Shown piece after piece: positions 1-64,000 of a stretch of 64,000 nt of DNA. The first letter of the stretch is position 1, and each line of letters opens with the position of its first letter. The position numbers and the translations under genes are program-made. The DNA is from Octopus vulgaris (taxonomy: Eukaryota), in the NCBI GenBank assembly GCA_951406725.2, contig OX597814.1, positions 205,530,001 through 205,594,000 on the forward strand, in the 5' to 3' direction. The notes under the pieces were generated by a model. It was not told where the DNA came from. It did not search any database and saw only the letters and a list, made by a program, of their open reading frames with translations.

Positions 1-110
1 ATGAAAGGCAAAGTCAACCTTGGTGGAATTTGAACTCAGAACGTAATGGCAGTCGAAATACTGCTAAGCATTTCACCTGGCATGCTAACGATTCTGCCAG
101 CTTGCCACCC
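1..110 (-). mobile_element. tRNA-derived SINE (Meta-domain-like family), 5' part; runs off the window
   Basis: Reverse complement reads GGCAAGCTGGCAGAATCGTTAGCA...GTTCTGAGTTCAAATTCC...GACTTTGCCTTTCAT (A/B boxes plus Meta-like core). Same family at about 13610-13770(-), 16165-16255(-), 19585-19790(+), 22362-22771(+), 60650-60835(+), 61281-61490(+), 61766-61960(+). Confidence 0.8.
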
Positions 111-1467
111 TGAATATATAGTTCCATCAGGTGTATGCAAAATTAAATATGCAAACCAATACACTCAGATGTATCTATACAGTAATAATGAAAGTTACTT
201 TTTAATTAATTTGGAGCATGCAACTTTTACTAAAACAAAGCAATAGTTAAAGTCTCCACTGTGAAGAAAATTCTTTAAAATTGTAATTTTAGTATATAAT
301 TTTTTTTACCAAACTGTGGTTTTGAAGATTTCAACTACAGAAGACTTATTTAAATTCACAAGATAATATCTTTTAGCACTGCAAAATAGCATTCCCTCTT
401 TATATTTTCCCTCTCTCTTACTCTTCATGATACTACATTCTACAGACATATCAGTAAAAACATTTTTCACATTATAAGTTCAATCCAGGCTCCTTTCATA
501 TTTGTTGGCTGCTTTTGAAAAAAAAAAGCAGTTTTAATTCTCTTACATCAGCTGTACCAAATATAAGCTTGTAGATATGATTATGTACAACAATTAATAT
601 TCTGGAAAAATTTAAATTGAAAATATTCTACAGAAGAAAGATATTTTACTAGAATTTAATGTTTGTTTTTCAGATTCATTCTCTTGATTCTGTTCTGTAT
701 TGAAGAACTGTGTTAGATCACTGGAAGATTCCTGCAAAAAGAAGACAAAGAGATGGATGTCAAAATATGAGATGATGATTTAATAAAGTGAAGCAGTCTT
801 AAAGTTATCATTTTTGAAAATTGATGCATTCCATCATGATTGAATTTATGTATTGTAAATCTGTTCCTGGGGAGACTGAGAGTCTTGTACAGAAAACTTT
901 ACTTCTTAATGATACATCGAGTTCATCATCATCATCAGCAGCAGCAGCAGCAGCATTTTAACATCCACTTGTTTACATAGATTAAACAGAATTTATTAAG
1001 GTAGTTTTTCTTCAATGAGATGTGCTTCTTGTTGCTAACCCTCATTTGTTTCTCTGCAAGGGGATTTCTTCATGACTGGACACGTTTGCATTGGGAGATT
1101 GGAAATGAATGATACCATGCACATGCCACATTTACAATTCTAAGGCAACGGCAAGACAAAAAAGCATAGAGACATACACATGTCATACACACACACACAC
1201 ACGTACATACATAATACATACACGTGTATGTGTGTGTAAATTGGGATTCTTTCAGTTTCCATCCACCAAATCCATTCACAAGGCTTTGATCATGCTTGAT
1301 TTACTGTAGAAGACATTTGCTCAAGGTGGCTTTTTTAAAAATGAGTAACATCTGTGAAGTGGTTAACATTAGGAAGGGCATCAAGCTGCAAAAACCATTG
1401 GCATCCTTCAAACTGTCCAGCCCATACAAATGTGGAAGGTAGACATCAAAAGATGATGATGATGATG

Positions 1468-1517
<50 letters not shown>

Positions 1518-1595
1518 GTGTGAGCGCTATACAAATACATTTGTTTGTTTGTACTCCACTTGCCTTCGTCTTTTGTTTATTTTCGTAAACTTTCC

Positions 1596-1670
<75 letters not shown>

Positions 1671-2912
1671 CACAGACATGACAGAAGTAAATAGACACTC
1701 CATAAAACTTAGTTTTGCGTTTATTCTTACTTGTAAAGGTAAAGGTTTATAATTTTTATTAATTGATATTTTATGTTTCAAGTTCTTTATGTGACTGTTT
1801 AATCATGCCATGTACAAAAGAAGCCTTGGAACTGTCTGAATTTTAAAGAGGAAGTATTGTGGGTCATTCTGAAGGTGGACATAGTCAGTATAAAACCGCA
1901 GAAAATATTGGAATCCCACCTTCTACACTTAATAGAAGGATTGTGCAATTCATCAGAGAGGGGAAGGAGTCCACATCACCTCACCCAGATCAACCAGGGC
2001 CCTCTGACAGGACCTTTCTCTTTGCTAATAGAAGTATGGAGGATAAATAATCCTTGTTGCAAGGCCTCTGACATAGCAGAACAAGTTGATGTCAGTCCCA
2101 AAGCAGCTGTCAGGTATCTCTACAAACTTGTTTACTATGGCAGAACAGCAAGAAGGAAACCATTTCTTCGACCAGCCAACATCAAGCAGAAAAAAGATTG
2201 GGCCAGTGAGATGGTGGAGAGGCCACTAGCATTTTTGGACACTGTCATATTCTCTGATGAATCCAGATTTACTGTATTTCCTGACGGTGATTGAGTGTGG
2301 GTCTGGAGACTTTGTGATCAAGAATTTGATGTGAAAAGATTGCAGCCAACAATGAAACACGGCAGCTGTTCTATGATGGTCTGGGGAGCAGTTTGGAGCA
2401 ATGGTTGGTCAGAGCTGGTGGAATGTGAGGGAAACATAAACTCAGATAAATATGTGTCCATATTGCAGAAAGATTCCTTCCAATCTTCTCCAGTGATGAA
2501 ATGATTAAGGAAGACTCTTTATTTATAGAAGCTGGGGCTCCTTGTCACATGACTAAAATGACCCATGATTTGTTGGATGAGAATGGCACTAAAAAGCTTC
2601 GATGGCCAAGCTAGTCACCAGATATGAACCCTATTGAACACCTCTGGGACATAATGGACAGGACACTTCATAAAAAGATCAAGAATGCATCTTCAAAGCC
2701 AGATCTTTTGAGATTACTGCATGAAACTTGGCAAGAAATTCTGCAAGGGATTTTTGTCATCTGATAAGTAATATGCCTAATAGGGTCCTTGCATTGAAAA
2801 AGGCAAAGGCATGTCTACATTATAACAATTAATAAATAATTTGAATGTATAATTTCAGATTTAAACAAATCTTAATGATTATAAGGGTGTCTATTTACTT
2901 CTGTCATGTGTG
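1671..2912 (+). mobile_element. Tc1-like DNA transposon, near full length, inactivated
   Basis: Left TIR CACAGACATGACAGAAGTAAATAGACAC follows TA at 1669-1670. Right TIR GTGTCTATTTACTTCTGTCATGT starts at 2887. A transposase relic lies between them. Confidence 0.92.
1805..2826 (+). pseudogene. Tc1 (DD34E-type) transposase pseudogene
   Basis: HTH region, then ARRKPFLR, VIFSDESRF, MVWGAVW, GAPCH and WPS*SPDMNPIEHLW motifs, split over frames by stops and frameshifts (ORFs 1859-2050, 1857-2294, 2295-2504). Confidence 0.92.
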
Positions 2913-3034
2913 CATGTGTATTCACATCTCAAGAAGACCTGTCTTCCTCCACAGCAGAAGTGTTAAGACCATAGCCCCTGGTGAGGAAGATTGGCCTACA
3001 AGATTGCTGTGCCACTGCCACATACGATCACTCA

Positions 3035-3227
3035 TATGGTGCCACATTAAAAGCACCCAGCACACTCTGTAAAGTGGTTGGTATTAAGAAGGGTATCCAT
3101 GCCAAATCAGACTGGAACCTCGGCACTGCTCTCTGGCTTGCCAGCTCCAGTCAATCCATCCAACTCAGGCCAGCATAGAAAGCAAATGTTAAATGTTGGT
3201 GATGATGATGATGATGATGATGATGAT
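3035..3227 (+). mobile_element. RTE-family 3' tail with (GAT)n end
   Basis: AAAAGCACCCAGCACACTCTG...AAGAAGGGTATCC...TCCAAC...(GAT)n. Other copies at about 3532-3720(-), 8110-8432(-), 9365-9590(+), 20195-20312(+), 26620-26975(+), 28825-29020(-), 29100-29320(-), 31200-31604(+), 31900-32110(+), 32300-32546(+), 38608-38875(-), 43480-43670(-), 43905-44145(+), 44270-44530(+), 47700-47852(-), 51825-52012(+), 59640-60008(-). Confidence 0.8.
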
Positions 3228-4093
3228 ACAATATATATACTCATATACCTTTCCAACATACTACACATAGTTTCCATCTGCCAAAATTCACCCACAAGGC
3301 TTTGATTTTGGGTTCATCTGGGACTATGTGTAGAGAGCCATGGTATGAATCATCCAAAGTACGATATAAGTGGGCTTGAACCTAGAACCATGTGATTATG
3401 AAGCAAACTTCTTAACTACTCAGCTATGTCATAGCTTCATTGGCATGAGAAGTCATGCAACAGATTCATAACATTAAGGTGGGGACTGTATTGAAATTTC
3501 ATTTTATCCAAGGACAACCACACACAGAATATCATCATCTTCATCATCATCATCATTTAACGTCTGTTTTCTATGCTGGCATGGGTTGGACAGTTTGACA
3601 GGAGCTGCTGGTAAGGCCAAAAACTGCATCAGTTTTCATTGCCTGCTTTGGTATGGTTTCTACGATTGGATGCTCCTCTAAGGCCGACCACCTTACAGAG
3701 TATACTGGGTGCTTTTTTGCATGGGGAGAAAATGAAATTAATTCTGCAATCTTCCCCACTTAACAGTCTATAAGAAATGACAGATACTTACAATGGTCTG
3801 GGTGTTGATGGAGGTGGTGGTGGTGGCAGCGGCGGTGGTGCTGGTAGTCATATTTCTCACTGTAAATATTTACTATGGGTCTTGGTACTATTCTTTCATG
3901 GCTCTCTAACTAAACATAGATTGTAAATAAGATTTAGTAAACATGATATTTAAGATGTTTAAAATATTTGGGTGAAAGCAAACGGGATGTCACTCTCATT
4001 TTTAAAAAGCAATTTTAAAAATCTACTATAGCCCTGAATCAAGCAAAGCCTTGTAAATGGATATGGTCGATGGAAACTGAAAGAAGCACATTA

Positions 4094-4290
4094 TGCATAC
4101 ATACATGCATACATACATACATACATACGTACGTACGTACGTACGTACGTACATACATACATACATACATACATACATACATACATACATACATACATAC
4201 ATACATACATACATACATACATACATACATACATACATACATACATACATACATACATACATACATACGTACGTACGTACATACTCATAC
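4094..4290. repeat. (TACA)n/(TACG)n microsatellite
   Basis: Direct tetranucleotide run. Similar runs at 4462-4541, 11975-12085, 12654-12925, 39735-39960. Confidence 0.97.
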
Positions 4291-4461
4291 ATCACAAGTG
4301 CAATCTGTGAGTGGGACAGTAAAAATATGCAAGACTTTTCTCATGTTCCAAATGTGAATTTGTCTGTATTAACTACATACCAAAGATGGAGCCTTGTATT
4401 TTTGTTGGAAACCAGCTCCCTCCTCAGTGGAAGATTTGTAATAATTAAAAAATAGAAGAGA
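4291..4461 (+). mobile_element. R4/Dong-like RLE retrotransposon, extreme 3' end, inside (TACA)n
   Basis: Encodes QVQSVSGTVKICKTFLMF*, matching QIQSITGNVKICKTFQKF of the longer copy at 12087-12654. (TACA)n on both sides. Confidence 0.65.
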
Positions 4462-5173
4462 CATACATACATACATACATACATACATACATACATACAT
4501 ACATACATACATACATACATACATACATACATACATACATACGTGTGTGTGTGTGTGTTTGTATGTGTGTGTGAGTGAGCATGTGTATCTTTATGTGTCT
4601 TTGTTGTAATACCCCATGGTAGTTGTAAATGAGTGTCACTGTCACACAAGCAGTGTCATTCATTTCCAATATTCTGCATAAACATCTGACCATGGAGAAA
4701 TACACTTGGGAACAGGTGAAGGTTAGTGACTGGAAAGGCATCTGGCTGTAGAAAATCTACCTCAACAAATTAAAGATAAATTTAACACATTAAATTAGCA
4801 TATAACATCTTCATCAATGCTGCCACTGAACTTAAGACGTTTATATTACTTATGAGGTGTTCTATATTTGTCAGCTAGAGAGTAGTTGGGTCTCAAGGGG
4901 GTGGTACAAACCTAGCAATATGTGTTTTATAGTGAAAACAAAATTTCCATTCAAATGACAATTGCTGGACGAGTTTCTGTTTGAGTCTGACCCTTTTAAC
5001 TCAAGGTGGAAACACTACCTATGTCGTAAATAGGCATACAGATATTGTATAAATTTTATAATTGAAAAATTTACTACATTTTATACATACGAGTATATCT
5101 GCCTGTGGGTGCAATAAAATCTGCCCGCAGGGGTTTCCCCACCCTTACATTAGATGATGGTGTGTATATAATA

Positions 5174-6749
5174 TTGGGTTCTCATTAAATTCATTTGAAT
5201 TTGCTTTTTTTTTTCAGTTTATTTTAATCTTTATTTTCCATCAAAAATTTTAACAAATCAGTCAATAATATATTCTCCTCCATTGTTCATGACTTTCTGC
5301 CTATGTTCCACAAGCTTGTTAATGCTTTGATGATAGAAATCACCAGGTCCTGATGCGAAGAATTCATCAAGTCACTTTTCAATGCCACACCATAGTTGAA
5401 TGAAACATCTTGCAAGGTGTTGGAAGGCAATCAAAAATGATGATTATCTGAAGACATAATATCAGGAGAATACGGTGAGTACAATAGAACTTCCTATTTG
5501 AAATAATAAAAAGCATTTTTGGTCAAATTTGTATTGTGGAGGTGAGTGTTGTCATGTTGATGAAGTGTACCATATTACCAGTTGGGTCATTTCAGCAAAA
5601 TTGCCTCATTGCATAAGTGCATTTGCAGAATGTAAAGCAATGCATTGACTGCATGTTCTATTTTATGCATTTTTACGTGCCACCGGCATGGAGGCCGGTC
5701 AGGGTGGCGCCGGCAATGGCCACGTTCGGATGGTTCTTTTATGTGCCACCGGCACTGGTATCACAACTACAATTTCCATTGATTTTGATCGATTTCGATT
5801 TCGATTTCAATTTCACTTGCCTCAACAGGTCTTCACAAGTAGAGTTTTGTGTCCCAAGAAGGAAAGGTATGCATAAGCGGACTGGCTACATCCAGGTAGA
5901 GGTCACGGGTTATGGTCCCACTTGTCCTGCCGGGTCTTCTCACACACAGCATAACCCTTCCCAATCCCACCAAATATAGATCATTGTCTTGAATGGATGC
6001 AACTCTGTCTTGGGTCAAGGGATTGCTTGCATGTTGAGATTCAGCCATTCTTTCTTCTGCATCATATTGATTTAAAGATGCCAGTTGATATTGCCAGTGA
6101 TGATGCTGTAAAGAAATCTCTGCGTCCATGAGTAACTTTATGTCAAATTGCTGGCATTGGCAGCTGGACTGGTATTTGTCTCTTATGCTCAAAGTGTGTG
6201 ACACCCATACACTAAGTTTTTGAACCTTACCCGTCAAGTGAAGATGACGGGCAACAGAATCACGAGAGCATCCTATCTGCTGAGTCAGTTGAATTGGAGT
6301 GAATGAACTGAATCAATTAATCCTCATTAAATTCACCAGGTCAGCCAGAGTATGGAGAGCCTGTGAGGTCAAATTTCCCCTCCTTGAAGCATGGAAACCA
6401 TTTTCCCTGCAGTTCTTTCAGTAATAGCACCTTCTTTGTGTACAGAACAAATGTGGATTTGGAAGCTTTAGAAGCTTGATTAGAAGTGATGAGAAACAAG
6501 TGTCAAAAATGCTCGGTTTGACACTCCATCCTCATATGTCTGAAAAAAGGTAAAATTTACTCAAATTTCAAAAACTATAAACAAAGTTTGAAGAGGAAGA
6601 ACAGAGCCTCAAAAACCTCATAAAACACTATGATGAAATTATTTTTTGTGTTAATACGAATAATATTGGAAAGAAATGAACAAATTTCCAGCATGGCCAC
6701 AGTCAAATGACTGAAACAAGTAAAAGAGTAAATTTGTCTGAGAACCCAA
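5174..6749 (-). mobile_element. mariner transposon relic with nested insertions
   Basis: Termini TA|TTGGGTTCTCA and TGAGAACCCAA|TA. Minus-strand motifs WVSHTL (WVPHEL-like), IITGN..W, IWWDWEG, HDN and YSPYSPD. Interrupted by an RTE 3' UTR piece (5670-5953) and a SINE tail (6688-6730). Confidence 0.85.
5670..5953 (-). mobile_element. RTE LINE 3' UTR fragment
   Basis: Matches the region after the RT stop in the RTE copy at 36960-37200. Near-identical inverted copy at 6920-7203. Confidence 0.85.
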
Positions 6750-6919
6750 TATATATTAGAATGGGGTTTTTTACATTATATATCAGTTAGATATAGTTGT
6801 GTACATGAGCTATACTAAATAGGTAAAGTATGGTTATGTTGTACAATTTCAGGTTGATATACTTTAGGTATATTATATATTAGATATAAAGCATATATTT
6901 CTTCTCTCCATATATATGT

Positions 6920-7213
6920 ATGCAGTGTGTGAGAAGACCCGGCAGGACAAGTGGGACCATAACCCGTGACCTCTACCTGTATGTAGCCAGTCCGCTTATG
7001 CATACCTTTCCTTCTTGGGACACAAAACTCTACTTGTGAAGACCTGTTGAGGCAAGTGAAATTGAAATCGAAATCGAAATCGATCAAAATCAATGGAAAT
7101 TGTAGTTGTGATACCAGTGCCGGTGGCACATAAAAGAACCATCCGAATGTGGCCATTGCCGGTGCCACCCTGACTGGCCTCCATGCCGGTGGCACGTAAA
7201 AAGCACCAACCGA
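6920..7213 (+). mobile_element. RTE LINE 3' UTR fragment
   Basis: Starts TGCAGTGTGTGAGAAGACCCGG (end of RT ORF) and carries two GTGCCGGTGGCAC(G/A)TAAAA repeat units. Confidence 0.85.
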
Positions 7214-7235
7214 TGATAATGATAATAATATATTA

Positions 7236-7629
7236 CTAGCAGTATTGCCCGGCGTTGCTCGGGTTTGTAAGGGAAATAACTATATAAGCATTTTTAGAGA
7301 TGTAAAGTATAATAGCCATTTCAATATGGCTAACCACAAAGGGGGGTGTTACTGTAGCTTTTTACGTTCTGAGATTTAATAATACATGTTTAGAGAGTTA
7401 CTTCCCTTATATAATAGCAGAAAAATGCATTAAAAATGGGAAAAAATGATGGTAATTTTTTTTTAAATTGTAGACTCATCATAGACACGCGCTAATACCC
7501 AGAAGGGCTCGATATGAATCACGACTATAAGATACCCGGTTTTGGTTAAACTGCACCGCAAAATGTGGAAGTAGTTAGGAATCTAAATCGTAGGAGACAG
7601 ACACACAACTTCACTTTTATATATAAAGA
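7236..7629 (-). mobile_element. non-autonomous Helitron
   Basis: Minus strand reads A|TCTTTATATATAAAAGTGAAG...CCCGAGCAACGCCGGG (subterminal hairpin)...CTAG|T: canonical TC/CTAG ends in an AT target with no TSD. Second copy at 51097-51481. Confidence 0.85.
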
Positions 7630-8526
7630 TTTACAGTACAGCAGTGCAAATGGTGGTACCCTAGTATGGCCACAACTCATGAGCTGAAACTAGTTTCAAT
7701 TCAATCCAATTCAATATATGCTCCATTTAAAGTGACTAAACCTAAACAATTGTTTACATTTAGTTGCTTTAAATGGAGTATATATCATTGTAAATAATAT
7801 ATGATTATAGTTATTATTAAAAAGGACCTATGTGTGTCACTGTTCTCCGTAATTTACAGCCTTCAGGTTTGTTTACAAATTTGTAAATATATATCTATAT
7901 ATATCATAGAAATGGGGAAGGCTGGTTAATGGGATTACCTTAGATTTCCCATCCATAAAGGGCTTACACTGTCAAGCTAAACCCTTTATGGACAGGAAAC
8001 CTGAGGTAATTCCATAAACTGGCCTTCCCCATTTTTAATATATACTACTCTGCATCTTAGAGTGTGCTTCTTCTTTCAGATTTACGTTTTCTACAATCCT
8101 CCTCCTCCTCCTCATCATCATCATCATTGTCGTTGTCATCGTCGTTGTCATCGTCATCATCATCATCACCATCATCATCATCATCGTTCAACATCCGCTT
8201 TCCATGCTGGCGTGGGTTGGACGGTTTGACTGAGGACTAGCAAACCAAATGGCTGTATCAGGCTCCAATCTGATCTGGCAGTGTTTCTACAGCTGGATGC
8301 CCTTCCTAACACCAACCACTCCGAGAGTGTAATGGGTGCTTTTTACATGCCACCAGCACGGGAGCCAGTCAGGGGGTACTGGCATCGGCCACATTCAGAT
8401 GGTACTTTTTACATGCCACCGGCATGGGAGCCAAACAATATATATATGTATATATTAAATATGAAGTGCATATATTGTTGTACTTCAGCTTGATATAGTG
8501 TGAATATGTTGTATATTAGATAGATA

Positions 8527-8666
8527 TGTACATTATTTACATTTGATGGATACTTGTCCTCATCTTGTTTGTTGTTAACACAGCATTTTGGCTGTTATAC
8601 CCTCCAGCCTTCAAGTGTCTTGGGAAAATTTTGAACCTGGGTTCTCATTCCCAAGGTATTTTTCGA

Positions 8667-8714
<48 letters not shown>

Positions 8715-8914
8715 TTTTATTATTCAGGCCACTGCTTGGAATTGAACTTGGAATCTTGGGGTTAGTAGCACGTGCTCTTAACCACTACACCATATGCCCG
8801 TGGGCACCTGATGAAAACTGGAAGGTATAGCAGCCAAAACGTTGAGGACAAATAGCCATCAAATGTAAATAATGTAAATAATGTACATAATTCCTCATCT
8901 CTTAAATATAGAAC
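8527..8914 (-). mobile_element. tRNA-headed retroelement with hammerhead-like (Penelope-type) tail and an inverted tail copy
   Basis: Minus-strand head GGGCATATGGTGTAGTGGTTAAGAGC...GTTCAATTCC (8799-8725), then (AAT)n and tail 8665-8527. The tail is repeated in inverted orientation at 8805-8914 with CTGATGA...CAGCC-AAAACGTT. Confidence 0.65.
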
Positions 8915-9894
8915 TAGATAGATATGGTTGGGTTTAATGCTAGATAGGGGTGGGCATATTATATAACCTTAGTTAACATAGTGTGGGTATCTTACCTTTC
9001 TTCCAATCAGTAGCAGTCCTTTATTCAAGTATATTATGGATAACAGTTTTATATAGTCTTGTAAGAAGTAAATGCTTAATTGTTACTGGCAATTATTGAT
9101 TTCTGAATCATTGAATTCATTAACTGACATCATTAATATTCCAGCTGGTTGCTTTTGAGATACGGCGGTGGTGGTGGTGGTGGTGGTGGTGGTGAAGTTG
9201 AAGGGAAATTGCCATCGTTTAACAATGAGGATTTAGTTGTCAACTGATTTTGGCCAACTAAATTCTCTCCTCTTGAATTAGCATATAAGTGGCTGAGTAT
9301 TCCAACAGAGATATGGACCCTTAATGTAACTCTCAAGCAGAATAAGCATGACCACAGTGTGTGAGGTGGTCATATCTCTTGCAGCCTCACCTGGCACCTG
9401 TGCCGGTGGCACGTAAAAAGCACCCACTACACTCACGGAGTGGTTGGCGTTAGGAAGGGCATCCAGCTGTAGAAACACTGCCAGATCAGACTGGAGCCTG
9501 GTACAGCCTTCTGGCTTCCCAGACCCTGGTCGAACTGTCCAACCCATGCTAGCATAGAAAGCGAACGTTAAATGATGATGATGATGATGACTCCAATCCG
9601 TGAGTATCTCTACATTTTACATCTACCTGTTTTACTCACAGTGTATGGATCACACCTACATTATAAAAAATTACATTTGCTTAAAACACCATGCAGTGGG
9701 ATTGAACCAGTGACTTTATGGAATTTTTAAATATGATTTTGTCTCAAATAAAGCTTGAGGCCTTTGTAGAGTAAAATACTAGAAACAATGAGAAGAAGGG
9801 ACCTACAAATTGAAAAAATGTTGATTGACAGAAAGCTTAAACCTTTAGAATTCCCATTATTCTGTCAAATGTAATATTTATTTATTCACAATCA

Positions 9895-11000
9895 TCACCA
9901 TCATCATCATTTAACGTCCGTTGTCTATGCTGGCATGAGTTGGATGGTTTGACTGGGCTGGCATGCTGGAAGGCTACACAAGGATCCAGTCTGATTTGGC
10001 GTAGTTTTCTATGGCTGGATGCCCTTCCTAGCACCAACCACTCCGAGAGTGTAATGGGTGCTTTTACATGCCACCAGCATAGATGCTATTTGCATAACAC
10101 TGGTATCTGCCACAACTACGATTTTGCTTGGCTTGATGGGTCTTCTCAAGCACGACATAATGCCAAAGGTCTTGGTCATTGCCTTTGTGAGGCCCAACAC
10201 TTGAAAGGTGCTTGGCCACTTTGCCTCCATATGGCTCAATGCTTGAAAGGAACTCAACCAGCTCACCTCCGTGAGGCCCATTCAAAGAGAACCCAGCCAC
10301 CTTGCCTCCTTAAGGCCCAACACTCAAAAGGAACTTGGCCACTTTTCCTCCATGCAACCCAGGAGCTTCGCCACTTTGCCTCCATGAGGCCCAATGCTCA
10401 AAGGGAACTCAGCCACCTCACCTCCATGAGGCCCACTTGAAAGGAACTCAGCCACCTTGCCTCCATGAGGCCCAACACTTGAAAGGAACTCAGTCACTTT
10501 GCCTCTGTCAAGCCCAATGCTTGAAAAGTATTCAATTACTTTGCCTCCATGAGGCCTGACGTTCAAAGGTTGATTTTTTTACATGCCACCAGCACAGGTG
10601 CACTTGGCTTGATCGGTCCTCTTAAGCAGAGCATATTGCCAATGTTCTCAGTCACTAGTCATTGCCTCTATGCGGTTCAAATTTTGATGGTTATGCTTCA
10701 CCACTTCATCCCATGTCTTCCTGGGTCTACCTCTACCACAAGTCCCCTCTACAGTTAGAGATCAGCACTTCTTTACACAACTGTCCTTGTCCATACACAT
10801 CACATGACCATACCAGTGCAGTCATCTCTCTTGCACACCACATCTGATTCCTCTCATGTTTAACTTTCCTTTCAAGATGTTAACACTCTGTCAAACATGC
10901 ACACTGACATTGCACATCCAGCAAAGCATACTGGCTTCATTTCTCTCAAGCTTACACATGTACTTGGATGTCATAGCCCATGTTTCACGGCCATGCAGCA
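9895..11000 (-). mobile_element. RTE LINE 3' region with an internal ~42-bp tandem array
   Basis: (ATC)n tail at 9895. RT C-terminal relic (GIRCGVQER.LHWYGHV, RGRPRKTWDEVVKH) at 10620-11000. About 10 units GCCTCCATGAGGCCCAACACTTGAAAGGAACTCAGCCACCTT at 10181-10570. Confidence 0.85.
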
Positions 11001-12086
11001 GGGAAGAATATTTTGGAAGAATGCTAAAGTGTTAAAGAACTGAATATCAAAGTCAAGAGGAAAATAAGATGATGGTAGTGAGTTTCAGAGAGTAGCCATT
11101 TTCAGGAAAGAAGTTAAGTTATTAGAATAAAAGGGATGATGAAAGACAGGAAGCCGTTTGGCCATATTGTGCATACTTTCAGGTGTAAAAGTCTTTGCAT
11201 ATATTGTCCAAGAGATAATAGATCTGATAAGCATGGTTATTCCTCTCTTGATGATGTTGTTTAACATCGGGTCACCCATGACCTTGCTGACCCACATCCA
11301 AAGTTGTGGCCATCTTATGTTTTAAGGGTATGTTAGAGTACATCATCCACTTCATCCTTTCTTTATTTCGAATGGTAGGGTGTTATTTGAGGTAGATGTG
11401 GCTGCTATTTCTAGCAGACCAAGCAGCCAATGAGAGGCTCTCACATTGGCTCCTTCGATGTGAACGGTGAAACTTGTCGATACATATCTCAAATTTAATC
11501 TATTTAGCTTCACAACTGTTTGGATAAACAATTACAATTAATTGACGAAATAGAGAAATATCCTGACAGCAGATCTATTTTGAATTTGCTGGGGAGATGT
11601 TGCGGATGTGATGAGGATTAAAACTGGTCAATGATCTCAGTTTCATATCATTAATTTAACAGTTATGTCACCCTTTGTAAACAAAAGACCTGAGCTACTT
11701 TAGAGCTACTTTGATCTTTCATAGCTAACTGTCAAATATTAGGACATAGCACGGGTAATACAACAGGATGTATGGAGTGTTATGTAAATCTGAATAATTC
11801 TTTGTAAGTTTAAACACAAGGTGAGCAATTTCAAAGGTAGAGGAAGTTGATTACTTTGGCCCCAGTGTCCAACTGGTACTTCCTAAAAGAAAGGACACAA
11901 AAATAGGGACAAATTTCAATTTTAAAGCCAAAATGTTGAGTAAAAAATATAAAACAATTTTTTTAAATCATACTCATACATACATACATACATACATACA
12001 TACATACATACATGTATACATACATACATACATACATACATGCATGTATACATACATATATACATACATATATACATACATACATA

Positions 12087-12654
12087 ATAAACAGGAATAC
12101 TGATGGAATGTACTAGTGAAGACCTCAATAAAAATGTAAGCACAACAGACCTGATAGAAAGTGTGCACAGTTGTGGAAATTAGCTGCCCAGCAGATGTTA
12201 ACATAAAGTTGAGATCAGTGAAAAAGAGTGTATCTATGCTGAACTATTGAGAAATCTGCAGTTACTCTATCCAGATTACAAGCTCAGGTTTATACCTGTA
12301 ATTATTGGAGTACTGGGATATGTAACACACTACCTAAATACCAGTCTGGAGAAATTAGGCTTCTCAAAACCAGAAAGGAGAAAGCTAATTTGAAGACTAC
12401 AGATCCAATCCATCACTGGAAATGTAAAAATCTGTAAAACTTTCCAGAAGTTTTTGTTTAAATATATATGAGCATGTCTAGATATGTAATTATATGCATG
12501 AGAATACATACATGAAACATACATACATACATATATACAAGCAAAAATACCCTGTTACTGATGTTGAAATTCCAATGAAGGAATGTTGGATCCAGGTTAG
12601 AGACCGGTTCTTTCTCTATTGGCAAGAAATCTAGAAATAAAACTGAATAATGGC
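12087..12654 (+). mobile_element. R4/Dong-like RLE retrotransposon 3' end inside (TACA)n
   Basis: Relic translation KHNRPD...VVEISCPADVN...YAELLRNLQLLYPDYKLRFIPVIIGVLG...SITGNVKICKTF (PD-D/ExK restriction-like endonuclease C-terminus). Confidence 0.8.
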
Positions 12655-12664
12655 ATACATACAT

Positions 12665-12701
<37 letters not shown>

Positions 12702-12726
12702 TACATACATACATACATACATACAT

Positions 12727-12757
<31 letters not shown>

Positions 12758-13211
12758 TACATACATACATACATACATACATACATACATACATACAGGC
12801 ATACATGCATGCATACACACACATACACACATACACACATACATACATACATACATAAACATACATACACATACATACACATATGCTCTCACACACATAC
12901 ATATAAATACGTACTCACACACACACACAGATTGGTGGCTCGTCAACAGGTACCAGCACCTATCTCATTAACTGTCTATCTCTTGTAATTACTTTGATAC
13001 CACGCTTGCAATGATACATAATACATGCATACAGAAATACAATACCCACACACATACACACACACAGGCATACACATCTGTGCCCATACACACATGCACA
13101 CACACACGTCATGAACTTTCCTGTCATTGACAACAGATGAGGTTTCTACAATTTCTTACTCAACAACCTGCTCAGATGATTTGTTTCCAGAGGTCAAATG
13201 TTTGTGCTTTT

Positions 13212-13608
<397 letters not shown>

Positions 13609-14069
13609 CATCAAACTGATATTGCCTCATCCAAAAGATGAAAGGCCAAAGTCAGTCTAGGCATCATTTGAACTCAGAATGTAAAATTGGAAGTAAAATG
13701 GAAAACAAAAAAAAAACGCTGCTAAACAACTTGTGTGGAATGTTACCTATTCTGCCAGCTTGCTGCCCTACACAGGTATGGCTGTGTGCTTAGGAAGCAT
13801 GCTTCCCAACCTTGTGGCCTTCAGTTCAGTTAGAAAAATTATGATTCGTAGTAAAGATTGTTTGCCATCATAACATAGCAGTCCTGGTTTAGGGCGTATG
13901 ATGCTGTAATTTAGCCCCAGGAGACATTGTCTCCAGCTGGCTATACGACATGATCTGTGTCCTTATATTTTGGAACAAGGGAATCTAGAACCCCCACTCA
14001 GCTCAAAACAATATCTGTGTATCACAAATAGATTGAGAATGCCCAAACCAGTGACAGTACACAAAGAGC

Positions 14070-14320
14070 CCCTAAGGTACACTGAGGCTTTTAACTATCT
14101 TGGCAGTGCAGTTGACTTCTGACTTTGAGAAGCATCTATGGAACTGCGGTGACATCACCTGCAGTGCAAAGATAAAGGTGTACAGTGCTGCTGTGCTCTC
14201 TTGCTTCTTCTATGCCATGGAATGCATGACACCTCAACTGCAGACACATGAAGGCCCTGATGTGAGTCTAATTTCGTTATTTGTGCTCAATCTGGCACAC
14301 AGATGGGATTGAAACAGTGG
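14070..14320 (+). mobile_element. RTE (BovB-like) RT fragment
   Basis: Relic FNYLGS and KHLWNCGDITCSAKIKVYSAAVLSCFFYAMEC motifs. Confidence 0.65.
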
Positions 14321-14479
14321 ACCACCTAATCTCTGGGTGTAAGGTTTTAGCACCTGTAGAGTAGAAATCAAGACATGACAGAGTTGGTCAATGTCTACAG
14401 TGGATAATGTGTCAGCATTATAAAATCTAAAATGCTGATAAATGATACAAGCACCACCCTGAGGTTGTAAGTGAGGGAG

Positions 14480-14854
14480 AAAATGTAACAATTCTTTGAG
14501 ATTTCCCAGTATGTACAGACCGAACTATCAAATCAAATAAACCAGATATTGTTGTGAAAGACCAAGACAATAAAGTCTGTTTATTGATTGATATGAACAT
14601 ACTCTGTGACCATAATATTTCAGGAAAAAGAATTTGATAAGCTCAGAAAATATAAAGATTTGCTCATTGAAATCGAAAAGATGTGGCATCTCAAGACATT
14701 TACAATACCAGTGATTGTAAGAGCACTTGGAATGATCAAAAAAGGAACTGAAAATTATTTAAGAATGATCCCTGGCTTACCATCCATGCAGGAAGTGTTA
14801 AAGATTGTCTTAATTGGTACATCACACATACTGAGAAGAGTATTATCATTGTGA
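14480..14854 (+). mobile_element. R4/Dong-like RLE endonuclease 3' fragment
   Basis: TDRTIKSNKPDIVVKD..CLLID, EFDKLRKYKDLLIEIEKMWHL..IPVIVRALG, KIVLIGTSHILRRVL. Confidence 0.88.
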
Positions 14855-15030
14855 ATTTTCTTTCCTTTTTCCCCTTTATTTTCTTTGTTTACTTTTTTAT
14901 TTTCTATTTTTTCACTTTTCTCTTTGTCTTGCTTCCCTTTTTTCTCTATCACATGACTTTGTAAATGAACAATCTGGTATGTTTATTTTAATGGTCTGCC
15001 ATTTTATACAGTGCATTTATCTGCCCTAGG

Positions 15031-16150
15031 TGTCAGGAATACAGCAAGAAATGGAAGCAGAATTGAAAGTAGATATAGACTCCTATGTAGGTAATAAGGA
15101 AAAACGTTTATTAAGGGCTGCTGGAGTCACAGCAAGACAGGGAAGCCAAAAAAACCAAACGCAATTAAAAACCAGAAAAAAGAACAAAAGTTATCTGACT
15201 GGCGGGAGAAGGCATTGCATGGTAGATTTCCAAAGATAGTTGCAGCAAATAGTAGTAGTGAGACATGGTTATGTTTGCTTAAAGGATGGCTATATAGAGA
15301 GACAGAAAGTTTGTTAGTAGCAGCACAAGATCAAGCATTAGTGACTAATTGTATATAAGCCAAGATAGACCAAAACAAAGTAGATTTCCAATGTAGGTTA
15401 TGCAAATCAAAAGAGGAAAGTGTTACTCATACAGTAAGTGAATGTAGCATGCTGGCACAGAAAGAATACGAGAAAAGACATGACAAATTAGGGAGAGTAA
15501 TCCACTGGGAGTTATGTAGAAAGCTAGCTTTTCGCCATATTGATAAATGGTATGAAAATAAACCTAGTAAAGTACTAGAAAATAAGAAATATAAGATGAG
15601 AGATTTTAACATTCAGACTGACAGAGTAATTAATAGAAGCTAGAATGCTTGATTTAGTAGTAGTAGAGAAAGAGAGTAGAAAGTACCAGATAATTGACTT
15701 TACAGTCCCAAATGATGAGAAATCAATATGAGAGGTATAGGGAAAATAACAAAGTACCAGGACCTAACCATTGAATTACAGAGGCTATGGCAGGTAAAAT
15801 GTATCCCAGTAGTTATAGGTGTACTAGGAACTATCCTAAAGATTTGAACAGATAGATAGAGGAAATAGGCATAAAACCCAGTTTAGTACAGCTCCAGAAA
15901 GCAGTGTTATTAGGAACAGCTAGAATACTTTGGAGGGGGTCTTGACATCTAAGGTTACTTGTGGCCCAATGTTAGGATTTTTCTTTTCCAACAGTAGCCA
16001 GGAGAATCAGGAAAGTATTAGATATTTGAAAAGAACAGATAGCATGGTACCATTGGCTGCAGGCGTCAAGCTCATTATGTATGCAAGACTTGAGGAGTTC
16101 CAACAAAACCTGAGATTAAAAAAAAAAAAAAATAATAATAATAATAATAA
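15031..16150 (+). mobile_element. R4/Dong-like retrotransposon, 5'-truncated (CCHC finger plus RLE), ending at (AAT)n
   Basis: KALHGRF, ETESLLVAAQDQAL, CRLCKSKEESVTHTVSEC, RHDKLGRVIHWELC, IIDFTVP, KYQDL, IPVVIGVLG, LQKAVLLGTARIL; many stops. Confidence 0.9.
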
Positions 16151-16259
16151 TAAACCAATCTATTAAAGGCACAAGGCCTGAAATTTGGAAGAGAGGGGAC
16201 TAGTTGATTACATCAACCTCAGCGTTTCACTGGTACTTAATTTATCGACCCCAAAAAAT

Positions 16260-16460
16260 ACCCTGCAGAGCTTCTACTGAAGGTTTGCCTCTTAGGGACA
16301 GGAAAGATTATCAAAAGGGTTTTAAGCACTTGAAAGACTATTTAAAGCTTGTGGATACCTAAGGTTACAAGCAATAACTTGCTACCCACATAAATTCTAC
16401 CAGGAGTAAGATTGAACCTGAGTCAAATCAATCAATCAATAATAATAATAATAATAATAA
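16260..16460 (+). mobile_element. R4/Dong-like 3' end fragment
   Basis: ELLLKVCLLGTGKIIKRVLST* followed by UTR and (AAT)n. Confidence 0.65.
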
Positions 16461-16964
16461 TTATAAGGAATAAGATTGAACTTGAGCCAAACCAAAATAA
16501 TAATAACAATAATAATGAAAAACCTTGGTAATTCTCAAATCATATCTAAACTGTCACTTAATTTATATTTTTTACCATTTAATCAAGGAGGGAAGAACAA
16601 TGCCTGAGACCCTTTATTTTTTTTGGATCAAAATTAGTGACAATTGAAGGTAGTTATCCTCAACCTAGTAAACTGGCCTAAATTATTTGAAACAGAGCAA
16701 ACTGCCAAAAGTACCCGAGGGGCAGATGAAGTATAATTGGTTGATAGATTAAACCCACCACACAAGAACTTAGAAAATAGTGTTGGAACAAATACCACAG
16801 GTATCCCATTTGATGCCTTGACAATTTCTGCCAACCCGTTGTTTTGGAGTGGTTCTTTATGTTATTGATACCAAGGAGGATGAAAGATAAAGTTGGCTTC
16901 ACAACGGACTGAGACAAGTGATAAGATGCTAGAGATTCTGTGCTAGAGAAGAGCAGTGTAACGC

Positions 16965-17420
16965 ATGCTTCTTCTTTCTTTATGCCTTTAACCCTCCAAT
17001 GCGGAGTATGGGCCACTTATAGTTGAATTCCATGTCGCATAATTTTTCGCTTCTGTACTTATACTCTGCCATGAATGTCCCCCTTTCTCTAGTTCCTTTT
17101 GTGTTGATCTCCGCCACGAGTTCTTAGGCCTGCCTTTCTTTCTATATCCATCCGGTTTCCACTGTAAAGAACTTTTCGCTACATTTGCTGTGTCTTTTCT
17201 AATTGTGCTTCAACAATTGTGCTTCCACCAATCCACTTCCACTTTTTCTTAAATATTTGCTCCCTAATTGAAACTTCATTTGTTCTTTGCCATAGCTCCA
17301 TATTGCTTTATGTGTTGGGGCCATCTAATTTTAAGTATACTACGCAAGCATCTGTTGATGAATGGTTGTATTTGCTTATTTGACTTATTTGACTTAACTG
17401 TTGTTCGCCATGTCTCTTAA
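16965..17420 (-). mobile_element. RTE LINE 3' end (second family) with (GAA)n-like tail
   Basis: Minus strand encodes KWKWIG, TIRKDTANVAKSSLQWKPDGYRKKGRPKNSWRR. Confidence 0.85.
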
Positions 17421-17544
17421 CTTACAAGGATGGAAAAAAAAAAAACTAAATTAAAATGATGACAACAACACAGATGATGACAATATAAACATGTTTCACC
17501 AGGGAAACATAAACTTCACTGTATTTGTCAAAGTGGTCAGGGAG

Positions 17545-18590
17545 ATAGCACAGCTCAGTATGTAGAACAGGTGTTGGGAGAGACTGCATACATTGTATCC
17601 AGTACAAGCTATGGACACATAAGAGGTGCAGCAGTATCACTGATAGACTAACAAAGAAAGTAGCCTTTATGAGTGGAAGATGTGCAGCTACATTAAACAC
17701 AAGGAATGTACAAAAAACAGGCTCCCTCAAATGTCAGTGGGGACCCTTAGAAGTAGTCGACAGTTTCGGTTAATTAGGTGACCTAGTTAGCAGTGGTGGA
17801 GGTTGTTCTAGCTGCTAGAATAAGAATAGGCTGGGTAAAGTTAAGAGAGCTATTTCCTCCGTTAGTAATGAAGTACCTCTCCCTTAGAGTGAAAGGCAGA
17901 TTGTATGATTCCTGTGTATGAACAGCTATGCTACATGGCAATGGAACATGGGTTGTGACTGCTGAGAACATGTGAAGGTTTGAAAGAAATGAAGCCACTA
18001 TGCTTCACTGGATGGGTTATGTCAGTGTGGATATACAACAGAGTCTAAGTGATTTGAGAGAAAGACTGGGTATACAAGGCATCAGATGTAGTGTACAAGA
18101 GAGAAGACTGCATTGATATGGTCATGTATTGTGTATGAATGAAAACAGTTGCATCAAAAGGTGCCAATCTCTAATTGTGGAGGAAGCACGTGGAAGGGGT
18201 AGACCCAGGAAGACATGGGACAAAGTGGTGAGAAAGGATCTTCAGATGTTGGACCTCACAGAGGGGATGACAAGGGACCAAGACTCCTGGCAGTTTGCTG
18301 TGCTTGAGAAGACGCATCAAACTAAATATGTGGTCGTCCTTGCATAGATGCCTGCCCCCTGCATCCCCCTTCAGCTGATCATTTCTAATCTTGCAGGCTC
18401 ATGGGTACCATGTAAAAAGCACCCATGCAGATGCTATGTAAAGGCACCCAGTACACTCTGTAAAGTGGTTTGCATCAGGAAGGGAATTCAGCCATAAAAA
18501 CTATACCAAAACAGACACGGAGCCTGGACAGCTCCTGTCAAACTGTCCAACCCATACTAGCATGGAAAACACATCAAATGACGATGATGT
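17545..18590 (+). mobile_element. RTE LINE, 5'-truncated and decayed
   Basis: Cys-rich insert (CRTGVGRDCIHC..WTHKRC), LEVVDSF..LGD, ARIRIGW.K, VKGRLYDSCV, RGRGRPRKTWDKVV, AVLEKT, then 3' tail. Confidence 0.9.
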
Positions 18591-18870
18591 TTGTGTTGGC
18601 AATGGAGGTCATCCTGAAGGCAGCATTGGGATGGTCAGCTCCAATAAAACTTTGAGAGGGATTGCAGATGCCACCTCTAAAAGCCTTCATTGGACAACAC
18701 TACAATCCTTTCTACATGCAGGATGATAAAAGAGTTGGATGAAGTAGTTGCATCTTCTAGAATGTGGTTCAAGCCAACGAAATACCAGATCCTCTCTCAA
18801 GGGAAATAGTCATGTTCCCTGTAGCCAACCAAAATATTCTTACTGCCAATAAGAGAATCTCTAAGGAGAT
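18586..18870 (+). mobile_element. Hero/R2-like RT fragment
   Basis: MFVLAMEVILKAA, QMPPLKAF(I/M)D, SRMWFKP motifs. Confidence 0.6.
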
Positions 18871-19814
18871 GTAGAACTTTGTATACACAATTAAGCACAA
18901 AAATTTAGCATCCTTTAAAAAAGGACAGAAACATAATAGTTAAGTTAGTGTCAACATATTCAATGTAGTAAGTAACAAGATACCTAATTAGAAGCACTTG
19001 TATGTAAGAAGAAGATAGAATAAGATGAATGACCAGGTAACGTTGTGGGACTATTGTGAAGCACAACAATATGGCTGTAGTATTAAGGTGTCAACTTCAA
19101 GCCAAGGGATGATAAAGATGATGTTAAGGATTATAAGATAAAATGTGATTGCATAAATAGGTAAACCTCTTTGAATAAACAGTTTGATGAGATCAGATGT
19201 TTTTTTCCATTTAATCTCATTTGATTAAGATCTCAAATACTAATTTGTGTGGGACATGTTTAATGATACACACAATTCTCAATCAATAATGTCTAACTAA
19301 AGGAGGCTGGAAAATTAAAAGATAATGAATATGTTTAATTGATAGCACAATAATCTAAAAAAATTGATATTCTTAGCCATGAGAAGAAATGTCATCGCAA
19401 ATAGCACCTTTAATAACAACAAAGGAAAAAGCATGTTTGAACAGAGAATAAATGAACATATTTAAAATCGAGACCCAAAAGATATTCTATGGTTTCGTTT
19501 ATAGCTTAAAGAATTACTTCTTGATGAGGTTAACGACTAACTATAGTAGTTCATGGCTTACTTTTTGATGATGGTAACCTTTTGCGGCAAGCACACCAGG
19601 CGAGCACACCAGGCGAAATGCGTAGCTGTATTTTGTCTGCCATTACGTTCTGAGTTCAAATTCTGCCAAGGTCAACTTTGCCTTTCATCCTTTCGGGGTC
19701 GATAAATTAAGGACCAGTTACACACTGGTGTCGATATAATCTACTTAATCCGTCTGTCTGTCCTTGTTTGTCCTCTCTGAGTTTAGCCCCTTTCTTCAGG
19801 TTTACATTTGTTTG

Positions 19815-20060
19815 GGGGTTAGGGTATTGCACTCACGACTACTAGAACATGGTTGGTATGCTGTGTTCTTGAGCAAAACTCTTCAATTCATGTTGTTCCA
19901 GTTCACTCTGCTGTAAATGGGGTAACCCTGCTATGGAATAGATCAGGGGGAATGATGACCTGCTCCCCAGGCCAGTGGGGGTGGCATCATTCGAAAGCTA
20001 AAACAATGTGAAGTACACTGTGACTAGCAATGTATGATGACATGTGATAGTCTGGTTGAT
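19815..20060 (+). mobile_element. decayed tRNA-SINE (third family)
   Basis: GGTTAGGGTATTGCACTCACGA...TGTGTTCTTGAGCAAAAC head and core; related heads at 47985-48150 and 59143-59400. Confidence 0.55.
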
Positions 20061-20312
20061 ACTGTAGTACCGTGATATTGGTATTATGAAAGTTGCTAGA
20101 ATAATGATGAAGTATTTGGATAAAAAAACATACTACACTACGTGGTTTAACATCACCACTGCCATCAACCCCACCACCATCACTGTCATAAAGACCCCCT
20201 TCGGTCAGCCTCCTGGCTTGCCAGTCCTCAGTCAAACCATCCAACCCATGTCAGCTTGGAAAGCAGACGTTAAACAATGATGATTACGATGACGATGATG
20301 ATGATAATGATG

Positions 20313-20349
<37 letters not shown>

Positions 20350-20545
20350 TATATACACACACCACACACACACACACATATATATAATAATTACCAAATA
20401 TATACGTTTAATTTATTATTTTGCACATTACTTAATCATCGTTATATGTTTTATCTTATATTTAATCTTTCTATAATATGCAATTTTCTGGATGGTATAA
20501 TTTAATTTTTCATTATTGAATTGATAAAAGGTGGGTTTTTTTCTA

Positions 20546-20597
<52 letters not shown>

Positions 20598-21633
20598 TAG
20601 CACACAAACATATATGTATATATACATACACAGAGGAAGGGGAGAGAGAGAGAGATGGGGGACACTGCTTGATTGATTTGTAGGCAGATAGATGCAGATT
20701 GATAGACTATGACTGAAGAAGCTGAACAACTCTATTATATAAGAATACCTTATATACTTCCACTGTCGGACAGTTCCCTCTGTGTGGCCAGACACCCACC
20801 ATCACCAGACCTCCTCCTTCTCAACCAGCTACTCTAGCTCCTCCTCCTCTTTCCATTTTTGTTCACATATATTTCTCTTTTCCTAATTGTTCCCTGCACT
20901 TTGACTCCCAACTCACAGCAAAATGAAACTACAAATTAAACTAGACTTTACATGTGGCACTGTTCAACAACAAAGCCAATAATAGGCTTTGCCTTGTTTT
21001 CTGTCTTTTCTGTGTGTGTGTATGTGCGTGTGTGTGTGTTTACTGCACCCCACTCAGTCCACCCCACTCAGACCACCCCCACTCAGTCCTCCGCTGATTG
21101 CTTGTGCTGCTGGAATCTACCCACTTGATCTATGTCGAATGCAATAAATTATTAGCATTGTTGAAATTAGTACATTTCCAGGACAGTCATTACAAATAAA
21201 TAAATAAGTAAATGAATATATAAAAAAAACACCCCAAAATAGTCTGTGCAATTTTTAGCTGAGAAAATTACTAATTTTAGATGTCTGAGAACTTTAGGCA
21301 AATGATGTATCAGAACTGAGTTTTTTTTCAATTGCTGCTTCAAAGTATTTTCCCTTTTTTTTTTTAATTGTCCTTAATTAGAGGGTTAGTCAAACGCACT
21401 GTTAAAACATATATGTCAATCAGCAGCTAACGTAACTGACTGATCTTGCACTGTCTGGTAGCATAAGAGACAAATGTATCTGTTCATATGATTTAAATCT
21501 GCAACAGAGACTTGTTGTTTTGTGGTATCTGAGGAGTTGATATGATTAATTAACTACCTAACCCTCCCAAAGTACGACAATATCTGTGGCAACACATAAT
21601 TTCACATCATTAAATAAATACGAAAATATTATA

Positions 21634-21669
<36 letters not shown>

Positions 21670-21729
21670 GCGATGACGATGATGACAATAATGACAACGA
21701 GTGAAAAAAATCCCCATCTGACCCACAAA

Positions 21730-22255
21730 TAGTTAAGAAGGAAGGTGAAAAAATAGACATTTACAATCCTCTTAAATATGAAATAGTCCGACTATAGAAA
21801 ATGAAAGAGTGAAAATAGTACCAACTACTGTTGGGGCTTTGGGAACAGTATCGAAAGATGGTGAGAGGAATAGAGTATCTGGCAGAGCTGTTGCATGGTG
21901 CAGCAGGCTGCAGGTAGAAAATCTGCTATGTGTGCAACACTCCAGAGTTCCAATAAAACCTCATTTTAAAAATAAAAAAAATAATAATAATAATGATAAT
22001 CATAATGAAAATAATAATTTAAGGTGGAGTACTTGTGTAGACTGAGACTGATCCTTAAGTCGAAATTAACCGAACAGAATAAGATTGAAGCTATCAACAC
22101 CTGTGCTGTTTCACTCCTTAGATATGGAGTAGGGGTGCTCTTAAAAGTGCTCTTAAACACTATTACCAAATATCAGGAAACTGCAAGGCATCAGAGCTAT
22201 AAAAAATTGTTCTCATGGGTACTGCCCACATCCTAAGAAAAAAACTGCCAACTTG
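21730..22255 (+). mobile_element. R4/Dong-like fragments among (GAT)n/(AAT)n repeats
   Basis: KEGEKIDIY.PLKYEI..VKIVP..VGALG; EYLCRLRLILKSKL...NKIEAINT.AVSLLRYG; KIVLMGTAHILRK. Confidence 0.7.
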
Positions 22256-22361
22256 AAAACACTTGATTCTCAGATTCTGGCCTTCTTCACATGTTCTATG
22301 TCATTGCTAATCATAAATAACACCTGAAGTAAAACGTCTGACAAGTGCCAGTTACACTTCT

Positions 22362-22771
22362 GTGAGCTGGCAGAAATGTTAGCATGTGGGGCGAAATACT
22401 TAGCGGTATTTCATCTGCCGTTACGTTCTGAGTTCAAATTCTGCCGAGGTCGACTTTGCCTTTCATCTGTTTGGGGTCGATAAATTAAGTACCAGTTACG
22501 CACTGGGGTCGATATAATCAACTTAATCCATTTGTCTGTACTTGTTTGTCCCCTCTATGTTTAGCCCCTTGTGGGCAATAAAGAAATAGGTATTTTGTCT
22601 GCCGTTACATTCTGAGTTCAAATTCCACCGAGGTCGACTTTGCCTTTCATCCTTTCGGGGTCGATTAAATAAGTACCAGTTACGCACTGGGGTCGATATA
22701 ATCGACTTAATCCATTTGTCTGTCCTTGTTTGTCCCCTCTGTGTGTAGCCCCTTGAGGGTAGTAAAGAAAT
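22362..22771 (+). mobile_element. Meta-like tRNA-SINE with partial tandem duplication and 15-bp TSD
   Basis: Unit 1 at 22362-22588, 5'-truncated unit 2 at 22589-22771. AAGTGCCAGTTACAC at 22343-22357 and 22772-22786. Confidence 0.88.
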
Positions 22772-22789
22772 AAGTGCCAGTTACACAAC

Positions 22790-23342
22790 ACTGGCATCAG
22801 CTGTGACTATGATTTTACTTGGCTTGATGGGTCTTCTTCTCAAGCATGACATATCACTAAAGGTCAACTGAGGTCCAACATTTGAAGATCATACTCCATC
22901 ACCCCATCCCGTGTCTTCCTAGATCTGCCTCTTCCACAGGTTCCTTCCACTGTTAGAGATCAGCTTTTTTCACACAGCTGTCCTCATCCATATGCATCAC
23001 ATGACCATACCAGCACAGCCATCTCTCTTGCACACCACATCTGATGCCTCTTATGCCCAACTTTTCTCTGAAGATGCTTACACTCTGTCATACATGCACA
23101 CTGATATTGCACATCCAGCAAAGCATACTAGCTTCATTTCTTTCAAGCCTATGCATGTCCTCAGTGGTCACAGCTGATGTTTCACTGCCATGTAGCATGG
23201 CTATTCACACACAGACATTGTAAAATCTGTCTTTCACGTTGATGGAGAAGCCCTTTGTCATCAACAAAAGTAGGAGCTCTCTGAACTTTGCCCAGCTTAT
23301 TCTTATTCTAGCAGCTATGCTCTCAGAGCATCCACATCTGCT
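22790..23342 (-). mobile_element. RTE LINE 3' fragment
   Basis: SESIAARIRISWAKFRELL..VKDRFYNVCV, GIRCGVQERWLCWYGH. Confidence 0.88.
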
Positions 23343-23354
23343 ACGGACTTGGTC

Positions 23355-24029
23355 GGAGAAAGTTGTCATGGCGACCTGCTCAGAGGCCAATGCAAAGTTG
23401 CAGAAAGTGTATGAGCCACGCACAAGTGTACGAGTGGGTCAGACGTTTCCAAGATGGTTGAAAATATGTTGATACTGACGAATGTTCTCAAAGACCTGCA
23501 ATCAGCAGAACTGAGAAAAATATCATGTGCGTGCAGTTGTGAGGGGAAATCATCGAATCACCATCCATGGGTTATCAGAAGATGTGCAGATTAGTTACGG
23601 TTCAGGTCAGTCCATTATCACTGAAGATTTGGGCATGAGATACGTGTCTGCCAAGTTTGTGCCAAAACTTCTTTCAGCTGACCAAAAAGACATTCGGGTT
23701 TCAGTTGCATAAAATCTCCTTGATTGTGTTGAGAACGATGATAACTTTTTGAAAATTTTGCGTAGGCCTCTGAGCAGGTATTGCCAACTTTTTGGCAAAA
23801 CTGATGCAGATTCTCTGCTCAACTTTCTCTGTCATGGTCAATGTGACGATCACACGCTACACACCTTCCTTCAAAGCACTGCTGTAAACAGTGGAAGCAA
23901 GTTAGGATGTTAAAACTTAGTGTGCATGCACGATAGAGTTCAAGGTCAATTTGTGCCAATCGGATTTACTCTGTGCTTTAGCTTTGTTACTATAGCGACT
24001 GTCCGGATACTTATTAATCAGACCATGTG
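23355..24029 (+). mobile_element. mariner deletion derivative (N-terminal HTH plus inverted 5' end)
   Basis: QVYEWVRRFQDG, RITIHGLSEDVQISYGS.QSIITEDLGMRYVSAKFVPKLLS. 23757-23830 is an inverted copy of the ORF start. Ends in TIR-like CCGGATACTTATTAATCAGACCATGT. Confidence 0.8.
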
Positions 24030-24257
24030 TTTATGCGTCTGTGTTTGTCCCCTGCCCACCATTGCTTGACTACCGTTGTTGGTGTGTTTACTCCCCCATA
24101 ACTTAGCAGTTTGGCAAAAGGCACTGATAGAATTAGTACTAGGCTTACAAAGAATAAGTCCCGGGGTCAGTTTGTCTGACTAAAGGCAGTGCTCCAGCAT
24201 GGCCACAGTCAAATGACTGAAACAAGGGAAAGAATAAAAGAATGTGTGTACGTATGT

Positions 24258-24338
24258 GCACATACATACACATGCACACACACACACACACACATACACA
24301 CACACACATGCACACACACACACATACACACACACACA

Positions 24339-24369
<31 letters not shown>

Positions 24370-24451
24370 GCACACACACACACACACACACACATGCACA
24401 CACACACACACACACACACACATGCACACACACACACACACACACACACAT

Positions 24452-24522
<71 letters not shown>
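24258..24522. repeat. (CA)n compound microsatellite
   Basis: (CA)n punctuated by CATG. Similar compound tracts at 25050-25385 and 33285-33770. Confidence 0.97.
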
Positions 24523-24524
<2 letters not shown>

Positions 24525-25217
24525 AAATATTTACCCTTTAATTTATTAACCAAGTGCTCTGTTTGCTGACAGTCACTTAGCTTCATTACAGACCCTTGCA
24601 ATTGTCAAAAGCATTTCTAAGTAAATATATCTTGCGGTCAGATATTCTTCTGGTGATAAGATCTTTCATTGACAGTTTACTTTATTAATGCTTATTACTT
24701 CCTGTGAATATTTACTCACAACATGTGTCTGATACAGAATTACACATATGTACATATCAACTTCATTGTTGTTGTCATCGCTGTCACCGTCGCGATCGTT
24801 ATCGTTGTCATTGTTTTAACATTCTCTTTTGCATGTGTGCCTCTGTCAGATGGAATTTGTTGAGGTAGATTTTCCATGGCTGAACACCATTCCCCACTTC
24901 CCCGTGAATCCTTGTCTGTTTCCAAATTGAGGAAATGATTCCTTTTGGCCAGACATGTTTTCACAGAAGACTGGGAGCGAATAACATCACTTATATGATG
25001 GTGAATCCTCTTATGACTATCAGGCGATGTCAGCACAAGGAAACACAAACGCATACATGCACTCACACACACAATAGCACATACACATGCAGACACATAC
25101 ACACACACATACTCACACACACACATACACACACACACACAAGCACATACATGCACACACACACACACACACAAGTACATACATGCGCACACACACACAC
25201 ACAAGAACATACATGCT

Positions 25218-25250
<33 letters not shown>

Positions 25251-25564
25251 ACACACAAGCACATACATGCATACACACACACACACGCACATACATGCGC
25301 ACACACACACACACACACACAAGCACATACACAAGCACACACACACACACACACACAAGCACATACATGCGCACACTCATACACAAATGCATGTATTATA
25401 TATATGTATATATATAAAGACATGCTTTCTTAAGATTCCATCCATCAAATCCACTAACGAGGCATTGGACACTTGCCCAAAGTGTCGCACAGAGGACTGA
25501 ATTTGAAACCATGTAGATCAGAAGTGAATTTCTTATCTACACAGCCATGCTTGTACCTGTAGCC

Positions 25565-26460
25565 ATCATCATCATCATCATCATCAATTTCACTTGGCTT
25601 GATGGGCCTTCTTCTCAAGCACAGCAAACTGCTAAAGGTCTCAGTCATTTGTTGCTGCTGCCATGAGGCCCAACACATGAAAGGTGCTTTTTATGTGTCA
25701 TCAGCATGGGTGTCAGTTATGCAACACGGGCCTCTGTAAGACCCAACACTTGACAGGAGGTTTTTACGTGCCACTGACACAGATACCAGTTGCCTCCATG
25801 AGGCCCAACACTTGAAAAGTACTTTTTATGTGTCATCAGCATGGGTGTCAGTTATGCAACACAGGCCTCTGTAAGACCCAACACTTGACAGGAGGTTTTT
25901 ACGTGCCACTGACACAGATACCAGTTGCCTCCATGAGGCCCAACACTTGAAAAGTACTTTTTATGTGTCATCAGCATGGGTGTCAGTTATGCAACACAGG
26001 CCTCTGTAAGACCCAACACTTGACAGGAGGTTTTTACATGCCACTGACACAGATACCAGTTACCTCCATGAGGCCCAACACTCGAAAGGTGTTTTTAAAT
26101 GTCACCAGTACAGGTACCAGGTACCAGAGGTCGGCATTGATCATGGCTACAGTTTCAGTTGGCTTGACGAGTTCCTCAAGCACAGTATATCACTAAATGA
26201 CTCAGTCACTAGTCATTGCTTCTGTGAAGTGCAACGGTCGAAGGCCATGCTTCACCACCTTGTCCCATGTCTTCCTGGGTCTGTCTCTTCTACAGGTTCC
26301 TGCCACAGTTAGAGATCAGCACTTCTTTACACAGCTGTCCTATCCATATGCCTCACATAACCATACCAATGCAGTCATCTCTCTTGCACACCACATCTGA
26401 TGCCTCTTATGCCCAACTTTTCTCTGAAGATACTTACACTGACATTGTGCATCCAGCAAA
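25565..26460 (-). mobile_element. RTE LINE 3' region with a 135-bp tandem triplication
   Basis: RT relic at 26160-26460. CCATGAGGCCCAACAC recurs at 25661, 25796, 25931 and 26066 (period 135). Confidence 0.85.
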
Positions 26461-27172
26461 TATATATGCATATATAATCATCATCATCATCATTTAATAT
26501 TTGCTTTCCATGCTGGTATGAGTTGAACAATACATACACACACACACACACATACACACATATGTATATATGATGATGACGATGATTTATATATACACAC
26601 ACTGTGCTTGAAGAGACCTATTGAGTTAAGTACATCAGCATCACAAAATCAAATGGAAATTGTAGTTGTGATACCTGTGCCGGTGGCATGTAAAATGCAC
26701 CATCCGAACATGGCCGATGCCAGCGTCACCTTGACTGGCTTCTGTGTCAGTGGCACGTAAATAGCACCAACTGATTGTGGCTGTCGCCAGCCTCACCTGG
26801 CATGTAAAAAGCACCCACTACGCTCACGGAGTGGTTGGCGTTAGGAAGGGCATCCAGCTGTAGAAACACTGCCCGATCAGACTGGTGCCTGGTGCAGCCT
26901 CCTAGCTTCCCAGACCCCGGTCGAATCGTCCAACCCATGCTAGCATGGAAAACGGACGTTAAACGATGATGATGATATATTATGCCTACATACATATGTA
27001 AAAAGCACTGGTATGGGTGTTGGTGCTACATAAAATCCATACAGTACATGTTTGGTGTTAGTAAGGGTATCCAGCTGTAAAAATCAAGCCAAAACAGACT
27101 ATCATGTGGCCTCCTAGCCTTGCCAGTTCCTGTCAAGCCATCTGACCCATACCAGCATGGAGAATGGATATG

Positions 27173-27203
<31 letters not shown>

Positions 27204-27234
27204 GCGTGTGTATGTGTGTGTGTGCACACGTGTA

Positions 27235-27278
<44 letters not shown>

Positions 27279-27333
27279 ACTGCAGCTGCATGGCTGAAAC
27301 AAGTAAAAGTGTAAAACAGTTTGAATATATATA

Positions 27334-27496
27334 GGTGCAGGAGTGGCTATGTGGCAAGAAGCTTGCTTCCCAACCTCATGATTCTGTGTTCAGTCCCACT
27401 GCGTGGCACCTTGGACAAGTGTCTTCTGCTATAGCCTTGGGCCAACCAAAGCCTTGTGAGTGGATGTGGTAGATGGAAACTGAAAGAAGCCCATTG

Positions 27497-27559
<63 letters not shown>

Positions 27560-27752
27560 TAGTATATCTGAGTTTTCTCCTCACCATCATTTGCCAACCA
27601 ATGTTAGTGTGTTTACATTCCTGTAACTTAGCAGTTTGGCAAAAGCGACTGATAGAATAAGTACTAGGCTTACAAAGAATAAATCTTGGGGTTGATTTGT
27701 TCAACTAAAGGCAGGTGCTCCAGCATGAACACAGTCAAATGGCGAATAAAGG
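27334..27752 (+). mobile_element. major tRNA-derived SINE (CORE-like CCTTGGGCAAGTGTCTT domain, internal TA/TG microsatellite)
   Basis: GGTGCAGGAGTGGCT(A/G)TGTGG...GTTCAGTCCC...tail GGTGCTCCAGCATG..CAGTCAAAT. Partial copies at about 1236-1330, 4025-4088, 24040-24240, 25420-25560, 34090-34175, 34517-34670, 49630-49790, 62190-62350. Confidence 0.88.
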
Positions 27753-27804
27753 AATATATATATATATATAAGTGTGTGTATATTTGTGTGTGTGTGTGTA
27801 TTTG

Positions 27805-27836
<32 letters not shown>

Positions 27837-27859
27837 CACACATATATGTATGTATATAA

Positions 27860-28330
27860 GGCCATCTCTTTCCACACCATCAAAAGCTTTCATAAAATTG
27901 AACATGGCAAAATGTGGATTTGCTGTCGATAGGGATTTTTCTAAATTTGTTGCTTGGTCTCCAAGACACAAGAAATACACATCCGTATTCAAGAAGAATT
28001 TGCTTAAATACATTTTTTTTGTTTGTTTTGTAGCTTTTTAGCAGAATTTTTCATATCACAGAAAAGAAATTCTGTAAATGCTAATTATCTGTTCATCTTT
28101 GAAGTGTTATAGAAGATTATTGCATTGCCAAAATTTGTTTCCACCACATTTATAGACTTTATCAGGAATGCTATGAAATTCAGGAGCTTTCTCTGGTTTT
28201 GTTTTTTGGATGGCAGCTTCAAGTTCTTCCATATTCAGCAGTAATTCCAAATTGGTGTCTTTTGGAGACTGATGAACATATTCTAGAGTCATACTTAGAA
28301 TTGATAAAAAAGTGAAAAATGGGACAAAAC
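27860..28330 (-). mobile_element. old RTE-like RT relic
   Basis: MEELEAAIQKTKPEKAPEFHSIPDKVYKCGG and FAMFNFMKAFDGVERDGL on the minus strand. Confidence 0.7.
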
Positions 28331-28824
28331 CACTTCTGTAATCTTCTGTTACCACAGTGTTTGCTATAATCTTTTGAAACCACAAACAATAAACAACTCA
28401 CCAAATTCTGACACACTGTGATTATGTGTGTGTGTGTGTGAAAATATTTAATCCATAAACATTGATCTGACCAAACATTTGGCTAATCAGGATAAGTCAT
28501 AAGTGGAACAGAATATATTTTGTTGGACTAATGATTATGAACTGAATATATTATTGTTGAGTACTTCATAATAATATATAATAATATATTCAGTTCATAA
28601 TCATTAGTCCAACAAAATATATTCTGTTCCACTTATGACTTATCCTGATTAGCCAAATGTTTGGTCAGATCAATGTTTATGGATTATATTTTCACACACA
28701 CACACACATAATCACAGTGTGTCAGAATTTGGTGAGTTGTTTATTGTTTGTGGTTTCAAAAGATTATAGCAAACACTGTGGTAACAGAAGATTACAGAAG
28801 TGGTTTTGTCCCATTTTTCACTTT
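28309..28824. repeat. near-perfect inverted repeat, ~245-bp arms, 24-bp spacer
   Basis: 28309-28555 is the reverse complement of 28580-28824 apart from small indels near the (TG)n tract. Confidence 0.95.
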
Positions 28825-29571
28825 ATCATTATCATCATCATCATCATCGTTTAACGTCCGTTCTCCATGCTAGCATGGGTTGGACGGTTCGACCAGGGAT
28901 CTGGGAAGCCAGAAGGCTGCACCAGGCTCCAGTCTTATCTGGCAATGTTTCTACAGCTGGATGCCCTTCCTAACGCCAACCACTCCGTGAGTGTAGTGGG
29001 TGCTTTTTATGTGCCATCTGCACATATATATATAAGCATTATATATATATACATATAAGCATTATTACTGTTAAAAACAGTAATAATGAGGTGACTAGTC
29101 ATCACCATCACTTAACATTCGTTTTCCATGCTGGCATGAGTTAGATGACTTGACAGGAAGTGGTAAGGCCAGGGGCTACACTAGGCTCCGTTGTCTGTTT
29201 TGGCATGGTTTCTATAACTGGATGTCCTTCCTAACACCAACCACTTTACTGAGTGTCCTGGGTGCTTTTAGTATGGCACCAGCACTGGTGTTTTTATGTG
29301 GCACCAGCATCGACAAGGTCACTGAATAACTTGCAAGATGAAAGCTCCCTCAGCTTGGAGGAGAAAGTAATAGTGTGTGGGGGTAGCTTTATGCCAGTTG
29401 ATGAGGTACAGAGAGAGAGAGAGAGAGAGAGAGGAGGGAGTATGGTGTCCTGCTGTAAAGTAGATACAAGTATATTCCAGTTGAAAAAGAAAGGAAGGAA
29501 GGTGGGTTACAGAGCAAGATAAAGAAAGGGGTTGAGTCAGTGAGTATATGTATAGATTCCCCTCCAATGGT

Positions 29572-29740
29572 CACTCCTTGTTGTGGAGGAGGGGCTTGTG
29601 TGGACCGATGACTCAGAGTAATGCTGTTGGGAGTTCTAAACTCCTTGTAGGGTCACTCTTGGCAGCAAGGTTGAGGGTGAGGACCCAGACTAAGTGTGAA
29701 CAACCCGCCAAAGACCCCCAACAGTGGAACAAGTGGATGA
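29572..29740 (+). mobile_element. RTE (BovB/Expander-like) 5' UTR fragment
   Basis: CACTCCTTGTTGTGGAGGAGGGGCTTGTGTG..GATGA..GTAGGGTCACTCTTGGCAG..AAGGT..GGTGAGGA.CCAGAC resembles the conserved 5' leader of RTE-clade LINEs (recognition from memory). Confidence 0.55.
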
Positions 29741-31604
29741 GGATTACAACAGATCTCCATGCTCGAACCAGTGGATGAAGAGGGTTATGCATGATGGACG
29801 TGCTACAGAAGGTACCACTCAAAACTATACCTGGGTCAACGACAGTCCATTACAGTATCAAAACAGGTTCCTGCATGTCTCATTTTATATGTGTCACAGA
29901 GGAAGGTCATGAAATCAAGTGTGGGGGTCATTTCCCAGCAAGCTGAGGTCTACATTTAAACAAATCCCTTGGCACTTTCTTCTACATTGATCATGACAAT
30001 ATATTTAATATTTATGATTAAAATATGATATGGATTGTGCAAACGGTGAACTGAGGTGGTGCTGCGATTCTATCAGCTCTTCAAATACAACAATTATTTT
30101 GACCAGAATCTGACATTTAAGAAGGAATATTAAATCACTATTCAGTTGGCATTACATTACATATCCTAATTTAGTGAATGGATGAAATAATAATTACAGA
30201 AAGCAGGAAACCCAATGGAAAGCTAAAACCTTTTAATATAACAAAGAAGTACATGGTATAAAAAATACAATGGAGCTCTTTCTGAATCTACTCATAGATT
30301 ACTGATTACAATTTCCAGGTATTACCACTTCTTCTTCTGCTTCTTAATTCCTTCCTCCTCATTTTTGTTTTCTTTATCTTTGTTTCCTTGGTGAGGCAGT
30401 TATGGGTTTTTTCTTGATAATTTGACTTTTTATACTTTTAATCTTCTTTTTTTTTATATATATATTTCCAGGCATCACAACTTGGCCACTCTTTCTTCTT
30501 TTACCATTGTCTTCTCTTCAATATCCTGTTTAAGGAATTCATCTTTGTAATCTTATACGTTTTTATTAGTGTTGATGCTGCCAATGCATGAAATAACGGA
30601 AATCGGAAGAAAACAAAAGAATCAAAGAATTATTGTCTGAATGTTTCCAAAGATTTTTATTAAACATTTGCAAAAGTTCTGGAAATATTTTAGTGTCTGT
30701 TAGTATTTATGGATGGTTGTAGAATCATACATTCTTTTATTTTCATTGCATTATAGTTGTAAACAAGAGCCATCATCATCTAATTTTGATTTCCCAATCA
30801 TGTGAGAAAACATGCCTGTTCATGAGGAAATATTACCTTAATTGGAAATTGGGGAGAGTTCGTGACAGGAAGGGCATCCAACTGTAGAAATCCACCTCAG
30901 TAAATACCATCTGATCCATATGAGCTTGGAAGAGTGGATGTTAAAACTAGGCTAACATGACCTTTTCACCCCTCCTTAACCTTCCTTTCTGCAGTGCCAT
31001 CTTCATGCAACCAAACTTGCTTACACCAAAATGCAACCAACTCTTATGACCAAACTTGCTTGCATCAAATCTGCTCTGACTCAATGAACAGAGATCCTGC
31101 TGACATTATCCAATGGGATTTCTTTATTCTTTTAACCTACATCAGTGTCACTTAACCAGTCCCAGCCCACTCAGAAGTTCCTTGGATCATAGGGTGACAT
31201 GCTGTGCTTGAAGAGACCTATTCAGTCAAGTACATCAAAATCAAAATCAAATGGAAATTGTAGTTGTGATTCCCATACCGGTGGTACATAAAAAGCACCA
31301 TCTGAACATGGCTGATGCCAGCGCCACCTTGCTGGCTTCTGTGTTGCTGGCACGTAAAAAGCACCAACTGATCATGGTCGTTGCCAGCCTCCTCTAGCCC
31401 TTGTGCCAGTGGAACATAAAAAGCACCCACTACACTCTCAGAGTGGTTGGCATTAGGAAGGGCATCCAGCTGTAGAAACACTGCCAGATCAGACTGGAGC
31501 CTAGTGCAGCCTCCTGGCTTCCCAGACCCTAGTCGAACCGTCCAACCCATTCTAGCATGGAAAATGGACATTAAACGATGATGATGATAATGATGATGAT
31601 GATG

Positions 31605-31777
31605 TTCCAACCCAAAGGCTGTGACCCTGTCGGGACACTGCCATTTAAGGTGTTGCTTACAGCCCCCAGGCTTCACAAAAGATCATCTGTTTCAGCACTA
31701 ACTAAGCTTGATGTTGCTTCACTTAGGTGATTGGATGAGAACTATTGCATTCAGTATGAAATGTTATGATTACAAAC
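31605..31777 (-). mobile_element. 5S rRNA-derived SINE (SINE3-like) or 5S pseudogene with SINE tail
   Basis: Minus 31777-31655: ...CTGAATGCAATAGTTCTCATCCAATCACCTAAGTGAAGCAACATCAAGCTTAGTTAGTGCTGAAACAGATGA...GCTGTAAGC aligns by eye with 5S rRNA. Followed by a SINE-tail-like segment. Confidence 0.65.
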
Positions 31778-32546
31778 TTTTCTCTCTCAGTATCATAAAA
31801 CATAGTCTTCAACACCTGACATAAAACCACCTTCTCCTCCCTCAAATTCATTCCCACTCAGCCAAGGGAGAGTTTTCCTTTCTTTACTTTGTTTAGCAAG
31901 TTACTTAGTGACCTCACTGGAGCAAGTGTCATGAGAAAAGCACCCAGCACACACTGTAAAGTGATTGGTGTTAGGAAGGACATCCAGCTATAGTAACCAA
32001 CCAAAACTGGGACTATGCTGCGGCTCTGTGGTTCATCAGACCCTCTCAAACTGTCCAACCCATATCGACATGGGAAACAGATATTAAATGATGATGAAGA
32101 AAACAATGATGATAATGTTGAATCATTGCTTTTGTCCAGGAAAGTATTGCTCCTCACCTTCTTAAACATAGACAACTTGCAACAAGAACCCCAACAATCA
32201 CTTCAAATACAAGGTCTCACTATCATTGAGGATGACAATAAACTTCAAGCACTCTTATAATTAGCTAACATTAGTCTGTCCCTTGCTCATGTGCATTCAA
32301 GTGGTACGTAAAAAACACCATCCAAATGTGGCTGATGCCAGCGCCGCCTTGACTGGCTTCTGTGCCGGTGGTATGTAAAAAGTACCCTCTACACTCACGG
32401 AGTGGTTGATGTTAGGAAGGGCATCCAGCTGTAGAAACACTGCCAGATCAGACTGGTGCCTGGTGCAGTCTCCTGGCTTCCCAGACCCCAGTCGAACTGT
32501 CTAACCCATGCCAGCATGGAAAACGGATGTTAAACGATGATGATGA

Positions 32547-33142
32547 ATGGTGACAGGAGATGAAAAATGGATCATCTATAATAATGTGTAGTGCAAACAA
32601 ACATGGAAGAAGTGCTGTAAACCATCAGAAACAACCTCCAAAGCAGAACTTCACCTGAAGATAGAAGAATGTTGTCTTTCACGAGCTTCTTCCAATGGAC
32701 AGGACTCCCAATTCAGATGTGTACCGTGACCAGCTAGAGAAATTAAAAGCAGTGATCCACCAGAAGTGTCCAGCATTTGTTAATCATTTGGGCAATGTCT
32801 TTCATCTCAACAATGCCAGATCATACACACTTCTTTGTAGATATGGCAGAAGTTACAGGGGCTTGGCTGGGAAGTTTTGCTGCACCCTCCGTATTCATCT
32901 GACTTTGTGCCTTCAGATATTCATCTGATTTGGTCCCTTCAAAATTCATTGAATGGACTGACCTTCAATTCTGAAAAGGATATAAAATTCCACTTGGAAG
33001 AGTCAGGGAAAATAGATCTGTCCAGAAGATGGCAGAAACTACTGGATAATTATAGCACTGGTTGAATAAACCACTTTGGGTTTAAAACTTGTCTTCTTTT
33101 CACTGAAAAATACCAAATGGACTTTCTGGGAAAGTCCAATAT
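32547..33142 (+). mobile_element. mariner transposase 3' half with right TIR
   Basis: MVTGDEKWIIYNN, VFHELLP, YRDQLEKL, FHLNNAR, LHPPYSSDFVPSDIHL; end GGACTTTCTGGGAAAGTCCAATA. Confidence 0.88.
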
Positions 33143-33464
33143 AACCTGAACATAGCAAGGATTGCATCATTAAGAAATAACTCAGTAAATACCTCTGTCC
33201 GCCAACTATTAACTCTGCACACCCACCTCTGCAAAAGGTGAAGTGAGTTTTACAGTGGAGCACATGTCAGACAGTGCTGAAGCTGCACACACACACATAT
33301 GCATACACACACACACACAGATATGCATACACACACACATATGCATGGACACAAACACACACAGATATGCATACACAGATGCACACACATACAGTTATGC
33401 ATACATACATATATGTGTACACGTACACAAACATGCACATACATGTACTTGCATGCATGCACAT

Positions 33465-33507
<43 letters not shown>

Positions 33508-34206
33508 ATGCACACACACACAGATATGTATACACACATGTGCACACACACAGTTATGCATACATACATACATACATGTGCACACACATGCACATAACTC
33601 ACACATACACACACATGCACACACAGATAGATATATGCATACACACATATGCACACACACACACAGATAGAGGTATGCATACACACATGCACACACACAG
33701 TTATGCATACATACATACATGTGCACACACACATGCACATAACTCACACACACACACACACACACACACATCCTGGACAGCATCGCCAGAAAGGCTAATC
33801 AATTCACATACAGTCACTCTCAAAGATCTTCAAAAACTCTCACCCACAAACATTGTAAGCACAATGCTTTTATCTCAACCACAGTATATATATATAATAC
33901 TGTACAATACATAATATGTATCCATACAATAAATTCACTCCCCCATTGTCCCTCCACCCCATCTTTCGTAGAATATGACCTTGGTCTTTTAAAATTCAGG
34001 GTTGCCTTTGGTTGATGTTTTCCTTGACTTGAACAATGTTATCAAGCTGTCTTCTGCTTCCCTCCATCTCTTTCTCCCTCGCTCCATTATTATTACAATA
34101 GTCTTCAGCTGTAACCTTGGGCCAACCACAGCCTTATCAGTGCATTTGGTAGTTGGAAACAGAAGAAGCCCATTGTGCGTATGGTTCTGCATGTATACAC
34201 ACACAT

Positions 34207-34239
<33 letters not shown>

Positions 34240-34391
34240 GCCTCTATTTAGCTTCACACAAAATGAAAAATGGTGAAACAGGTCAGTTTATCACAAATTC
34301 TTTGTAAACTCCTAAATATATCTCCTGTATATATATATATCATCATCATCATCATCATCATTTAACGTCCGCTTTCCATGCTAGCATGGGT

Positions 34392-34469
<78 letters not shown>

Positions 34470-35204
34470 CACCAAAATATGACATTTTTGAACTTATAAT
34501 TTTCTGTGTATATATATCCCGTCACTTAGCGGTTCGGCAAAAGAGACCGATAGAATAAGTACTGGGCTTACAAAGAATAAGTCCCGGGGTGGATTTGCTC
34601 GACTAAAGGCGGTGCTCCAGCGTGGCTGCAGTCAAATGACTGAAACAAGTAAAAGAGTAAAAGAGTAAAAAAAGATTCTTCCAAACAAACATGATTTTTT
34701 AATGAAATCCTAATATTTTCAATGAACTTTTTAATAATTTCTCAAGCTTTTTCCTTGTAAACTGTTTTTAGTATTTTCTTATTATTATCAAAGAATGTAT
34801 ATATGTATTGTAATATTTTGTAACAACCAGTATTTAACACAAAAAAGATTTTACAAAGCTTTTACATTTTACTTTTGACAATCTTTTTCTAAAAAAGTGA
34901 AACCGGTCAAGTGAATAAACACCTTTTAAAATTGCATTTTCAAACCTTCTTTCATATATATATATATATATATATACATATAACAAGTAGAAAGATAAAT
35001 TCTATTCAACATGTAAAATGCTCATGGCTGGTTTCCAGCAAAAAACTTTTTCTGCTCTTAAAAAAGATTTTATCTTTTATATATACTGTTCAGTATTTAC
35101 ATGTTGAAAAAAGATATATCTTTCTTCTTGTTCTACAATACATTTCAACACTTCAAAAACAAACCCATGCTTGTTTACATATGACATAATATATATATAC
35201 TCTC

Positions 35205-35406
35205 TCTCTTTTACTCTTTTACTTGTTTCAGTCATTTGACTGTGGCCATGCTGGAGCACCGTCTTTAGTCGCGCAAATCGACCCCGGGACTTATTCTTTC
35301 TAAGCCCAGTACTTATTCTATCGGTCCCTTTTGCCGAACCGCTAAGTGACGGGGATGTAAACACACCAGCATCGGTTGTCAAGCAATGCTAGGGAGACAA
35401 ACACAT

Positions 35407-35439
<33 letters not shown>

Positions 35440-35607
35440 CATATATACGACAGGCTTCTTTCAGTTTCCGTCTACCAAATCCACTCACAAGGCATTGGTC
35501 GGCCCGGGGCTATAGCTGAAGACACTTGCCCAAGATGCCATGCAGTGGGACTGAACCCGGAACCATGTGGTTGGTTAGCAAGCTACTTACCACACAGCCA
35601 CTCCTGT
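35205..35607 (-). mobile_element. major tRNA-SINE, full length
   Basis: Reverse complement of the family at 27334, 39082 and 53834, with (AAAAGAGT)n tail. Confidence 0.9.
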
Positions 35608-35847
35608 ATATATATATATATATATATATACAAAGGAAGAAAAAAGATGAAAAAACACAGAAGATTTGTTTTACAAGACTAAAGAATATATTAGAATCCT
35701 CATAGCAAAAGTATTATACAATACTATACAAAATAAGACTTTTTCTTCCAACTTAATAATCGGTTTCACTAACGCTTTTCAAAGTTTGAGTGTTGGATAC
35801 AATTCGTAGTTAGAGATTTTGCTAGGGGGCATAATTGGCAACTAAGG

Positions 35848-35901
<54 letters not shown>

Positions 35902-35979
35902 ATGCATATATATATATATATAGTACGTTTAAATATTTGTTGTGCAAGATTTTTTATGTGAAGTCGTGTGTTGAAACAG

Positions 35980-36219
35980 ATATTGTTATATTTCGGAATG
36001 GTCATTTTGCCAGTTTAGCCAATAAAAACACACGCACTATATATTTGGTGTTATTTTGCTTCAGTGATATTTATTTTTTACATTAATCTTAATCTTATTC
36101 TTTGGCCGAAATAAGATTAAGATTAATGTAAAAAATAAATATCACTGAAGCAAAATAACACCAAATATATAGTGCGTGTGTTTTTATTGGCTAAACTGGC
36201 AAAATGACCATTCCTAAAT

Positions 36220-36229
<10 letters not shown>
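35980..36229. repeat. near-perfect palindrome, ~120-bp arms, 10-bp spacer
   Basis: 35980-36099 versus 36110-36229, about 2 mismatches. Confidence 0.95.
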
Positions 36230-36261
<32 letters not shown>

Positions 36262-36262
36262 A

Positions 36263-36309
<47 letters not shown>

Positions 36310-36379
36310 GTATATGCATATATCACATATACCATCATCATCATTTAATGATATATATGTGCAGAGAACAACTTCTGTC

Positions 36380-37418
36380 ACATTCCAAGGAGAAAAACTA
36401 GAAGTAGTTGATAGCTTCCGTTACCTAGGTGGCCAAATCTGTAGCGGGTGGGGTGGTGGTGCTCTAAAAGTGTAGCTGCTAGAATAAGAATAGCCTGGGC
36501 AAAGTTCAGAGAGCTCTTACATCTGCTGGTGACAAAGGGTCTCTTGCTCAGAGCAAAAGGTAGACTGTATGACGCATGTGTATGAACAGCATGCTACATG
36601 GCAGTGAAACATGAGCCGTGACTGCTGAGGACATGCGTAAGCTCACAAGGAATGAAGCCAGTATGCTCTGCTGGGTGTGTAATGTCAGTGTACGTACACG
36701 ACCGAGTGTAAGTGCCTTGAGAGAAAGGTTGGATCTAAGAAGCATCAGATGTGGTGTGCAAGAGAGACGACTGCGCTGGTATGGTCATGTGGTAAGAGTG
36801 GATGTGGATAGCTGTGTAAAAAAAGTGCCACACCCTAGCAGTTGAGGGAACCTGTGGAAGAGGTTGACCCAGGAAGACCTAGAATGAAGTGGTGAAGCAC
36901 AACCTTCGAACATTGGGCCTCACCGAGGCAATGACCAGTGACTGAGACTTTTGGAAATATGCTGTGCTTGAGAAGACCCGGCAAGCCAAGTGAGACCATA
37001 ACCTTGTGACCTATGCCAGGGGTGTAACCAGTCCACTTATGCGTACCTTCCCTTCATTGGACACTGCTTGCGAAGACCTGTTGAGACAATTGCAATCGAA
37101 ATCAAATTTGATGATTGGCATCCATGCTAGTGGAGCACTAAGAGCACCATCTAAGCGTGATCGTTGCCAGAGCGGCTAACTGGCATCCGTGCCGGGGGCA
37201 CATAAAAAGCACCATTTAAGTGTGATCGTTACCAGCATTGCCTTACTGGCACTTGTGCTTGTGTGCAGGTGGCACGTAAAAAAAAAACCTGATTTTTTCG
37301 TGGCCATTGCCAGTACTGCCTGAATGGTCCTGAACGGTGGCACGTAAAAGCACCCACTACACTCTCGGAGTGGTTGGTGTTAGGAAGGGCATCTAGCTGT
37401 AGAAACCTTGCCAGATCA
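36380..37418 (+). mobile_element. RTE LINE 3' portion with long modular 3' UTR
   Basis: EKLEVVDSFRYLG, ARIRIAWAKFRELL, RNEASMLCWVC, IRCGVQERRLRWYGHV, YAVLEKTRQAK*, then UTR repeat units and AGGAAGGGCATC motif. Confidence 0.92.
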
Positions 37419-37429
37419 ATATTTGTTTT

Positions 37430-37790
37430 ACATTTTAGTGACTTGTATATTTCCACGTGTTAGTAGATTCCTTCATTGGATGCGTGTGGCAGTAAGTGGG
37501 GACAGTGGCTATTTGACTGGCATTGTTGGCCGAAGGAGCTATACCTGGTGATACATATGTATATATTTATATACATGTATGTATTCGCAACTTTTAAGTC
37601 ACTTCAAAAATCCCTCAATCCAATAACAAGGTTTACAAAATCTATGCTTGGAATGACCAATTTTAAATATTATTGGAACTTACAAGGTACAGGAATCTTA
37701 TACGTATACCATTTTCCCTAAATAATGGAACTGCAGATACAATATCCCTGCATATCTCACGTCTGTTTTCATTCCTCCACTTCACTCTCT
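37430..37790 (-). pseudogene. possible decayed cyclic-nucleotide-binding-domain (CNG/HCN/CNGK-like channel) segment
   Basis: Minus strand gives EICRDIVSAVPLFRE..IRFLYL, frameshifted DF/YWI/GIFEV, then IATVPTYCH, in CNBD order. Motif resemblance only. Confidence 0.35.
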
Positions 37791-37964
37791 ATTTCATATC
37801 TTCTCTAGAATAACTAGAGTTTAAAATATCTTACGATCGTTTTGTGGATGTATTATCCTTAGAAATGGAATCTAAAATTGATAATCATTATTAGGTAAAA
37901 ATTCACCTGTCAGATATTTTAAACTTTTAAACTTTTTAAATAAGCATATTGTATATATTTATAC

Positions 37965-38535
37965 ATCATCATCGTTTAACATCTGCTTTCCATGCTAGCA
38001 TGGGTTGGACGATTTCACCGAGGACTGGTGAACCAGATAGCTGCACCAGGCTCCAATCTGATCTGGCAGAGTTTCTACAGCTGGATGCCCTTCCTAATGC
38101 CAACCACTTTGAGAGTGTAGTGGGTGTTTTTACATGCCACTAGCACAAGGGCCAGTCAGGTGGTACTGGCAACAACCTCACTCAAATGGTGTTTTTTACG
38201 TTCCACCTGCACAGGAGCCAGTCCAGTGGCACTGGCAATGACCTCACTCAAATGCTTTTCATGTGCCACCAGCATTTTTACATGCCACCAGCACGGAAGC
38301 CAGTCAGCTGCTCTGGCAACGATCATGGTTGGATGGTGCTCTTAGCACTCCACTGGCACGGGTGCCAGTCATCGAATTTGATTTGATTTCAATTTCACTT
38401 GCCTTAACAGGTCTTTGCAAGCAGAGTTTAGTGTCCAATGAAGGAAAGATATGCATAAATGGGCTGGTTACACCCTTGGCATAGGCCACGGGTTATGGTC
38501 TCACTTGGCTTGCTGGGTCTTCTCACACACTGCAT
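37965..38535 (-). mobile_element. RTE 3' UTR element, complete from the RT stop region to the (GAT)n tail
   Basis: 5' boundary TATGCAGTGTGTGAGAAGACC, the same as the copies at 5953 and 6920; several UTR units. Confidence 0.88.
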
Positions 38536-39081
38536 ATACTTTACTTGGAAACTGGTAAGGGTTGGAAACAAGACGGGCATGCAGCCATAGAAAAACCTGC
38601 CTCTATAACATCATCATCATCATTTAACGTCTGCTTTCCATGCTAGCATGGTTTGAACAATTTGACTGAGGACTGGTGAACTAGATGGCTGCACCAGGCT
38701 CCAATCTGATCTGGCAGAGTTTCTACTGCTGGATGCCCTTCCTAACATCAACCACTCCAAGAGTGTAGTGGGTGCTTTTACATGCCTCCAGCACGAGGGC
38801 CAGTTTTGTGGTACTGGCAACGGCCACACCCAAATGATGCTTTTTACGTGCCACCTGCACAGGAGCCAGTCCATGAACATTAAAACGGTGATAATGACTA
38901 CTTATGTTTGCAGACATTTTAATGGGAGAGAAGCCGAAAAAAATCCTATCGAGCTATTAATTGATATAAAAAATTAGGTCAGACATTAGAACCCTTTAGA
39001 GTCACTTAAAAGATTACATTAAAGTAAATTTCCAGTTTTCATCTGCCTTTATAAGTTAATGATAATCTGATTAATTTACAA

Positions 39082-39470
39082 GGTGTAGGAATGGCTGTGT
39101 GGTAAGTAGCTTGCTTACCAACCACATGGTTCCGGGTTCAGTCCTACTGCGTGGCACCTTGGGCAAGTGTCTTCTACTATAGCCTCTGGCTGACCAAAGC
39201 CTTGTGAGTGGATTTGGTAGACGGAAACTGAAAGAAGCCTGTTGTATATATGTATGTGTGTGTATATGTTTGTCCCCCAACATCGCTTGACAACCGATAC
39301 TGGTGTGTTTACGTCCCCGTAACTTAGCGGTTCGGCAAAAGAGACCGATAGAATAAGTAATAGGCATCCCCCCAAAAAAAGTCCTGGGGTTGATTTACTC
39401 GGCTAAAGGTGGTGCTCCAGCATGGCCGCAGTCAAATGACTGAAACAAGTAAAAGAGTAAAGGAGAGAGA
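39082..39470 (+). mobile_element. major tRNA-SINE, full length
   Basis: Head GGTGTAGGAATGGCTGTGTGG, B box GGTTCAGTCC, tail GACTGAAACAAGTAAAAGAG. Confidence 0.9.
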
Positions 39471-40188
39471 GTAAGAATAATAATGTCAAATATTTTGAAT
39501 GAGCAGATCCTGTGTTAAAAGAGCATGAAGCACTGTGGTAAGTAATGTTACAATTATATGGATAACACTGGCAATGTATTTATTTGAGGGGTTGGCCTCA
39601 GGTGACGTTGGTTTATGGGGGTCAGGATTTGTTTGTATTAAATTGTGAAGGGATGAAGCAGATTAAAGTCTATTTTCTTTGTTCATTGCAAATAGATTGT
39701 CTCTTTGAAGACAGCATGTAAAATACATGCCATATGCTTACATACATACATGCACACATACATACGTACATACACACATATGTACATACACACATATGTA
39801 CATACATACATATGTACGTACATACATAAATAAGTACATGCGTACGTATGTATGTACATACATACACACATACATACGTACATACACACATAAATACATA
39901 CATACATACATCATCACATACGTACAAACACACATGCATACATACATACATACATACATGTATTATGTAGATAAGGTTAAAATCCAAGCTGTGTGTTCTT
40001 GAATCACATCTGCTTACTTCATTTTTTCAAATCCATATGTTGATGTTATATTTGTGCGAGGTGTGCATAAGAGTTGAAAATATCAAAACAAGAAATTGCA
40101 AACGTTTTTGGTTGGTACATATGTACTTTTTGACACCACCTCATGCATATATATATATATATGAGTAGACAAACGAAAGAAGGACACT

Positions 40189-40218
<30 letters not shown>

Positions 40219-40219
<1 letters not shown>

Positions 40220-40448
40220 CAGATCCGCAACCCGGAAGGAGAGGGGGTTTTCTCCGTCCGGGTTGTGGATCCGTGGAATAAGCTGCTGAATGAGATAGTG
40301 AAGATGCCGACGACCGCTCGGTTCAAAGTCTCCTTTGACCACAAATGGCCTGAACTCTATGCATGAACACCACCCTGTACATAACTCCATGTCCCCCTAC
40401 ATGGCCTAGCTTTTTGCTTTTTGAACCAAAAAATTAACTTAACTTAAC
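40219..40448 (+). mobile_element. CR1 LINE 3' end inside (CA)n
   Basis: FSVRVVDPWNKLLNEIV..PTTARFKVSFDHKW*, short UTR, (AACTT)n tail. Confidence 0.8.
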
Positions 40449-40726
40449 ACACACACACACATATCTTTGGTCCTGGCAGGGCATTTCCAGAGCAGAACTC
40501 AGCCCAAGTTTTGGGCTATCAACACTGTTGAATTCCAGACTAATACTGAAAATTCTTCAAGTGTAGAGAATCTTGCATTCATGATGGTAAAGCCATTGTG
40601 TCGGTGTGGTGAAGAGTAAACTATAATCTAAATAATAAGAACACAAAGAAATCCTTTAAGATTTCTTTAACATTAAAGATATGTTAAAGGATTTGTTCAA
40701 CACCACATCAGTGGATAAAATTTCCT

Positions 40727-40928
40727 TATTTATGGAGTAAGCTACTATTGGTTTCATGTTAAGAGAAAAATCCCTTAATATTTATCAAGCCTGCCACATG
40801 GAACATTGGTGTTTGTTTCATTTAATCCAAGACAGAGATGAACACCAATATTTCATGTGGCAGGTTTGATAATTGTTAATGGATTTCTATCTTAACATGA
40901 AACCAATGGTAGCTTTAATCCATAAATA
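40727..40928. repeat. imperfect inverted repeat (~90-bp arms), MITE-like
   Basis: TATTTATGGA..GCTACTATTGGTTTCATGTTAAGA..CCTGCCACATGGAACATTGGTGTT pairs with AACACCAATATTTCATGTGGCAGG..TCTTAACATGAAACCAATGGTAGC..TCCATAAATA. Confidence 0.85.
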
Positions 40929-40934
40929 GAGCAT

Positions 40935-40966
<32 letters not shown>

Positions 40967-41539
40967 ACATACAGACAAATAAGTGTGTGCACATACATGA
41001 GTGCATGTACACATACAAGCAAAGCTATGTATGTAGTTGTATGTTAGACTGAAAAAAAAATTATAGTTTTCATGTGGAATATTAAATGATATATATATAT
41101 GTATATATATATTCCCTCAAATAATAATTATTATATATATATATATATTTTTTTTTTTTTCTGAGAGTTTGGAAATCTTCATAGTTTTATAAAGCGAAAA
41201 TGAAATGAAACATACCTGAATATCTGTTGATTAAGTTGATACTTTTAGTAAGACACGGTTTCCTTGTCACACAATCAGATAGGTTGAGACATTGGCTGAG
41301 TCTTCTGTGCTGATGCAATTAATTTGCAATTAGGATATTCTTGGCTGGGGGTCACCACAAACTTCTAACAATTACATACATATATATATATATATACATT
41401 CATACATATATATGTTTGTTTTATCTTTTACTGTGTGATATTTGATGATGAGGAGGAGGAGGATGATGATGAGGATGATGAAAATTTCCAAGATTTTCAG
41501 TTTGTGTGAAATACTTTGAATTTTCCAGATAGTTTTTGC

Positions 41540-41820
41540 TTTCAATGCATCCTGTTGGGCCACATGCTGACCAAAGTAATCACTTGATTTTGCAGGTCTT
41601 CTTTTATGTACTACATAAATGTGTGTGTGTGTGTGTGTGTACACACCTTCAAGTCGACGTAGAAGAGGAATACGTAACTTGAACCGGTGTCTCTCAGCTT
41701 TGCAATGGTACTCAAGGATGTAGTAATGCGTTCGTTTGGTCAATAATCTTTTTATGTTGTGTAGAGTGGAGGAGTAGAGATTAGCAAAACAGTCAGAGAG
41801 ACATGTTCACACCTGTTTTA
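41540..41820 (-). pseudogene. possible decayed channel S6/C-linker segment
   Basis: Frameshifted ITTSLSTIAKLR / HRFKLRIPLLRR / YIKEDLQNQVI..MW resembles the C-linker of CNBD channels. Weak. Confidence 0.3.
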
Positions 41821-42359
41821 GAGCAACTAAAATATCCGCTGAGATAAGGACCTAAGGTTAGGGCTCCTCCTTCATATATTTATAACATTATCCCATTATC
41901 CTATTGCTTCGGTCATCAGAACAATGTTGACTTTAGTCAGATTGAAGTACACTTAAAAAGCTATCTATTGCCTTTTTGTTCAACTGGAGAGGATTATTTG
42001 TCAGTGCCATTTTCGACTTGGGAGATAGTAAATAACCATTATGAGCTGACAAAAGTATCTCAATGTCATGCTTCATGGAAATATTAGCTTATTTGTTGAA
42101 ACAGAACAGCTTTATTAGTTACAAGATATTTAGGTCAGCTTTAGAAATGAGATTCTGTAAAAATTCTGATAAATATTTCTGTGATTCTTTAAGTTATTTA
42201 AAATAACGAGAAAAAATGTTAAAATTAAACACATTTGATTAACTCTCATAGATATCTTATTAAACTCTTGTGGCATATCTGATTGTCTTATTTGGAATAT
42301 TTACCTGAATGGTTGTTGTGAAGTATGTGATTGACCCTTGTGGAGTATTTATTTAATTA

Positions 42360-42890
42360 AATTCGATGACTGGCATCCGTACTAGTAGGGTATTAAGAGC
42401 ACCATCTGAGCGTGATTGTTGCCAGAGTGGCTAACTGGCTTCTGTGTAGGTGGCACATAAAAGACACCATTCAAGCGTGATTGTTACCAGCGTCGCCTTA
42501 CTGGCACCTGTACCGGTGGCATGTGTAAAATGATTTGAGTGAGGTCATTGTCAGTACCGCCTGACTGGCCCCCATGCCGTGGCACATAAGAGGGCACCAT
42601 TTGAGCGTGATCGTTACCAGTGTCACCTTACTTGCACCTGTACCAGTGGAATGTGTAAAAATATTCAAGTGAGGTCGTTGCCAGTACCACCTGACTGGCC
42701 CCGTGCCGGTGGCACATAAAAAGCACCAACTACACTCTTGGAGTGGTTGGCGTTAGGAAGGGCATCCAGCTGTATAAACTGCCAGATCAAGATTGGAGCC
42801 TGGTGCAGCCATCTGGTTCGCCAGCCCTCAATCAAAATCGTCCAACCCATGCTAGCATGGAAAGCGGAGGTTAAACGATGATGATGATGT
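42360..42890 (+). mobile_element. RTE 3' UTR with five full ~62-66-bp units plus terminal unit and (GAT)n tail
   Basis: Repeated GT(G/A)CCGGTGGCAC.TAAAA..CACC-AT.TGAGCGTG.TCGTT-(G/A)CCAG..CTGGC units. Confidence 0.88.
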
Positions 42891-43679
42891 TGTGGTATAA
42901 ATGAATGGCTGTTGTGGAATATTTGAATGAATGTGGCTGAATATTTATCTGAATGGTTGTGGAGTACAAAAACAAATAGCTGTTGTGGAGTACCTTCATC
43001 ATGTATACCTGTTTCTGTGTCTCTGTCTCACTATCATCTTTCATCTGACACAAGACCACCTCCTCCCCTCTCAGAAGATTTTTGTTTGTCTTGTAAGGTA
43101 ACTGGTAACCCTGTCAGTGCAGGTAGCACTTAATAAGCATCCAGTCCACACTTTCCTGCTATTGCCCTTAATTCTCTCCACTCTCATTGCCTTGACATAA
43201 CTACTGCAACCACTACCTACAAGCTTCTCCTATATTTCTCTCTATCGTTTGATACAGTCACCTCATCCTGCCCACTCAACCAGCTCAAGACTCTATATCG
43301 CCTGACCTATTCTTGTCACCTCCAATGCCCCTCGATGGCATGTCCCAACATATCTTCTCCATCACTTCTCTCACTACCATTTTCATCTTACCATTCAACT
43401 CATTTTCCTTTGTTTTCTAACTTGGGTATCCATGTATCTGTTTCACAGCAAAACACCTATATCTGTTCCCTCATCATATTCATCATGATTGTTTAATGTC
43501 TTCCTTCAATGCTGGCATGGGTTGGATGGTTTGACAGGAGCCAGGCAGGCAGAAGCCTACCCCAGACTTCTGTGACTGTTTTGGCAGGAGTTTTACGGCT
43601 GGATGCCCTTCCTAACACCAACCACTCAGCAGAGTGGACCTAGTGCTTTTCACATGGCACAAGAACAGGCAAGGTTTTT

Positions 43680-43907
43680 ACAGCTGTCAAAAGCTTTCTC
43701 CATGTTGACAAAGGCTAAGTACAATGGCTTACTTTTGGCCAAGTACTTTTCCTGCAGCTGTCTTACTAGGAAGATGGCATCTGTGGTACTCTTCCCAGGT
43801 ACAAAACCAAACTGCATCTCATCTAGTTTAATTCTATTCTTAATCAATTTAGCTATAACCCTCTCAGTAAGTTTTATGACTTTGTCTAGCAGTTTAATAC
43901 CTCTGTA
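43680..43907 (-). mobile_element. RTE RT-domain fragment
   Basis: YRGIKLLD, LDEMQFGFVPGKSTTDAIFLVRQLQEKYL..KPLYLAFVNMEKAFD. Confidence 0.92.
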
Positions 43908-44509
43908 GCCAGTGGCATGTAAAAAGCACTATCCAAATGTGATCGATGCCCACCTGACTGGCTCCTGTGCCGGTGGCACATAAAAAGCACCCACTACACT
44001 CTCAGAGTGGTTGGTGTTAAGAAGGGCATCCAGCTGTAGAAACATCACCAGATCAGATTGGAGCCTGGTGCAGCCACTGGCTCTCGAGACATCAGTCAAG
44101 CTGTTCAGCCCAACCCAGCATGGAAAACAGACATTAAACGATGATGTAGCTGTTTCTATCTAAGGCATCATCTTTACCCTTGTAGCAGCTATGTACCTTA
44201 AATCTCTCAACTGACACAAAGCCACACCCACTACTCCCCCTCCTCCCAGTCGAGTTGTTTTTAGTACTTGGTGACCCTATTGGTGTTGTGCCATGTGAAA
44301 AGCACTGGTACTGGTGCTGCGTAAAAAGCACTGGTGATGGTGCCTCATAAGAAAGCATCCAGTACACACTGTATAGTAGCTGGCATTAGCAAAGGCATAC
44401 AGCTGTTGAAACCAAACGAAAACAGACAATGGAACTTAATGTGGCTCTTGGCCTTGCCACTGCCTGTAAAACTGTCCAACTCATGTCAGCATGGAAAACT
44501 GACATTAAA

Positions 44510-44616
44510 CGATGAGGATGATGATGATGATGATGACGACAACGACGATGACGGTGGCGGCGACTACTACTACTACTGCTACCACGACCACCACCACGAC
44601 CACCACGACCACCACC

Positions 44617-44681
<65 letters not shown>

Positions 44682-44691
44682 CACTACCACC

Positions 44692-44742
<51 letters not shown>
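44510..44742. repeat. compound trinucleotide repeat (GAT)(GAC)(TAC)(CAC)n
   Basis: Grows out of an RTE (GAT)n tail. Confidence 0.95.
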
Positions 44743-44744
<2 letters not shown>

Positions 44745-44878
44745 AGACTAATTTCCATGTTAGATTGAATAGTCTGCAGTTCAGGAAGTACAATGTTGCA
44801 TGCAGCTAAGACAGAAGAATCTTTATTAAGCTAAAAGTCTTTTAGATGAGAACCAAGATTTGTGACAGCTGAACATTA

Positions 44879-45102
44879 TTCTTTTATTCTTTTACTTGTT
44901 TCAGCCATTTGACTGCGGCCATGCTGGAGCACCGCTTTTAGTCAGACAAATCGACCCCAGGACTTATTCTCTGTGAGCCTAGTATTCTATCGGTCACTTT
45001 TGCTGAACTGATAAGTTATGGGGATGTAAACACACCAACATTGGTTGCCAAGTGATGGTGGTAAGACACAAATACATATATACATATATACGTATATATA
45101 TG

Positions 45103-45133
<31 letters not shown>

Positions 45134-45310
45134 CTACATCTATATATATAAATATATATAATATATATATACTACCAAATTCACTTACAAGGCTTTGGTT
45201 GGCTTCAGGCTATAGTAGAAGAGACTTGCTCAAGGTGCCATGCAGTGGATTGAACCCAGAACTATGTGGTTGGGAAGCAAGTTTCTTACCACACACCTAC
45301 TCCTGTGCCT
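44879..45310 (-). mobile_element. major tRNA-SINE, near full length
   Basis: Reverse complement of the 39082 family. Confidence 0.85.
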
Positions 45311-45447
45311 ATGGTTATGATTTCTCAAAATGTTATTCCTGTGACCCTTAACCCTACATTAGTCCCATGGGTTGCTTTGTTACCCACAGATTGTTTGTGA
45401 GTGTTTGTTATTTCTAATTGGCAACTTGTTTTTTTTTTTTGCTCCCT

Positions 45448-46870
45448 CTCACTGTCCTGCACGCGATTGTGCAATGCCCCAAGGTGACTGAGTTCTGGGA
45501 TTATGTTGAACACCTGCTGTCGCATACGAGAAGAGTACAGCGGTCGAGCGAATCTGTAATTAAGATCGTTCCGCCGACCTCCCTGAATAGGAAGGAGCGA
45601 GCCTGTTTTCTCTTGGTAGTTGCTGTGGCGAAAGAGATAGAATGGAAGACGAGAGTGAAAGGAATTGCAACAGGCATGTTCATCTCCAGTCTCGAGCTAA
45701 TCAACTTTTTTGTTTTCCACATGAAACAGAAAATAAGGCTGGAGAAGAAATGCCTGTCGCAAAGTGTGTTTCATAAAAGATGGAAGGGATCTTTTCCTTT
45801 TGAACGGCAGTTTGTAACATAATTTCTAGGTAACTAAAAAGTTTTAAACTTCGTATACTGGTAGAATGTGTTTATAAAACATCATTTTCTCTTGGTTTTA
45901 TTGAGAATATTCTATAGTTTGTAAGATATTTCGTCTGAAAAATCCGAGCATTTCGGCAATTTTAACCAATCGATTACCTCCATTGAACTAAAATCATTTG
46001 CTACATCTAAAACTGAGACAACATCCTGTAACTAACCCTAACCCTAATCTTTTTTTTCTTAATTGTTAAATTAATTTAATTGTTATGCGTGTAAAAAAAA
46101 CCGAAAGCAATGAAAAATGATTTAAATAATTAACAAACATAATAATTCTATAATTTTATACACACGCTTTCCGTATGTATACAGAAAGCGTGTGTATAAA
46201 ATTATAGAATTATTTTGTTTGTTAATTGTTTAAATCATAATTGTTTAAATTATTTTCCATTGCTTTAGTTTTTTTTTTACACGCGTAACAATTGAATTAA
46301 TTTAACAATTAAGAAAAAAAATTTAGGGTTAGGGTTAGGGGAGGTTTAGGGTTAGTTACAGGATGTTGTCTCAGTTTTAGATGCAGCAAATGATTTTAGC
46401 TCAAAGGAGAGCATAGGATTGGTTAAAATTCGAAAAATTAAACTACATTAAACAAACAAATTACAATTTTCTCAAGAAAGCCAAGAAAAAAAATGCTTTA
46501 TTTTGACACATTCTACCAGTATGCAAAGTTTTAAAGTGTTTAGTTAACTAGAAATTGTCTGCTGTTCAAAAGGAAAAGATCCGATGGAAGTCTATAGCAA
46601 GTATGTTGCAAGTGAAAGAACCTGTTTAAACGAGAATATAAAAAAGGAGAAAGCAAAGTCTTCAGTGTGAGTCTGTGGTTTGTGGGGTCGACCGCGTCCT
46701 CTGCTTCGTTTTTTGTTAATCACTCATTCTCATTTAATTGTATATATTTTAATTGTTTGTTTATTCATACATTTCGTCTTATTCTATACCCTGACCCCAA
46801 TGTTTGTTTTGTCTGTCCTCGTATCGTCCCCTCTTTTTCCCAACCTTATGGTGAATAAAGAAATTCTCTC
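45448..46870 (+). mobile_element. Tx1/L1-like LINE 3' end interrupted by a fold-back transposon
   Basis: TVLHAIVQCPKVTEFW...AKEIEWKTR...FHKRWK continues after the insertion as SIASMLQVKEPV*, then UTR with AATAAA. Confidence 0.82.
45787..46582. mobile_element. 796-bp fold-back (palindromic) non-autonomous DNA transposon
   Basis: Termini GGATCTTTTCCTTTTGAAC and GTTCAAAAGGAAAAGATCC; 8-bp TSD GATGGAAG at 45779-45786 and 46583-46590; arms pair to a centre near 46177; internal CCCTAA/TTAGGG repeats. Confidence 0.93.
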
Positions 46871-48797
46871 AACGACTCCCCTGGCTCACTGAGGGTGTGT
46901 AGCTTGTGGTGTAAAGTTGTAGCTCAGTTGTCACGTGAAGCAGACATTACTTTGTTTTCAACCAGTGGGGAATCAGAGTGATCAGTAATGGCTGAATAAC
47001 GAACTTACATTGATTTCTCTTTCATTTCTTTCACAATATATTTCCATTTCATGGCTATTTTTGATTAATAAAACTTTTCTTTGTCATTCTACTGGTGCGT
47101 TTCACCCACAATTTACAACATGATTGCGTAACAAATTTATAATAATTTCCATTTCAATGAATAACTATATCCTCAGTTCAAGTTTTGATTTAATCTATAT
47201 TGTAACGGAGATTGCCTGTTTATGTTATTTGTTTCAGCTGTATGATAATATACATAACTGTAACACTATAAGCATGATTTAAATAATTAACAAACATAAT
47301 AATTCCAGGGGACTATCCAGTTTCGGAAATCCAGGGTGACTGACACAAGCTTCATGATTTGTGGAGTAATGTATACATTTTAGGTTGTTCCTTCATAAAA
47401 TACCTTCAGCATTAGAATTAGATTTTGTTTTTGTATTTGTTTTGAAACATTCTTTTATGTGAATTCATGGGTTGGAGCATGTTCTGTTGTATTTGGAGAG
47501 GGTCATTCTCTTTTAGTGCCTCATTACTTAACACAGTCACCAGTTCAATTTCCACTCGTTTACTTATTTATTTTTTCTAAAATTTTCATTGCCTCTTGCA
47601 ACCTTTTCGTTAGTCGTTAACTCTGTCCGTTATCAGAGCTGCATTCTTTTTGCTTGTTTGTTTGTTTGTGTTCATGTGTGTGTGCCAGTGTGCATATTAT
47701 CATCATCATCATCATAATCATCGCTTAACATCTGTTTTCCATGCGAGCATGGGTTGGACAGTTCGACCAGGGTCTGGGAAGCCAGGAGGTTGCACCAGGC
47801 TCCAGTCTGATCTGGCAGTGTTTCTTCAGCCGCATGCCCTTCCTAACACCAGCTGAAACAAATAGTGTAAAGACTCTAACATTTGATGGGTCCTGTTGAA
47901 TTTATTCTACCAAACGTTGTAGTTAGGTTGTTAACACATTGTTTGTCATTGTCGTTTAGTTGCAAGTCAATCCTGTGTGGTTAAGGAGTGTGGTCTAGTG
48001 GTTAAGGTGTTGTACTCATGATCATAAGATTGTGGTTTCCGTTCTCTGCATTGTGTTCTTGAGCCAAACACTTTATTTCACATTGCTCCAGTTTACTTAT
48101 TTGTAAAAGAGTTCTAGCAATAACTGGAAAGTTAACCCTGCAACAGATCAACTGCCAATTTCATCCCATTTGGTCCATCTATTCCATTTATTCGTCCCAT
48201 CCATCCACCCACTCTGTCCATTTGCCCCATCCATCCTAGCCATCTCATATCCCATCCATCCTGGGTCACCCACACTGTTTGTCCCTCTAACCATTCCCCT
48301 TACACACACTCCAAAATTGTTTATTATTATTTGTGGTACACTTTAGAACTAATAAACATATTATAATGTATTTTCTACCTAAAGTTAAAATGTATCAGAA
48401 AAGGGATTTACACATTTTAACCTATAAATATAAATGATTTAAATGACAGAAAATTAATTAATTATTTCTTTATTCATAAATTGAAACATAATTATTTTGA
48501 CTTTATATTTAGAATTTCAGTCTGTGTTATAACATTTTTTGTCATTGTCCCCCTAGTAACAGTTTGCAGTACATCAGTGATGTTACTATGCATGTAGCAG
48601 CAACTCAAAGCACACCTGTGCATTACTATGCACCTAGTCACATCTTGCAGCATGCTAACATGTCATTGTGCACCTCACTACAACTCATGTTACACTATTG
48701 TATCCCTGTGCTCTTAGTTACAGCTTGCAGCAAACCAACGTCTAACTGTGCACCTAGTTTATCTTGCACAGTACAGCAGTATGCCACTTTGCAGCTA

Positions 48798-49103
48798 GTG
48801 GAGGCACATGGCCTAGTGGTTAGAGCAGCGGATACGCAGTCGAGAGATCGCGGGTTTGGATCTCAGACCAGGTGATCTGTGTGTTTATGAACGAAACACC
48901 TAAGCTCCACGCGGCTCCGGCAGAAGGTAATGGCGAACTTCTGCTGACTCTTTCGCCACAACTTTCTCTCACTCTTTCCTCCTACATTTTACAGCTCACC
49001 TGCAATGGACTGGCGTCCCATCCGGGTAGGGAACCTATACACCAAGGAAACCGGGAAACCGGCCCTTATGAACCAGGCATGGCTTGAGAAGGAACAAACA
49101 AAA
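48798..49103 (+). mobile_element. tRNA-SINE (distinct family) with 10-bp TSD
   Basis: A box TGGCCTAGTGG, degenerate B box, CCTGCAATGGACTGGCGTCCCATCC domain, (AACA)n end. TSD TTTGCAGCTA at 48788-48797 and 49104-49113. Confidence 0.88.
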
Positions 49104-49926
49104 TTTGCAGCTACCTACAGCTTGTAGTAAAACAGTATGTAACATGTACCTAGAAACAACTTGTAGTAAACCAATATGCCACTCTGCAACTAGCTCGTGC
49201 ACACATATGCCGTTGTCCACCTTACTTACAACTTGTCCTGCATGAGTGAGCTACGATGCACTACTTACCTAAAATAAAGACAAAAGAAAGATACCTGCTT
49301 AATAGACAACTATGCATCCCCTTCCTCCCCAAGTGCTCTATACTCATCTTACTGCAAATGCATCCCATTGTTATCTCTCCGGCATTGCTGTAGCCTGACT
49401 CTTACCCTGTCCCACTTTTCTATCCCACCATGCCTCCACATAGCTTTACCATCCTTCTAGGTACAAGTTTGAACTTCAATCAGTAACATACAGGAGTTGA
49501 AAGTGAACTTTAATTAAACTCACCTAATTTGTCTTCATTATGAGTCCAAGAAGACCAAAGAAAGTTAAAAAGTGTATCCAACTTTCTTCCTCCACACATT
49601 AGAATAAATACAATCATAAATATGCAGATGCAGATATGGTTGTGTGGTTAAGAAATTTGCTCCTCAACCACATGGTTTCAGGTTCGGTCTCACAGCATGG
49701 CACCTTGGGCAAGTGTTTTCTACTATAGCTTTCAACTAGCCAAAGACTTGTGAGTGGATTTGGCGGATGGAAACTGAAAGAAGCCCATTGTGTGTTTGTG
49801 TAATTTCTGGCCTTGCTAGCTCCTGTTAAACCATTCAGCTGATACCAGCACAGAAAACAGATGTTAAGTGATGAGGACAATGATGATGATGATGATGACA
49901 CATACATACATATATGTGTGTGTATA

Positions 49927-51481
49927 TCTCTTATTATAAAAGGCAGATTTTATCAGCCTCCCTTTGGGAGTTATACAAATCTACAATATAGGATTTCTTC
50001 AATTACAATTTACCTAGCATTTTTAAGAGTACAATGCATCGCGTCATGCCAGGTCCAGTTTTTAAAATTTAATCTCCAATTAAGCAAAATTTACAGAAAA
50101 CTCACATTCTGGTGTGTGTGTCAAATGCTTTTCTTAGTCTGGTTTACACCACACGCAAACGCACACACACAGTGTGCAACGAATAAAATGAAAGTAAATA
50201 GCGACAGAGTGATTTGAGGAAGACTAAACTGAAAGTATTTAAACCACTACTCAAAAAATAAAAAAACACAGCAATCAGAAACAAATAAATACATAACCAT
50301 TTATTCCTCACACAATTTCTTCAATTAGAATTTACCTAAGATTTTTCAAAGTACTCCATTCGCTCATGCCATAATATATTTCTTTCAATTTCACCCCCAA
50401 TTTAGACAAAATTCGAGAAAACTCAATATTTTAACATATCACTCCGAAAGCATTGATGTACATGTGTGCGTGCGTGAGTGTGTGTGTGTCATTCCTCACA
50501 CACACGCATACACATACATATACAACTACATACAACTACATACACATACAACTACATACAAACACGTGTGTGTTTGTTATTAGTAAAAAAGGCGCAAAAA
50601 CACAACTCACTTATCATTCCAACACATTTGCAAAGACACACGGAGGACAGAAAAGGTAAATTGGTTTTTATTTTACTCTGTATATATTTTATTATATAAT
50701 ATTATATATAGATATATGTATATATAATTGCAGTATGAAACAGTGTTTATGTATAAACAGACGACACTTATATATAGTTACCAAGCCGCCCGAATTTACC
50801 TATTCATATTTAAATGAGAATATCAGAGCAAATCTCTTTAGTACATTCGTGAAAACACGTATTATACTTCGTAAACACTTCAACTACAGTTTTGTACAAA
50901 AATCGAAGTGTAATTTTAATTCCGTGAATTATGGGAGATTTTTTTCCGAAATTTGTTCCTATTGTGTTTTCAAAATTTTTAATTCTGACAAAAAATGGAT
51001 ACGAATTTCATTATATCAAGCAGCGAGTCAGAATTCGAAGGATTTTCTACTGAAGACCTTCATAAATCTAACTCTATGACTGAAAAAAAAAAAGCATCTT
51101 TATATAAGAGTGAAGTTGTGTGTCTGTCTCCTACGATTTAGATTCCTAACTACTCCCACATTTTGCGGTGCAGTTTAACCAAAAGCGGGTATCTTATAGT
51201 CGTGATTCATATCGAGCCCTTCTGGGTATTAGCGTGCGTCTACGATGAGTCTACGATTTAAAAAAAATTTACCATCATATTTTTCCATTTTAATGCATTT
51301 TTTTCGCTTTTATATAAGGGAAGTAACTCTCTAAAAATATCTACGATGTGTCAACGATTTAAAAAAAAAATTTACCTTAATTTTTTTTCAATTTTTAATG
51401 CATTTTTTGGCTATAACTCTCTAAAAATGCTTATATAGTTATTTCCCTTACAACCCGAGCAACGCCGGGCGATACTGCTAG
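49927..51481 (+). mobile_element. composite non-autonomous Helitron
   Basis: A|TCTCTTATTATAAAAG 5' end at 49927; second 5' end A|TCTTTATATAAGAGTGAAG at 51097; single 3' end CCCGAGCAACGCCGGG...CTAG|T at 51481. The part 51097-51481 matches 7236-7629. The upstream part is less certain. Confidence 0.7.
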
Positions 51482-52019
51482 TATATATATATAAAGATGT
51501 AAGAGTGTAATCAAAAAAGTGTGGATTCGAAAGAATTGTGTGGCTGATCTGATAAGCTAGCTTTCTTTATTTGCATTAATTTGTGAATGCAGAGCATCTT
51601 AACATTTGTTGCCTTCCTTTGTCATCTCCTTAATGATGTTCAACATGCAGAGATCAGCTTTAACTCCTTCTGCTTATGTCTTCCTCTGATTCCTTCTGAA
51701 TATATTTTTTTCGCTCATCTTCACCTCCCTGTCATCATTTACCACAGGCCCATATCAACACAGCCTTCTCTCTTACACACTACATCTGATTCCTCTTATA
51801 CTCAATTTTCTCATAGATCATCTGTGGCCGGTGGCACGTAAAAAGCACCCACTACACTCACGGAGTGGTTGGCATTAGGAATGGCATCCAGCTGTAGAAC
51901 ACTGTAGAAACACTGCCAGATCAGACTGGAGCCTGGTGTAGCCTCCTGGCTTCCCAGACCCCGGTCGAACCATCCAACCCATGCTAGCATGGAAAACGGA
52001 CGTTAAACGATGCTGATCA

Positions 52020-52790
52020 TCATCATCATCTATGTTCTGTCAAACAAACATACTAATATTATATATTCAATGGATAATACTTATATCATTTCTTTCCCAC
52101 TATTCGTACACCCTCTCTGCATTCACAACTATGTAGCATTATCTCCAACAGAATTGCCGTTTGTATAAAAGATCTACAATCTATCCTTTTCTCACACAGT
52201 GACTCCCACTGTCAGCAGAAGTATCAGTTCCCAGAATTTTCTCCATCCTATTCTGACTAATTTTGGTTACTAAATTTCAGAATCCCTTTCCCCATTGTTT
52301 ATTAGATCACTCAAACAGCAAAAGTTATCAACAACTTCTATTGAACTTTCTGAACATTGCATGGAATTTATTTTACTGGGGACTCAAAGTCTAACTACAC
52401 CTGCACATTTACCAAAAGCAAAGCCTTTATTCACTTCATCATCATCATCGTTTAACGTCCATTCTCCATGCTAGCATGGGTTGGACGGTAATAATAGGGA
52501 GGCTGCCGTGACCAGGATTCGAACCTGGGTTACCACGGCCACAACATGGGGTCCTAACCACTAGACAATCACAGCTATGAACCTCCCGTTTGTTTTAAAT
52601 TCCATTACACATTTTGTGCACTCATAGATCTCACTGGTATGGAATTTCTCCCTACTCTTTTTCTGCATATTAAACACAGCTATTTCTTTGATGGTATCAG
52701 CAACCTGCTTACTTTCCTATTTACATTAAAACTTTAATCTTTGTTAAGTTTGTTCTGAGACCTGTTCCTAAACCTTCTTCACTAATTAAA
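52020..52790 (-). mobile_element. old RTE LINE relic hosting the tRNA chimera
   Basis: Degenerate IEVVDNF, RIGWRKF.EL, CRKRVGRNSI motifs homologous to 17545-17900. Confidence 0.65.
52504..52575 (-). tRNA. tRNA-His(GTG), probably a retrocopy or pseudogene
   Basis: GCTGTGATTGTCTAGTGGTTAGGACCCCATGTTGTGGCCGTGGTAACCCAGGTTCGAATCCTGGTCACGGCA: 72 nt, full cloverleaf, anticodon GTG. Three apparent CpG>TpG changes relative to canonical invertebrate tRNA-His. No oligo-T terminator downstream. Confidence 0.9.
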
Positions 52791-53039
52791 TCATTAAAAA
52801 GAAATCATCAAGTTTTCCATATTCTATTCTTTTAGGAATTTTGCCAAAGTTTTAAGTCATTCTAAATCTGGGAAACCATTTGAATGGCATATACTCCAAT
52901 TGCTGTTTCTTTTTTTTGCCACAGACTTAAGAAACTCATTCTTTTCATGGTTATAAGTATGATTTTGCTGCTTCAATACTGAAAATTCTCTCAATGACAT
53001 TTATGGCACAGAATCTATAAGGTTTTGAATATTGATGGC

Positions 53040-53660
53040 CTACCCAGTCTAAATGAACTCTGCATTTCCATTGTACTCAAAGTAGGAGCTGGCGTCTGTG
53101 TGGGACTACAGTATCACTGTGGTATGCCCTTCAACTCTACAGGCCTTGATGGTTTGTCTTGCCACCTATATGCTGGTCGTTTTACTTGTAACACTGAGCT
53201 AAGCTTAATCATTAAGTGGATTCCTGGCTCAGGTTAATATCCCCTTAATTCTGGAGTAGTAGGGATTATCCAGAAGTGATAGGAAGAGACTAAATGGTCT
53301 TACTCTTTGTCCCTGGGTATGAAGAGATAGGGATACCACAGTCTGTGACTTCTTTGCTCCTTCCCACATCCTGGATGCTGCAGTAAATGGGAGTGACACT
53401 GCTTCTGCAGCTGAACAGAACAAAATCGTTAAGTGCCGGGACTCATCAGTGAACCCTTTCTTCCAGCCTGTGGCATTTGAGACATTTGCAGGGGCTGGGC
53501 CACTAACAACAAAGTTCTTGTCATTGTTAGCGACTTGCCTTACTGAAGTGCCAGGTGATGCCCAGGAGGGTGCTTGGCAGTTCCAATGCCTTGACCTCAG
53601 CATCACCCATGGTAATGCTGCAAGCAGGTTGGCTTGCTTCAATAGTTTCCTTTGACCCTT
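53040..53660 (+). mobile_element. CRE-clade RLE retrotransposon 3' fragment
   Basis: GLSRSDRKRLNGLTLCPW, AAEQNKIVKC, FQPVAFETFAGAG..FL, GD..EG.WQFQCLDLSITHGNAAS. Confidence 0.8.
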
Positions 53661-53833
53661 GTGATGTGCAACCAATTGAGGCAGTTGGTGTTCTGCTGAT
53701 GTTTTTCTTCCTTCTTCTTTCTTCCTCTTTCTCCACTTCTTTCTTCTTCTTTTTTTTTCATTCTTCACTCATGTTTCTGTTTTCTTTCGTTTTGGATTAG
53801 TATTTTAATGTGGTTTTGTATAATGTATATGTA

Positions 53834-54249
53834 GGTGCAGGAGTGGCTGTGTGGTAAGTAGCTTGCTTACCAACCACATGGTTCCAGGTTCAGTCCCACT
53901 GCGTGGTACCTTGGGCAAGTGTCTTCTACTATAGCCATGGGCTGATCAAAGCCTTGTGAGTGGATTTGGTAGACAGAAGCTGAAAGAAACCCGCCATATA
54001 TATGTGTATATGTGTATATATGTGTGTGTGTGTACATGTTTGTGTGTCTGTGTTTGTCCCCACAACATCGCTTGACAACCGATGGGGGTGTGTTTATGTC
54101 CCCGTGACTTAGTGGTTTGGCAAACAAGACTGATAGAATAAAAACTAGGCTTCCAAAGAATAAGTCCTGGAGTCAGTTTGCTTGACTAAAAGCAGTGCTC
54201 CAGCATGACAACAGTCAAATGACTGAAACAAGTAAAAAGAGTAAAGAGT
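53834..54249 (+). mobile_element. major tRNA-SINE, full length
   Basis: Same family as 39082. Confidence 0.9.
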
Positions 54250-55033
54250 ATCATATACATATATGTTATATGTGCAATAAAATAAAATGAACCTATCATT
54301 AGAACTGAAGAATTTCATAAAACTAGCAAAATGACAAAATCTTTCTCAGCCGTAAAACTACTAGAATAAGAAAATGACTTCCTGACCAATAAGTGACCCC
54401 TAAAAAGAGTACTAAGCTAGCAGAAGTATTCAGTTAACAGGAGTTCCTGGGAAACTTAAAATTACAACTTTTTTTGTGATTTTTTTCCTTTATATATAAT
54501 TCAAATAAATAAATTTTGTATTTTGAAAATATCAGGTTTTTTAATACTTTTAGCAAAAATTGTTTCACTGTTTTCAGTCATTGGGCAGTGGCCATGCTGG
54601 GGCAACACCTTGGTAGGTCTTAGTTTGATCATATTCCTCCTAGTACCTATTTCAGTCCTATATATATTTTATTGATCTTTCACGAATCACTGAAAGGGAC
54701 TCAACATGACATGCTGATTTGCACCATTAAACATAACTACACACACACACATAAATACATATATACATACTGGAAAATATACTTACTTTTCCCTGAAGAT
54801 ACCTGGCAATTTATAGTTTATTATATCTATAACAGTTAGAATATTCATGATTCAAAGATACTGTCAGATTAAAACATGTGTAGGATGTTTTGGATATATT
54901 TTGGGTTGTTTTGTTGATCCAGTTCCTTTTATACTTATTCTTATAGGTGACTCTTTTACTTTGCCTTATATTTCCATTATAATACAAATAAAATGAACCA
55001 AGCATCTATTATATTTTTTGTTCTCATATATAT

Positions 55034-55083
<50 letters not shown>

Positions 55084-55229
55084 ATATATGATGGACTCTC
55101 TCGTTGGTTTTGACATATGAAACTCCAACCATGTGTTCTTTCTTTGTCAGTCATAATGCTTATGTCAAATGTGAAATTTAAGTCCCACCAACGATTTGCA
55201 AAGAAGGCCAAAGATGTTGCAATATATAT

Positions 55230-56012
55230 ATATATAAAATTTAGAGGACTAATCACTAAAAGTGGACAGCCTATATGCTAAACATAGATGTCAAATCGCC
55301 ATTTACCACAAAGAATATGTTCTCAAGAAAAATCTCAGCAAAAGAAACAAAGTGTAAAAATAAGCAATACACATGAAAATATACGAAATAAAAACGATTA
55401 CCTATGTATCAATTGGTTTCACTTGTTAATATTTATGTATATGGACACACAAACAACTACAAGATCATCAGCATGGTCTGTCGTTTACAAAACACAATTT
55501 CTTCAGATCTTTTAAAATATGCTAATCCACTGGTTTTAATTGATTAATATCAATTTCTACGCTTATTTAATTTTAAATTTAAAAACTGTTCACTAACCTT
55601 GACTGCTGTAATTTATTAACTGCAGAGTAGTTTCCTATCTCAGTGCGCCAAAGTGACGGCATTTGAAAGATACACCTAAATATAATATGTAGAACTTTAT
55701 ACATGCTGGATTTCAGTTGAGCATTCTGTATCTAGTTCTGGAAATTGTGTTTTGTAAATGACAGACTATGCTGATTATCTTGCAGATGTTCGCATGTACA
55801 TATACATAAATATTAACAAATGAAACCAATTGATACATAGGTGATCGTTTTTTATTTCGTATATTTTCATGTGTCTTGCTTATTTTTACACTTTGTTTTT
55901 TTTGCTGAGATTTTTCTTGAGAACACATTCTTTGTGGTAAATGGCAAATTGACGTCTATGTTTAGCATATAGGCTGTCCACTTTTAGTGGTCAGTCCTCT
56001 AAATTTTATATG
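55230..56012. repeat. inverted repeat, ~275-bp arms, ~230-bp spacer
   Basis: 55230-55505 versus 55737-56012, roughly 90% identical; both strands give CSQEKSQQKKQSVKIS in the ORF track. Confidence 0.92.
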
Positions 56013-56124
56013 TAAAACAATTTTTAATCTTCGGACTTTTTAAAATATGCTAAGCCACTGGTTTTAATTGATTAATATCAATTTCTACCCTTATTTAATT
56101 TATATATATATATATATATATATA

Positions 56125-56555
56125 CTTCTTGCTTTGTTCCTTTGTGCCACATGGGCTCAACTCACCTTTGAAATCAATCTCACACAAATTGCCACTCACC
56201 TCCCACACTCTCCACCTACACACCCGCATACTGCCCTTCTCAGTACTCTCACCCACACATACACACTCATGCACACCATTCTCACATACACACACGCACA
56301 CATTTGTGCACCTCCTCTTCTTGGGATCACCATGAATTATTTTCCCTTCATTCAGCCTCTCTCTATTATTATCACTGAAATCAACACATTTTTTTTATTC
56401 TCTCTCTATTTATTTCACTTTATTCCTTTCTGATGAAGAGCATAGGCTCAAAACATAAAAGACTTTTCCATTTTTCCCAAGCATCAAACTAATACACTTG
56501 CTTGTTGTTCCTACACCTGTCTTCATCTTTCTTTTTAAATAAAATTGAACTATAT
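56125..56555 (+). mobile_element. Penelope-like element 3' end/pseudo-LTR with decayed minimal hammerhead
   Basis: LCSFVPHGLN (GIY-YIG C-terminal PxGLN motif), then CTGATGA-AGAGC-ATAG-GCTC-AAAAC at 56430-56454. Confidence 0.65.
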
Positions 56556-56819
56556 ATTATATTACAGGGAAAAGAACAACACAAACCAAGGCAAGACAGG
56601 TATCTCAAGTCATTTAGAATATTTAATTAGGGTAAGGTGTTCCTGGAATATCCCAAGTGATAGGCTAGCATGTCCATACCCTGGGTATTCTGTCATCAGA
56701 GACAAGGTGAGTATGTATAACAGTTCTAGACAGGGAAAATCACAGTCTATAAGGAATAAAATAAAATAGTAGATAGAAGAATAAAGAGTAAAGCAGTAAA
56801 TAGACGAATACAGAGAGAA

Positions 56820-57050
56820 GAATAAAGTTCACAGCTCATCTTCTTCCAGAGGGTTTGGAGGTTGGTCCGTACTTCCATGAAGGTATAGGCCCTTAGGTAT
56901 AATCCCAGGTAAATCGAAGCAGTATTTTGGCAGTATTTTGAATGTTGCTTTCATGTTGGAAGAGTAGAATTAAATGGTTAGCTAATATGAAAATGATCCA
57001 CCTGGGTATATAGAGTGAGAAAGACAGACATCATGATAGACAAATGTGGG
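56820..57050 (-). mobile_element. possible Penelope-like ORF N-terminal relic
   Basis: Minus strand C..LPGIIPKGLYL motif typical of PLE N-termini. A decayed GIY-YIG-like FMLTCRECFMLFIE lies at about 57610-57660(+). Confidence 0.4.
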
Positions 57051-58099
57051 TTGTGAGTGAGTGAACAGAAGAGAGAGGAGAAAGCGAGAAAGGAAAGGAA
57101 TGGGACGGATGTGGGGAAGAAAGAATGAGAGCAAAAGTGAAGTAAAAAAATAAAGATAAGATGCCAGTATTCTACATTAGGGGTGAGAGGTTAGGCGTTT
57201 AGGTTTTGGTAAAGTGGAGGAGGAAGGCATTTATGTCTATTAATTAAATAGATGAATTCTATGTTCGGTGTGGTCAGAAAGAGAATTTAGTTCATTGGCC
57301 AGTAGGGATAGCTAAAAATAGAGGCTAGCTTAAGGGAGTGTATATAGGATAGAATACAGTTAAATGGATAAAGGATAAAAAAGAATAAAAAGTGAAAATT
57401 AAAAATTAAAAAGGTTTTAGATTAAAACATTAAAGTTAAAAATTAAAAAAAGATTATTGCAGCTAAGTAGCTTCTAAGATACTTATGTTGATAGAGAAGA
57501 AAAGAAAAAACGTACATATATTGTAACGACCATGGATGCATATAGGCAAGTGTTAAGAGTGTTGATTTTCCTTGCATTTGGACTTATGGAAGAATCTAAA
57601 GGTGCAATAGAATTTATGCTTACATGTAGAGAATGCTTCATGTTGTTTATTGAGTAATCGTGGTGAAATATGAATTAATATTTGGGGGTGCTTCTTTCAG
57701 GCAGAGTCCACATGTGGAGCACTGGCCTTGGTATGGAGTGCCATGCCTTTATCCATTATCCATTTAATTGCATTTTCTTTTCTCTCTTTTATTCACTCCC
57801 TCACAACCCATATCTGTCTATCATTATGCTTGCCTTTCTCACTCTATATACCCACATGGACCATTATCATCATCATCATCATCATTTAGCAGGTATATAT
57901 ATAATATATACCTGTTAACTCAGAAGCCTAATACAGTTCCCTAGCTCCAGCCTCAGCTGTGAACTTGGAACCTAACAGATGACCAGTTATAGCACTTACT
58001 CAGTGTACTTATTTGTTAGATCATCAGCAAACTAAACCCTTCATATTCTATATATATATAGATATAATGAACTTATTGTATATAGTGCTGCTGAGGTAC

Positions 58100-58410
58100 A
58101 CTATAATTCATGAGAAAAAGTAACCAAAATTGTGTGAACAGTACATAATATATGCACAGGAAGTGAACTGTGAAAAAGTCTTAAAAGAAAAAAAGGAATA
58201 ATAAACAGGGGTGGGGGGGGCATCAAGTGTACTGTTGGTGAATTTGTGGAAGCATGGAAGTTTTGAAGGATGTAGTGTCTCAACTGTTAACAACTGATGC
58301 AGGTAGTTTATTCCATACTTCAGAAGTTCCAAGCATGAAAAAATGTTTCTGAAAGTCATGGGAGCTGTGTTGTTTTTTTTGGTTTTGTAAGCATGTCCAC
58401 GAGCGTTACA
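58100..58410 (-). mobile_element. CR1-like LINE 3' end
   Basis: NARGHAYK, HDFQKHFF..EVWNKLPASVV..SFK. Confidence 0.75.
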
Positions 58411-60035
58411 CATACACACACTCAGATTGAAAGATTTTGTATCAGCCAAATTCCAAACACACCAGATAGTGGTCAATTCAAAGCACAGTGCTACAGTGCC
58501 ATACAATGGGATTGAAACTAAAAACCTGTGGTTACGACTTGAACTTATTAACCACAGTATAGTTATACTCTTATCATACAACTATGCCTTCAAACTGTCA
58601 GAATTTTTCAGCATGTCTTAAATATAAAAAGAAAAGAAAAAAGCATTCTTTAACATACCAGCAACCATTTCTAAATTTCGTATCAGAGAAAATTTATTTC
58701 CTGAGTTACCACCTTTTTATGTGAAAAAATGTTCATCCATTAGCATAAAAGTTTGTCTACATTGTCTGTGGAACATTCTGTAATAAAATGGTAAGCTATT
58801 TAATTCCTTGGTTATTTTGCAGTCGATGGTGTTATTACATTTCCTGCATCTAAAATAACTTTAATCCTGGCACTTCAATATTTACTGTTATTTTTTGATT
58901 GAAAATTACTGCTGCAATAAAAAAAAAAAAGAAGTAAAACCTCAATCATGTTTGAGATTTATAACAATACTCTAATAAACTAAGTGAAAACTCCTGATGC
59001 TGTTGTCAGCCTTTTCACCACATTAATTGGGTTTTGGTGAACTGCAGTCTGTTAGTGACCTCTTGACCCTTTATAAATTTCTATTGCATAATATAATTTC
59101 TACCTACCCTTTAGTTTTATATGCATGTGTATAAACCTACAGGGGGCCTAGTGGTTAGGGTGATGCACTCATAATCAGGAGATTGTGGTTTCAATTCATG
59201 GAGCAGATAGTGTGTTGTGTTTCTGAGCAAAACACTTCATTCATGTCGCTCTGTGATCACTTCGACACCTGACATTTTGTACACTGTGCACCTGTTGAAG
59301 TATTGAATATTTGATGGAGCGAATGAGCTAATGTACAGCTCATACATTGGATCACTCCAAACAAATCATCTGTGCAGCTTGTTCAGCAAGGAATTGCAGA
59401 ATCATCTTTCTCAGACTACCAGAGACAACTGCCATATGTTGGTATATTTCTAAGACAACACAAAAAAAAACAAGTATCTATTTCTTTGCAGATCCTAGCT
59501 TTGATGAACAGATTTCTAGGTTATGAGCCCAACATTCTTCTACTGTGCATCTCTACTTAACAAGGGATTAAGGAAATATGTAATGTATTATTTCATATAT
59601 TGTCTGCTCTGGGTTACATGACTCCTATTGCCTCATCCATCATTATCATCGTCGTTTAACGTCCATTTTCCGTGCTAGTACGGGTTGGATGGTTCGACCA
59701 GGGTCTGGGAAGCCAGGAGACTGCACCAGGCTCCAGTCTGATGTGGCAGTGTTTCTACAGCTGGATGCCCTTCTTAATGCCAACCACTCCACGAGTGTAG
59801 TGGGTGCTTTTTATGTGCCAGGGGAGGCTGGCAACGGTCACGATTAGTTGGTGCTTTTTACGTGCCACCGGTACGGAAGCCAGTCAAGGCGGCGCTGGCA
59901 TCGGCCACATACGGATGGTACTTTTTACGTGTCACCGGCACAGGTGCCAGGAGAGGCTGGCAATGGCCACAATCGGTTGGTGCTTTTTACGTGTCATCGG
60001 CACAGAAGCCTTCCATCATATATCATTTATTTATT

Positions 60036-60262
60036 TCTCACCACAACTTTCTCTCACTCTTACTTCCTGTTTCTGTTGTACCTGTATTTCAAAGGACTGG
60101 CCTTGTCACTCTCTGTGTCACACTGAATATCCCCGAGAACTACGTTAAGGGTACACGTGTCTGTGGAGTGCTCAGCCACTTACACGTTAATTTCATGAGC
60201 AGGCTGTTCCGTTGATCGGATCAACCGGAACCCTCGTCGTCGTAACCGACGGAGTGCTTCCA
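60036..60262 (+). mobile_element. SINE 3' part sharing the CCACAACTTTCTCTCACTCT domain with 48798-49103
   Basis: Shared 20-mer, then a different tail; a related tail lies on the minus strand at about 9200-9360. Confidence 0.6.
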
Positions 60263-61083
60263 TCCCATTTATTTCTATGCATTGGACTGTTTCAATTGCA
60301 TGAAATATAGTAGCTAAACAACACATGCTGCAGCACTGGAAAGTTCATTTACTTATTCAATAGTGACATTTCACTTTGCTGATACTCCAAGGGCCATGGT
60401 TGACATGCCACAGGCAGAGATCTATGCATTGCAAATTTTTCTGAGTATCTTTTCATTTGCTATTTTCAGATAAGCCAGAAACAAGCCAATTCTATAAAAT
60501 TTTTCCCTATGCAGCACAGCAAATATGTTTGCTAGTATTGTATATTGTAGAGAAAACATATCAACTTTACCTGACAGGATTTTCTGGTTTTCACCAGAAT
60601 CAGTTTTAAAAAATCAGTACAATTATTGATATTACACAAAACTCAAAGCAGTGAGCTGGCAGAATCATAAGCATACCAAGCATAACGCTTAGTGGCATTT
60701 CATTTGTTTTTATGCTCTGGGTTCAAATGCTGCTGGGGTCGATAAAATAAGTACCAGTTGAGCACTGGGGCTGATGTAATCGACTTAACCCCTACCCCTA
60801 AATTGCTGGCCTTGTGCTAAAATTTGAAACCATTATCATTATCTTATGTCTCAGATTAATTGTATGTCGATATCTTTTGATCAGGGGTGGGTCATAAATA
60901 GAGGATATAGACAGAGGATGTTCTGAGAGTGGTCTGAAGGAGGCCTGTTTGAAACAATAGAGTAAAGACTGAGTGACCAAGCTAGAGCAATCTGCAAAAG
61001 CCATTGATTAACTGAGCTAGGGCTTGAGGCCCGTAAAGGGGGAAATCAATGAAATTCAAATTGAAGAACCAACTGAAGATGAA

Positions 61084-61280
61084 CATTATTATTATTATTG
61101 TTGTTATTATTATTATTATCATTATCATCAATATTATTATTATTATTATCAATATTAGTATTTTTATTATTTTTATTATTATTACTATTATTATTATCAA
61201 TATTATTATTATTATTATTATTATCAATATTATTATTATTATTATCATCAATATTATTATTATTATCAATATTATTATTA
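61084..61280. repeat. (ATT)n/(ATC) compound microsatellite with higher-order ATCAAT(ATT)n units
   Basis: Direct reading. Confidence 0.95.
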
Positions 61281-61499
61281 AGGTGACTAGCTGGCAGAAT
61301 GCTGAGCAAAATGCTCAATGGCATTTTGTCCATCTTTATGTTCTGAGTTCAAATTCCACCAAGGTTGGCTTTGCCTTTCATTCTTTCAGGGTTAATAAAA
61401 TTAAGTACCAGTCAAATACTGGGGTCGATGTAACCAGCTTTGCCCCTCTCCCCAAATTTCAGGCCTTATGCCTTTAGTAGAAAGGATTATTATTATTAT

Positions 61500-61727
61500 T
61501 CCTTCATAACACAGTGTAGGTAAAAATGAACCGGAGTCTTTAGTCATCTGTCAAGTCACAACAAGGACCTCAGACAGATAATACTTTCCTTAAGATGTGC
61601 GCTGTGCCCAATAAGGCTGATTTTTGCAAGACATCAATCTTTCAAGGGATTTCCAGTTGCCTTAAGAAGTTTTGTAGTTTCAATGGGATTGAGCCCAACA
61701 CTCCGATCACCACTGGTATCACTTTTA

Positions 61728-61728
<1 letters not shown>
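61500..61728 (-). mobile_element. R4/Dong-like 3' end inside (TAA)n
   Basis: KVIPVVIGVLGSIP..L..LEIP..IDVLQKSALLGTAHILRKVL*; (ATT)n on both sides. Confidence 0.85.
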
Positions 61729-61766
<38 letters not shown>

Positions 61767-63322
61767 GGTGAGCTGGCAGAATCATTGGCACTTTGTACAA
61801 AATGCTTAGTGGTATTTCTTCTGTATCTGTGTTCTGAGCTCAAATTCTGCTGTGGTCGACTTTGCCTTTCATCCTTTCAGTGTTATACCATTTGGGGTCA
61901 ATGTAATCACCTATCCCCTACTGATATGTTCCAGGCCTTGCACCAAAATTTGAAAACAATATTATACAAAGGAACAGTGCAGCTGATGTACACACAGCCA
62001 AGTTGGAATGTATCCAGAAAAGGGCCATGAGGCTGACTGGTTAACATTAAGTCATAGAAACACTTCAACCACTTGCCCATAGTTGTGCTGTAACCTCTCT
62101 TTTGCCTTTCTATCCCTACTATAATGCTCTGAGCTCACTGAGCCCAGCCAGGCTTCTGCCAGCTCTGCTCAGGTATTGCCATCCACATTTCTCTTTCTCT
62201 TACTTGTTTCAGTCTTTGGACTGCAACCGTGCTTGGACACTGCCTTGAAGGGTTTTAGTCAAACAAATAGAACTCAGTACTTATTTTTATGTCTAATACT
62301 TACTCCATTGGTCCCTTTTGCCAAACAACAAACTTATAGGCATGGAAACAAATCAGCATCAATTGTCAAGCAGTGCAGAGGACAAACATACATGCACACA
62401 CACACACACATTGGGGTTCTGCACAATTTCTCTTCACCAAATTCACTTATGGGGCCTTGAAGAAAATTTGGAATGCTTCATGAATTTACATGCTGTGCCT
62501 GTGTGGTAAATTAAGATAGGAACAAAGAAAGCAAAAAAGATGAGTAGAACAAAGGATGGGATCGAAATTATGCAAGGGTACAATATCAGGTGATAGCAAT
62601 GATAATGAAGGTGTAGCAAGCCAAGAAAGATTTATTATGTCATTGTGGCAGAGTTCAGTTGTGCTGTGGCAGATTCCAGCCAATCAGAGCTGGGGGATAT
62701 GAATAAAATGGCCATGATCTGCCTTAGCAGCAGAACTCACTACAGCTGAGAAGTAGCAGCTTCAAACCAGTTGTAGATTTGATAGCATAGAAGCAACATC
62801 ACTTTCTTTGACATGTCACATTTTCTGTGTCCACCACCAACTTCATGCAACTCATTTGAATAATATCAGCTTCCACTCAGTTTCATATAAACCTCAGCGT
62901 ATGTAGTAAGCTGTGCAACATTTCCTGTCTTTCATACACATATATTTGGTTCCCATTCATATGCCAGATTAATCCTTGTTACCACTTGCCAGCACTTGTT
63001 ACACTACTGAATAAATTTCAATGTTTTTGTTTTATAAACTTGCCTTCTGAATATACTTAATACATGTTTATTAAAAGAACACTGGAATGGACTCTCTCAT
63101 GGATACTCTTCATGCATTAAATTACAGAACACTCACTCTAAATTAGTGAACGATAATACTAAAAAGGTGTTGAACATAAGTAATAATACAAGTGACCAAC
63201 AGATATATTTAGAGGTACTGATGGCAGATGTAGTAGTACTGTTGAAAAGCTTAGGATTAGGGTTATGTTCAGTGAGTGTGTACTGCTATTTATGGCAGTT
63301 CTGATAGTAGTAATAGGGATAA

Positions 63323-63789
63323 TATGTTTCTTTATTAGCCACACGGGGCTGCACACAGACGGGACAAATTACAAAGTAGAGCTTTTCTTTATGGGGAGAA
63401 AAGAAGAAAAAAAAAGTGGGGTAGGTTTTTGATCAAAAGGGATCGCAAAAGGGAAAGAAAAGAAAAAAGAAAAAGAAAAAAAACGATCAATAGGGATCGT
63501 GTATCACAGAAATGTCATGATGTAAAGTGTAAAGGGGGAAGTAGATAGGGTTTATCCATGGAAAGAAAAGCCTACGGAAAAGACCATGGTAACCTCGGTC
63601 AATAATGTCACCTGTTAACACATTTGTTTGCAAGTAGGTAACCCTCTGTTTTAAATTTTTCCAGGTTCATAGGATTATGCTCAAGGTGGCTTCGTCATTC
63701 ATATGTGCCATCCTTGCCACATTCACCCATCTTTTTTTGAAACATTCACTTGACAAAACTTGCCTCTCTACTCTCACTTTCCTTTTCAA
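63323..63789 (-). mobile_element. Tx1/L1-like LINE 3' end (second family)
   Basis: LKRKVRVERQVLSSECFKKRWVNVARM, homologous to MKQKIRLEKKCLSQSVFHKRWKSIASM at 45720; T-rich UTR and AATAAAGAAA end. Confidence 0.78.
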
Positions 63790-64000
63790 CTGATACTTGA
63801 AGAAGTTGATGAGAGATTGACCAGAGAGGAAAGTGTAATAGGGATAATAATGAAGTCATTGAAAAGAAAAGGATGGGGAATTGTAACGACAGTGATAGGA
63901 TAATGGTGAGGTGGGCAGTAATTATTATGGTAAGGGTGAAGAGAAGAGGCCCTCTGACTAGAAATCTGCATTTTGTACATGGAATTTGTCTTGGGCGGAG

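What the first reader, a model, noticed from the sequence alone, without database searches (positions are those of the whole stretch)
52436..52587. Pre-tRNA-His fused to an RTE 3' tail: a chimeric retrocopy or nascent SINE
Seen: the minus strand reads GGGAGGTTCATA - complete tRNA-His - GCCTCCCTATTATT - ACCGTCCAACCCATGCTAGCATGGAGAATGGACGTTAAAC(GAT)n. The last ~50 nt are the terminal sequence of the abundant RTE family. There is no Pol III terminator between tRNA and tail, and the unit interrupts an older LINE. The flanks GGGAGGT and GCCTCCC are complementary and have the length of a pre-tRNA leader and trailer. Known: RT template switching produces U6-L1 chimeras, and SINEs are a Pol III head plus a LINE tail. 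Inference: RTE reverse transcriptase switched from its own RNA to an unprocessed pre-tRNA, giving a unit with intact A/B boxes and an RTE-recognised end.
Basis: partly seen in the sequence, partly recalled or inferred. Interest (0 to 1): 0.72.

Follow-up and report, generated by a model that had tools for sequence, protein, structure and literature searches.

The report
Precursor tRNA fused to LINE tail
A copy of an unprocessed histidine tRNA is joined to the last 51 bases of a jumping gene and sits where related animals have an empty site; it is a single copy, one of dozens of such fusions in this genome, likely made when the jumping gene's reverse transcriptase hopped onto a tRNA precursor, the step long proposed to start new SINEs.

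Summary
Observation confirmed. The unit is 149 nt (52439-52587, minus): 12-nt leader, tRNA-His, 14-nt trailer, 40-nt stem-loop plus repeat from an RTE-like LINE. Leader and trailer match one tRNA-His gene on contig C4; homology stops at both ends. Four runs hold the empty site, lacking tRNA and tail together, with no target duplication. Six of six long-ORF LINE copies end in this tail. The junction occurs once, so this is no SINE family; three CpG changes mark it as decaying. It is one case of a genome-wide process: 14 of 15 dispersed copies of this same precursor are joined at their terminator Ts to a LINE or SINE piece, and a second tail has 96 tRNA-type pattern hits over at least 10 isotypes. 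A template jump is likely; RNA ligation is not excluded. Closest known: U6-L2/RTEX chimeras of platypus and anole. This scan noted the same process before, in this genome and others. Interest 0.42.

The parts
52576..52587 (-). 12-nt 5' leader of pre-tRNA-His, identical to the source gene on contig C4 (L034)
   Evidence: 5' edge of the insertion fixed at 52587 by the empty allele
52504..52575 (-). tRNA-His(GTG) body, no added CCA, A and B boxes present, three CpG C>T changes (positions 3, 9, 30)
52490..52503 (-). 14-nt 3' trailer ending in two of the source gene's four terminator Ts
52450..52489 (-). Last 40 nt of an RTE-like LINE, predicted terminal stem-loop; 1 mismatch in 41 nt to intact-ORF copy L139; no microhomology with the trailer
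52439..52449 (-). Trinucleotide repeat end of the LINE (11 nt inserted)
52436..52438 (-). Target DNA that continues the repeat for 3 nt (likely priming microhomology); present in the empty allele
   Evidence: joint 52438 to 52588
52414..52417 (-). First T4 downstream; would end a Pol III read-through transcript of about 174 nt (predicted)
52588..52724 (-). Host: decayed older copy of the same LINE family, upstream part (ORF residues 757-785 match at 52724-52638)
52177..52435 (-). Host: decayed older LINE, downstream part (ORF residues 811-892 match at 52422-52177), colinear across the insertion

Best explanation
This is a single-copy chimeric retrocopy: an unprocessed pre-tRNA-His joined to the 3' stem-loop of an RTE-like LINE and present as one 149-nt blunt insertion, likely made when the LINE's reverse transcriptase jumped from its own RNA onto the U-ended precursor. 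Steps. Shown: source gene, precursor ends, donor LINE family, empty site, single copy, recurrence with other tails and other Pol III RNAs. Inferred: (1) the LINE protein nicked the target and primed on the repeat end with 3 nt of microhomology; (2) after 51 nt, at the base of the stem-loop, the enzyme left its RNA and took the free oligo-U 3' end of a nuclear pre-tRNA, possibly through a non-templated A; (3) it copied to the precursor's 5' end and the cDNA was joined blunt; (4) the copy has since decayed at CpGs and left no daughters. If transcribed, its near-intact cloverleaf would likely be cut by RNase P and RNase Z, separating head from tail (own knowledge), so it is predicted to be a poor SINE founder.
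For: Empty site: X4, X5, X6 skip exactly 52439-52587 in one contig with nothing between and no shared letters; X19 skips it too, with a site one base longer. Precursor origin: identity to the C4 gene covers -12 to +14 only; beyond it 14 of 50 upstream and 10 of 50 downstream letters agree. Donor: 6 of 6 long-ORF copies fetched end in this tail; ORF has endonuclease and RT domains. Recurrence: of 16 loci with this trailer 1 is the gene, 14 of the other 15 are joined at the terminator Ts to a retroelement piece, with 5' ends anywhere from the leader to the acceptor stem, as expected of cDNA. Same tail with tRNA-Asp, tRNA-Pro, a tRNA-Gly end and 5S rRNA. Second tail: 96 hits, control 0; of 50 opened, 48 have tRNA-type heads, 47 have at least 2 T at the junction, none shows an added CCA by eye, and at least one keeps its intron. 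No microhomology at this junction. Precedent for jumps with stringent LINEs: PMC4476161 section 10; PMC3414825 passages.
Against: No target-site duplication brackets the unit, so single-event insertion rests on the empty allele and on the population of like cases, not on a footprint. Ligation gives the same DNA structure, and for human U6/L1 it is the shown route (PMC6789731 passages); PMC8857657 says the A overhang of R2 RT under balanced dNTPs is non-productive for jumping in their assay and doubts that jumping matters in vivo. My idea of a sharp pause at the stem base was not borne out for this tail: T-preceded starts number 21 loci at -40/-39, 7 at -46/-45 and 56 at -36 to -34 (the last inflated by the tail's own T). 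The RTE clade label rests on architecture, recalled motifs and an unreferenced tree; the donor is not RTE-2_OV. Four CpG changes, all on one strand, are many for an insertion absent from a haplotype only about 1% divergent.
Confidence: 0.68

Rival explanations
1. Same single insertion, but the two RNAs were ligated first (RtcB-type joining of the precursor's 3' end to a broken LINE RNA with a 5'-OH) and the fused RNA was then copied without a jump.
For: Shown for human U6/L1, with T-run junctions like these (PMC6789731 passages). Blunt junction without microhomology fits. The second tail starts at nearly one position in 21 of 30 copies, which could be an RNA cut site.
Against: That paper shows RtcB needs a 2',3'-cyclic phosphate upstream; pre-tRNA ends are La-bound U-3'-OH (own knowledge). 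Capture of many kinds of U-ended Pol III RNA (tRNAs, 5S, U6) is simpler if only the end sequence matters.
Confidence: 0.2
2. Two cDNAs made separately (LINE tail by target priming, pre-tRNA from the other end of the break) were joined by host end-joining in one event.
For: No target duplication; blunt ends. Twin priming is proposed for human tRNA/L1 chimeras (PMC13174262 passages).
Against: Twin priming gives antisense heads; here all opened heads are in sense and end in their terminator Ts at the junction.
Confidence: 0.05
3. A nascent SINE: the unit is transcribed by Pol III and is, or was, copied as a unit.
For: A and B boxes present, LINE recognition end present, T4 22 nt downstream.
Against: This junction occurs once among 16 trailer loci and 4 T-loop/tail hits; CpG decay. 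The only repeated junctions seen among 50 opened chimeras share flanking DNA, so they are DNA duplications (L108/L109; L173-L177).
Confidence: 0.04
4. Two independent insertions: a tRNA retrocopy (or DNA-level duplicate) first, then a LINE tail into its T-run.
For: No target duplication; LINE endonucleases can favour T-rich DNA (own knowledge); tails are dense (27 other matches in 64 kb).
Against: Empty alleles lack both parts; 14 of 15 dispersed copies carry a partner at the T-run, leaving almost no tail-less pool; the 19 genuine genes examined carry no such tail at their terminators.
Confidence: 0.03

Closest known systems
U6-L2, U6-Mon-1 (platypus) and U6-L2, U6-RTEX-2, U6-AnolisSINE2 (anole) chimeric pseudogenes (Doucet et al. 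2015, PMC4476161; section 10 read whole, other passages)
   Same: Pol III RNA in sense, often 5'-truncated, joined to a short 3' piece of a stringent LINE or its SINE; short or no target duplication; several LINE clades; ascribed to template switching.
   Different: Head is an unprocessed tRNA with leader and trailer; invertebrate; dozens of source genes; empty allele shown.
Human tRNA/LINE-1 chimeras (PMC13174262, passages)
   Same: tRNA sequence at the 5' end of a LINE insertion, made in one event.
   Different: Those 21 are mostly tRNA halves in antisense with 9-19 bp duplications, ascribed to twin priming; here full precursors in sense, blunt.
R2 template jumps to tRNA-Lys, tRNA-Gly and U12 in Drosophila (PMC3414825, passages)
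   Same: tRNA copied at the 5' end of a non-LTR insertion by a jump.
   Different: There the acceptor is mature tRNA with CCA, joined to full-length R2; here precursors ending in terminator Us, joined to a 51-nt tail.
Human U6/L1 chimeras formed by RtcB ligation (PMC6789731, passages)
   Same: T-run junction to a 5'-truncated LINE.
   Different: Needs the cyclic phosphate of U6, which pre-tRNAs are not known to carry (own knowledge).
tRNA-headed SINEs with RTE tails, e.g. tobacco TS, SINE2_Gav, Bov-tA (PMC3747384, PMC5786205; passages)
   Same: tRNA head plus RTE 3' end: the same parts list.
   Different: Those are amplified families with a body between head and tail; this is one copy with a real tRNA gene sequence and no body.

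Membership tests
Chimeric retrocopy (small RNA / LINE 3' end) | Head is a copy of an RNA, not of genomic DNA (homology ends at transcript ends) | tested here: met
   -12 to +14 only; ends in terminator Ts
Chimeric retrocopy (small RNA / LINE 3' end) | 3' part is the terminus of an autonomous LINE, same strand | tested here: met
   6 of 6 long-ORF copies end in it; EN and RT domains
Chimeric retrocopy (small RNA / LINE 3' end) | Both parts entered together (empty orthologous site) | tested here: met
   4 of 8 runs laid skip the whole unit; none lists a half allele
Chimeric retrocopy (small RNA / LINE 3' end) | Target-site duplication around the unit | tested here: not met
   Blunt, 0 shared letters. 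Usual for L1, but short or absent for L2/RTE chimeras in PMC4476161; does not exclude membership in the stringent-LINE type
Template-switch (as opposed to ligation) product | Junction made during reverse transcription, not in RNA | not testable with these tools
   Needs RNA junction data or an in vitro assay
SINE (tRNA head, LINE tail) | Pol III internal promoter head plus LINE-derived tail | tested here: met
   A and B boxes and tail present
SINE (tRNA head, LINE tail) | Multiple dispersed copies sharing one junction | tested here: not met
   One copy
SINE (tRNA head, LINE tail) | Transcribed as one head-plus-tail RNA | not testable with these tools
   No suitable RNA run was available
RTE clade (donor LINE) | One long ORF with AP endonuclease and RT; 3' end in short tandem repeat | tested here: met
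   1014-1054 aa open frames, PF03372 + PF00078, trinucleotide repeat end
RTE clade (donor LINE) | RT groups with reference RTE elements | tested here: inconclusive
   Groups with in-genome BovB-like RTs apart from CR1-like RTs (100/99), but these labels are recalled, no references were in the tree and long branches meet; nearest Atlas cluster has RT, EN and PHD in 48% of members
RTE-2_OV (PMC9115989) | Matches its published primers | tested here: not met
   4 primers, best 6-8 mismatches in 6 donor copies
Functional tRNA-His gene | Intact cloverleaf and sequence equal to the gene family | tested here: inconclusive
   Passes ARAGORN and Rfam, but two stem pairs became G-U and the predicted fold shifts; expression untested

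The most novel reading that the evidence does not exclude
In this octopus lineage LINE reverse transcriptases of at least three kinds routinely start on their own 3' stem-loop and jump onto the oligo-U end of nascent Pol III transcripts, choosing unspliced, untrimmed pre-tRNAs over mature tRNAs; the genome thus holds hundreds of datable, independent head-plus-tail SINE prototypes, nearly all sterile because a true cloverleaf is cut from its tail, which makes the birth of SINEs, and new tRNA genes by retroposition, measurable in one genome.
Probability: 0.45. Interest if true: 0.65.

Novelty: new variant of a known kind. Interest (0 to 1): 0.42.

Why it matters
That tRNA-derived SINEs start when a LINE tail is joined to a tRNA by template switching is an old proposal (cited in PMC4476161), but the fresh intermediate is rarely seen. 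Here it has a named source gene, a named donor family and an empty site, and it belongs to a population large enough to ask which RNA ends are captured, how often, and why almost none amplify. The copies also record pre-tRNA start sites, terminator lengths and intron status. The single locus itself is most likely a dead by-product.

Tried and rejected
Expression: no RNA holder listed; nothing is concluded. Target duplication: none by local search or empty allele. DNA-level duplication of the tRNA locus: rejected. Sharp truncation hotspot at the stem base for this tail: inconclusive to negative; among 38 tail copies in 516 kb only 3, including this one, are 41 nt or shorter. Donor = the abundant 949-aa LINE family that tops the RT search: not supported, its copies did not end in this tail. 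Donor = RTE-2_OV: rejected; 4 supplementary files of that paper were not searched and could hold its sequence. Microhomology-driven switch: none at this junction, and the parent of the second tail has no T-run at its junction. Five look-alike chimeras on C27 and C29 as a nascent SINE: they share flanks, so DNA duplication. L061, L181, L182: false pattern hits inside repeats. L199 as vault-like RNA (recalled motif): no Rfam hit. Pfam found nothing for the old-LINE fragments or the L042 piece. Runs X1, X8 and X9 cross the 3' junction by only 18-22 letters, under the 31 needed to count as bridging; only X1 bridges the 5' junction firmly.

Full report
What is there. The minus strand holds, from 52587 down, a 12-nt leader, a 72-nt tRNA-His(GTG) (ARAGORN; Rfam RF00005 54.8 bits), a 14-nt trailer, 40 nt that match a repeat end found at 27 other places in the window, and a trinucleotide repeat. 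The genome is 2.8 Gb in 227 contigs; I take it for an octopus from recalled SINE content and size, not from a call.

Source of the head. An exact pattern for acceptor end plus trailer gave 16 loci, control 0. One, on contig C4 (L034), has the same leader and trailer, a T4 and then a longer T-run, and the family-standard tRNA sequence; it is the only tRNA in 9.9 kb and I take it as the source. Window and source agree from -12 to +14 except for three C>T changes at tRNA positions 3, 9 and 30, all in CpG; beyond these limits 14 of 50 upstream and 10 of 50 downstream letters agree, and the other BLAST matches between the two 10-kb regions are weaker (70-83% identity), lie away from the unit and look like dispersed repeats. 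So the head is a copy of the precursor RNA: leader kept, trailer kept, two of four terminator Ts, no CCA. Leader-trailer pairing is a property of tRNA-His genes here in general (19 genes, 4.7 against 3.1 nt).

Source of the tail. Two window copies link the tail to a LINE C-terminus, as do 9 of 9 relatives fetched. Six copies chosen for long open frames (1014-1054 aa) all end in the tail, 527-1105 nt after the frame's stop; L139 differs from the window tail at 1 of 41 positions, a CpG. The frame has endonuclease and RT domains. The 40 nt fold as a stem-loop of -14.0 kcal/mol whose base lies at the junction. The donor's upstream letters do not match the trailer's next letters, so there is no microhomology. 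'RTE' is a likely label, not a tested one: the RT groups with BovB-like in-genome RTs apart from CR1-like ones, with recalled labels and long branches (14 rows), and it is not RTE-2_OV.

One insertion. The host is an old same-strand copy of the same family, colinear on both sides. Of 24 runs listed I laid 8. In X4, X5 and X6 (two studies, three organism labels) one contig joins 52438 to 52588: 149 nt skipped, no letters between, none shared. In X19 (another study, about 4% divergent) the unit is absent and the site is one base longer. X1 bridges the 5' junction with 0 differences; X1, X8 and X9 run 18-22 letters into the tail, too few to count as bridging; X10 does not cover the site. No half allele was listed. 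The empty haplotype differs from the window at 9 of about 850 flank positions in X5, so the insertion is young or an old polymorphism. There is no target duplication; the target continues the repeat for 3 nt.

A class, not a curiosity. Of the 15 dispersed copies of this one precursor, 14 are joined at the terminator Ts to a retroelement piece: this LINE's end (2, one of them longer), a second short stem-loop tail (8), a SINE from its start (2) or truncated (1), and a poly(A)-ended element (1); the 15th (L045) runs into a microsatellite and a repeat. Their 5' ends range from full leader to the last few bases of the acceptor stem. T-loop plus this tail gave 4 hits: this locus, tRNA-Asp, tRNA-Pro and one false hit. 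T-run plus this tail gave 21 loci, of which 3 have Pol III heads (5S rRNA by Rfam; tRNA-Pro and a tRNA-Gly end by eye). T-loop plus the second tail gave 96 hits, control 0. I opened 50 of the 96 (30 returned, 20 picked by me, including suspected false hits and duplicates): 48 have tRNA-type heads, 2 are SINE-internal; 47 have at least two Ts and 40 at least three at the junction; ARAGORN at a relaxed threshold names at least 10 isotypes; none shows an added CCA by eye; L088 keeps its intron. Seven of the 50 are DNA duplicates of two events. That tail's parent encodes an RT.

Not a SINE. This junction occurs once. The copy is decaying at CpGs like its sisters (12 of 110 CpG sites against 8 of 564 others). 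A Pol III transcript could run to the T4 at 52417-52414, but a near-true cloverleaf would likely be processed off its tail (own knowledge). Expression could not be examined.

Mechanism. Shown: the parts, their sources, joint insertion, recurrence, sense orientation, U-ended precursors as heads. Inferred: priming on the repeat end, departure of the RT after 51 nt, landing on the precursor's oligo-U end, copying to its 5' end, blunt joining. R2 RT needs a non-templated overhang complementary to the acceptor end to jump and adds mostly A (PMC8857657, passages), which would favour U-ended acceptors; this is my inference, and the same paper calls the longer A overhang non-productive and points to ligation for L1. 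RtcB ligation makes human U6/L1 chimeras and needs a cyclic phosphate (PMC6789731, passages). I put the jump at about 0.68 and ligation at 0.2; that it is a one-event chimeric retrocopy at about 0.93. A sharp pause at the stem base is not shown for this tail.

What is known. Doucet et al. describe U6 joined to short L2, Mon-1, RTEX-2 and AnolisSINE2 pieces, mostly 5'-truncated, with short duplications, and cite L1-made pre-tRNA retropseudogenes in humans (PMC4476161: passages; section 10 whole; Schmitz 2004 seen only as cited there). Human tRNA/L1 chimeras are mostly antisense halves (PMC13174262, passages). R2 jumps to mature tRNA in Drosophila (PMC3414825, passages). tRNA-headed SINEs with RTE tails are many (PMC5786205, PMC3747384, passages; PMC4494074, first fifth of the text). 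The octopus repeat papers I opened do not describe such chimeras in the passages seen (PMC13282606: 'chimer' 0 times; PMC9115989). Six library searches listed no paper on precursor-tRNA/LINE-tail chimeras in cephalopods; the library lacks most subscription journals. This scan's notes report the same process in this genome and in others; I reached my reading before opening them, and they are not independent support; two gave me paper leads.

Verdict. Real, well supported, a new variant of a known kind. The locus is most likely a dead by-product; the interest lies in the class it belongs to. Interest 0.42.

Noticed in passing
G000-wide; L143-L172: A 43-nt LINE tail has 1675 exact copies. Of the first 30 on C1, 21 start within a few bases of one point, 9 run into a parent with an RT (CR1-like by recalled motifs; Pfam RT in L152), and 4 carry a clear Pol III head (U6, tRNA-Leu twice, a tRNA-like head), a fifth a tRNA-like one.
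   Followed up: partly
L088 (= L150), L091, L107: Chimeras whose tRNA head still holds an intron-like insert in the anticodon loop: capture before splicing.
   Followed up: partly
L039, L043, L023: Pre-tRNA-His joined end to end to the 5' start of a SINE.
   Followed up: partly
L042:1500-1960: 3' end of the same pre-tRNA-His joined to about 440 nt of a poly(A)-ended element whose frame looks like an L1/Tx1 C-terminus (recalled motif; no Pfam hit); a relative lies at window 63404-63836.
   Followed up: partly
L045 (C20): Full precursor with 14-nt leader, read through to a second T-run, then a microsatellite and a repeat with a hammerhead-like core (recalled); the one dispersed copy without a partner directly at the T-run.
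   Followed up: partly
16 trailer loci: Eleven dispersed copies carry a trailer variant not seen in the one source gene of this assembly: an older or other allele, or an unassembled paralogue.
   Followed up: no
L197: Full 5S rRNA with trailer and T-run joined to the same RTE-like tail (Rfam 76.1 bits).
   Followed up: partly
window 52439-52587: Four of 10 CpGs changed, all C>T on the minus strand, none of the other 129 positions; over 10 His copies CpG sites changed 12 of 110 against 8 of 564. The host flank is almost free of CpG (2 in 650 nt), which suggests a methylated region.
   Followed up: partly
window 53323-53652 +: Frame resembling the C-terminal restriction-like endonuclease end of a non-LTR element (recalled motif; no Pfam hit).
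   Followed up: no
G000:C1:195184000-195266000 and C25:4335000-4343000: Clusters of tRNA-His genes and decayed copies in tandem units.
   Followed up: no
window 51820-52020 +: A second, about 200-nt 3' piece of the same LINE family, in the opposite strand, also interrupts the old host LINE.
   Followed up: no
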